DNA of 64,000 bases from Dicyema japonicum (lineage: Eukaryota; Animalia; Dicyemida). The stretch spans positions 848,154 to 912,153 of the forward strand of contig RDEW01000023.1 in NCBI GenBank assembly GCA_011109175.1, in the 5' to 3' direction. Position numbers and translations under genes: made by a program. This document shows positions 1 through 64,000 of the stretch, piece after piece. The stretch's first letter is position 1, and each line of letters opens with the position of its first letter. A model generated the notes under the pieces. The model saw nothing but the letters and a program-made list of their open reading frames with translations, had not been told where the DNA came from and made no database searches.

Positions 1-482
1 TATACAGAAAGGATCTCGCTCTTTCTTCACTAGATGAGTTCACTGACAGAGGTCACGCATGAAATATGGTCTCATTTTGACGGTGGGAACTGGGATCACT
101 AAGTTAGTTAAGGACGTTCTTTCTCTGACACGGTGATGCTGGGGACTTTCTCTAAAAAGAACCAAGACTATCTAGAAAGTAACAACCGAAGGAGGACGCT
201 CCAAGAGATCAGTCAGATGCATTTGGTGAAGCGGGAAATTGAAGTCGTATCAAGACAAAAGGTAACCGTCATGTAGCCGGCAGAAGGTAAGAGGTGCACG
301 ATTTTTTTGAGTCACATAGTAAGTCTAATAATTGTGTAAATTTTAATAAGGCATGTAAATTACTTCCTAACAAAACAATCAAAATATTGAATAATTAATT
401 TTAATTAAAATTCTCAACCACAAATTAAAAATCCATTTCACAACCCACATATGGGCATATCGACTTTTAATGCGAGGTTTAG

Positions 483-797
483 TGGTCACGTGGTTTCATG
501 TGGTTACTTGATTAAAGATTTCTATTTGTTTTTTTATGTTCCTCCTCTCCCCTTTTTAATAGAGTGTCGTCATGTGATCCACCCGTCTCAGGTGGTGCCC
601 AGACTCAGGAAAAGGATCTTTTGCTCCTCTATCCTGTTGGAAGAGTTTCCAAAACTGCAAGAAATGGACGTCTATACTGGTTCTGGATGAACTTGTGGAC
701 TCTTGGAAGGACTCTGTTTTCCTGACAGTGTGAACTAGATACACTTAACTAGTTACCAAATGCTAATTTTTTTCTTGGTGTATTCTGGGTTAATAAT
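483..797 (+). mobile_element. Short non-autonomous retroelement family A, divergent copy
   Basis: Similar along its length to copies at 13351-13671, 13810-13977 and 28763-29088 (GTCATGTGATCCACC..GGTGG.GCCCAG; 3' GGGTTAATAA tail). Confidence 0.75.
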
Positions 798-1252
798 ATC
801 GACTTTTAGTTTCCACCACACCTTAACGACCTCCAAATATAATCATTAGACCGCCTAGAAGATTCAAACTGAACAGGAAGATTAAGTATTACTACTTATA
901 GACCACGTGACAAATCGAGAAAGAAAGAACCAGTAACCTACTAGCCGATCCCCGCTCTCATGAGAGCTCCCTGTGATCATTCGACGATTCGTTTAATAGT
1001 GTTATCTTACATGGTTCGAGTATTGTTATGATCCCACGTTAAGTCAACAAAAAAAACTATTCTGCCTTAAAAACCTTAGATGACATGACCACGTGGCTTC
1101 TATGTTCTTCCAAGTAAAATCTAAAGGTGCTAATAAATAAAGATAACAATCATAAAGGAATAAAAATAATATGTTAAATAAAATTAGTATTTTATTGTAT
1201 TCAAATTGATTATTATTATTTCAAAAATGTTTCCTCATAATTAGTTGAATTA

Positions 1253-3640
<2,388 letters not shown>

Positions 3641-4213
3641 ACGGATATTTAGTGATTATTTCTGTATATTTATTTTAAAACATATTTGTTTTCAATTTGT
3701 AGCTTTGTGGTAATTTGTGGTTGCCTGCCATATTTTTTAGTATTCTGTGGTTTTATTTAATTCTATGACCCCTATTTTCGTAGAAATTCAACTCCTAAGG
3801 TCATAAGTGGAAGATTTTCCAATATCACGCACAAGTCCATCCACATCTAACAGGAAAGGAAAAAAACATTGAGTCGTGAGAACCCCTTTAATGAGGGAGA
3901 GGAAATGATACTTTTCTTGCCACCCGTGATAAGTAGCGACTTATCAATCTATTAAAAATACATTTTAAATTTTCTGTCTTTCTATTTTCATCATTACATG
4001 TTGTCATTGGTGATTGTTGCTGTTTATTTTTTTAATATTTTGATTTTCGTTGTCAAGGTAACACGGTTGACTCAAATTTNTACGCTAGCTATCACATCAT
4101 CTACTTATGGATAAGATTTTCTGACCTTCATTGAACAATTATGAAAAATATGGGCAATTGACATGAAAAAGATTAGGATATAATTTTTTTTAATTTTCCC
4201 AGCTAAATCATAA

Positions 4214-6900
4214 TTGAATTGTTCGTCCTATCGGCTTATCAGAACTTGGAAGCGTGGGATCTCCTGCTCTGCTTGTGGAGATTTCTTCCACCTCGGGTGT
4301 ATCAAGCAATCCCAAGCAGCAGCGAGCGTGCTTGGAATATGGCACTGCCAGTCGTGCCTGGGCCTATGCAGGGAGGTTCCCCGTGCACGTGCCAATGTTA
4401 AATCTTCCGTTAATTACCCATCAACCACAGACCCTGAAACATTTCTACGTCTCATCTCTGAATTATGTTCTTCACGGACTATCCCTGTGAAGATTCCCAA
4501 GGTCGTACAACCTGTTGCTGCTGAGGCCCTTTCTAAAACGATCAAGATTCCCTCCGGACTAACGCAATACATGATTGGATGCGCTTATTAAGTTTTGCGC
4601 CTTCCGCACTAGGACTTGATCAAGATGGTCACGAAGAGGAGTCTCTCGCTACCACCATGAGGACCAATATTCGTTCTTTTTTGGGAGATATCCACATCCC
4701 CAGTTGTCCCATGGCTTCTAACCGTACGAGGGAGACACGTGGTCATAACAAGGAAGTCGAAGTGCTCCGTCTCAAAAGAACTGTCCGTTCGAAGTTAATC
4801 GAAGGTGGCACCCGCGCAGCTATCAGAGCACTTTCCTCGAGTGGACCACGAAAACCGACTCCAGACGCTTACAATATTTTACTGAACAAGCATCCACTGC
4901 CACCTCAAAACCTACGCCAAGTCGCTCCCCCATCCGGAGTGAGTCCCCTGATTACATCAAACGATGAAGTTCTCCTCGCAATACGGAATTTTGCCCCTAG
5001 TAGCAGTGGCGGGCTCGACGGAATGAAACCTGGCTACCTGAAGGATCTAACCTTCTTGTCTGTAGGAGACCAGGGACTTCGTCTTACGAATTCAATTACT
5101 TCACTTATGAATCAGATCTTGTCAGGAATTCTTCCCGAAGTTATGCCCCATGTCCTGTTCTCTCCCAATTTGATAGCCTTCAATAAGAAGGGCGGCTGAG
5201 TACGACCAGTTGCGGTCGTCTTTGTCTTCAGAAGACTTGCTGCTAAAATTGCCTCTAGACATTCTATTCCACTCGTCACAAAATTCTTGAACCCCTCAAG
5301 TAGGCGTCGGTATTCGCTTGGGATGCGAGGCCGCTGTCCATTCAGTGAGGATATTGTTAAACCACAATATAGAAGATTTCCGGAGCAATGTCCTGGTCAA
5401 ACTGGACATCAAGAACTCCTTTAATAGTCTAAGAAGGGACAACATCCTGGAGGCGTGTGTTGAGAGATGTCCTAATATTTTTGAATTCGTGAATCAGTTA
5501 TAGAGCCTACCTTCATTCTTACTTTTCGGAGACTACCTAATCCATTCATATTTTGGAGTGCAACAGGAAGATCCCTTGGACCCCTATTGTTTTGTCTTGC
5601 AATAGAGAAAATCACCAAACTTCCGCGCTCGCTCCTCAACCTATGGTATCTGGATGGTACGATCTTCGGAGGACCCCGGATACTGTTTCCCGGGACTTGG
5701 AAGTGATAATTCCAGCTTTGTTGGAGCTGGACTGGAATTAAATTACACTAAATGCGAAATCTACAATTGCGGACTTTCAGAGAAAGTATTCAAAAGCTTT
5801 GTCATGTTTCGGAAATTTACTGCCTGGAAGTATTTCCACACCCGATGAAGAACTTATATTCCTCGGATCCCCGATCACCATAAATGCAATGGGAAGAGCT
5901 ATACGTGAAAAAGCGACTGTTACTCGGAGAGACTCTGAACCGCTTGTGTCTACTTGACATGCATACAGCATTATTCCTCCTGAAAAACAGTCTGAACATG
6001 CAGAGCCTTGCATATGTCCTGAGGACTGCTCTCTATATCACCCTGTATGACCAACTCGCACAGATTAACGAGATCTTCCGTACGACAGCGGAACGTATCT
6101 TCAACGTCCGGTTCGAGGATTACTCATGGAAGCAAGCCACGCTGCCAGTAAGACTCGGAGGACTTGGAATTCGGAACCCTGTGGACCTTTCCCTCCTTTC
6201 ATACCTATCATCGCTAGTGGCTGTAACTCTCATGTCAAGAGGATTCTACACTCTATACTGAATTCTGCTATTGACAAGGACGCCGACCATGCTTCGTAAG
6301 GCCTGGAGCGCGAACTTATCAGCTTTCCTGCCTTCCTCGTTTTCTCAGCGGGGCTTGGACGATGCTAATATGCTGGAATTCTTTCAAAGATTTGCTAGTG
6401 TCATCTAGCCAACATCGCCGTGCTGCTTGTTGTCGGGGGCGTCTTCGAGAGCGGTGCCTGGCTCAACGCCATTCCCAATGGAGTTCTGGGTACCTTCCCG
6501 GATGATGAATGCGTACGTATTGGGATCTCATTGCGACTGGGATTAAAAGTCTGTGCTCCACAATCCGTGCCGATGCGGAGACAAGATCGACTGTTTTGGG
6601 CCTACACCCTCTCTCCTGTAGGAAGGGTGCAGGAAGATTTCCCAGACACATGGCCCTTGAACGAAGTCGTTAGGCGAGCTTTGTACGCCGCCGGACACCC
6701 CTCCATGCTCGAATCTGTCAGCCTTTGCAGGCGGGACGGGAAACGACCAGATGGGATGACAATATTCTCTTTGAAGCCGGGAAACCTCTTGTCTGGGACG
6801 TTACCTGCACCGACAATTTTCCTCTTGCAACCTACTCCAGAGTGCCTCTGGAGCCTGTTCTGCCGCTGAGAAGGCCGAGAAGATGAAACGGGAAAAGTTC
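4214..6900 (+). mobile_element. CRE-clade non-LTR retrotransposon, degenerate (PHD-like finger, RT, RLE endonuclease)
   Basis: CSACGDFFHLGC...WHCQSC; SSGGLDGMKP; KLDIKNSFNS; PVRLGGLGIR; SGAWLNAIP and RRDGKRPDG. Multiple stops and frameshifts. Confidence 0.85.
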
Positions 6901-6959
6901 GAATTTGAGTTTCATCGGTTATCGCACATATTTTTTGTTCTCTAGAAAATAAAATTTGA

Positions 6960-7671
6960 TAAAATACTTGAATATGCCCCTGAACGAAGATATGTATTCA
7001 TTTGTAATTAAAATTGGAGTTATGTAAATCCAATATACAGAAAAATATCTATGACATACTACTGTTTAGTACTTTTTGCGCTACAGTCAATTTTCAAGAA
7101 AACAAAAACATATTTGGTGATATTTGGATTGCTTGTTGAAGCATTTTGCTCATTATTTTAAAGATCTCGACTGTAAAATTTTTGCATGGATACAGACTTC
7201 ACTTTTTGATAAAATAATGAATTTGTATTGACAACTTTTGAAAGAGATAAATTTATAGAATTTTCATGTTATTCATCATTGAAACAAAAATTTGAAAGAA
7301 CCACTAATTCATTTTTGGTTGAATCGATGTAATGAATATGAAATTTTGTCGATAAAAGCAATGAAAGTTTTCTTGACGTTTGTTACCTCATATTTATGCG
7401 AAACTGGATTTTCTGCACTAGGTGCAATGAAATCTAAATATCGACGTATTAGTGATAATGAGCTACGAGTAACACTCTTCTCAATGACACCAAGATTTTA
7501 AAAACTTTGTGTCAAGAATGAAAAAAATTCTTACTAACTTTTTGTGTTAAAAAATTTTTAACTTGTTTCTGCTAAAAAAATATTTATATTATATCATGGA
7601 ATATAAAGGGAGGCGCAAGATTGTATATTTTTTCTACGAGAGGCGGGTGACAAAAAGGTGGGAAACCTCTG
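6960..7671 (+). mobile_element. hAT (Buster/Charlie-like) 3' fragment
   Basis: Dimerisation-domain motif FLTFVTSYLCETGFSAL...KSKYR (7292-7501) and a terminal AAAAAGGTGGGAAACCTCTG resembling a hAT right TIR. Confidence 0.7.
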
Positions 7672-7699
7672 GTTTAGGGGGTCTCACTTTTGTTTTTTT

Positions 7700-10190
7700 T
7701 TTTCCACTGCATACGTAAAGAATAAATCCAAGCATAAGGCTCGCATTGAACAGTTTATGTAGGACATGAAATAGGACGTCCGTCCCTCCGTGAACAGGAA
7801 CATGTTTATATATCATGTCTCGGAGCGTTTGATCTACTATCTCTGATCGCTGATTTGACTTCCCATATGGTAACTACTTCATCCATGGTTCATAGTCTCT
7901 TCTCACAATTTCATAAGGAATTAGATACATTGGATTACGCCTTGAATATTTTCTAGTTAATGCTTGAAGAGAGAAAGAATTTCTTCCATCGGGTAGAAAC
8001 TGGCTTGTAGAAGTACACTCTCCGCATCTGTCCTAGAACACACGAGCTTTTTATAATTCTTCCAGAGAGATGAATTTCTATCATCGATTTTGAAACTTGG
8101 TCCTTCCATTTTTCCCGAATCGTCCCAACATAGCTAATTAATAGCTGTCCTGACCAAAAAAAACTCTTTCGGATAAAACCCCACTCTGTCCTATCAACAC
8201 AGCGTCTTTGTCCCTAGTCGATTCTTTCACGTATTAGTTTTAGAACTATAGACAATGCAAAGTTGTTTTTGCGTTACTTGAGAATACCTTCCATATAGTC
8301 GCAGATACGTCTGCATGGAATTAGATTTTTATCCGCTAACACTATTTCCTCTCGATTCGAGAATTCTTTATTCCAACCACAAAACTCTTTGATATGTAAT
8401 TTTGATAGTGACCCCAATTTACACAGGATACGTCGAATTTGATTAAGATATCTTCAACGATATCAGACTTCTAGCTGAGAGAGATTTCCTTAAGCATATG
8501 ATCACTTCACAAAATTCCAAGCATTCTATGCATATCCGCAAAAACGAGAAGTGGGGACAAAACAAGAAAAACTCCTGAAAAATTCAATGGGACCTTGCGT
8601 TGACATGCACCTTCTTCACATTCCCTCACTATCATTAACATTGACAAAATTGTTAGACAATTTTGCAACAATAGTGACAGCATCTCCGTAGGGATGCTTG
8701 AACCTTTGCAGACGTAGTGAAGGATTAGTTCCATAGTCCTTCTGAATACGAACTCTTTAAGTAATTATAAATTGAATACACTATCTCCAATGTTAAATTC
8801 ATATTCGATCGATGCACTCCCATCTTTTTATTCATACTTTTATAAGGGGAATTCAAGTCTACCGAGGAAAATCAAATTTGTAATCACCTTTGTATAATTA
8901 TAGCACTTCATTCTTTGACAACAGTCTTGGTACTAGGCATCAGGTCAAAGTGAGGATATTTTCTAGCGTGGATTATTTTACAGCAGTCTTCTTTTTTCGG
9001 AATGAAATACGTAATCCCTGTATAGAACCATTCTTCCGGGCAATATTCACCACTCACTCTCTTGATAATCTCTCCATCAGATAACTATGAAGAGAATCGA
9101 ATTTTTTGACAAAAAATCCATATACTCCATCACAGCCAGAGGTCTTCCAATTCGACGTATAGTGAATAATGTTCTTAACGAACTCAACTCTAACGGTGAC
9201 TCCTCTGCTTCTGTTATTCGCCTCCCAACAATATTTCTGTGAGAATAATTCTGCTACTTTTCCCATATATCTTTCCAAAATAACACGCACTCATCTTCTG
9301 TAACTTTACAATCACTATTAATGACGTCATCGTTGAGCCTCTGATAAAACCTCCTAGAGATTTTTTTCAGTTCTCCCTTCTTTGATTTCTTGTATCCAAA
9401 CGAACATAAAACATCAAGCGTTTTCTCCTTTTCTTCTTTGACTGCTTCCCATTGACTAAGGCACAATTTTCTTTAAATTTGGCAATTCTCTTCTCCACGC
9501 TTTCCCTCCAAAAGCTTTTTACTGGTCGCTTCTTTGTCAAATTTTCATATACGCATTGTGCAGCATAAATAATGTCAGTCGTTCGAGTCCGTTGGCGGAG
9601 ATGATGACACGTAATTTGATATCACTGCATTTAATGTGGAAAGGAACATTTTTTTTAAAGCAACTTATATGGAATCTTCTGTGTAGATTTCCTTCCATCT
9701 AGGGGAACTGATTTAACTCTCTCAATTTGAACATAAATTCTTTTTTGCATTTTCCATACATGGAAATTTCTGTTTTTGGTAAGCTGTTTTCTGAGCCTCC
9801 TGATCGATTAAAGCATCTCGATTTTTCTGGTTCACGGGCGTCTTTTTATTAAGCTTTACATTCAATAGTTTTCTAACGCCGAGTGCACTTTTATGAGTGG
9901 AGAAACGAGCATCGAATCGCTGGGCGATGAGACTCCATCCACCCAGAGGGATTCTCCCGAATCTCCTTTTCGCAGAGTTGACAACCATTGAGATCCACTT
10001 GATCCTGTCATCTGATCGAATCTCAGTAATTAATGCTTTGAGGGACAGCAGAAGAGCAGGAACGTTTCCCACAGGGGATCGTATGCTAGTTCCATTGGCA
10101 TCATGTAATCCTGTAGACACACTTCTCACTTCTAATTGTTTCAATATTCTCTGTAAGACGTCCCTCAGGATTTGTTTGCAAACTGGTTAA
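7700..10190 (-). mobile_element. R4/Dong-like RLE non-LTR retrotransposon, degenerate
   Basis: SNWKTSGCDGVYGFFVKKF (R4-type NWKAPGPDG region) and GYKKSKKGELKKISRRFYQRL. Related pieces at 32230-32940, 43660-44110 and 52018-52940. Confidence 0.65.
8600..8903 (-). mobile_element. Fragment of the Ginger-like integrase element nested in the R4-like element
   Basis: Near-identical reverse complement of about 19706-20012. Confidence 0.85.
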
Positions 10191-10249
10191 GACAGACATA
10201 CACAACCAATATACAGACATACAAACATATTATCAAAATATTTTTATAA

Positions 10250-10410
10250 TTATTATTATTATTGAACCAGAAAACCACCGTCATATCCAAAATATACAAA
10301 ATTCAGGTGATCCCGGCCTCTCTCAACAGTCTTCGTATCTTTTCTCGGTGTTCAGACTGCGTTCCAGCGCACTTCCGATATGGGCGGGGTCCGCATACTC
10401 GAGTCCTTCG
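10250..10410 (-). mobile_element. 5'-truncated 3' end of Vingi-like LINE family B
   Basis: Encodes EHREKIRRLLREAGIT* then an (AAT)n tail. The same terminus recurs at about 85, 13150, 17650, 26310, 34410, 36100, 36520, 49370 and 50060. Confidence 0.7.
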
Positions 10411-10489
10411 CATAATAATATTTTAAATTATTTTAAAATTAATATTTTTATTCGATAATTTAATTTCAAATAATTTCTCAAATTTTTTC

Positions 10490-11899
10490 ATGCGGTATTT
10501 ATCCTCACTTGTGTCTTCAATCTACAAGCAGAGAAGACTACGACTAATTGAACTCCTCAGTAATCATGGCAACTGTATTGCGATTATCCCATCTTCCACT
10601 ACTCACTACTCTGCGCCTGATGTGCTTCACTTATTTAGACAGAACATGGATTTGTACTATTTAACAAGGCATACGAAGCCGGATTCTATTTTTGTACTGT
10701 CCCACGTGAATGGCACTTTTGGTGATTATTTACTCCTCTCTCCTTTTTCAAAGTGAAGAGCTTGTTGGGAGGGAGAGTCGCTCTCTTTGAAGAAAACGGC
10801 TGATTTATACTAGTTGAGTTATACTTTTGATGTCGGGAAGATCATAGACGTTTAAAGCCAATACAAAAATAAACATATTTTTTTTGACAATCTGGACCCT
10901 CAATTAAAATGGCCCAATATTTGCCACAATTTGAACTTGGCGAGTAAATTGCCGCTGTATCCATTCCTTCAGCCAATGAGACTAAGGAAGGATCTCGAAG
11001 AGGTTGAGACGATTCGTCAGTCTTGTCAAATTATGGGAGATTCTTTAAAACACGTGCTGAAGCTAACTCAAAGAAAAAATGTATGAATTGACCACCAACA
11101 CAATTAGATGTTTGAGTATCTCATGATGAGTGAAATTCGGCATCAATGTGTTCTCAGAGGATCCCATGGGATGACCTTCCAGTCCGTAGTAGCCTGCATG
11201 TGATCTTGTTATAAACAGGTGGTTTGAATTCTACCATTATTCACTATATGTATTATATAGGGATTTTTAAACTCGGGGATCTTATACTAACTGATACTGG
11301 ATGTCACGTGGGTTATTATATCAGTGATTTAACTCGAGTGTGGCCTTCCAGTGGGTGTCCCTTGTATAATTTAAAGGTACGTTCTCTGAAACCCTCTGAA
11401 AGAGATGTCTACGAGTGTGTCTTGGAATCCAATCTGGCGTGCATTGAGTCGTTTAGAAGTCATAATACCGTTAATTTTGTGAATAATTAAATGTATGAAG
11501 TATTGGCTGAAAATTTGGTTAAGAGGGGAGTTGTTACGACTGAAATCACTAACGTCACTAATCTTTGGTTGTTACATTTTAAATTAGGTTGTGAGATCGG
11601 AATTGTGCCTCCACAACGTGTCTCATTATTTGGGACTGGATGTCTATGATACGGATTCCGTTAGTAGATGTGCGTCCTTGAAGTCGGGATTTGTAATTAC
11701 AGTTGAACCTAGTATTTGCTGTGAGAAACATGTAGGTTTATATTTGGACAAAAATTGTCATTTTGTGAATGAAAAGTACAGGGGGATTGGAATACGAATT
11801 GAGGATGAATTGCAAATAACTGATGATGGGCTGGAGGTATTGACGAGTAATACCCCAAAGGAGATTAGGGATGTTGAAGAATTTCTTAACGATTACTAA
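10490..11899 (+). pseudogene. XPNPEP3: Xaa-Pro aminopeptidase 3 (mitochondrial Icp55-like, M24B), apparently disabled
   Basis: FRQNMDLYYLT..PDSIFVL, WEG, IIHY, DTGC..YISDLTRVWP, SHYLGLDV, ITVEP, GIRIED. In-frame stops TGA 10754, TAG 10811, TAA 10853, TAA 11488. DVH changed to DVY. Micro-introns present, one GC-AG. Confidence 0.75.
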
Positions 11900-12399
11900 A
11901 AGTTCTAGTAAAATCTTGGTTATATAAGATATTTTTGCTTTCGTTTTTATTACTATTATTGTTTAAGCGGGAAATTATATTCATAAAGACTAGGTTTATC
12001 AGTTATTTAATGATTTCGGAGAGAAATTTTGAGATTATTGAGAGCATAGTTTGAATATCTAGAGGTTTGCCATCACCACAACCATTAACCACTTTGCTAA
12101 CTAGTCAGAATAATGATTATTTCAAATATACAAATTAACAGAATGTTTAATTTGTATTGTTCCAGTTACATTTGCACAATAAGCTACAGTGATTATCACT
12201 TTTGATTGCTTTATGCCTTTTCTGTCTTGAAATGAAATTGAGAAGGAAAAGATTGAAAAAAGAGTCCAGTTTCATCCATCTTTCCCCGGGGACAATGTCA
12301 TTACCTGGAGACAAGTTCTGGAACGCTGGTACGAGTCAAGATCAAGGAGTTATTAATTTGGTTATCCTTGGTCTTTGGAATAAATTTAATTTTTAATGC

Positions 12400-12560
12400 T
12401 GTTTACTACTGTCTGACTTGTTAATCGTAGTTTCACATTTTTCAAGGTTTTTAAGAATTTCTGAAAGTGTCGAAATTCCCAAATAAAAGTTCATTTTTAT
12501 TTTACAGATATGGATAATTCTCTGAGAGTCATTTTTGATGTATTTTTATTTCGCAAATCT
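12400..12560 (-). mobile_element. pogo/Tigger transposase N-terminal fragment
   Basis: Reverse complement closely matches 38020-38160 inside the Tigger element. Confidence 0.65.
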
Positions 12561-12922
12561 TTCTTTTCTGTGCAATAGAAATTTCGATCCTTTTACTAAC
12601 CATGTAGCACTGTAATATTTAAATTTAAAATATAAATTCATTTAAATGTAGAATAAAAACAAAAAAATAATCCCAAATTTTAAATAAATGTTTTTCAGAT
12701 TGCCTGTTTGTATGGAAACCTTATGAAGCTATTCCTTTCAGAAAATCCCAGAGGATCCTTGGGGTGACTATTGACATGCATATGTCATTCTCGCCCCATG
12801 TTGAAAACGTACTTACGAGATACGAAAAGAAAACTAATGTTCTGAAATGCCAACTTGCCCTTGCGCGACTGTTGCTTTGTGCATGTGGTATATGGAGACC
12901 ACTCATCTCTTAGACGAATGTC

Positions 12923-13200
12923 TTGAAGATTGAGGTTAGCCGGAAAAGAGCCTCCAAAATCACAGAACGCAAGATTTCTGGAGAGTTCCAGCCACCATTG
13001 CCACTTGAAGCCTTGATACGAGTGAACCATGGAAAGCGCCGTCGTGACTGCGAAGGTCTGGTCACTCGACCGACACGTGCTTGTTTGGGGTCGAGGGAGG
13101 AGCATCGGACCAAGATGAGGTCCCTGCTAAAGCGTGCTGGGATCACGTGATTAGTTAGTTTGTGTAACCATGATCTCTTGTGTTATTGTTATGGAAACTT
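12923..13200 (+). mobile_element. Vingi-like LINE family B 3' end
   Basis: RPTRACLGSREEHRTKMRSLLKRAGIT* followed by the family 3' UTR. Confidence 0.75.
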
Positions 13201-13350
13201 AGTAAAAATTTTTCTGACTCATCAAAAAAACTCGGATAATAAGGGTTTACTGTAGTTTTATTTCATTTTGGCATTTATTTTTTTTAAATGAAATAATGAG
13301 GAAACGTCATGTATACACGAATATGAGTTGAGCGAGTACAAAACCGTGAT

Positions 13351-13671
13351 TTAATTTAATTTATTAACCCCGAATACACCGAGAAAGAAGTTAAAGTAAA
13401 CAACTAATAAAATGTATCCAGTTTCCACTTCTATAGAAAGAGTCCATCCGGAATCAGCATAAAGGGTAAGACTCCATAGTTGCAGTTGTGGAAACCCCTT
13501 CAGTGGAGTAGAGGAAAGCAAATGATCCTTTTTCGTGCCAGCCTGGCACTGGGCGCCACCTAGACAGGTGGATCACATGACGCCAATCTAACAGGAAGAG
13601 AGGAGGAACAGACAAACAAAACAGAAACTTCAATCAATTAGCCACGAAGCACCACATAGTGCCACGCGGCT
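13351..13671 (-). mobile_element. Family A short retroelement, full copy
   Basis: High identity to 28763-29088; ends GGGGTTAATAAATTAAATT. Confidence 0.85.
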
Positions 13672-13809
13672 ATTTTCAGCTTCATGGTGGAGCCCTTGTT
13701 TCCTTCTTATCGTGACCATGGACTAAGTGATGAGGAGACATCAGAAACTCCAAGTACTGAAGGGTTGTGATTGGAACTTGAATCCCAAACGTTATAAATA
13801 GATATTCTC

Positions 13810-13977
13810 AATTAAAGCTTCTGTTTGTTCGTCTGTTCCTCCTCTCTCTTCCTATTAGAGTGGAGTCATGTGATCCACCTGTCTAGGTGGCGCCCAGTGT
13901 CAGGCCGGCACAAAAAAAGATCATTTGCTCTCCCCCACTCCACTGATGGGGTTTCCACAACTGCAAGTATGGACGTC
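13810..13977 (+). mobile_element. Family A short retroelement, partial copy inverted relative to 13351-13671
   Basis: Reverse-complement match to about 13480-13640. Confidence 0.85.
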
Positions 13978-14344
13978 ATATGCAAGATTGTTCAATAACC
14001 GAATTTATTTAATAAAAGATTATTTGGGTTTTATTAGTAATTTAATTATTAATTTAATAATAATATAATAATAATAATATAATGGAAATTAAATAAAATT
14101 TAAAAAACACATGTTGCATGTTCTATTGTTGTGTTTTCGTTATTTGTTCTCAATTGGGCATTTGATAATTTTTGTGTCTTATAATAAGTATTAATTTGTG
14201 TATATTTTAATAATTGCCGGCAACACAGCACTATTATATATTAGTGCCGCCAATATCGGCAAACATTAATAGAGTGTCAATAATGCACATTCTAACATTT
14301 TAGTTATCTCTTAACTTACATCATTAATAGAATTTTCAAACAAT

Positions 14345-14608
14345 TAAGACCGGGGGTGACTTCTGAAAATGGTATTTGGCTAAACGCCATTCTAATGAGT
14401 TTTGGCTACATTTCTTGATGATGACTACATCTAGGATTAAAGGTCTGTGTGCCCATGCCGATGAGGAGACCACTTTGGACGAGCCGGACAATCTTCTGTA
14501 CTCAAGCGACTATGCCTTTGCTGATGTGACCGAAACCCACTCGATGGGATGACCATCTTTCCCTTTGAAGGCGGGAAACTTCTTGTCTGGGACGCCACTT
14601 GCATCAGA
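14345..14608 (+). mobile_element. CRE-clade RLE fragment
   Basis: GIWLNAI and DGMTIFPFEGGKLLVWDATC remnants. Confidence 0.7.
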
Positions 14609-14616
14609 GTCTAGAC

Positions 14617-17191
14617 CAAGGATTCTCAACGGCGGCCCCCCAGGATTTTGGTGCGGCCCGTTTAAAATTATAAAAAAAATATTACATATTTTACATAATG
14701 CAGCCGGATTTTAACTGTGCTTTTTTTCTGTTTGTTTCGTACAATAAACTTTTTATGGTTAAAAATTTTTTACATATTTTAACTATTGTTTTTAAATAAA
14801 AATATTTTTTTAAGAAATAGAATTATAAATCATATTTAAAGCTGTTATCCATCCAAAGTGGACCCCGCCGACATTATCGACGTTGCGTTGCCTCTCACGA
14901 TTGCAACAGAGATCAACTGGAGTAGCCACCGGGTCTCACGTGCTTCGTGGCTTTTTAGTGTAGCTAAGCGTCCAAGTTTCTTTAGGAAGCGAAGCGATTT
15001 TCCACTTATTCCTCCAGTTGTCTCGACCACTATCGGATAAAACGCGAATCGGTCGCGTAGCGCTTCGTATTTCTTCTCCTTTGCCCTCATCGTTTTTTCC
15101 GCGGAATACAGTGTGTCTACCGCGCTCCCGACAATGTTGGACGGGCAAAGCGTGTCGAACAAGTAGCGTCCCAGACCAAAGGTTTTCCCTCTTCGAATGG
15201 GAAAATTGTGATTCCGTCGGGACGTTTTCCGTCTCCTCTGTCCAGACCAACAGGTTCTAGTATGGCTGGGTATCCCGCAGACTCCAGGGCTCGCTTGACA
15301 ATTCCGTTGATCGCCTTGTGTCTTGAGAATCGTCCTGCACTCCTTCGACAAGAGAGGGAATGGAGTCCATAACAATCGACGGTTGCGCCACATCGGCATT
15401 TGTGGGTCCGGCAAATCTCCAGTCCAAGTCTGGTGGAGATGCCGATGCTGACAGTATCGTCGTCAAGGTGGGTCCCGACACTGCCAACTGGAGTGCATTG
15501 CCACTCGATTCGCATCTTCCAGTGACTAGACAGGCACGTCTGTGTTGGTTTGATTGGTTCAGAAGCCTCTCATGTTTTTAAATTAAATATTTTTTGTATT
15601 AAATTTTAATTAATATTGCTTGTGATGTCTGGAAAACATGTTAAAAGAAGTAGAAAAATTAAGAAATTCGTGCCTTTAACCCCGAATGAGAGGAACAATT
15701 TTTCGTTTTTGAAGAAAATGGCAAAGCACATTGCCTGATTTGTCATTTTGTTATACGATGTCTTAAGTTATATAATGTCGAGAGGCATTATATGAAACAT
15801 TCTTAAGAATATGATTCATTTCAAGGTGAATCAAGAAAAATCAAATTTCTATCTATGAAATCAAATCGCAAACTACAAACCACTTTGTTTAAACAGCCCA
15901 TGTCATCAAGATCCGCTACAATAGCTTCTTTCAAAATTTGTCATCTACTTGCAAAAAATATGAAGCCGTATTCAGATGGAGAATTTATTAAGCAGCTATC
16001 CTTATATTTACTGAAAAATGTTGTTCTTCAGAAATTAAACTAAATGTTATAAACTTACAGCTAAGCAACGATACAGTTACTCGGAGAATTGAGAGAATAT
16101 CTGACGATATTCAATGCCAGCTACTCACTGAATCCAACTTTTTCGTACACTAATCAATTGCTCTTGACACCACTAAAGATATTAGTGATACAGAACAAAT
16201 GGCTGTGTTTATTCGAGGTGTCATGCCTGACTTTTAAAATTTATGAAGAATTTCTTAAATAAAACTAAATTAAATGAAGAATTTCTCACGCTACGTAACT
16301 TTCATGGTTCTACTAAAGGAGCTGATATATTCCGTGAATTTCGTGATTGCATTGAAAAGGAACATTTGGATCTTTAAAAAATGTTTTCAATTGCCACAGA
16401 TGGATGTCTTTCTATGGTTGGATGGAAAACTGGGTTTCAAAGTCTCGTAGCTGGATGGCGAGTAGATGATGAGTTGAGTCCTGTGATTTGGCATCACTGC
16501 ATACTACATCAAGAAAATTTAGCTGTAAAATCTATGAAAATGGACCATGTAACAGATTGCAAGTAGAGTTACCATTCATTTTCCAATACTTTCAAACCAC
16601 AGGGAAAATGAATATGAAAAATATACCTCTGTTATTAGTGACTCAATCGATGAATTCGAAACACGGTTTAATGCTTTTAAAGAAGCTCTACCTATTATGA
16701 AAATATTTTCGTCACCTATGGAAACAGATGCTGCAACCGCTCCATATGTATATCAGCTGGAGCTAATTGAAATGCAGGCAGATTTACAACTTACCGCGCT
16801 ATTTAAGTCAAGTGAACTATTGGATTTTTGGAGTCGAATTCCACAATGGAAATATCCGAACTTGGTCAATAATGCTCAAAAAAATGCATCAGTCTTCGGA
16901 TCAACGTATGCATGTGAAGCTCTTTTCAGTAAACTTACGCGAATAAAAAGTAAGTATCGAAATCGATTGACTGATGAACAACTAATTCAACTTTTACGTA
17001 CATCGTCTTCGAACTTTACTTCTTGTTTCGATAAAATAGTAGACGCCAAGCAAAATCAAGTCTCACATTGATTCTCTTATTACGTAATAAAGCCTTTTTT
17101 CTTTAATCAAATAAAATATTTTTTGTGCGGCCCGCAAAGATACTCTTAATTATCGATTTGGCCCTTGAGCTAAAAAGGTTGAGATCCCCTG
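14617..17191 (+). mobile_element. hAT DNA transposon (Spin/Buster, GTF2IRD2-like transposase), degenerate
   Basis: Imperfect TIRs CAAGGATTCTCAAC / GTTGAGATCCCCTG. 8-bp TSD GTCTAGAC (14609-14616) / CTCTAGAC (17192-17199), matching the NTCTAGAN target. Motifs KPYSDGEFIK, SIATDG, HCILHQE, FGSTYACEALFS. Confidence 0.9.
14845..15530 (-). mobile_element. CRE-clade 3' (RLE) fragment nested in the hAT element
   Basis: CRCG..VDCYGLHSLSC, RFSRH, LEPVGLDRGDGKRPDG, FYPIVVETTG, ISVAIVRGNA. Confidence 0.85.
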
Positions 17192-17243
17192 CTCTAGACC
17201 CTGCCCTGCCGTTGTAAAAGCGAAACGGGCAAAGTAAGCGGTC

Positions 17244-17591
17244 CTACCTGATTATTTTTTGTCTGCTCCGCTCGCGGTTAAAACGTCGGATTCCTTTGCG
17301 TTTGCGCCCTGAAATTCCTGAATCATATTTGTAGATAAACAGGTAATCTCCGTGAGCGCTGCTGGTTATTTGAGTTATTTCGCTCGCCATCCTGAGATCA
17401 TAAATGTTAGCTTCCCGCCGGACGGGTTTTCCATTGTCCAAACCCGCCTTCAAGCCTTGCTCCTTAATGCGAAGATAGTAATGTCTTCTGGTACAGTCCT
17501 GCTTGAATGCCCTCGGGATGCAAAAGTTTATTAGGAGAATGGTCGACTCGTTCCGGCTCATGACGGAAAGGCTTAAACTCTTTAAGCACAC
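17244..17591 (-). mobile_element. Possible Tc1/mariner transposase remnant
   Basis: LRIKEQGLKA...KPVRREAN only weakly resembles the Tc1 HTH-linker region. Confidence 0.3.
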
Positions 17592-17594
17592 ACT

Positions 17595-18530
17595 GCCTTT
17601 TATTATTATTAACCCAAGAAGACCAATAGTTAATTTAATTACTAAATTAATTAAGTGATCTCGAAGGCCTCAATCAGAATTCTCATTTTCTCCTCGTGCC
17701 CCTACTGGGATCCAACACAACTTCTCTGTGGGCGGGGTGATTTCGGGAATAGGAATTGGAGAAGGGTGATGTATACCCTTCTCATAAGACACGTCGTGGC
17801 TGTGTATTGTTTATAGTTGCACTGCTTGCACAGGGTAGCAAATCCCTTTCCATTTTGTCGAATAAGGTCTTCAAGTGATGAAGGTATTAGTTTTTCTAGT
17901 TTCCCGAGATTACTAATAGTAGCGGCTGTTGAGGCCTGAATGTCCCGGATTCTTTGTTGTTCGTCCAGGACGGATTGATTTCCCATGACGTACAAGCATA
18001 GCTGACAGATGGCTCAATAAATTGTTTGTACAACAATTTCAAACCTGAGAAAGGGGTTTTAATGCCACTGAAAATAGTTTTGATTATCCCTAGCTTTCTT
18101 GAGCAGCTTCCAAATACAGCGTCGACGTGAGATTAAAAGGACATGTGTGTGTCGAAGGTGATCCCCAAGATTTTCAGTTTCTTCGAGAAAAAATATTTTT
18201 GTCTGGTTGATAAATAAGCCACTGTCATTTGTCCAAGTCATTAGTCTGAGGTAAAATAAAAATTAACATTTTTGTTCCCAAGATAATATTCTCATTACTG
18301 AGTTCCCTTTGTTTTCACGAGTCTGAATCTCTCAAATCTCTGGGGGATCATATCAGATAGACGACTGAGGAAATATTCAATATCAGTTTTTGACAGCACT
18401 GGCTAGTCCCACGGAAAGCTCCCGATAAGGTTTGAGGGAATTGGTTTGTGGTCTTCTGCTGATTTAACCATTCCATGATACCAGTTGTCCCTCGCAAGCT
18501 ACTGTGCAATGGCCAACTCAATTTTATGTT
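17595..18530 (-). mobile_element. Vingi-like LINE family B, degenerate 3' portion
   Basis: Homologous to 36045-36440; family B terminus and TAA tail at about 17600. Confidence 0.7.
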
Positions 18531-18539
18531 TCTGTTAAG

Positions 18540-19290
18540 GATTGAGTCTGGACCCTGTGTTTGACGCGGTTGTGTTACGAAGAACTTTACCTTTCAAAAG
18601 GACTGAGATGAAATCCTTTGTAAAAAAGAAAAAACTAAATGAACTTGGAAGGTCCGCTGATACCCATCGTCGTACATATCTGAATGCAGCGTCTGCTGAG
18701 AATTCGGGGTCCTGGTTCAATGCCTTCCCGGTACGGGCAGTTGGTTATCTGCTTTACGGGAATACAATCCGTTTTGTAGTTGTTCTTCGGCTAGGCCTTG
18801 AATTCTGATTGGAACACCAATGCCGATGTGATGGGATGGTCGACAGGAAAGGACTACACCGGTTGTCATGCATACGACAGGATTCCCTTGTTACACCATG
18901 TTAAACGGGACTGTCATGAGAACTATCGAAGACGCCGGGTTTACTTTCCTTTTAGAACTCCTCGGTCTTGACAAAGGTGATGACAAAAGACCGGATGGCG
19001 TAGCACCCATTCCACGGAGCCTAGAGAGTTGTCTTGCTTTGGATTCAAGGTGAAAAGAAACTTTCACTAATGGGAATTTGATTAAACCGAATGTATTAAA
19101 AGGAGGAATTACAACGACATTGTGGACCGGTTCGTTTTCCTGCTGATCTCCGTTAAGACGTCTGGCATTAATTTTATCAGGTTGAAACGGAAGGGGCGAA
19201 TGACGGAATAGTTTTTCCAAAATGTTGGGCTGCGATTATGAGAGGTAACTCCCATTGCGTGCTAATCCCTGCAGGCCATAATCGAGACCT
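18540..19290 (+). mobile_element. CRE-clade C-terminal fragment
   Basis: SGSWFNAFPV...LRLGL and LELLGLDKGDDKRPDG. Confidence 0.8.
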
Positions 19291-19544
19291 GTCATAACAA
19301 CATTACTTTATGTTAATAAAATAAAATTGCTAAAAAAAGTAAAATTGACATTGATGTGCTTAACGTTAACTTTTAGGGAGGTCAATTAACATCAACAAGA
19401 TCCCGCCCGTGAGGTGATGAGCCCTGGCAAGACAAAGTTGTTTAAAAAAATCTTCCTACCTTCTCTCTGACCAACTCCACTACCATTATAAAAACTCTTC
19501 TACCTAAGAATGAATTGGTACGTGATGAAAATAGAAAAGAGTGC

Positions 19545-21800
19545 GTTTCAGAGATATCGAGGGATTCCGGGCTACAACACCATTGTTAAAAATACTGTAA
19601 CGGAGATAGACGGTGAAGACAACCTGGAATGTGTGGATAATATTGCGTAATTAACAGAGCCAAACGGTAAAGACAGCCCCGAAACATATAGTAAGGTTTT
19701 TTGTCTATAATTATACAAAAGGTGATTGCAAATTTGATTTTCCTCGGGTAGACTTGAATTCCCCTTATAAAAGTATGAATAAAAAGATGGGAGTGCATCG
19801 ATCGAAGTATGAATTTAACATTGGAGATAGTGTATTCAATTTATAATTACTTAAAGGTTCGTATTCAGAAGGACTATGGAACTAATCCTTCACTACGTCT
19901 GCAAAGGTTCAATCATCCCTACGGAGATGCTGTCACTATTGTTGCAAAATTGTCTAACAAATTTGTCAATGTTAAAGATAGTGAGGGAATTGTGAAGAAG
20001 GTGCATTCAAAACGCCTTAAAAAATAATTATCAATTATGAGGAATATGAAATAATCAAACGCATCATTAAAGACCAAGTATTTCCAAGTACCAACAGGTA
20101 TAATAAATTTCGTCTTCTACAAAAAGCAAGAAATTTATGATGATCAACGACAAATGTATCTGAAAGATCAGAATGGAAATCACAAGCTTGTCATTTGTAT
20201 GGACAATGACAATGAGATGGATGTTTTGACCTCAGCACTCCATAACCAGGTTCATCTTGGAATGAATAAAATAAAGGATCTCCGCAATAAACACTATTTC
20301 CACATTAAAAGAAGTGTTATCCGTAGAGTAATTAATTCTTGTGAAATCTGTAAGTTTTCTACTCCTATAAAAGTTTGTTTTTTGGTAATATTTTAATAGA
20401 CAAAGAACATCATATCATTGCGTTAAAACCAAATGAAAGGATTCAAATAGATCTTGATGATCTGAAAAGATTTTATTCTGTCAACGGTGAATACAAATGA
20501 ATGCTCACTGTAATTGATGTATATTCAAAGTTGCCATAACAAGAAAATTAAAAAACGAATCTGATTTTGAAGTAAGATGCTTAAAATCATATATTTAATT
20601 TAGGTTTCAATGGAATTAAAAAGCATATTCTATGAATAAGCCGGGTGGCATAGTGGCTAGGTGTCGGGCTTAAGTGGCTTAGGTTACGGGTCCGATTCTC
20701 GCTGCTGTTCACCTGGTGAAAGGTTCCACGCATCTACGATGCAAAAAGGGATTGACGAGTGACGCCGTCATCAGTGGATACTCACTGCGGAACTGGATTG
20801 TCTAGAAAGGACCCACACAAAAAAAAGTGAAGATCATACCTTGGTTCTACGATTAGTTAAAAATTAACTGTTCTTTACTTAAATAAAGAGTTTGTCCTGC
20901 CTATGCGGAGCTATAAATACTATGGCTCTCGTGAAAAGGCTTTATTATTTTTATTCTATGAATATGGGCCTTGAATGATTTTACAATCAGACAATGGTAC
21001 AGAATTTAAAAAATCTGATATTCGGGCACTTACTAATGAATTTAATATTAAACAAGTTCACGGAAGACCAAACCATCCTCGATCTCAAGGTATTCAGTTG
21101 TTTGTATATATTTTAAGGTATCATAGAACGATTCAATCAAACCATCACACGGATTCTGTCGAAAATGATGGCAAAAAACGCTGAAAAATTTTGGATTCAA
21201 ATGTTACCAAGTGCCACTTATATGCATTACATAACTGTTCATTCGTCGAGCGGACGAACACCTTTTGAGATGTATAGAGGCATTCCTGGTTTAATACTGT
21301 TACAGTAAATGATGGTTGACTTAATTTTTAAAATTTTGACATAGATTTGGAAAATGATATTTGCGACGAGACAGTAAATACTGATGTCGTTCTGTATGAT
21401 GGGTCGATAGAAGAAACAAATAATGAATATACAACTCTGCATGTGAAATGGGTTACAAAAAATGATTTTAAAATTAGAAAACTTTAAACTTAAGTTCATA
21501 AAACCAAATTTGAATTCACTTTATTTTAAGAGGATGAACAAAAAGATCATGGTAAATACACGTTTTCTATAGGGGATCAAGTTTTTATTAAATAATTAAA
21601 TGTAGGTTAGAGTTTTAAAAGATTATGGAACTAATCCTTCTCTAAGGTTGAATAAATTTGAGAGTCCATACAGTGAGCATGTAGAAGTCTTAAGTTTATT
21701 ATCAAACAATCGTGTAGAGGTTAGAATGTAAAAAAATATTTTTAGGTTGTTTATCAACTGGTGAAAAAAAATATTCCAAGGTCAAGAAAATATAATTAAT
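19545..21800 (+). mobile_element. Ginger-like integrase/transposase: a 3' remnant followed head-to-tail by a longer degenerate copy, with micro-introns
   Basis: HNQVHLG...CEIC (HHCC), ERIQIDL, LTVIDVYSK, ILQSDNGTEF, SQGIIERFN, C-terminal F(N/S)IGD.V. No RT or gag seen. Introns 19832-19856, 20572-20603, 21090-21117, 21581-21605. Confidence 0.75.
20639..20951 (+). mobile_element. tRNA-derived SINE inserted in the integrase gene
   Basis: A-box TGGCATAGTGG, B-box-like GGGTCCGATTCTC, TTA tail. 13-bp TSD TATTCTATGAATA (20626-20638 / 20952-20964). Removing it restores IFYEYGP. Confidence 0.9.
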
Positions 21801-21854
21801 TTTGATGTAATAATTTTTTTTACAAAATAATTTTTTTTAACAATTAAACAAATG

Positions 21855-22175
21855 TCAGTTGAGGAAGCCTGCTGCGTGGATTTTGAACGAGTTCCCTCGG
21901 AGTATGACTATACCAATCTTTTGTCTTAGCCATAACCCTTCTCGTTGATCCATTTTCTTTCTGGCAAGCAATCCTCCGAGTTCTCGCAAGAACTCAGCCG
22001 TCATTGGACCAACGGCTCCCGATGATTCGGTCGCAACAGGAGTAGGTAGCGATCCCCGAGGCAAGAATATTTCTTGATTTTTAGGTTCTCCGCAGTCGAA
22101 GCAGCTGCTCCAGGTGTCTGAACCGATTTGAAAATATTCGTGCTTGAGAACGTGTCTACACAAGTTGCGTCCCAT
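21855..22175 (-). mobile_element. CRE-clade 3' fragment
   Basis: PVATESSGAVGP...WLRQKIGIVILRGNS. Near-identical piece at 43330-43480. Confidence 0.75.
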
Positions 22176-22699
22176 GTAATAAATTTTCTCTAGATTATCC
22201 TATTTCAGTAATTAATCATGATATTGTTTGACAATATTATGACACATGACATTGATTGACACATGATTTGTTGCGCGTTGTGCATGGTTGCTCACAGTGC
22301 GCGCGACTTTTGCACGCATTCATTCCCGGGACCAAATCCAATGTTTGACTTCCCTCTCCAGTTTATTATTTTCTCCAAAACTAATCTTGGATAGAAACTA
22401 CCAAGGGTAAAACAAAACTAAACCAACTCAGTGATCCTGACGCGTTCCAGCGATTCCAGAATTTGTCTCCAGCAAACCATAGATTTTACGTTATTAAGCT
22501 ATACTCACTTTTTCTCGATGTTTTTTTCATCATAGACAAAATGGACTGCTAGCTGTGTTTTATTGACAGCGCTGAAGATTTTTGTTTATTACTCACAGTG
22601 ACTACTCAATTTCTAGCTGTGAAAGTTTTTTTTCAAAGTTAAGATACAAACATATTTGAGGTCTTCCACGTCAAATCAGCGCCAGTCAAGTTTAACTTT

Positions 22700-23090
22700 G
22701 ATCAGGATGAAAACAAATTCCTGACAAGCGAGGTGTATCTCCAGGATGTCTCAGTCACTCGACTCGAAAACGCAATTTTTCAAGTCTCTCCTCTATATGG
22801 CAGTAATGTGTCAACTTTCCGTTCAAATATTCATATCCAACTTAGAAACCTTGGACTCCCACACGTCTTTATTCTTCCTTAGGAACTTTTTTCTTGCACC
22901 TTTTATTCTACGGATAGCCTCATGTTTCACGGACATAAACTCCTTAAGAGCCATCGTCGAGAAACTGAGGACTGCTGTTAAAGAAACACTAAAACTGGCT
23001 GGATCCAATGCAAACTGATGATTCGCTACGAAGGAATCGGAATACGCTCACCACTAGAACTCGTTTTCCCTGCCTTTCTATCTTCGACTA
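22700..23090 (+). mobile_element. CRE-clade RT thumb fragment
   Basis: LDSHTSLFFLRN matches LDMHTALFLLKN of the 4214-6900 element. Confidence 0.6.
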
Positions 23091-23329
23091 GTTTTTAACT
23101 TAGTTTTTGGATTAAAAAAATTCAAAATCACTTGGGACATAAGATCATCATTGTCATGCACTTGCCCCTGGCAACAGAAAGCTTTGACACGCCCCTGAAT
23201 GGGCAGCCTTAAATTCTATGAAAAGCCAAATTTTTACAAAAATGATCAAAAAATTCAAAATCATTAATGAGAAAAGAAATAATAGATACTACATAAGGGA
23301 AAGGACGATTCGAGCACTAAACTCATCAA

Positions 23330-26054
23330 TTAGTGATACCGTTCAGCCGCATAAACTCCTTTGTGTCTAAAATACCTTATGCACTGTTTGTTAAGTCCCC
23401 TACTCTCAAAAAACGGCAGAAACCAGTCTCTGTCAGCATCTAACCTCAAATTACAAACCAACATCGTTTTGATATCAATATCCCAATAATCTCCAACGAA
23501 GTAAGCTGCACACCCAAATGACAGTCGTTCTAAAGTAAAAACCCCCAAAACCAAAAACGGAACCAGAAGCGACATGAACGAAGAAATCTCGGAATTCTTT
23601 AGCAAATCCCTATTCTGGGGGAATGAGATCACACTCTTAACCAACCCAAGAATCTGAAATCAGCAAAACCCCACCATCGAATAGTAATCCTGATAACTTG
23701 AAATATTTAAGGCACTCGAGCAGAACTTGAGAACTTTTGAGCAAAGCAAATCTTCGTCAATAACCTTTTATGGTAAAAACTAAATGAGACCGTATTAGCA
23801 GCATATTCCAACTTTTCAACCTGCTTTGGAGCGCAGCATAGATTTGTAAGTATCGAAATATGCTGAGGCAAATGCAAAATCGGGTAATTCGTAAAATGCT
23901 CAAAGAAGCTGTTAAAATATCTACCCAACAATTTGTAAACAGCATTTCGATAGTTGGCCGCCAAAACCTAACAAAATAAAAATATTAAAAAAATAAATAT
24001 TAAAAAACAAAAATTACTAAAACAGCTTAATATATTAAAAAGTTGCAAAAATTCAATTAACAACGTAAAAATCAGTAGACAAACTAAAAAAGGCATATTC
24101 AGCATAAAATCAATTAATAAATACAACGTAACAGACAAGTATAAAAACAAAAAATCATAAAATTACAAAAGTAGACCAGTTTAAGTATAAAAAGCCGAAA
24201 ACCAAAAGCTTTAGAAAAATTAAACGCAAAATTAAATAAAATACAATAAAAAGCAGATTCAAATCACAGACGAGATCACCGAAATGGTTATAAAGGTGAT
24301 CAGTGTCAATGCCAATCAAAAAATGTTCCAAGTCCTGAAAGAGACATGATATATTCAAAACACTATCCTGTGGTTGGTAAGGGAGATGTAGTTCAATCAA
24401 ATTGGTTAAAAAAGTGATAACCAACCGATTCAATTTATAATCATTAAATTTAAATATCTATAATTAATTGGCGGGCAAACAAATCGATATTTGGTGAAGT
24501 CAAAAAAGTCGGTTATATACGGCCTCAAGGATTCACTCCATTCTCTCAAAGTCACAATCAGCAGAGAGAAAAATGGCTTACTCAGTGCTTCAAAAACCGA
24601 TAACTCGTGTTGAGTCAGCTTCTCCTGTCCGTAGAAGGCTTGATTATATAACACATTCAAGGCTGAACAGGCCTGCTAAGATGAATCAAGTACCTGCAAG
24701 TTGGACGTGTTTTGCCGACATTCAGAACAGAATGCCATAAATTGTAGAATATGACCCAAGTACATCACAGTCGTTGGTTGGTAGCTGATCCTGAACCAGT
24801 GACCTCGGTATTTCTTAGCTTCCGGCATCTTTAAGTTGTTCACACATGCCAGATTCTGAGTCAGGAACTCAGAGAGTCTGTTGTAGTTCTGGTCAACGTA
24901 CGGAGCAAACTGGCGACACTTCTCGGACAGACTCATCCAGTAGAGAAGACTCTTGATCACGTAGCAGCCAACCACAATCTTCCCGGCTTCCTCCTTCTCG
25001 ACACATGTGCACAGGATGTTAAGGGTCTGATAATAAGCACGGCAAACCTGAGATTCCAATCGCTTTGAAATTTCCGGGAATCCCGCAGTGATGATGTTCA
25101 CCACACTAACTTTAGCATAACTCGAACCAGCAGGCTGAGATAGCCAGAGCTGACTGGTTAGTCGACCCCCAGTCCATTTTTCTAAGGAAGGTCTCATCAA
25201 TCGAGGATGGACTCAGAGCTTCATTCAGAGAGTAGCAGAAATCGGGGTCTTCAAAGCACAACATGCTTAGCAGACTTGTCGCCGTCATCTCAGCCTACAA
25301 TAAGTGGGGTTCTACCAGCTTGGGGCCACGCAGCATCCTCACTAAGACGTCAATTAAGGAATTTTCTCTTATCAGATTCTTAAACTCATCAATTTCCTGA
25401 AGTCACCATCTCAATTACCTCTTCCACCACACAGTCAGCCAGAATCATCACACACGTGGCCTGGGTGATCGAACCGCTTGAATGAATGAGATCCACTAGG
25501 CTCGTAAAGCGATTTCTGTCCTACGAGCAATAAAATAGTTAATTAAGCCAGTTTACCTTAAAAATCATCCCGACTGCCTCAGGGCAGGGGACCATGATCA
25601 TTCGAAAGAGGATGAGCAGTTCGTGGAGGTCATCAACTTGTGTGAGTTTGTCGAAGTCTATAATTAAAACTCAGAGGAGTACCGCTTGTAAAAATAGAGC
25701 AGAACTCGTGTAGTTGCTGAATGAACGTGTCGGTCAAAGGGACCACGTTTCGCATGTGGAGAATCAGGTTGGTCGCTTGCATGAACAATTCAGTTTGGTC
25801 AGAAGTGAGGATTTTTAGAGCGCTAAAATAAGCAACGGTTTACATCTGAAAACCTCCATTTTCGTAAATTCTTATGACTACTTCGTCGTTCGTATAGCAC
25901 AAGAAATTAAGATCACTTGGTAAATAAGAATAAGTACATGAGGGCATCCTCAGTCGGAGGAATATCTGAATTGAAGAATTCCTCGACGATTTTATAAGGC
26001 AAAGTCGATTGAATCTACAATCTAATTGTTAGGCAATACCAATTCCACATCCAT
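23330..26054 (-). CDS. Multi-exon ARM/HEAT-repeat-like protein; weak resemblance to RAP1GDS1/SmgGDS
   Basis: An open reading can be spliced from ATG 26054 through about 24660 using 21-36-nt GT-AG introns. EMTATSLLSMLCFED...FLRKMDWGSTNQSALAISACCVVNI resembles a SmgGDS ARM segment. 3' exons not resolved; could be two genes. Confidence 0.55.
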
Positions 26055-26189
26055 AAGCTGTAATATTAATATTAAATAATTATTTATTACAATTAGATTG
26101 AATTAATATTTATTAAAATTATTATTATTATTTTTCCTTTTTTACATTCTGTGCTTTTTTGGTTGAGTTAGTGAGGGGACTCAATTGCA

Positions 26190-27830
26190 CCGATCACGAG
26201 AATGTGGCCCTGAAAATTCAATCAGCCATCCTGTAAGTTCATGCACAAACACGAGGGAAGAACATCGGGCAAAGATGAGGTCGCTGTTAGAATGCATCGG
26301 GATCACTTGATAATTAGTTTGGTTATACCGTGGTCTTGAGTTGTTAAATAAAAAAATAAATATGAGGCTATCAGGATTTTACTGTTCTATCATTTAATGT
26401 CATAGGCTTGAAGGATATTTCCAAACGAATAATCTTATGTCAGGATCTGAATACCTACAATGCCAGTTGGAAACTTTCAAAAAAGCCAAGTGTGGATATG
26501 TGAGTTACATAATGATTACCGAATCATCTTCCTACCATCAGAATCTCACCACTGTGGACAGGGTTTGCTATTCACAAGAGTCATTGGAATTCAATCTACT
26601 AATGTTATCGTGGCCCGGTGGCGTAGTGTAAAGAGTACAATTTAGGGGGACTAATCCCCCAGTTAAAACAGGTAGGAAATTCAATATGGATAAATCAATT
26701 CGTGTCCGCAAATTGAAACCCCATCCGTCCCCAAGTATTTCCCCAATCAAAATAGACTGGTTGTAAGTACGTTCACTGAAAAGAATGCGAGGAAAGACGG
26801 AATATGGATATATCCTCTAAAGAATCTTGGCCCAAATTGACTGCGGGTCCTTACGAACATCTGCCAGTCGTTATTGAACTCAGGATTTGTGCTATGCTCT
26901 GGAAACAGTCGACAATAAATCGACTCTAAAACCTAACATGGACCCTAGTGATCCAGAATCCTTTCACCCAATTTCCCTATTCTTTGTTGCATCTAAGATC
27001 CTCGAGAAATATATTCTTAACTTGATACAGCCATACCTGAATCTGTCAACTCTCAGTACGACTTCCACCTTAACCCATCTAACCAAGTTAACTGATTTTA
27101 TTGCGTACGCCGTACGCATTCAACAATTACGAACCACAATTCGTACTGTTTTGGTTTCCTTTGGCAGGACCTCCTGCCACAAAATCATTAAATTGAATAT
27201 TCTTCCATTCATACAGAGATGGGTGAAATTATTTCTGTCTGACAGATTGGAAGCACTCTGATGATGTCAAAGATCTCATGCCAGTTACCTATCAAACGGA
27301 GACCCACAAAACTCTGTCCTTTTTCCGGCTTTATTCAACCTCTACCTGTGCAGCATAAATGAGCTAGAAGATACGCTGTTCCTATCCTATGTGAATGATT
27401 TGATCCTCGCGGTTCGTAATAGAAACATCACCTCAGTCCGACTAATACCGCTTCCAATCACACTTGGATTCTCTTGAAACTTGGTTATTAGCTAATATCC
27501 TTTCTTCCTACAAATTCAGCTGCACGGTATTCACTTCCGACCGACGTCAGCTAAACATAACGAAGGAACTGAAAATATTAAAGAAAGTCTGCCCTGTACC
27601 AAAAATACAGCAAAACCTAGGAATAATCTACGACCACGTGGACCACATGGTTCCAAAAGCAAACAAGAAAATGAAAGCTCTCTGAGAGGTGCCGGGATCT
27701 TCTTCGACCAAGACAAGTAAAACCTCAGAATAACCACAAACAATATATCAGGACAATCTTGAACTCCTAGGCCTCATCCTTCGCAGCCTGCCCCATCCAA
27801 AAAAATCAGACTCAAAATGGAACTCTTCCA
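26190..27830 (+). mobile_element. Family B LINE 3' end (26190-26360) followed by a highly degenerate Vingi-like APE-RT copy
   Basis: EEHRAKMRSLLECIGIT*; ESFHPISLFFVASKILEKYILNLIQPYL. Confidence 0.65.
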
Positions 27831-28479
27831 TCAATGATTGATAGTTTGTACTAGGAATCATATTACTAGGGAAAAAATATCATCACAAGTGATTTCCCAT
27901 ACAAAAGAGGTCCTTTTGTAAATGGAGGATAATCATATTGTCAATTGGATTAATTATTATGATTGGACATCGGATTAAAATTCAAGCCACAAGATTTGGT
28001 AGCTCTATAAGACCAGGTTTAAATCTACTTGGTTTTAACTGATTTTGATGAGTATGCATTAATTACGTATTTTTGTTAACAAATTGTGAACAGATAAATT
28101 GGTGGTGAATGAGTTAAAACCCCCACGATACGAAATGCGCTGTTATCATTTTTTAAGGAAACCGGTGGCCTCAACGACGTAACTACCAATGATGGAGGTT
28201 TACATATGAGTCATTTTATCGTGTAGCAAATTGCATACAATTGTAACCAACAGACCCACTACCTCTCTCTGCCCCATTTATTAGTTTGTTTAGTAGCTAC
28301 TACGGGACAATCTCCTTACTTACGTTCCCAGTTCCTTCTATTCAGTCCATATCCATAATTATGGGAACCTATCAAGTCAAGTAAACAACCAGGCACTGTG
28401 CGTATTTTGAGACAGTTGGATTACGTGATGCCTATTGGAATCGGAGAAGTCACTGAAGTTCGATAAAGTAGGTACCGGT

Positions 28480-28550
28480 ATGGAAATCGAACCCACAATC
28501 AATCGCGACACAAGTGACAGCATTAACCACTATGCTACAAAGAATAAGCT
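28480..28550 (-). mobile_element. tRNA-like head (pseudo-tRNA or second SINE family)
   Basis: TAGCATAGTGGTTAATGC D-arm, GTG anticodon loop, GTGGGTTCGATTTCCAT T-arm. Acceptor stem does not pair. Confidence 0.6.
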
Positions 28551-28609
28551 CTGTATAAAATCCCACTATTTTAAAAATCTTAGTAATACTCATGAATAAG
28601 CTTAGATTA

Positions 28610-28700
28610 AACACTGATGACCGCGTCACTTGTAAACCCTTGAGCATCGTAGATGCGTTAAATCTTCACCGAATAGACAGCAGCGAGATTCAAAAAGGGG
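28610..28700 (-). mobile_element. Divergent fragment of the tRNA-SINE family
   Basis: Reverse complement AATCTCGCTGCTG...GCATCTACGATGC...AGTGACGCGGGTCATCAGTG matches the SINE body. Confidence 0.7.
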
Positions 28701-28762
28701 ACAGCAATCAATCAAACGGTCGAATAATAAAATTATTTTTTTCCAAGAATTTAAAAACATAG

Positions 28763-29088
28763 GGCCGCGTGGCGCCATGTGGTGCTGCGTGGTTAATCAG
28801 TTGAAGTTTTCTGTTTGCTTGTCTCTTCCTCTTCTCTCTTCCTAATAGAGTGGCGTCATGTGATCCACCTGTCTAGGTGACGCCCATTGCCAGGCCGGCA
28901 TGAAAAAGGATCATTTGCTCTCCCCCACTCCACTGGAGAGGTTTCCAAAACTGCATGTAATGGATGTCTTACCTTTTATGCTGATTCTGGATGGACTCTG
29001 TTTCTGTAGAAGTGGAAACTGGATACACCTAATTAGTTGTTTACTTTAACTTATTTCTCGGTATATCCGGGGTTAATAAAATAAATAA
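28763..29088 (+). mobile_element. Family A short retroelement, full copy
   Basis: Leader, 5' pseudoknot module and LINE-like 3' end CACCTAATTAG...CCGGGGTTAATAAAATAAATAA. Confidence 0.85.
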
Positions 29089-29404
29089 GCTTTAGATAAG
29101 AAATAAATATAATTATACGAGATGCCAACACGTCAATGCTTATCAGAATGATTGGATGTATTGATTGCGGAAGGAAGAGCCTATATTGACACGATGGCTC
29201 TTCCAAAACATTTGGCTCACGATCATGAGGGGTAACATCTCTACAAAACACTATGGAGCCCTTTAACCTTGTATTGACATTTGAGACTGAATTATTCCAA
29301 TAAAATTAACGTATTGGACGAGATTTACGGACATAAAATGAAATTCAAAAATGTACTACAATATAGACTTATTCAAAAAATAAGAAAAAGGAAATATAGT
29401 GAAT

Positions 29405-31124
29405 CTAAAAAAATTCTTCAGTGGAAATATTTGTTTGGGCGTCCAGGGCGTACTTAACACCTGGATACGATATTTTCAATGGCTGGAATGGAAAAACTAA
29501 TCTGATATCTTGAAATAAAATTTTTTCATTATTCTCCGTATTCTTCACTCTAATTGATAATTTTCAAACTTCAACCTCAAAAATACACAAAACTGAAGAA
29601 AACTCTCGTATTTTGTTGGGTCTACGGTTTTGTCAATTGGGGCATAGTTAACCACGTGGCGAATGTAGACGATTGAGTTTGGCGACATGTGTGGTATTTT
29701 AAATTTTATAAAAAACATTCTTCTAACAAAGTCTTCAGAACTAAGCAGAATCTAAGTGAGTTAAACGATAACCATTTGAATCATCCCGGATCTCTTTATT
29801 CTATAGCACGGATTCAAATCCCTAAGGTCCACATAACCCTAACAGAATTATAAACACGTGGGACCAAATATGGATAAATATTTATGTTGTTCGCATATTT
29901 TTCAAAGAAAAAAGAGATAACAGGTAGGTGGATTTCTTCAAATATTTGAGATTTTCTAGTGAAGCTAATTTTCACGGTAAATCCCATAACAAAACCAACG
30001 GGATAAAACGCTAAGCTGAGCAAATTATTCTAGGAAATTCAACCCCAAAACAACCAAATATGAATCAAGGAATCCAGTTGGTCTTTGTATAGATGTGCTC
30101 TTGATCATTTGGGACAAAGCCCTTGGATCCCTCGGGTACTTCGAGTAGACCACGGGACTTCTACAAATAATTCTAAAACTGACGTTTCGTGTTTTCTATC
30201 CCCCTCTGTCTGTTTTTTTTCGACAAAAGTCTAAATGTAATTTTGTAAGCTACCGAACTCGGGGACATTACAGATTTTATTCTAAAATTTCATTAAAATT
30301 ACGACTTTGGAAGATTTGGAAGAACGGTCAGTTCGTCGACGGGACCCACCGTTGCTTTCAATGGTGATAGAGTTTCGCGTTTCCTTGCTGAAGATAAATC
30401 GATTTTTTTCGTCAACGTCTGGACTTTGAAAGGTTACTTTGAAGAGTTTGGAACCAGAAAATACGCTGGTTTTGTAATACAATGTGTTCTCTTTTACTGT
30501 TACATTTCCTCGAAGAGGAAGCCAGTCAATGACAATGGACAATGCTTCGTCTTTCTCTTCATATTTTGCCTTTGGAAAAATTATGTGTTGATTTTGATCC
30601 ACAAATATTGACTTTGCTTCAAAACTGGTCGATATTTGCAGGCGATAATTTATTTGTCGATGCTGATCGATAAATTGAGATATTTCACCATTTTTGAGAT
30701 AGAGATTGAGATATTTCACCATATTGGCTGATCTATCGTTTCTACATTAAATCTGGGGATACTCTTTGAAGTTTCCGATTTTGGAAAGAGTCCATCGTTC
30801 GATCAATAATTTTTCTTCAACTTCGATTTCTTTGGTGGAATCAATGGTCATATAAGTCTCAATGTAAATTGACGGAATTTCAGACTCCGTCAAATCAAGG
30901 CCAAGCAACTCCAAAATTATATCGTTTGTGTCGGAATTCTATAAATTTTAAGGTTAAACAACTTCATCGACCCTAACTTTAGTAGAATCGAACAATTCAT
31001 CTAAAGTTATGGGTTTGGCCGAATCATCCGTTCGGTTAATTCTCCAAGTTTTTACGTGGTCGTATAGATTGGAGTAAAAAACACAAAGAGCCCCTGTTTC
31101 CTGGCTTTCACCCATTGCTTTCAT
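29405..31124 (-). CDS. ATOS: ATOS/FAM214 (atossa) homolog: N-terminal HORMA-like region plus DUF4210-type C-terminal domain
   Basis: Spliced (21-26-nt introns) translation gives LLIERWTL...INYRL...HIIFP...ALSIVIDWLP, then LAFYPVGFVMGFTVKI, IHLPV, PYLGYVDL, YRIKRSGMIQ, KILFQDIRLVF, aligning by eye with ATOS motifs. Ends TAG; start uncertain. Confidence 0.75.
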
Positions 31125-32229
31125 GACTTTAGAAATATCGCGGTTTTTCTTTGAGAATACTATTTTATATAAAACTTATAGCTGATGTAATAAATTGCAT
31201 GATTTTTGTTATATGATGATATTGTCACTATTTTTATCGATAATCCAATAATTTACGTAATATTTGAGTAAGAGCCTTATATGAATTATTCTGATAATCG
31301 ATCTGATTGGACGAAGATTTCCTTTCGGCTCCTTACCTACTTCGAGTCAGAGGCGTTATTTGATCCACCTAACAGACCTCCAATGCCTTGCTAGTATCCA
31401 AAAAGTTCCTCTCTTACTCCAGAGGAGGAGTTACCACAATGGTGGATACTTTGAAAGAATACGACACATTCCGACAGAGGGAAATAGGACAGAGGAATAA
31501 ATAGGGGAAATGAAACCTACATCAGGGGTTATTAAATAATCGATCGTTACGCAAAAAAAACAAATTCTATAATATTCAGAGTCAACAGTTCTCTGATAGG
31601 AAATTGATTTGGTAGATTTTCAATCGATTGATTCACTAATCGGGTTCCTAGAAATTCAAACTATTCTATGTATGTTTTCAGTGCATTTTTGCCATTATGG
31701 GATAATTTAAATTCTGTAAGAGTTTTCAGTGTTTGCGTTTTGTGGTTCAAATATATTATCTTTGAGTGAAAATAAAGTCTAGGAAGAAATACAGGAGAAA
31801 TCTTATTCAATCCTGAGCTTACATAACTTAACGTTCCAACTGTTATTAATCCGTAAATATTTTTGTCGACTATACTCTTTTTGTAATCGCACAATACATC
31901 TACTTTCTCTCATAACAGATGTAACCTCTTGTCTCCTTTTGCTATGCATATAGGCAAATCATCGGGAGACACTGGATATCCTAAGTTTTAAACTAATAAA
32001 CTGTTGGACGCACAGATTTTAAACCTTTGAATCTCGTCCAGGACGCAAAATAGAACAATATAAGTGATTATTTACCGAATGTTGTTTAGGAAGATAGTAC
32101 GATTCAACAAATATTTCTAATATAATGAAATTAGCTTTAATCCAACTTAAAACCGAGATGTAAAACCTTTTTAAAGTTTATGAACTCTTCAACCTAATTA
32201 TATGATATATTTTTATAATCATTCAATGT

Positions 32230-32940
32230 TCTGAAACCCCACAACGATATTGGTTGCATCTCGGGCTCAATGCTAAGAAACTTGATGAGTTGTTTTGTGG
32301 CGATTGTTGACCGGATTCATCCTCTTTCTTTCGCCAGGAGGTTATCTAGAACACCACCCTCAAAGAAATCAAATGTTGTCGGAAATCAGTGGGTTCGCGT
32401 CTCTAGTAAAGGCCCAAAGAGTTGACCACGGGGATGGTAGGACTTCATGAGACGACCATTTTCCATTCTCACCGTGAAGATCTCCTGTGTGAGATATCAC
32501 ATATAAATTGTTTTATTTTCTAAATACCCAGACAGTGAATATTTTTCGTTAACCGACAGTCAAAAGATTGAGCTAATAAAATAGCTTGGTTTTAGGTTTT
32601 AGTACGGCATAGTAAAATCTCTTCATCTCTTTAAGATGAATTTGATCTCAGATGACTTGGAAACCATAGCATGCGTTGCTTCATCACTGGTTCACTTTTT
32701 CTGTCGACATTTTGTTTCTCCAAATGTTGATTATGCCGAATAGCCATAAACAAATTCACTGCATTTAATTTGGAATTCACCAGACTCTCAATTTTCTGGT
32801 TTACTTGCGAAGAAATTATTTTTAACATTTCTGGCTTTTGAATTTGTCCGGAAGGACCTTCCAATACACCAAGGTATTTATATCCATCCATTCCCTCTAA
32901 CAACTTGTTTTCTGAACTCAGGCATTGCTATTTCCTCTCC
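32230..32940 (-). mobile_element. R4/Dong-like fragments
   Basis: GYKYLGVLE...SKLNAVNLFMAI. Confidence 0.7.
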
Positions 32941-33551
32941 AAACTTAGACTTGAACCCTTTCAAGAGAAAGCCTATCCACCTCTGGGACACGACCGAGTC
33001 TAGAGAGCGTGTTTTCAATAACCGAGGCAGCCCATTGTTCTCGACAATCAGTTGTTGTGGAAAATATTATTGCTCGTAAAACCGTAAATTTCGTGTTGTT
33101 TTGCTGAGGACGAATCCTAAAAGTATTCGGCAGAAACATGTCGGACAAGCTCGGCGATCGTTCGATTTGGGTTTTCTTTACTCGATTCGGCACAGAAGTC
33201 CGAATAATCAGATAAATTTAGATGGTTCTTATCAACAACAGCCATTAACCAGCAACGTGTTTTTTTATTTGAAGTATTCTATTAATATTCAATTATTATT
33301 GAAGGTATTCGTTAAAAAAGCAACGTTATTATGTATAAAACGTCTAATGCAAGAAATTTGTTCCTAGCATTAAATAAGTATGCTGCCTCGCTGCTAAACT
33401 ACTACATAAATCTTCAATCAATCACTCCGAAGTAAAACAATTTTCCAGTAAAAAACATAATCTCCCAACAGCTGAATTAAAATTAACTATTCTTTTTCCT
33501 TTTTCCTTATAAAATTAATTCAATTAATATTTTTATATATTAATAATTTAA

Positions 33552-34130
33552 ATGATTCTTAGTGGGGTTCGTTTGGTTTTAAAATTATTAGAGATTGCTA
33601 GCATTGAGAAGGCCTATAATTAAATTAAACTCGCCCAAACAGTGGTATTCGAAGAATATGAACGATTGGGAGTTAATTTATAAGGGAGCCTTCGCAATCG
33701 AGTATTAACAGTAAAAAGCTTCTCCCTCTTCACAAGTTTGACTGGTCTTGGTCTTCAAGGATTCCTAATTTTGGCGGGAAAAATAAAATTGTCCCTTTTA
33801 GGAGCTGCTGTCTTATTTTCCTTCAATATCTTCGTTTTAATGACTCCCATTTTGCTACACGTGCTGACACGGAATTATGTGATGGCTATTTACTATAACG
33901 AGTCCAAGGACATTTATCAACTAAACACATGTTCTTTGGTTTTGAGAACGCTGAAATTTCAAGTTCGGAATACTGACGTTACTATTCCTCCGATTCCTCG
34001 GTTTTTTGAAACTTTCCGTGTCAACAATCGATCCTTTTTCACTTCAGAAGAGGGATTTTCTACACGTGCTCACTTTAAGCGATTCTTTGAAGGGGATGAT
34101 GTGCTTAATAAGGCTGATGAAGTTATTTAA
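33552..34130 (+). pseudogene. TMEM70: TMEM70 (mitochondrial ATP synthase c-ring assembly factor) with a 1-nt frameshift
   Basis: Exon 1 plus intron 33567-33591 gives an Arg-rich presequence MILSGRLLALRRPIIKL. Then DWELIY[fs]GSLRNRVLTVKSFSLFTS, TPILLHVLTRNYVMAIYYN, DVTIP...FETF. Frame break at about 33682; could be an assembly error. Confidence 0.7.
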
Positions 34131-34269
34131 TATTTTTGATATTTGACTAATAAAATTTTGTTTATATTTATTGACTTGTTTTATTTTAATTCAAAATAAT
34201 TATCTTGGACAGTATGTGAGGAAGATCGAGGAAATGCAAGAGGGCTTTTAGAGTGGTGGATTTGTAAGG

Positions 34270-34450
34270 AATATCGAACCGGGGAGCCTCTCATGAGACT
34301 GGATTCCAGAATTCAGTCCCGTAAATTCAATCAACCACCCAGTATTGTCATGTGCGGGCTTGAAGAAGGAACACCGGGCCGAGATAAGGTCTCTAATAGA
34401 ACTCATCGGGATCACGTGATAATTAGCTTGGTTTTACCGTGGTCTTTGGA
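34270..34450 (+). mobile_element. Family B LINE 3' end
   Basis: GATCACGTGATAATTAG..GGTTTTACCGTGGTCTT terminus. Confidence 0.65.
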
Positions 34451-34454
34451 TGTA

Positions 34455-34740
34455 TCTATCACATTACGTGGTTACCCATCATGGCTTTTAGCTAGTCCAA
34501 CATTTTTCCTCACAAATCTCCTCTATTACTCACGTGTTAATTTTTTGCTATAAATTATATCTATTTCACCAAGTCTTTACTTCATTTCGTAAATTTCTGT
34601 TGCACCACGGTGTCACTCCATTCCAAAATTCTTATTTGAACCACGTGGTTTCATTTTTACCATAAACTCTCTCTGCTACACCACGCGATCCTTTTGTCAT
34701 GAGAAATCTATTTCTATTATACCTCGTGATCCTTGTTATT
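34455..34740. repeat. Degenerate 35-42-bp minisatellite with CCACGTG-like cores
   Basis: Units starting CTATT/CTG(C/T)T then (CA)CCACG(T/C)G at about 34455, 34525, 34561, 34597, 34631, 34673, 34714. Confidence 0.5.
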
Positions 34741-35029
34741 CTTTTAGTTATTACCAGAAGTAGCTAAGTGGATAACGAAACTGCAGAAATGACCCCATAA
34801 AAAAAACTTGACATCGATCTTTCATATTGCTCGTAGAAATTCATTCAATTAAGTAACCTGGTCTAATTTTTGGCACAAAATAAAATACTGTGTTGAGCAT
34901 TACCATGATATCTCACAACGTTGAGTGTATGAGTATATGTTAGGTAACGAAAATGATTTATTTTTTATTAGAATGAATTTTTTGGATAATTTATAAATTT
35001 CAAAATTAAATATATTTACAAATATGGCG

Positions 35030-35250
35030 AGATTGGAGACCACTTTCGTTTTGTACCGGTGGCAATCGTGACGTCTGATGCCGCGGGAAGTATCACAGCT
35101 TTTTTCCTAAAGGAAATCGGGGGGAAATTGACCCACCGTAAGAAAGACGTGCGGGCGGTCTGGCTGAGATAACGAATTGGGATTGCAGTTGTCCGCGAAA
35201 ACGCTTACACCGTAATGTCAGCAGCCGCTCTTCCCCATAGTTAATAAATT
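35030..35250 (+). mobile_element. CRE-clade extreme 3' fragment
   Basis: FVPVAIVTS...RIGIAVVRENA. Confidence 0.7.
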
Positions 35251-36044
35251 ATTTTATTGTTAAAAATAAAAATTTATACATTTTAATGAAATAAAAATAA
35301 TATGTCAAACTTTATCGATTATTTCATTGACACGTCAGATATCTCGATTTTTATAACCATTTTGTCGAGGCGTATTAATGTTTTTATTACTAAACCTCAA
35401 CTTGAGGAGGACATACACTTTATTTTAAAGGGAAGAAAAGTTTTGCTGATTAATAGTATAGCAATATAAATTGTTTTAATTGCTAAACACATATTCCGCA
35501 AATACTTGTCGTTGGTCTATGCTCAAAAAGTTAATGTAGCTCGGGTGAACTACAACATAGCTCTATTCATATCTTCATCGCATCAAGTTAGAAGTGATCT
35601 TTCTTCACCTTCGTAATGGAGTCAGATAGCATCGGTAACCATAAATGTTTAAATTAATAAACATCAGATACGTCAATGTCTGGGTTAGAACACCGACTCA
35701 CCCAAATTGGAGTAAATTAGATAGGATCTGTCTACGTTGGAAGGGAACAGGGGAATTGTTAGATAGTTAAAGTTAAAAAAATAATATTTTGAGGATTAAA
35801 TAGAGTTTTGAGAGTAGTCCTGAGCTAAAAGGAACCTTAGAAAATTGGAATCGGCTTTGCGCAATATCAGAGAATTCTCCTCGGTTAGGAATTCCAAATG
35901 ATTGGAAAGGGAACTGTTCCAGTAATCAGCACACGCATAGGAGATGCTCGATGCAAATAAGAAATTTGTGACTAGATAATTTTCGGCCTTCCATAATTTT
36001 ATGAGGTTTTTAGACGTTAGACTTTTTCCCACAATTTATTTATG

Positions 36045-36440
36045 TATTATTAACCCAAGAACACCAATAGTTAATAAAATTACTAAATTAATTAAGTGAT
36101 CTCGACAGCCTCAATCAGATTTCTCATCCTTTCCTTGTGGCTTCTGGGATCCAAAACAGCTTCTCAGTGATTATTTGGGGAATAAAAATTGGAGAGGGGT
36201 GATGTATGTCCTTCTCATAAGACACGTCCTAACTGTGTACTGTTGGGAGTTGCAGTTCATGCTCAGGGAGCAAATCCCTTTACATTTCGTCGGATAAGGT
36301 CTTCAAGTGATAAGGGGAATAGTTTTTCTAGTTTCCCAAGATTACTAATAGTAGTGGTTGTCAAGTACTCAATGTCGCTGATTTTTTGATTGTTCGTTTA
36401 GGAAGATTAATTCCCATGACGCAATTGCATAGATGACAGA
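36045..36440 (-). mobile_element. Family B LINE 3' fragment
   Basis: Homologous to 17600-18020. Confidence 0.75.
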
Positions 36441-36464
36441 TGGCTCAAATAATTGTGCAATTTA

Positions 36465-39430
36465 TTTATTTAACCCCAAGACCACCAGGAAAGATAAATC
36501 AAAACTGACTAATTAGGTGATCCCATCCTCCAGCAACATCCGAACTCTCTTCTGATTATCCAACCGCACTCCGGAAGCGTCTTCTCTTCCTTCTGCAAAG
36601 GGATTCAATCGGCGTACACTTTTTTATTACCGACCGATATCCCTCTGCATGGGCCACCTTTTCCATGAGTGAGTTTCCCAGTTCCTTGCAGAAACGTAGT
36701 AAACCCTGGCCATTTTTCAACGTTGCCTCATCAGAAACGAGGTCGCCAATGAGGATGTCCGTGTGGTGCATAATTCTCCGCCTGAGGGATTTCAAACGGT
36801 CCATTGTCGAAGGGGAAATCACAAACTTCGAAGCGGAATTGGCATATTCAATGGTCGGTACAATTACTTGTTGATAGACTCTGCTGATGCAAGCAGCCGG
36901 AAAAAATGGGCTCTTCTTTATCATCGCATTCAGAATGTTCCATTTTCGAAGACCCTTGGCAAGCAGCTTTTCCACGTGACTCGAGAACGTCAACAGAGAG
37001 TCGAATGATACACCAAGGATCTTCTGGGTCCTGCGTAAAAGGGATGGGAGTGTTTCCGATGGATATCTCAAGCCCACCTTTGAACCTGTCCGTAGTGAAT
37101 AATGTGAACTGAGACTTGGATGCTGATACACATAACATATTTGCAGATAGCCAGTCACTGATTCGGTTTAGGTGTGTCTGAAAAGTTGCTACAGCCATGG
37201 AAGGAGATTTATTTCTTGCAGCGATAATTAGGTCGTCCGCATAGGATAAAAACATAGTGTCCTGGTCATTAATAGTAGGTAGGTCATGTAGAAATAAATT
37301 GAAAAGGAGAGTAGATAAAGGGGAGCCTTGCAGGACCCCACTGGGGAGTAGTCTTGATTTTGATGTGGTTTTGTCAATACGGACCCTTCCGCGTCGTGCA
37401 GTTAAGAAGTTTTCCAGCCATAGCTTGATGTTTGGGTGTAAGTTCGAGTTAAAAATCTTTTGAGTTAGAAGTTTCCTCGGAACATATCAAAGGCCTTCTG
37501 TATGTCGATAAATACTAAGACCGTCCGTAAGTGTGTTCTCATGTTGAAGCCGTAAGTAATAAACTGGAAGATAGAACCCAAATGAGTCGTTGTAGAACGG
37601 TCTGCCCTGAAACCATGTTGAAACTCTGGTAGATGTAGAACAGGAGAGATGCGCATTAACACAAGCTTTTCCGGTACTTTTGATAAAACACAAGTTATTG
37701 AGATGGGGCGGTAAGAAGAGGGAACGTCTTTTTGGTTTTCTGGGCTTTAGGATTGGCGTAATGAAAGAGTTTTTCCATATACAGTAAACCATCATTAGTC
37801 CGAACTTCAATAATCCGAATTTTTTGATGAGTTAGCAACATTTTACAAAATTTCTTTACAAACAGGCTTCAATAAACCGAAAATTCATTATCCGCAATCC
37901 GAAAGACATTTATCAAATATTTCGGATTAATTTATTTTGTCTTTGTTATACATTCAGATGAATTTACACTTAAATCTAACAGTACCTAATTGTTAGAAAA
38001 AACTAATATTTGTGAAATAAAAATGTCAAATATGACTCTCAGAGAATTATCTCAAATCTGTGAATAAAAATGAACCTTTATTTGGGAATTTCTACCCTCA
38101 GAAAATTTAAAAAACCGTAAAAGTTGGAAAACTGTGAAACTACGATTAACAAGTCAAGACAGCCAAGTGGTAAACATCAACTTAATAATTCACTTGTTGA
38201 ATGGATGAAATTAATGGTTTTATTACTGAAGATATCATCATTTCATAAGTTAAAGTATTTTGTGTAAAGCTTGGAATCAATGATTTTGAAATTAGTAAAG
38301 GCTACACAGATTTAAAAGAAGAATTAATCTTAAACTAAAAGTTCTTCACGAAGCTAGCAGCTTAACACAATATGAAATTAATTTGAATAGACAAATATGA
38401 TTATTTAAAAATTGACCATGACGTGTTGTAAAAATGGATAAAACTAGACTCTTTTTTCAATCTTACCTTTTTAAAACAATTTCATCTAAAGATAGAAATG
38501 GCATAAAGCAATCAAAAGTGAGGATTACTATAGCTCTTTGAGCTAATGAAACTGGAACAATAAAAATTAATCCTTTTTATTGGCCATTATAAAAAAACCA
38601 AGATTTTTAAAAGATTTTGACTTTGAAAATTAATGTACTATGTAAGTAAAAGGGTTTTTGATGACAACATAACTTTTTAATGTTTTCATCAGTCATCATA
38701 GTGATGAATTAAAATGTTACAGAAAAAAAGTTATTTTTACTGATTGATAATACTCCATGTTTAACGAAATTTTTTTAGAAAATTGAAATTTATTACTTCC
38801 AAAGAACACAACTGCACAACTTCAACCATGGATGCAGGCATAATCATGAACTTTAAGCATTATTATAGAAAAAGGCTTATTTGGATTATATACCCTTGAT
38901 TTGGAAAAAGATTTTTTTGTGAATTTACGGAAAGCCATCATTATGGGATCTGACACACAAAGTAAAAGAAGGACATGAAATTGTTTTAAAAATACTGAGG
39001 CAATTAAATGTCTTGATTACTTTGCTAATGAAAGATATAATGCAAGATCCTGTTTTAAATGGGTATCGAACGAACTGAATTTGCTTATGAAAAAGAAATA
39101 ACTCAAACAGAAGTGCTCGACGAGAACGAGATCGTCATTCTTTGTGAAGATTATAATGTCGACGAGGAAATTATTGATGCTAAAATGGAATGATATTATA
39201 TGTGAAAACATAATATTAACTACAATGAAATTAATATATTTGTTTTCCTCACAATCCGAAATGCATCCAAATTTTTTTGTTCGGATTAATGAGGGTTTAC
39301 TGAATTAGGTAGCGTATGGTAGTTGATAAAGTCGTTGTACAGTCTTGATAGTATGGCCAAGATGTTTGAGGTGAATAGTGTAAATACTGTCGGGACCACA
39401 AGCACGAGTGGGACCGTAGCAATTTAATAG
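36465..39430 (-). mobile_element. Vingi-like LINE family B RT copy split by a Tigger insertion
   Basis: RACGPDSIYTIHLKHLG at 39303-39430 continues as WKNSFITPILKP at 37780 and below. EFQHGFR, IDIQKAFD, FLSYADDL; family B 3' terminus at about 36470. Confidence 0.8.
37782..39302 (+). mobile_element. pogo/Tigger DNA transposon, degenerate
   Basis: 24-bp TIRs CAGTAAACCATCATTAGTCCGAAC / GTTCGGATTAATGAGGGTTTACTG (2 mismatches); left flank TA. Motifs IDNTPC and LLPKNTTAQLQP.DAGII. Confidence 0.85.
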
Positions 39431-42400
39431 CCTTGTCAACATCATTGGGGGTGAAGAAAGTGGAATATGGTTTTTAAAATTAAATTATTAACCCCGGCTT
39501 CGCCAGCAAGTGGGAAGCCGGCGACCATCAGAGAGCGTGCAGTCCGGACAGGCCGCTCCCAGAGATCCTCGACTTTTGCATCCGGTGGTCCAGGGCAGGG
39601 AAAAAGGTCCCGAACTACTCTGCCAGCCAGAAAAGGGTGGTGTCCACATCGTAGGCGAGCCAGTCCGATTCTGATCTTCCTCGGGAGCGATTGTTCCGTT
39701 GGACTGATATCAGGGGGGAAGCGCTCCAAGACTTTGTTATATTGAAGTGTCCTAATGGCCCGTGTTGAGATGAAATCATGGATTCGGCGGGTCCAAGTTG
39801 AGTCTTCTTGAGGGGGGGTGATCTTCGACAAGGCTCTTTGTAGGTCAAAGAGGGTCCTGCGTATGTATCTGCGGTTATTGTTACTTAGCAGCGTGAACTG
39901 GGTGATTCGGGTCGAACGACTGCCGTAGGAATTGTAAATTACGCATTTCCAGGTGGTCATAGAGCGGGAGGATTTTCGACTCCCAATGTAAATGGTCGGT
40001 GGGGGTTGACTTTAACAGCCAGTTATTATTCTCAGCGCCGAGTTTTGCACTTTCTGCAGTTCTTGAGAAAGGGACAAGGAGATTGAGGGGGCCCAACTTG
40101 GTGAGGCGTAGTTGAGTGTAGTCCTGATGAACTGTTTGTAGAGAAGAGTTAAGTTTTCTTTTTGCTGACCGTTTGAGTGGCCAGCTACTGCCCGTAATAT
40201 GTTAAGTTTCCGCTTGGCTTTTGTCATTACTTCCTCCACTTGTCTGTTGAAACAGAGTGAAGGATCGAAGACAACTCCAAGGATCTTCGGGTATTTATTT
40301 AAGGGGAGTGGTTCGTCCAACGAGAGTGTGGGGTTTAGGTTGAATTGTCTTCGATCGGTTGTGAACAGGGTAGCTGATGACTTCGAGGTGGAAACACTCA
40401 TCCAGTTTAAGTTCATCCAGTCGGATAGCAAGTTCAGGTGGTACTGCACTTTTTCGGTGGCCAGTCGAACATCGCCACTCCTGGATGCGATTACTAGATC
40501 ATCGGCATATGTCAATAGTAACGTATTTTGGGTTGTTGGGATGTCTTTGACGTAAAGGTTGAAAAGTGAGGGTGAAAGGACTGATCCCTGGGGAACACCG
40601 TTTGGTAGGAGTCGATATCTTGATAGATTTGAATATAGACACGTATGACCCAGTCTTCCCGAGAGGAAATTTGTGAGCCATGACTTCCATACAGAGGGAA
40701 TATTTGAAGAATAGATCTTGTTGCAGAGGACCACACGGGAGATTCTGTCGAAAGCTTTAGTTAGGTCAATAGAGGCCAAGACAGTTCGTTCCGGGGGTTT
40801 GCAGTTGTTGAAACCGTTGGAGATGTATTGGGTTAGTGTCAGTAAGTGCGTGGTGGTCGAGTGTAAAGGACGGAAACCATGTTGTGAGTCGGAGAGGTCG
40901 AGGTAGGGGGTGATTTCGTTAAGAATGATCCTTTCGAGGATTTTTGAGACAACAGATGTTAAGGAAATTGGCCTGAACGAAGAGGGCAAGGAGGAGGCTT
41001 TGTTGTTCTTGAGTATTGGGATAATGTTCGACTTCTTCCATAACATCGGGATGAAACACCTGTTGATGGAGAATTCGTAGATATCTTTAAGTGCCAAGAG
41101 CCCGTTTGGACCGAGGTGCTTTAGGTGGAATATGCTGATCCGATCGGGTCCCGTGGCTGGTGAGTTTCTTGAGTTTGTAATGAGGTTTTGAACATGACTT
41201 ACTGATACTTCGAATCGTGCCTTTGTTACCCTTGGGGGTTTAGTAATATGAGGTCGATTTTCTTTATTCATTGGAATATGACTCATTTTGCAATAGTGAG
41301 TCATCAAGTCATTTGCCTGGCAGTGGAAATCTTTCGTTTGGTTGTCCTTTCCAAGTCTACCTCCATGGGTTGTGCTCGATTCGGTTTGATTTGATTGTAT
41401 TTCTCTGATAAATCTCCAGAAACTTTGGGGTTTTGATTTTGGATTCAATCGAGAGACGAAAGTGGACCACTTCTCCTTTTTGAGCTCCGTAATGAGGTGG
41501 GTTATCTTCTTGTTTAGGGAAGAAATTTCATCTTGGAGTTGCTGGTTGGTTGTTCGGGAACGTTTTAGGCGTCTTCTCTCACAGATGAGATCCAATATTT
41601 CTTTGTTGAAAAATAGTTTGTAATCATGGATGAATCCTTTAGGGACGTGCTTTCTATCCGCCGAAAGGATGGCTGAGTTGAAATGTGCAATGGCTTTGTC
41701 TGGAGAGGTAAAATTTTCACAGAGAAGTTTTCCAGCGACGTTTCGACGTCAACCGTGAAGTCGATCCATCTCGCCCTTTTGTAGTTCACATAGGTTCGCC
41801 TCGACATAGTTCGTCCGAAATGCAAGAAGATGTCGATCAGAATAGGGTTATGATCTGAGGGTAAGTCATATCTGACATCCCAGTAGATCGATTTTGCAAG
41901 GGGAGCTGAGCATATGGAGAGGTCGGGAGACGTGTTAGGATCCCCAGGGCGTGTTCCACATCTCGTGTGTTGGCGGGGGTTATTAATATCACTAGGTGTT
42001 CCAGTTCAGAGATCACTTGTTTCCCTCTGTGGTCCGAATTCTGGTTTCGGAACCATAGTGGATCTTTAGCGTTTAGATCGCCGCAAATAACTATGTTTTC
42101 GTATAGTTGAAGGAATTCTAGGTTTGGTCGGTAACTCTTCTGGCAGCAAGACGAAGGGGGAATGTAGATATTCAGAATTGTGTAAGGAGTTGACATAATA
42201 TTGATGGTGATGGATAGCAATTCCATATGTTTATCAGAAGCCGCTGTCAATGTGTGGTCAGTGGTATCCGTGAATGGGATGGAGTTGTGAATGAGGGTGA
42301 CCAGGCCACCACCGTGAGATCCATTTGATCGCTCAGAACGGAGCAAAGAGTAGTTTTTGAATTTTGGTGTTTGGGAGAAGGCAGACAAACGTGACTCCTG

Positions 42401-42508
42401 TAGAAGGGCAATGTCAATGCGGTGTTTAACAAAGTACTCAGCCAATTCGGTATGTTTCGAGGTGATTCCATTGGTGTTAAGTTGTAAGATTCTGATGGGT
42501 CTATTCTG

Positions 42509-42538
42509 CGGCCCTGGGTTTAGTTCAATGTCACCGGA
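42509..42538 (-). other. 2A-like StopGo peptide SGDIELNPGP upstream of the APE domain
   Basis: Exact D(V/I)ExNPG|P consensus preceded by a helical-looking stretch (RARSFRSQESLLT). Confidence 0.85.
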
Positions 42539-42627
42539 TGTCAGGAGGGATTCTTGGGAGCGAAAGCTTCGTGCCCGCTCAATGGTCGCCATCGAGATCT
42601 CCTTGAAGAGAGACGATAGGGAAATAG

Positions 42628-42704
42628 TGTGGTTCTTTTTCATGTGTGCTGTGTAGGGCACAGGCACAACCAAATGACACCTCTTGTGAGCCACAACGTC
42701 ATAC
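42628..42704 (-). ncRNA. 5' pseudoknot of the Vingi-like LINE, HDV-like helix order, candidate ribozyme or translation element
   Basis: GTATGAC/GTCATTT, TGTGGCTC/GAACCACA, GTGC..GCAC hairpin. Same helix order with different pairing sequences in family A. Catalytic core is not canonical. Confidence 0.45.
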
Positions 42705-42826
42705 AAGGGGAAGTGGTTTTTGTTATAAACCAATAATCAAATTAACAAAAATATAAAGTTCAAATTAAATTATTATTTAAAATAGTAATTTAAATTTGCT
42801 GACTTCGTGATGGGTAATAAAATCAG

Positions 42827-43254
42827 AACGATAAATCTGAACTCACAACTCTCCTCAAAAACGCAATGAAATTGCAGTATAAAATGAAATCTTTACTAAA
42901 GCAATCCTTAGTGTCCCTGGAAAAGCAAATATACGCATTTGAAGGCAGCTATCTAGAGGAAACCTTCAAATACGGGAATATCGTCACTGGCTGGGATGAC
43001 TATCTTCTAACAGGTAAGTTTTTCCCACATATCTAGCAGAATTCAATCTCCTGACCAGAAGCCGAAGAGAGTGAAGGAGAGTGATCGAATATTTTCTAAT
43101 TCCTCAACTACATACAAACAGGTTGCTATTTCGATGATTTTAGATCGTTGGAAGGGATCTCTCAAATGTGTGCACTGAAGATGAGGGGGAAACTGAAGAT
43201 GTCAAAAGTGATAGAGAGGATGCCTTTGTGTATTCTTTCGACAAGCTTCGTTAA
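42827..43254 (+). CDS. EAF6: Chromatin modification protein EAF6/MEAF6 (NuA4/MOZ subunit)
   Basis: [28 protein letters not shown]...[11 protein letters not shown]; 22-nt introns. 5' start not resolved. Confidence 0.85.
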
Positions 43255-43329
43255 CTTCCCCCTCCCCTTCTCTGGATAAATCCAGGAAGCGTCCATCAAC
43301 TATTAGAAACTGATTTTGATTTTTAATCT

Positions 43330-43480
43330 TTTTATTTTCACTTTGTGTATGGCCATTCCGATCTTTTGTTGCAGCCATAACCCTTCTCGTTGATCCCTTT
43401 TTTTCTGGCAAGCTTTCCTCCGAGTTCGCGCAAGAATTCAGCCGTCATTGGAGCAACGGCTCCCGATGACTTTGTGTATA
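43330..43480 (-). mobile_element. CRE-clade 3' fragment
   Basis: Near copy of about 21930-22030. Confidence 0.7.
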
Positions 43481-43659
43481 AATTAGTTTATTCACACTTT
43501 GACTGGCACCATACATCTTTGCTGTCTTCAATCGACTCAGGAGATATCGAATATAAGAATTTCACAAATTTTGTTGAAAGATGAAGGAGCGTGGAAAAGT
43601 CTGTTCTGAGGAAGAAATTATTATTTTTTAATTCTCGAACATTCTAGAAATAATTTAGA

Positions 43660-44110
43660 ATGATATCGCTACCTCCGATGAATGATTTGGTGAGGTGCGA
43701 TTTATTATATTACGGAAGATGATCCTCCTCAAGATATCAATGATATTGTCTATGCTTCTCAGTGTGCATATTTGGCTTTAAATATGAAAGTAAGGACTGA
43801 GAGCATTTGCTAGAAAATGTGGAGAAGAAAATTTCAAAGTTATCATCTCAATTGGAACTTGTTAATGGCTATTTCATACAAGCTCTGCCTGTTTCGGAAA
43901 AGCAAAAAGTGATTGATGGTCTTGTTGTTATGGATACAGAAAGTCTAAAAAAGGTGAGTTGACAAGGATTAATGCTTTATTAAATAACTTGATCAGAATT
44001 AAGAATAACTGTACATTTTTTGAGGATGGACTTACATGAGACATTTTTATTAAGAAAATTGAATATTTACATGGTTTTTATGCACTGAGATTAATCGAAT
44101 GCCAAGAAGT
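43660..44110 (+). mobile_element. R4/Dong-like N-terminal fragment
   Basis: DINDIVYASQCAY, similar to DIIYAAQCVYE at about 9560. Confidence 0.5.
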
Positions 44111-44384
44111 TGGTTTTATACAGGAATAACCTATTTAATCCCTAAAAAGATGAATTTGAGACTTCAAGGGATTTACATCTTATAACGTGTATGCCGATAT
44201 TACATAAACTTGCTACCAAATTTGTTAATGCCAAACTTTTAGATTTTGTGGATTCGTTTGGGTTAATATCTAAAATCAGCTGGAGACGAAAAACATTACA
44301 GGGAGTTAAAGAACATACCCTTATAATCAATGCTTAAATAAGGAGTATGGAAACGCCCTTTATTCTCATGAGTTAATGTGAAGA

Positions 44385-47110
44385 AGACCTTTGATTCTTA
44401 ACAGATAACATAATTTATTCGCAAAACCCCAACTAAATAAACAAGGTAAGAGCCATTAACTAAAGAGGAAAGCCAAGATTTGGGGTCGTCTATATCGGGG
44501 CACTTTCATGAGACACCGTATGTCTCTTCTCCGTAAAAAGCCCCAATTACAATGCGAGTTTCACAAGCAATGTAATAAATCACCGATTCTTCTCGTTTTT
44601 CTTTCGTGTTCGTCATCAAATTCAGATGGTAAATCCAATCCATGTGCGAGTTTAATTGCATAGTTTCGACTGAAGTTAAAACTTTAACTTTCCAGACTTC
44701 ATCCATTTTACAAGGCATTTTCTGGCTTGATTGGTTGTTACACAACCATAGTCAGTATGTTTAGCGTTCATGTCCCCAACAAGGATTGGATATTCATTGT
44801 TTTCCATAAATTTGTCAACAGTCCATGGATACTCTCGTAGTTTTTTAGAATAGATTCCTCCGATAGTTATCCATCCCATGGTTGTTTGTAGTTGAATGCT
44901 TGCTAGTTCACTAAGATTTTCTTCATTGATCGTGGGTAGTCTTGTATTTAAAGAAGTTTTGTAGTAAATTAAAGTTCCTGTTCCAGCACAAGAACCAGTC
45001 TTACAAAAAAATATCTAATGAGTCGTATCCATCAATTTTAAATGGTCTTTTCTTCAATTTAGTTTTGTTTATAATTAGAATATCCATCTGGATCGTGCTG
45101 GCTATAGCAACCAGCACTGAGGCCCGTTTCCAAAGAGAACAGGCATTAATCAGGGTTATCTGACTACTTCTGGTTTTTTCGGTGGCTGCCCTCTTTTCTT
45201 AAGAGAGGCACTCTCTTCTCTGTGTTGAAGCTTCTACTGTTTCTTTTTTAGAAGGTTTCTTATTATATGTCTATTCCAGCCAGTTTTAATTTCTTATTCG
45301 TTCCAATTTTGGAAACTTCACTTTCTCCATTATGGGCAATTTCTCGTTTTAGAGATAATTTTCCATTCGATTCTTGCTTTCCTTTTGGTCAATTTTGTTT
45401 TTCTTCGCTATGTTAGCTTCAACAGCCTTGGAACATCTTCCATATTGGCAAAGTGGCTGGATGAACCGCAATTCAAACGACTTATTATTGTTTGTAACCG
45501 GACACTGCGATCTTCTATGTGGACCAGAACAAACAAGGCATCTTTCAACATATCTCCATTAGGCCTGCAGATGTTTATCAACCTCGTAGTATATTCCTTC
45601 GTCTTGTAGCATCAGTGGCACCACTTACTCACCAGTGGACTTTGATTCTTAAGATAACAGATAACATGATTTATTCGCAAAACCCCAACTAACTAAACAA
45701 GGTAAGAGCCATTAACTAAAGAGGAAAGCCAAGATTTGGGGTCGTCTATATCGGGGCACTCTCATGAGACACCGTATGTCTCTTCTCCGTAAAAAGCCCC
45801 AATTACAATGCGAGTTTCCACAAGCAATGTAATAAATCACCGATTCTTCTCGTTTTTCTTTCGTATTCGTCATCAATTTCAGATGCTAAATCCAATCCAT
45901 GTGCGAGTTTAATTGCATACCTTCTTGTCTTTTCTAATTTAGTTAGTAGGACTGATTCCTCCTCTGTTTTAAACCAACCTTGATATCCATATATTAGGAA
46001 AGGTTCAATACACGTTTTGTAGACAAACATAAAAGTATCTGGAGACAAATGAAAGCGGAGTAGGGACTTGAGCATTCCCGTAGCTTTCTCTCTTCGTATT
46101 TTGATGTGCTCTTTAAACGATCCTTTTTTGTTAATGCATACTCCAAGGTATATCAGGTTTTCCGAGAACTTAACATTCCCTGTATCAACATATTGATTCT
46201 TCCTATTTCTCGCTATCCAGGTTACAGAACTTTTTTCTCTTGATAATGTCAATCCATTATTCCGACACCAATCTTCGATTTTCGACATATGAGCTAATGT
46301 TCTTTTCCATGATATTGATTTATTTATACTAGTGTCCAAAATTAGAATGTCGTCTGCGTAAATTATCATTTTGGTATTGATGTGTCCGGTTTTGGCACCT
46401 CGCTCATTATACAGTTAAAGAGGAGGGGACTCAAAATTGAACCTTGTGGAACACCTCTACTTAGTTTTATCTTTTTAGAGAGCATATTTCCCACACGAAT
46501 ATAAGACTCTCTTCCCATAAGGAAGTCTCTAATCCACATGAGCGCCGACTTTCCAATGTTCGCTTTTGACAATGTCTCGAGAAGTCCCTCATGCCAGACA
46601 CTGTCAAAAGCCTTGGATATGTCCAAACACGTTGCAGTAAGGTATTCTTTCTTACTTATAGATTCTTGAATTGACTTCCTAAGTTCTCGGATGCAGTCTT
46701 CAGTTCCTCTATTTTTACGGAACCCCCACTGATTGTTTGCAAGAAAATTGTTTTCCTCAACCACTTTTGATAATCTATTGAAGACAATTTTCTCCATAAT
46801 TTTTGAAGTTGAACAAATAAGACTAATTGGTCTATAATTTTCTGGATTAGATCTTGATTTTCCTTTCTTTCCAATCATCCGAACAATCGACTTTTTCCAG
46901 GTCGATGGAACGTGAGCAAGTTTCCACGAGGCATTATAAAGCATGGTTAATGCATCAATTAACATAGCATTTGCATTCTTGAATATTTTCATTGGGATAA
47001 AATCCCATCCAGGGGTTTTGTTCTTGCAGCTACAAATCGCAATTTTTACTTCTTCAGGGGAAATAGGGTACACATAGGACCCTTCATTGACACCATCCTA
47101 TCATAGTGAT
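44385..47110 (-). mobile_element. Jockey/I-group LINE: RT-to-3' UTR unit (45640-47110) followed by an internally deleted unit (44385-45560)
   Basis: TPGWDFI, NYRPISL, QWGFR, LDISKAFDSVWH, GVPQGSILSP, YADD. APE GDMNAKH at 44676-44879. The ~260-bp 3' end is duplicated at 44385-44670 and 45640-45915. Confidence 0.8.
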
Positions 47111-48253
47111 GATTATTGCTTTTGATTCTTTTGATCATTCCTAGCATTAAATGAGTATGCTGATTTGCTACTAAACAATATAAAAATCCTTTAGTTTAAT
47201 GCATATTCTGCCTTGGTAAAAGTAGCTATTTCACTAATAACATAAATCCTACCAAAAGATCAAAATTTTAAAACCGACAATATTAATGAGTATTTGATTT
47301 TATTATAGAGTTTAGTTTTGTTAATTTATTAACACTTACAATTTTTTGATTTTATAGGTAAAAAAATGTTATTTTTGCAAATTTAAAAAAAATTAATTAA
47401 AATATTAGTTTTCTAACCAAAAAAATGTAGGCTATACAGAAGCCGCCTTGGTGGCTATTCCCTATCGAGACTAGAAGTATGAGCAGGAAGTCTATCATTT
47501 TCTTAAGAAACTGGGACGCCTGGTTACACATGGAAACGAGGACGTCGCAACAAGTGGCCCATGCGTATGTGTGGGGCATGTGACATAATACATCATCTTG
47601 ATGATAAAAAGTGGACAACACATGTGTATGAGCACAAATAAAATCATAAAAACTAAACTGTGTGACATAGATAATATATAAAAAAATAACAAGACTATGA
47701 ATTTAGATGAAGTTCTTATTGCTAATTTTGTTTGTAATCCAAAATATAATTAGTTCTCAAATTGATGTTAATTTTTGTTATATTCAAGTTGTCCGACGAA
47801 AACGAGGACCAACATGAATTAGAAAAAAAAGGTTGTGACAACATACTATTTAAGGATTCAGATTTTTTAAGAATCTTTTCAGGAGGAAAAAACCTTCGAG
47901 AAGACTAAGATCAAAACCACGGCTTCTAAGGAGGAGGACCAAAAAAAAATTATTAACAGAAGACAGTTCTTCAGATCGAACAATGTTTTATAATATTATG
48001 AAGGACCTTGGAGTTCAACTAATTAAAGAAATTGGAATTCCTGCAATAGCGAGTCAAGTCATTCCATCAACAAGCGGTGAGGTTTATAACACGGGGGACA
48101 ATTATGGTGGGTCAAATGCAGAGATGAGTGGGGGCTCAGAATAACATTGACTAACGTACTAATAATTAACGTTACTTAGTAAGAACGTTCGAGAATTAAT
48201 AATCTAAATAATAATTGACTTGTTCCTTTTCAAAGTCGACTAGTTAAGTTCCT

Positions 48254-48562
48254 GCTGGGTGGCATAGTGGTTAGTGTCGGGCTAGGTTACGGGTTCAATT
48301 CTCGCTGCTGTTCACCTGATGGAAGGTTCCACGCATCTACGATGCCAAAAAGTTTGACGAGTGACGCCGTCATCAGTGGATACACACTGCGGAACTAGAT
48401 TGTCTAGAAAGGACCCACACACAAGAAAAAGAAAAAAGAAGTGATCATTCCTTGGTTCTACGATTAGTTAAAATTAACTGTTCTTTGCTTAAATAAAGTG
48501 TGTGTCCTGCCTATGCGGAGCTATAAATATTATGGTTCTCCTGAAAAGGCTGTTATTATTAT
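48254..48562 (+). mobile_element. tRNA-derived SINE
   Basis: A/B boxes and TTA tail; 13-bp TSD TAGTTAAGTTCCT (48241-48253 / 48563-48575). Confidence 0.9.
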
Positions 48563-48789
48563 TAGTTAAGTTCCTAAAAATATTTATGACACGAAATTCG
48601 AACACAGAGCATATTGTATCTGAAACTTCACTTTGGTATATTACACTATCTCCTGGGTCGATCATTTCGTATATTCGCAACAAAAGTAAAACGAGAGGTC
48701 ACATTAAACTTGAGTGGGAGATATTTCATGTGTCAATACCTCAACCATCGACTGTCCAACTCTATGCATGCTACGGTTGCTTCCAATTT

Positions 48790-48965
48790 ACGAAGAGCCG
48801 TATTAGCTATAGCTTCTCTTAAACAAGACACACATTTTATTTAAATAAAAAACAATTATCATAATAAATCGATAGGGAAAACCAAGGAATGCTCTGCTTT
48901 TGTAGACAATCCAGTTCGGCAGTAAATATGTTCACAGATGAGACAAACCATCTCACTATTATTGC
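48790..48965 (-). mobile_element. Degenerate inverted SINE fragment
   Basis: Reverse-complement similarity to the SINE body (TAGACAATCCAGTTC) and 3' part (GACACACA..TTATTTAA). Confidence 0.55.
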
Positions 48966-49029
48966 GTTAATATTTTGTTTCAATAATTAAAACTATTAAC
49001 AAATATATTGGCCGGAAAAGTCTCCAATT

Positions 49030-49430
49030 TACTATTTAATATGGAAGACAGGTACCTTGATAAACATTTACAAACAATACATCGAACCATGCTTCTCGTA
49101 CGCGTGTGCTTCCTGGGGACCTTCATTATCATGGACGAACATTAAGAAAATCGAGGACGTTCAAAAGAAGGCATTCAGAATCACGGAGCGGTGGTCTTGT
49201 GGGAGACACAGAACCGGACCGACTACTCTGGAGGCCCTCATTAAACAAAACTCCAGCATGCAAGAAATTGGCCCTGCAAATACAGTCAGCCGCCCAGTAA
49301 GAGCTTGTGTGGGTACGAGAGAAGAGCACCGGGAAAAAATGAGGATTTTGGCGGAACGCATCGAAATCACGTGATAGTTAATTTTGGTTTTACCGTGGTC
49401 TTGGGTGTTAAATAAAATAAAAATAAATAG
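49030..49430 (+). mobile_element. Family B LINE 3' fragment
   Basis: YKQYIEPCFSYACASWGP...RPVRACVGTREEHREKMRILAERIEIT*, then AAAT-rich tail. Confidence 0.8.
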
Positions 49431-50004
49431 ATCAAACTAGTGATTTTTTAAATAAAAAAAGAAAACGATCGTCAATCATAGAAAGATTCAATTAAAAAAA
49501 TTTAATTGATCTACATCTCGAAAATTGAGCTAAATTCTTTATGCATCGTTTTTCCCCACCCATCCTAGTTTTTGTAGTCAGGCGGTATCCAGCTACAATA
49601 AATTCAAAAAATACTGGAAGGTATCCTCTACAATGCCTCTGGAATTCTAATCCATATAAACCGAAAAGAGTGATAGTGCGACATCGAACATTCAGTTATG
49701 AGCCTTGTTGTTAGCTAAAAGTAGGAGTATTAGACCAAGTTAAGAACTCTGTTGGAGCATGCCGGGATCAATTGAGTAGTAGAGTTTAGAGACGCTCAAA
49801 GCATTTAGGATTACACAATGGCGATTATGAATCGGTTTTCCTAAGATTTTTGCAACAAAAATCATGTTAAAAAAGTAATCAATTTTTTCTTAGGCATCCA
49901 CGAACGTTCGTTTATCATATCAAAATAAAAAAAATCTATATATATAAAGTTTGCTATTCAAGTCTCATTTGAAAATTACTATGTGCATGTTTAATATTAT
50001 TATT

Positions 50005-50280
50005 ATTACCCTCAGGATCACTGGGTCAAAGAGAAAGAAATAAAAGTTATCATCTAACTAAGTGATCCCAGACCGACAAAAAAGGACGAGTCCGACGGGG
50101 TCGATAATCCTGAACAGCTCTTCTAATTGGACATGACATCGGCTCAAAATTTCTGTATGATTGTAGATAATTCGATAGTGTATGGAATAGAGGGCAGCTC
50201 GGTAAAATAGCCTCCTTTAAGAGCTTCCGTTGTAATTCGATTAAAAGTGGAGACAATAAAAACATTTATCAGATCGCATT
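50005..50280 (-). mobile_element. Family B-related LINE 3' fragment
   Basis: YRPRRTRPFLSV then GGGATCACTTAG terminus and TAA tail. Confidence 0.55.
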
Positions 50281-51139
50281 TTATTTGTAAATTTTTTTTA
50301 AAGAATGTAAATTTTTTAGAAAAAATATTATATTTTATCTAAAGGTATTATATATTTATCAAATTGGAAAAATATAATTTTATTAAAACTTGTCTGTCTA
50401 GCATTGTTTGTTGTGAATGCTATACTCGCATTACTTTTAATGAAAAAACTCAATGTTAATTATAAAGAAATGATGTTATTTCGTACCATCAATTCGCTGA
50501 TAGATTATCACACTGTTTCAAAAATAATAAATAATCTTTTACAGAGGAAAGACAATATTTTGAAAGATTCTAAAAAATAGCAACCGGTTTTATAGTCAAA
50601 CAGTTTCCAAAGCTTGAAGAGAAGCCCGCGAAAGGGTAGATAGCACTATTGATTAGTCTGTTGACTAAACTTGTAGTAGATCGGATTATGTTCGATCCCG
50701 CCACCGCTTTGCTTGCTAAGATGAGACTTTAATAATCATCAATCCTGCCGCCGCTGGAGCTGCAGAAGGATCGAATTTTATTGACAACAGACTTTTCTGA
50801 GATACCAGGAACTGGATGAATGCAAGGTAGAACAACATCAATTTAATCTATTGGCATCGGTGAGCGTTTCTTAGCGATTGTGGGCAAGGTTGAGGCCGAA
50901 TATGATGCAATAGTTCCATTTGACTAAACCACCCTAAAAGATGTAAATATCCCTTTCGATTAGTTTTTGTCCAATTCTTCTATGTAGATAATTGCTTATG
51001 GTTGACTCCATACTATTCTCAAGTCATATTAAAGAGATACCGCGAAAAAGAGATTATAATTCGGAAGAAGAGATTATAAATGTCCGCCTCCGGTCAGATA
51101 AATTTTTCCATTTTCTAAAAAGCCTGCAGTTCCTGTTTA

Positions 51140-51451
51140 GCCGGGTGGCTTAGTGGTTAGGTGTCGAGCTTAAGTGGCTTAGGCTACGGGTTCGAATCTC
51201 GCTGCTGTTCACCTGGTGGAAGGTTCCACGCATCTACTATGCGGAAAGGGTTTGACGAGTGACGCCGTCATCAGTGAATACTCACTGCGGAACTGGATTG
51301 TCTAGAAAGGACACTCACACAAGAAAAAGAAAAAAGAAGTGAAGATCATTCTTGGTTCTAAGAAGTGATCTTTACTTAAATAAAGTGTGTGTCCTGCCTA
51401 TGCGGAGCTAATACCACGGCTCCGTGAAAAAGGCTGTTATTAGTATTATTA
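51140..51451 (+). mobile_element. tRNA-derived SINE
   Basis: TGGCTTAGTGG A-box, GGGTTCGAATC B-box; 10-bp TSD TTCCTGTTTA (51130-51139 / 51452-51461). Confidence 0.9.
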
Positions 51452-52017
51452 TTCCTGTTTAGTAATTGCGAGGAGAATCCACTTTTGATAACTTTTTATG
51501 GAAGCCTCTTTTTTTCAAAAAGTGAATATTTTACGAGAAGGATCTCACTGCAAAGTTCAGTTTGTTTCCTGAGTCTAATTCTTTCAAATCATTGGAGTAT
51601 CTTATCAGACAGACGACTAAAAAAATCTCAATATTCGATTTTATAACACTGGTTGGTACCAAGAAAAACTTCCGACATGGCTTAGGGTAAGTGAAATGTT
51701 CAATGTTGACGGCGCATCTTAGTTGCATTGAACCATCAGCAGAATGGAAATGACGAGACTCGAATAAAGGGCCTTAAGGCCTTATGTCAGGCACTCGTTA
51801 CACGGGGTCACCAGGAAATGAATAGTCCTCTATTGTATTCGAGATGATATCATAATGTCTACAATAAATTACTGAATTTAATCAGCATAATATAATCCTT
51901 CAAATACCTTCCTGTATATTAGGAGTTAGATATGTGAATCTATAAGTAATTAATTCTTGTGGTGATGAACACGATTGTTTTTACTAATAATAGTGGGAAA
52001 TTCCCTCGGACTTTCCT

Positions 52018-52940
52018 GTGAATAAACCGACTGGACAAAATATTGAGAACGCAGACGAGGTGGTCCGAGGGCTGTTAAGAGTACAAGAAATTGATCCAAA
52101 TTCACCAACTGAGAGCAGAACAAATATCAATCTCTCCAAGCGATTATCGGCCAGGCAAATAAGGAGGACAAAGTTGATTGGGTGTGTGAGGTTTTCTGAT
52201 ATCCAAGGCATGATTTGGAAGACTACCTCGAGGAGGATGGTTTTTATTAACGAAACCCTTCAATGATAAATTTCATACGTTGACGTTAGTAGCAAACTTA
52301 AAAAACTTAGTGAAATCCGAAACAGTGTGTACCATTGGTCAAAAGGATCTGGAAACTGGGAAATGTTTCAAAAAATCAGAAATATCGTACTACAAAAATG
52401 GTATAGATGAGCAATAGTCCACAATTCAAGTGAGGTTAATCACTCACGATGGTAGGAAACGTACAAAGAAAGTGCAATACCAACTTCTTAGAAAGGAGGA
52501 TTTAATTGCTTTTAACGCCACAATAAATAATTATATAATGTAATCTCTACCAACAAATATAAGCGATATTACGGATACTGTTTATGCTGGACAGCGGGCG
52601 TATGAGGCTCTCTTATAATGTGCCTGAAAGAAGATCGATTGGATCCACCATATGGAAGCCAAGCTTACAAAACTGAGAAAGCAGCTTGAACAAATAACAG
52701 AGAAAACTGGACTGAGAGGAAACCAAAGATAGGACGATGAATAGATACTTTGTCAATATGGATACCGAAAGTCAAAGAAAGGTGAATTAGAGAAAATCAG
52801 CGCTTGTATCCAGGATTACATAAAGATTGTGAGAAAAGACTTCGAGTACATGAATCTAGAAAGGAATTCAGAAGACATAATAAGTGTTTCGAACTCAACC
52901 TAAGATATTTTTATCGTGGTTTAGATGAGAGGCATGGCTG
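52018..52940 (+). mobile_element. R4/Dong-like N-terminal region, degenerate
   Basis: GYRKSKKGELEK and HNKCFELNLRYFYRGL match the 9254-9466 element. Confidence 0.6.
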
Positions 52941-52949
52941 TATAAACGT

Positions 52950-55900
52950 GACGGTGAAAAAAGCACTTTCCTATGCTGAAAAAAGCACATCCCTACCCAT
53001 TTTGGAGCCGACAAGTCTCACTAGAGAAAATGGCAAACGCGTCGATAGGAGTACAACATTTCCTTTTGCTTTTTAAGACACAACATGTTATAATAGATAC
53101 TCTCCGAAAAATTTGCCCGCTTCAGTCTAGTCTTCATGTTCTAGCCGACTTCAGAAGATAAGGATGTACCTAACCATTTCGAGGAGCATTGTTTGTCCCG
53201 TTGCTCTTTAGAGGTGAGGAATCCTTGGCTCTAAAGCGGACGATCTAGTCCGTCGGATCGGTTCAAAGATCCAAGGGACACCAAGGATCCACTTAAGACG
53301 GAATGGCTTTGAGAGATTAAAAATGTAAGTACACAAACTAACGAATAGGATTTCAATGATTTAATATTTTTTAAATTTTCAAAACTATAAATCAAAATAC
53401 AATATCACGTTTTATATAACTTCATTTCTTTATCTTATTTTAAACTTTATTTTGACATGCACATGTCATTCTCGCCTTATGTTGAAAACGTCATAACGAA
53501 ATGCGAAAAAAATTATGTTTTGAAATGCCTCACAAGCTTCTGGAAGAACGGAAAGCATTTGTTTTGAGCATCAAATATAAACAGTCATTGAACCATTCAT
53601 ATCTTACGCATGTGGTATATGGGTTCCATTCATCTCTTAGACAAATGTCTTGAACAGTGGTTCTCAACATTTTTGGTCTCCGAGCCAAATCAATAACTAA
53701 CAATTGGTTCGCGGGCCGCAAATTTAAAAAAAAATTAAACTTTATTAACTGAAAATAATGTGAGAATTGAATCTGCTTTACTTGGACTATTCTTTCAAAA
53801 CAGTTTTATGACGACGTACGTAAGAGTTGCATAAGATGTTCATAAGTTAATTGGTTGCGAAATTTGGTTTTGATACGTGTGAGTCGGCTGAACAGATCTT
53901 CACAAATATACGTTGATCCAAATACAAACGCATTTTTATACGCATTCGTAACCAAATGTGAGAATAGCTTGCTTCATAAGTTTCCCTTCAATGTAGGGTT
54001 TCATATGCTTTACGATAAGATGTTATCAATGACACCACCAAAAACAATTCGACGCGTAATGTTCTTCGCCAAGTTAATCGGGGATATTGTTATATTATTC
54101 TGAGAGCATGGGTATCTGGATTATTGCACCATGGGCGGCTATCCGAGGGATGTACTGGATTGTTTGAAAAGTCTGATAGTCCAAATGAAATCCCTATGCC
54201 CAACTATAAATACCTCAAAGTGTGAAGTTATCAATTTTGGATTTCCCCAGCATGAATGGGACTCGATCCTTCCGATGTTCAGAGATATCATTCCGAAGGC
54301 CACAGAAACCAAAGCAAAACAACTTGAAATACTGGAATCAGTAACACTCAGAACAAAAGAACAACAACTAAAACAGCATTCAGACGCCTGGAGATGCTGG
54401 ACGCACATACCTCCTTATTCTTTCTAAAAACTGAACTACGTTCTTCGTGGAGGGGGGAGTCACCCTGATACCTGAAAATGCAACACCTCGATGCTATCGA
54501 TTTCCTCTCTTCGGATCACTATTGAACGCATCACAATGTGAAATTTGACGGCCGAGGGTGGGACCAAGCGACCCTACCGTTAGTCTGAGCGGATTGGGAA
54601 TCCCATCACTTAATGATCAGGTCGGGACCCACCATGATGACGATACTGTCAGCATCGGCATCTCCACCAGACTTGGAATGGAGATTTGCCGGATTCAAAT
54701 TCTAGTGTGGCGGCAGCGTCGACTGTTATAGACTCCATGCCCTCTCTTGTCGGACAAGTGCAGGACGATTCCCAAGACACAAGGCGATCAACGGAATTAT
54801 CAAGCGATCCATGGAGTCTGCGTGTTACCTGCCATACTTGAACCTGTTGGCCTGGACAGAGGAGACGGAAAACGTCCTGACAGAATCACAATTTTCCCAT
54901 TCGAAGAAGGGAAACTTTTTGGTCTGGGATGCTACTTGTGTCGATGCAACTGGATGCACTCAGGTATGTCTCTTATGTGGACAATCGAATATCTGGAAAT
55001 TTGAAATTAACTGCACGCCATGTGAATCATTCGTCCATTTGGGCTCCATCAAGATGGGTTAAGCTTGCGCCGAGACGCTGTCGAGTTAGCTGTTCCCTCT
55101 AGTATTAGAAAGGAGGTCCCCAGGCGAAAAAAAATAGTTCAGCCAAACTTAACACTACCGCTTACTGACCACAGTCTCTTGAAGATCTCGAACCTCCGGA
55201 AAGCCAGGAATATCCCAGTGAAAATCCTTAAAGGAGTACCTATTGCCGCAGCATTGTGTTTTTCAGATGCCATTGATCACGCACTTCTACTGAGAGTTGG
55301 GAATCCTGGATAAAACTCATATGCTTCGCACCTGTCGCACTCGGAATACCTACAACTGAATTTGAAAAGAATTATAAAAAAACAAACTCCGGCTCAACTA
55401 TCCGGGAAACTGAAAGGAAGCAAAATGAATTTTAAGCAGTCAAAACAACAAACTCAATACTTGAAAAGCCACTTAATGTCAATGAGGTCGAGACCAGAGG
55501 GGCATACACCAAAGAGTAAACCGGAAACTTCTGGAGGGCGATGTGCGTCAACCATACGGGTCATCACGTCGATGACACAGTATTGTCTTGTACCCCCGAG
55601 CTCCTGGATGCCTTTAATATTTAGCACCCAGATGCACTGATTTACTATGGAAAGTTTTTGAATATTGAAGAAACCACGGAGATAATATAACCGAATCCGA
55701 AGTCGCTGCGCAGGGTTATGTCTATGCAATATTAAGGAGCGTCAAGAGCAGCGGAGGCTTGGAAGGGTTATGTTTATGCCATATTAAGGAGCTTGGGTCC
55801 ACTTACACCTCGAAGCTGGACGCTGTCTTGTCAAATCAATTACGGACCTAATCAGAAAAATGGTTAACGGTGACATCTCAGAATATGACTGAGAATTGCT

Positions 55901-56260
55901 CTTCTCCACAGCGCTAACATGCTTTCAAAAAACCAAATGGGGGAATCCGTCCCATTACGGTCGGAAACTATTTCAGATGACTTGCACAAAGGTAGCATCG
56001 ACCCTGGTGAGCCGACAACTTGGAAGGGAGTTCAATCCTAAACAGATGGGTGCTAGTATCCAGAACAGATGTGAGGCTGCGGATAATGCAGCAAGGCGTT
56101 TCTTCACACAGAGAAATATTTCAATTAACTGCATTGGAATCAAGTTGGGCATAACGAATGTCTTCAATTCTCCCAGAAGAGATACTTTTATTTATTCTAT
56201 GATTAATAAAATTCTAAATTTCTGGTATTTTTTAAATAAGAAAAAATATCATTTTATTAA
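52950..56260 (+). mobile_element. Cluster of CRE-clade fragments with a hAT 5' end starting at 53655
   Basis: LEPTSLTRENGKR; INTSKCEV; LEPVGLDRGDGKRPD; RCEAA...KLGITNVFNS. CAGTGGTTCTCAAC hAT-type TIR at 53655. Confidence 0.65.
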
Positions 56261-56264
56261 CTTA

Positions 56265-57921
56265 CAGGGTTTTCCTATTTATTTAATAACTTTGTCATAA
56301 AATTTAATAACTTTGTCAAAAAATTTAATAACTTTGTCATAAAATTTAATAACTTTGTCATAAAGTTTAATAACTTTGTCATAAAATTTAATAACTTCGT
56401 CAAAATATTTAATAACTTTGTCAAAATGCTAAATAATTTTGTCAAAATGTTTAATAACTTTGTCAAAATGTTTAATAACTTTGTCAAGGGTCAAATTAAA
56501 AAAAACCAATTTTATAATTAATTGAAAAAAACAACTGTAAATTAAAATTCTTCATAAGCTAATGCTTTAACTAAATAGCTCCGCATGTGGCTATACAAAT
56601 TATTGCACACATCTGATGGAATTTCTCCGATGTTTTGGATTGCGTTTATTAATTCCTCAGAGTTCCTACAATTTTTCTTTTTGATGTTATTTTTCCAAAC
56701 AGAAAAAAACTCTTCAATTGGATTGAGTTGAGGAGTATAAGGAGGCAAAAAATACAATTCATACCCTATACACGTTAAAAATTAATTGGATACCAGTTCC
56801 GAATACAACATTTTTTAATTGCTCGCTCTTGTGAATTGATGCATTGTCACATATCAATACCATGTCTTAAATATAATATATAACCATACTTTTTTTCCCT
56901 GCATGTTCAAGCTTATAATTAAGCTGTATTACAAAATCAATGAACGTCTCTGCGCGATAAGGGGAGGAATTGATTTCGTAATGTAAAAGGCCGTCCACAG
57001 AAATAGCAGCACAAATAGAAAAATTTTTCTCTCTTATGTTTCTAATACATTTTTTCGGAGTAACTCCTTTTATAGATCTTCCAAATTTGGATCTCATAGA
57101 ACAATTGACTCCCATTTCGTCTATAAAAATAAGCCGTTGATCAATTTCAATTATTTTTCTGGCAAATCTATATCTTTCTTCCATATTTATTGTAGAATTT
57201 CTCGCCATAGGTACAAATTGAATCTTTTTAAAACTATATCCAAATGTATCTAGCGTCCTATTTATTGTCGATAAAGAGACATTTTTTCTTTGCACATCAA
57301 ATAAAGAATTTTTTAAATTTTCAGAGTAAATGAAGCATCTTCTTCAATTTTTTTAGTCAAAAATAAGATGTCCGATGAATTAAGTTTTTTTTTTTCGTCC
57401 TCAATTAATTCTTATTAAAGCAAAACATCCTGTATTTTTGTATTTTTTGACGATAGAAACAACTGTCTGATAGTTAATACAGATGTCTTTTCTTATTTTT
57501 GAATAAGCTAACCCTGCTTCATATTTATTTATAATAAGTTTTCGGTTTTCTTCGGATACAGTAGTATTTTTGTTTTTGTAACTATTCATTTAATTCATTT
57601 TGCACAAAAATTTGTATTTATAGGAACTTAATAATCCAATATATATAAATAATGATCTAATAAATATAAATAATGATCTAATAAAAATAAATAATTATCT
57701 CAATAAATATAAATAGTAATCCCAAAAATATAAATAATAATCTTTACTGAGTTATTAAACATTTTGACAAAGTTATTAAACATTTTGACAAAGTTATTAA
57801 GTATTTTGACGAATTATTAACATTTTGACAAAGTTATTAAATTTTATGACAAAGTTATTAAATTTTTTGACAAAGTTATTAAATTTTATGACAAAGTTAT
57901 TAAATAAATAGGAAAACCCTG
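56265..57921 (-). mobile_element. Tc1-family (DD34E) DNA transposon with repeat-built TIRs and two micro-introns
   Basis: TA flanks 56263-64 and 57922-23; TIR CAGGGTTTTCCTATTTATTTAATAAC. IFIDEMG...ICDNASIH...TPQLNPIE. Splicing 56866-56889 and 56766-56793 gives exactly 34 residues between D and E. Nonsense and frameshift lesions in the 5' part. Confidence 0.9.
56281..56488. repeat. 21-bp tandem repeat in the left TIR (about 10 units), mirrored at about 57745-57905
   Basis: Unit ATTTAATAACTTTGTCA(T/A)AAA; reverse complement at the right end. Confidence 0.9.
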
Positions 57922-57939
57922 TATCTTTCAATGCTTGTT

Positions 57940-59300
57940 GTTAACGCCAAGTTTTGTATGCTTCTATTTTTCCTCGAGTCGTTGTTCGCATCGCTATATT
58001 ATAGTATATTCTGTTTTCTCGGTGTTAATTTTTAGGAATGATTTTTCAAATGTTTTTTGCCAATTTGTCGATAATACCTTCTAATTGGTAGTCTGCTGCC
58101 GTGAGATCTATGGCATCTGCGAAGATGACTTCCGTTATATGTCTGGGGATATTATTCATGACTTCTAGTAGGATTTCCTTCAGATTTGTGATGAATAATA
58201 CCGAGGATAGGGCGTCTCCTTGAGGGGTGCCTTTCTTTGTTCCTAATACACTGGAATTCTGACTTCCGAACTGGATAAATAGTTGAGTGGAGGAGAGTAG
58301 ACAACGAATTATTCTGATGCAATCTTCTTGAATAGTGGTGTTAATAATTGTATCATCTTGACTACACTGATTGAGTCAAATGCCTTAGATAGGTCTATTC
58401 CCATTATGGGGTACTCCCTTTATATTTTGGCATGAAGCACACATCCATTTGTGGCTCCAAACAGCATCGAAGTTTATCTTCTAGAGACAAACCCACTTTG
58501 GCTAGCTTCGATAAATCAACGTAGTAGGGCTTTTATTCTGTCTAGAGCGATTCGATAGAATTTTGCTCAGTCATGTTTGATTGGTCTTAAGCTGTTTAGC
58601 TATCCTTTTTCCATCCCCGTTTTATGTAAGGGGATTAATTTTCCGATTTCGATGTAAATTCTGGAGTGTTCCTCAAATGTTTTGTTCGGATGTGAGTAAT
58701 GAGTTTTGAAACTCTTCAGGAGCGTAATTTATGAGTTCTGCATTAACAAATCTAGGCCTGGGGCTGTTAAGTTGTTTAGTCTAGTCACAGTTTTTTAACT
58801 TCTGTTAAGGTTATCTCTGGTGATAGCTTTCTGGGGAGTCCATCAACGGATAAAGCGTTTTTTCGTTATCAAAATTGAAATATTTTTCTAAGTGATCAAC
58901 TATTTCTCGCATAATTTTATTCTTTGGATTTTGAACTCAGTTGCTTTCAATTGGTTGTGCGTGTTCATGTATTTGATACGTAGATCCTTTTGTAAATTGT
59001 AGATGTGATCTATATGTGGGTCGTGTATACCTTTGATTGTTTTGGGAATTTTACCAATCGTGTGATTAGCCACTGATTTTATTTTGTAACGAGTTTATTC
59101 CATAAACTTCCATCAGGTAAATTGAGATTGATCGATTATATGGTATGCGATATTTTAGCTGAATAGTTATTTCTGTAGATAGAATTGTTTCTTAAGAGTT
59201 TGACAGCGTATCTAAGTTCTCTGTGTCTGTTTTTGACTCTGTTAATCCAAAATCTTTCTTGAGAAGTTTGATTACCTTTCTTGAGAAGTTTGATTACCTT
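57940..59300 (-). mobile_element. RTE-like LINE RT fragment
   Basis: SVLGTKKGTPQGDALSSVLFI; reverse complement of about 63200-63960. Confidence 0.7.
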
Positions 59301-59499
59301 TCCTTATCATTACGGATAAACCAACAGGGAAGATCTATACCGAATTAGAGATGTTGAGGCAAACCCTAGAAAGTCACAATAGTTTAACTCAATAAACAAT
59401 CTAACATTTTTTTGGAACGGAACTCGAAGGTAGAATACCTCTGTTTTTTGATACACCCTCTGGATTTTGAACACTTCAAAAATTTTATTAAAAAATTAA

Positions 59500-60300
59500 T
59501 AAGAACCATATACAAACAACCAGGAACCTACAGACACCATAGCTAATCACTTCGAAAAATATTTCAATTTTAATAAGAAGAATCACTTTATGCGTTTGAT
59601 GGACTCGACAGAAAAGATATCACCAATGATAACCTTAACAGAATTTTAAAAACTGTGACTAGACTAAACAACTTAACAGTCCTAGGCCCTAGATTTGTTA
59701 ATGCAGAGCTCATAAAATACGCTCATGAAAATTTTCTAAACTCATTACTCACATTCCGAACAAAACATTTGAGGAATACTCCAGAATAAAATTGGAATCA
59801 GAAAATTAATCCCTTTACATAAAACTGAAAAGGAAATAAAATAGCTAAACAGCTTAAGACCAATCAAACATGACTGAGCAAATTCTATCGTAATCGCTGT
59901 AGACAAAATAAAAGCCCCACTACGTTGATTTATCGAAGCTAGATTTATTTCTTGCAGAGATAATTAGGTCGTCTGCATAGGATAAAAACATAGTGTCCTG
60001 ATCATTGGTAGTAGCTAGGTCATGTAGAAAAAGGTTGAAAATAAGAGAAGATAAAGGGGAGCCTTGCAGAACCCCATTGTAAAGTAGTCTTAATTTTGAA
60101 GAGTTTTGTCAATTCGGACCCTTCCGCGTCGTCAGTTAAGAAGTTTTCCAGCCATAGCTTGATGTTTGGGTGTAAGTTCGAGTTAAAAATCTTTTGAGTT
60201 AGGAGTTTCCTCGGAACATATTCAAAGGCCTTCTGTATGTCGATGAATATCTAAGGCCGTCCGTAAGTGTGTTCTCATGTTGAAGCCGTAAGTAATAAAC
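59500..60300. mobile_element. RTE-like fragment (+, 59500-59945) fused to a Vingi-like RT fragment (-, 59945-60300)
   Basis: First part is an inverted copy of about 58495-58950; second part closely matches 37205-37560. Confidence 0.75.
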
Positions 60301-60329
60301 TGCAGTGTGCTTTTTAATAATAACTTTAC

Positions 60330-61330
60330 TAACGTTGTTTTGCGGTGTGTTTATTATTAATAACAACGATCTACAAGAGCTATACTATTAAAATTTTGAA
60401 GAGGAGATTAAGACAGTTCGCACATCTATATAAACATAAAAGACGTCAATTCCTTACCATTCTCTAGCTTTTGATTACTCTGGAAATGTGTTTATACAGA
60501 TCTCTATTACATTGAGAATTGAGCCATCAAAATTTCTAACATGCTATACTCGTTCGACTTGACAAGGGTCAATAAGACTGAGAGACAAAGGCTTAGGTAT
60601 CTTCCGAATTTGGCTAATCGATTCTAACTTCATGCTTTCGTCTTTCTTTAGACAGTCTCTCAGTTTTTTGTTTAAGGATAGCTTAATTGCAGTTCTAATC
60701 TTTTTTCCGAGGTATAAGCACATATCACAAAAGAACCAGTCCTCGCATCAATAAAGTACTCCAAGAAACATGAGACTTGTTTTACAAATATTACTGAGTC
60801 TTACAAAAAATCGTAATACCATCTTAATTTGAAGAATACAAGTTATGGCTGTTGCATGACAAATCAGTATGGACGAGTTTATAATTATTATCTGATTCTT
60901 GTGGCTTAGTGATCGTTAAGTAGGATGACCCAAATCAAATATTTTATCACTATGGGTAGAATCTTGGTGTATACCTAGTATTACTAGTTCTATCTGTTTA
61001 TGCAAGAAGGTCAACAGATAAAAGATAGTCTCAATTTCTTCATCTTCGCAACAATTATAAAATAGAATCGAGAGACTTAAATCAAAATTATTTCATTTAT
61101 AAATATATACGATTCAAATAAAAAGATTGTATTTCAAATTAACTCGAAAAATATTGATACTTATAAAATGAAGTTTAAATACTATAATAAAATGTATTTA
61201 TATAAAACGTGATATTGTATTTTGATTTATCGTTTTGAACATGTAGTTTTGTTGTTCAAAAATATTAAAATTAAAGTCATATTTTTTTGTTTGTGTACTT
61301 ACATTTTTGAAAATTTTTAATTTATTCTTG
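60330..61330 (+). mobile_element. Degenerate CRE-like thumb region and 3' sequence
   Basis: RDKGLGI remnant; 61200-61310 is an inverted relative of 53320-53420. Confidence 0.4.
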
Positions 61331-62059
61331 GCAAAATGATTATTCATATTATTTCTTGGAAGATCGTCTGTATTATATCCCCTAAAGTATTATAAAAACT
61401 TACTTATTATTATTTATTAAAAATTCATAATGTGACATAATTTCACTACTCTCGAAACTATAATAATAAAAATAAGTTTATACTAATAACGTGCTGATGA
61501 ATACTTTGTAAATCGGATATTATCAATTTTTTCAAAATTATAAATTAAAAATTTGATTCTGTTTTTAGTTTTATCAATAAAATCGTTTTTTAAAAAATTC
61601 TATTATATTAAGTAATCAAAAACTTTGAATATTATTTCATATGAAGTTATTCTGATAAATGTATTTACATTATTGGTTATCTCATTATCTCTATAAAAAT
61701 TTAAATTTTTTTGACAAACCTTGTCGAATCGATAAAATTTGCAGATATTATTGTGAATGAATCAGTAATATAATAATTTCTATTGCTGGATTTAAAGATA
61801 TCTAAATCTTTCTATCAATGTTTATAGTAGTGTAATACATAATAAATATGAACATTTATTGGATCTGACATTACATTGTTGAGTTTATTGCATGTTAATA
61901 TACGTTGAATTATACAAGCTTCCATAACCAACTATATAAATAAAAAACTATAAATAATTTAATTTAATATAAATTATCAATTATTAGTTTATATTTTTAA
62001 ATTAAACATATTTGAACAATTATGCTTCCTTAAAAAAGTTATCACTTCTCCGCGATTAT

Positions 62060-63960
62060 TTTGGTTGAGGTTGGTGACGCATCTCAAATTGCACTAATGT
62101 CTCTTTCACTCTTTCGAAACTCTCTCTTCACGCTAGCATCCTTCAACGTTCGAAGAGTAAAGTCGTCGGTCAAAAGAAGTTCACTCTGCCAGGATTTGAA
62201 ACAATACAAAATTACTAAGAGACCAAAGTCCAAGAAGGATTCAACGAACAAAATGCTGACCATGACCTTATCATGTTTCCTTCCAACTGTCATCACTAAG
62301 GAAAGGGATTTGCGGTAGAAATCAAACTCCGGGAATATATATCAAGAATATGGAAAGTGAATTACAGAATTTGCGTAATTCAATTAGAAACTGGATCTAA
62401 CTCTACAATTACAATTATAAATGTATATGCTCATACATTTCCAAAACTCTCTAAAACCCAACGGAACTGAAATATTTTAACAGTTCAATATCCACAACCC
62501 TTATGGTAATATCCACGAGGTATGTACTTTACATAAGTGCGAGATTGGAACGCGAAAGTCGGAAAATGTGCGGAGAACTGAGCTTCATGGGTACCCATGG
62601 GTGAGGTCAGAAAAACATGTCTGAAGCAACTATGGCCAACTTTGTGATTAATAAACAATTATTCATTTGCAACACAGCATTCCAGCACGCTGCAAGGCAT
62701 ATCAAGACCTGGACTGATGAACGCCGAGACTTAAATGGACATTTAATCAAAATATATAACCAATTTGACTACATTCTGTTTCGACAATCACAGAAAACCC
62801 TATTCTCAGATTCCAGAACATATGGAAGGAACGCTAACATAGAGTGACTATAAACTATTAGTAATCACACTTCTCTTAAAGAAAAGATTTTGGATTAACA
62901 GAGTCAAAAACAGACACAGAGAAGTTAGATACGCATTCGAATTCTAAAGAAACATTCTTATCTGCGTAAATAGCTACGCAGATAATATATCACAAACTAT
63001 AGAATCGTTCAATCTCAATTTACCTGCTGGAAGTTTATGGAATAAACTCGTTGAAAAATAAAGAAAAAATCCCAGAATATCCACGAAACATTGCTACAGA
63101 ACTTTGCAAATGAAGTAGGATAGTACTAACACGTATATGCATCTGTAAAGATGCTATCGCGAAAAAAGTATTCTGCAAATCTAACAGTTCATGATGAACT
63201 AGGAAGAACCATTTACAACAACCAGGAAACCTACATACACCATAGCTAATCACTTAGAAAAATATTTCAATTTTTATAAGAAGAATCACTTTATGCGTTT
63301 GATGGACTCCCCAGAAAGCTATCACCAATTAAAACTTAACAAATTTAAAAACTGTGACTAGACTAAACAACTCAACAGCCCCAGAGCCTAGATATGTTAA
63401 TGCAGAGCTCATAAAATACGCTCATGAAGATTTTCTAAACTCATTACTTACATTCCGAACAAAACATTTGAGGAATACTCCAGAATAAAATTGGAATCAG
63501 AAAATTAATCCCTTTACATAACTAAAAAGGAAATAAAATAGCTAAACAGCTAAGACCAATCAAACATGACTGAGCAAAATTCTATCGTAATCGCTGTAGA
63601 CAGAATAAAAGCCCCACTACGTTGATTTATCGAAGCTAGCCAAAGTGGGTTTTCTTTGGAAGATCAACTTCCGATGCCGTTTGGAGCCACAAATGGATCT
63701 GTGCTTCATGCCAAAAATATAAAGATGAGTACCATATAATGGGAATCGACCTATCTAAGGCATTAGAGTCAATCAGTATATCAAGATAATACGAATATTA
63801 ACACCACTATCAAGGAAGATTGCATCAGAATAATTCGTTATCTATTCTCCTCCACTCAACTATTTTTCCAGCTCGGAAATCAGAATTCCAGAGTATTAAG
63901 AACAAACAAAGGCACCCCTCAAAGAGACGGCAAATCCCCGTTATTATTCATCACAAATCT
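62060..63960 (+). mobile_element. RTE-clade LINE (APE plus RT), degenerate
   Basis: TLASFNVR; ICNTAFQH...TW...NQFDYIL; APEPRYVNAELIKY; GTPQRD. Confidence 0.7.
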
Positions 63961-64000
63961 GGAAGGAAATCCTACAATTGCATAGCTGACAGATGGCTCA

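Follow-up and report, generated by a model that had tools for sequence, protein, structure and literature searches.

The question raised by this locus is whether the gene for a mitochondrial processing peptidase has died in Dicyema japonicum, and, if it has, whether its death tells of a reduction of the mitochondrion. D. japonicum is a parasite of the octopus kidney, and the stretch of DNA analyzed here (the window; 64,000 nucleotides) carries at 10490–11899 a broken gene resembling XPNPEP3, the animal orthologue of yeast Icp55, which trims imported mitochondrial proteins. The original prediction, made from the letters of the window, regarded this gene as pseudogenized and suggested that, together with a TMEM70 match in the same window, it might record an ongoing mitochondrial reduction on the model of Henneguya; a dead paralog was named as the alternative.

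The identity of the gene was examined by profile, structure, and protein-library comparisons. AMP_N (PF05195) matched the first open piece of the locus (10490–10753) with an E value of 1.2e-10, and the match improved to 1.3e-14 (59.5 bits, model positions 1–113) across the three 5' stops; thus, these stops interrupt homologous coding sequence rather than lying within introns. Peptidase_M24 (PF00557) matched two further pieces, 11221–11487 (E 2.6e-10) and 11591–11896 (E 3.9e-07), and a scan of the genome with this profile scored the window locus at 43.8 bits. Among solved structures, human XPNPEP3 (APP3; 5x49) was the best match to the last exon (E 6.7e-18, 67.9 bits), followed by lower scores for E. 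coli PepP (49.8 bits), yeast Icp55 (46.6 bits), and prolidase (PEPD; 32 bits). The best matches of this exon in the protein library included XPNPEP3-like or AMP_N-bearing animal proteins, with an identity of up to 55%; one of the top matches was named Xaa-Pro aminopeptidase 3-like, and others were AMP_N-bearing animal proteins. The pseudogene was collinear from end to end with animal XPNPEP3-like proteins, and it has the same layout of AMP_N and pita-bread M24 domains as human XPNPEP3 and yeast Icp55 (6a9t), both of which are mitochondrial Xaa-Pro aminopeptidases of peptidase family M24B. By comparison of scores, the locus lies closer to the XPNPEP3 subfamily than to PepP, prolidase, or XPNPEP1. 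The reading frame opens only about 10 residues ahead of AMP_N (MRYLSSLVSS...), and no upstream coding exon for an N-terminal presequence was visible in the upstream flank common to the copies described below; that the ancestral protein was directed to mitochondria is a presumption based on orthology.

The locus comprised six exons and five micro-introns (Table 1). The persistence of the exon–intron structure, which had been read from the sequence of the window, held when copies elsewhere in the genome were aligned, as all five micro-introns were present in every copy that spans them. The donor of micro-intron 2 was GC in the window copy and in one of the C375 copies, and GT in the C7 and C168 copies.

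Table 1. Features of the XPNPEP3 pseudogene and of the duplicated segment around it (window positions; copies elsewhere in the genome are named as in the text)
Feature	Position	Strand	Basis
Part of the duplicated segment present in the window copy (5' leader, gene, 164 nt of 3' flank)	10412..12063	+	Genome DNA search, local BLAST
XPNPEP3/Icp55-type Xaa-Pro aminopeptidase pseudogene (AMP_N and Peptidase_M24)	10490..11899	+	Pfam, PDB phmmer, collinear alignment
Exon 1: AMP_N domain and linker, three nonsense codons	10490..11080	+	
TGA nonsense codon, window copy only; GGA in C168	10754..10756	+	Copy alignment
TAG nonsense codon, common to the window copy and C375; GAG in C7 and C168	10811..10813	+	
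TAA nonsense codon, common to the window copy and C375; TTA in C7 and C168	10853..10855	+	
Micro-intron 1, 27 nt, GT-AG, kept in all copies spanning it	11081..11107	+	Flanking frames fit orthologues
Exon 2	11108..11195	+	Orthologue alignment
Micro-intron 2, 23 nt	11196..11218	+	Copy alignment and frame bookkeeping
Exon 3: both Asp metal ligands (LTDTGC, SDLTR)	11219..11353	+	Pfam, structure and orthologue alignments
Micro-intron 3 remnant, 23 nt	11354..11376	+	Copy alignment
Exon 4, possibly up to 11553 if micro-intron 4 is 34 nt	11377..11532	+	
4-nt insertion (TCTG), window copy only; frameshifting when intron 3 is spliced out	11395..11398	+	Copy alignment
TAA nonsense codon, common to the window copy, C7, and C168; TTA in C375	11488..11490	+	
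Micro-intron 4, 55 nt, or 34 nt (11554..11587)	11533..11587	+	Frame change between exons
Exon 5: CPHH to CLHN, His ligand (SHYLG), DVHD to DVYD, Glu ligand (VEP)	11588..11711	+	
Micro-intron 5, 24 nt, GT-AG	11712..11735	+	8-residue gap against 5x49 and PepP
Exon 6: RIEDE Glu ligand, C-terminus, TAA terminator (11897..11899)	11736..11899	+	

Four in-frame stops of all three types had been claimed within alignable sequence, and all of them were found: the stops at 10754 (TGA), 10811 (TAG), and 10853 (TAA) are in phase with the ATG at 10490, and that at 11488 (TAA) is in phase with exon 4. Sense codons (GGA, GAG, and TTA) stand at the corresponding positions of paralogous copies. Micro-introns hiding the stops were rejected, as no GT..AG interval of at least 21 nt removes any of the four stops in frame. 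In the window copy, the donor of intron 3 (11354–11355) was lost by a change from GT to GG, and this intron was shortened by a 1-nt deletion from the 24 nt of the other copies. Together with the 4-nt insertion in exon 4, the retained intron 3 makes an in-frame stretch of 27 nt. Given the four nonsense codons, the GG donor, and the insertion, an uninterrupted frame with usable splice sites is absent from the window copy.

The active site was altered as well. The metal ligands were located from the known ligand positions of PepP in alignments with 5x49, PepP, and animal XPNPEP3 proteins; all five (Asp, Asp, His, Glu, and Glu) were kept in the window copy, within LTDTGC, SDLTR, SHYLG, VEP, and RIEDE. 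The two active-site substitutions of the original prediction were borne out by the alignment of copies, and both were specific to the window copy. DVHD was changed to DVYD (CAT to TAT at 11645; codon 11645–11647), while the C375, C7, and C168 copies keep DVHD. EPG was changed to EPS (G to A at 11711), so that the codon split over micro-intron 5 reads A/GT (Ser) in the window copy and G/GT (Gly) in all others. The change from CPHH to CLHN (11609 and 11615) was also found in the window copy only. E. coli PepP (1a16; active-site mutants 2bws–2bwy) belongs to the same fold family, and its metal ligands align with those of the locus (SHWLG/SHYLG for the His); the Tyr of DVYD aligns with His361 in the DVHD of PepP, a conserved second-shell histidine. 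Unlike PepP, the Dicyema locus is an animal gene with spliceosomal micro-introns, and it differs from human XPNPEP3 and yeast Icp55 in its broken frame, its DVYD, EPS, and CLHN motifs, and the absence of any presequence-coding exon among those found.

The locus also proved to be one of six copies, which had not been noticed before. XPNPEP3 is normally a single-copy gene; in D. japonicum, unlike this usual state, the gene lies in a duplicated segment, roughly 3 kb or longer, that was found at six places, namely C146 (the window), C7, C168, C112, and C375 (two copies). The four other main copies were 84–88% identical to the window copy, and the sixth was an older fragment. The copy at C375:13002–14399 (86% identical) was 5'-truncated, with seven indels and five aligned stops, and that at C7:27966–29485 (84% identical) had four aligned stops and 10 indels, among them a 116-nt deletion removing the Glu of RIEDE. 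The copy at C168:132698–135848 (87–88% identical) had 12 indels and three aligned stops, and was interrupted by a hAT-like insertion of 1.6 kb as well as by an inserted LINE tail. C112:24199–24601 was a 3' fragment, and C375:59124–60473 was the older fragment, with an identity of 69–76%. Each copy is broken by multiple lesions, whether nonsense codons, frameshifts, truncations, or inserted transposons. Three of the four window stops recurred at the same aligned codon in copies on other scaffolds, the TAA at 11488 being present in three of the four copies that span this codon. The relationships among the copies were mosaic, the closest copies differing by region.

The copies shared more than the gene itself. 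In the window, homology to the C168 copy begins at 10412, and homology to the C375, C112, and C168 copies ends at 12062–12063; the other copies reach further on both sides, with common flanks of at least 1.1 kb upstream (non-coding) and about 390 nt downstream. The upstream flank common to the other copies is missing from the window copy; it is low-copy (C168:131352–132180) and was found only beside XPNPEP3 copies. No A-runs or clear target-site duplications were seen at the copy ends. With their introns retained, common non-coding flanks, and no poly(A) tail, the copies fit an unprocessed pseudogene.

Substitutions between the copies were compared with neutral expectation. The changes in the window lineage comprised six synonymous, 25 nonsynonymous, and one nonsense substitution, and this pattern looks neutral. 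Differences between copies were spread nearly evenly over the codon positions (e.g., 38/23/38 and 51/34/41). Pairwise dN/dS between copies was 0.42–0.68, compared with a mean of 0.65–0.74 and a range of 0.43–1.25 in the neutral simulation, and two pairs (0.42 and 0.44) lay at its lower edge. Among the changes found only in the C168 copy, the share of synonymous ones was rather high (12 of 28). Because of these low pairs and the synonymous excess of C168, part of the divergence may have arisen under constraint.

The pseudogene call was therefore strengthened by the stops, the lost donor, the frameshifting insertion, the active-site changes, and the neutral-looking substitutions. We conclude that the locus is very probably a non-functional unprocessed XPNPEP3 pseudogene, one of six dispersed decayed copies, and not a marker of mitochondrial loss. 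The copies probably make no protein. A stretch of DNA roughly 3 kb or longer, with the upstream flank, the gene, and the 3' flank, would have been copied to at least six places, and the copies would then have decayed separately through nonsense substitutions, indels of 1–2 nt, deletions, and transposon insertions. The founder was, or recently had been, a working gene, as the aligned copies keep LTDTGC, SDLTR, VEPG, RIEDE, and CPHHVSHYLGLDVHD, the last three being motifs of XPNPEP3. As some stops are common to several copies, some duplications or gene conversion came later than the first inactivation; the common stops and the mosaic relationships suggest copying of a gene that had already died, or else gene conversion between copies.

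The whole assembly (67,542,437 bases, 377 contigs) was searched for an intact XPNPEP3 with two profiles (AMP_N and M24), with DNA, and with a full-length animal XPNPEP3 query, and none was found. AMP_N matched only the XPNPEP3 copy family; the matches on C7 and C168, considered as an intact paralogue, were decayed copies of the same family. The remaining M24 loci were read by eye as MetAP1, MetAP2, SPT16, and XPNPEP1. The full-length query retrieved decayed loci only, and a divergent match at C375:59–60 kb, considered as a gene, was the older fragment instead. Among 1.84 billion cluster representatives, no protein exceeded 55% identity to the last exon, and no encoding contigs were on record for the open pieces of 88 and 102 amino acids; records of the species' own genome are possibly absent from both collections.

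These results bear on the dead-paralog alternative, which stood insofar as the locus belongs to a set of six decayed copies at scattered sites and failed insofar as no intact copy was found in the assembly. The published assembly has 67.5 Mb in 377 scaffolds, a GC content of 36.7%, and a mean intron length of 38 bp, with a CEGMA/BUSCO completeness of 77%/76%, 4.1% gaps, and 49% repeats (PMC6736024). An intact copy could be missing because the assembly is incomplete to this extent. It is thus quite conceivable, although we lean against it, that only dead paralogues have been seen, a functional XPNPEP3 being missing from or collapsed in the draft and Icp55-type processing continuing. In keeping with this, no presequence exon can be identified in any copy, the upstream flank of the others is missing from the window copy, and dN/dS is weakly sub-neutral in some pairs; against it stand the whole-assembly searches, which gave decayed copies only, the protein-library result with its possible gap for the species' own records, and the sharing of the TAA at 11488. 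Returning to the pseudogene family itself, Icp55-type trimming has presumably either been lost in D. japonicum or depends on a copy that the approximately 76%-complete assembly lacks. The loss of XPNPEP3 may be real, as six copies exist and none is intact. We tentatively raise the further idea, which we consider rather unlikely, that Icp55/XPNPEP3 is truly gone from D. japonicum although its mitochondria still respire and carry a genome, and that the dead gene then spread to six loci by DNA-level copying that is perhaps unusually active in dicyemids.

That the loss forms part of an ongoing, Henneguya-like mitochondrial reduction is very improbable. The failure to find an intact XPNPEP3 in the assembly would agree with it, but the other mitochondrial machinery that was checked is present, and for this reason the dead XPNPEP3 is no evidence that the mitochondrion is being lost. 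M16 peptidase loci (best 105 bits), including a likely MPP, were found in the genome, as were M3 peptidase loci, ATP synthase gamma, and the mitochondrial RNA polymerase (POLRMT; 164 bits). The TMEM70 match, proposed as a partner sign of reduction, was free of stops and open under the standard code (33684–34085). Icp55 itself is non-essential in yeast. Furthermore, eight mitochondrial protein-coding genes have been described for D. japonicum (10.1101/282285), and the genes on Dicyema mitochondrial minicircles are transcribed (PMC6543705). The dead XPNPEP3 copy is not a marker of mitochondrial loss, and the attractive over-reading that a dead mitochondrial gene here means mitochondrial reduction is corrected.

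Although the draft was built from short reads and PacBio data for a repeat-rich, heterozygous genome (PMC6736024), it is scarcely credible that the gene is functional and its stops are assembly or sequencing artefacts, paralogue chimeras, or codons of a recoded or variant code, as three of the four recur in independently assembled copies on other scaffolds and are accompanied by the lost donor, the 4-nt insertion, the active-site substitutions, and the neutral spectrum, while a variant code is contradicted by the occurrence of all three stop types, the sense codons of the paralogues, and the open frame of the neighboring TMEM70.

By itself, the pseudogene is an ordinary one in a repeat-rich parasite genome. 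Its family resembles other families of unprocessed pseudogenes in the retained introns, scattered lesions, neutral pattern, transposable elements flanking or interrupting the copies, and repeat-rich setting; it is unlike the usual ones in having six copies of which none is intact, stops common to copies, and mosaic relationships. If the loss is true, D. japonicum would be a natural knockout in which one could ask how far an animal can dispense with the N-terminal trimming of imported proteins, and whether a shift in its presequence cleavage motifs has made up for the loss.

As for the route by which the copies spread, small extrachromosomal circular DNAs have been reported in Dicyema (PMC6543705), and their excision and re-integration is one candidate process. 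LINE 3'-transduction was rejected in view of the low-copy flank and the lack of target-site duplications and poly(A); no similarity to the LINE of the window at 39–43 kb was found. An ORF resembling an ORF2 tail in the C168 copy was a separate insertion of a high-copy LINE (3,559 candidates). The copy family provides a clean case of unprocessed pseudogenes multiplying and exchanging sequence in a genome with introns of 22–27 nt.

A three-frame translation of window positions 10400-11960 located a gene running from an ATG at 10490 to a TAA at 11897-11899. Pfam matched AMP_N (PF05195) in the first open piece (10490-10753, E 1.2e-10) and Peptidase_M24 (PF00557) in two later pieces (11221-11487 and 11591-11896). 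In the six-frame genome scan, AMP_N model positions 1-113 were matched through three stops, one each of TGA, TAG, and TAA, and the score was higher than that of the first open piece alone (59.5 vs 41.6 bits); thus, the three 5' stops sit in homologous coding sequence. Exons were searched singly; translations joined across exons, with each stop written as X, served local alignment only. The top solved structure for the last exon was human XPNPEP3 (5x49; E 6.7e-18, 67.9 bits), whereas E. coli aminopeptidase P (49.8 bits), yeast Icp55 (46.6 bits), and prolidase (32 bits) scored lower; an 8-residue gap of the last-exon region against 5x49 was due to the 24-nt intron 5. In a search of 1.84 billion cluster representatives, the closest relatives were at most 55% identical, and the best included a tick Xaa-Pro aminopeptidase 3-like protein and other animal AMP_N proteins, with which the window copy was collinear from AMP_N through the C-terminus in local alignment. 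Domains, best structure, collinear alignment, and lesions agreed with the original prediction of an XPNPEP3/Icp55 pseudogene; judged from its sequence, window 10490-11899 is a dead XPNPEP3 gene, and the pseudogene is real.

As predicted, in-frame stops of all three types interrupt the alignable sequence: TGA 10754 (GGA in other copies), TAG 10811 (sense form GAG in other copies), TAA 10853 (sense form TTA in other copies), and TAA 11488 (TTA in C375, another contig of the assembly). An assembly artefact is very unlikely, because three of the four stops are also present on other scaffolds, in copies that were assembled independently. The expected DVHD>DVYD and EPG>EPS changes were found, and these and CPHH>CLHN were confined to the window copy. 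The DVHD histidine, a residue taken to be functionally important, is the aligned counterpart of His361 in E. coli PepP; all five metal-ligand positions persist. The intron-3 donor is changed from GT to GG, the same intron is one base shorter, and a 4-nt insertion (TCTG, 11395-11398) lies just 3' of it. The frame looks continuous over 11354-11398 because the retained 23-nt intron and the 4 nt add up to 27 nt; on this reading of the sequence, the open frame is a coincidence in a region spliced in the ancestral structure, and splicing of intron 3 in the window copy would shift the frame. The claimed persistence of the exon–intron structure thus held for the introns, each kept in every copy spanning it, but not for this donor site.

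Exon–intron model of the window copy, read from the sequence (window positions), and the five related places on other contigs
Feature	Position	Strand	Identity to window copy	Basis or remark
Exon 1	10490-11080	+		sequence
Intron 1	11081-11107	+		27 nt
Exon 2	11108-11195	+		sequence
Intron 2	11196-11218	+		23 nt; GC-AG in window copy and C375, GT-AG in C7 and C168
Exon 3	11219-11353	+		sequence
Intron 3	11354-11376	+		23 nt in window copy, 24 nt in other copies
Exon 4	11377-11532, or to 11553	+		sequence
Intron 4	11533-11587	+		55 nt, or 34 nt from 11554
Exon 5	11588-11711	+		sequence
Intron 5	11712-11735	+		24 nt
Exon 6	11736-11899	+		sequence
C375 copy	C375:13002-14399	-	86%	5'-truncated at window position 10672
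C7 copy	C7:27966-29485	+	84%	scaffold gap; 116-nt deletion takes out RIEDE glutamate
C168 copy	C168:132698-133393 + 134994-135848	+	87-88%	split by 1.6-kb element
C112 copy	C112:24199-24601	-	88%	3' fragment
Second C375 place	C375:59124-60473	-	69-76%	older fragment, thoroughly decayed

A genome-wide DNA search found five places beyond the window copy, which is thus one of six. Indels relative to the other copies numbered 2 in the window copy, 7 in C375, 10 in C7, and 12 in C168, and stops in aligned codons numbered 4, 5, 4, and 3, respectively. TAG 10811 and TAA 10853 are common to the window copy and C375, and TAA 11488 to the window copy, C7, and C168. Which copy is nearest to the window copy depends on the region: C375 over the first (5') third of the gene, C168 over its middle part, and C7 over the last (3') third. 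These mosaic relationships in the aligned sequences point to gene conversion or recombination among copies, and at least some copying therefore postdates the breakage of the gene. In the C7 copy (region C7:28700-28800), an N scaffold gap is flanked by a 48-nt repeat of the preceding sequence; gap closing during draft assembly, and not biology, probably produced this feature.

The searched genome comprised 67,542,437 bases in 377 contigs; the assembly is described as 67.5 Mb in 377 scaffolds, with a GC content of 36.7%, 49% repeats, a mean intron of 38 bp, and CEGMA/BUSCO values of 77%/76% (PMC6736024). An AMP_N profile search of the assembly gave no match outside the XPNPEP3 copy family. Other M24 loci were assigned by eye to MetAP2 (C24), SPT16 (C323:1311290), MetAP1 (C323:681551), and XPNPEP1 (C68), and a full-length animal XPNPEP3 query (P0007, 469 aa) matched only C7, C146 (the contig of the window), C375, and C168. 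From these searches, XPNPEP3 is present in the assembly as wreckage only. As the assembly is incomplete, a working copy may exist outside it, though this is less likely than not. The proposed alternative of a dead paralog was right in that the locus is one of several copies, but an intact counterpart was absent from the assembly (0/6 copies intact). What is new, as read from these sequences, is a decayed six-copy family bearing signs of sequence exchange, with no intact copy in the assembly. As an object it is ordinary; its modest interest is that an animal may truly have lost Icp55-type processing.

At least 1.1 kb of frame-free upstream sequence is common to C168, C112, C7, and both C375 places, and a whole-assembly search found no other occurrence of this flank at E below 1e-10. 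A 3' flank of approximately 390 nt is common to C375 and C112, with progressively less in C7, C168, and the window. The shared segment of the window copy begins at 10412, right after a 165-bp SINE-like repeat. At the inspected ends, the copies had no poly(A) and no clear target-site duplications, and they kept their introns. The simplest reading would be dispersed DNA-level segmental duplication, followed by erosion through deletions and transposon insertions. Part of this low-copy upstream flank (C375:63661-64073) lies approximately 3.2 kb from the oldest, most decayed fragment (C375:59124-60473); flank and gene thus formed one unit by the time of the earliest duplication observed.

Differences between copies were nearly even over the three codon positions. 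Pairwise dN/dS values (Nei-Gojobori) were 0.42-0.68, and a neutral simulation re-placing the same substitutions at random gave means of 0.65-0.74 (95% ranges 0.43-1.25). Changes in the window lineage (6 synonymous, 25 nonsynonymous, and 1 nonsense) were in neutral proportion. Two pairs lay at the lower bound of the simulated values, and C168 showed a mild synonymous excess; the early divergence may in part have been under constraint, the data being few.

The dead gene had been read, together with TMEM70, as a possible sign of ongoing mitochondrial reduction. This is not supported, as the core mitochondrial genes checked were present: M16 peptidase loci (best 105 bits, expected MPP type), M3 peptidase loci, ATP synthase gamma, and mitochondrial RNA polymerase (164 bits). 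The TMEM70 match (PF06979, window 33684-34085 (+), E 2.9e-13, model 8-154) has no internal stop, and its open frame ends at 34130; as no ATG precedes the domain, the start codon probably lies in an exon further upstream. Two weaker TMEM70-like loci were seen in C235 and C1. Eight mitochondrial protein-coding genes have been described in D. japonicum (10.1101/282285), and transcription of minicircle genes is on record for Dicyema (PMC6543705). The formation of pseudogenes appears to characterise the D. japonicum genome rather than its mitochondrial gene set.

The C168 copy is split at window-equivalent 11196 by a 1.6-kb insertion (C168:133394-134993) with imperfect terminal inverted repeats (CAGGGTTGGCCAACC / CAGGGGTGGACAACC), a flanking TGTACGT duplication, and no long ORF; these features resemble those of a non-autonomous element of the hAT type. 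The leader of this copy carries a LINE tail as an insertion of approximately 410 nt. Inside it, an 88-aa open frame (C168:132394-132657), for which no Pfam model was found, resembles by its sequence the C-terminal end of ORF2 from a non-LTR retrotransposon. This family is very abundant, with 3,559 first-look candidates; protein-level identity was 85-93% for many of them, and some matches lay within open frames as long as 1,179 aa. The SINE-like repeat (approximately 165 bp, window 10246-10412 (+)) lies immediately 5' of the pseudogene leader; its copies have a sharp 3' end and a ragged 5' end, and it gave 687 first-look candidates in the genome, of which approximately 35 scored copies were 86-94% identical. 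An ORF at window 4214-4588 (+) had a weak, below-cut-off PHD-finger match (E 9.6e-05), and another at 16697-17068 (+) carries a hAT C-terminal dimerisation domain (PF05699, E 7.7e-09). Transposon remains are plentiful around the pseudogene.
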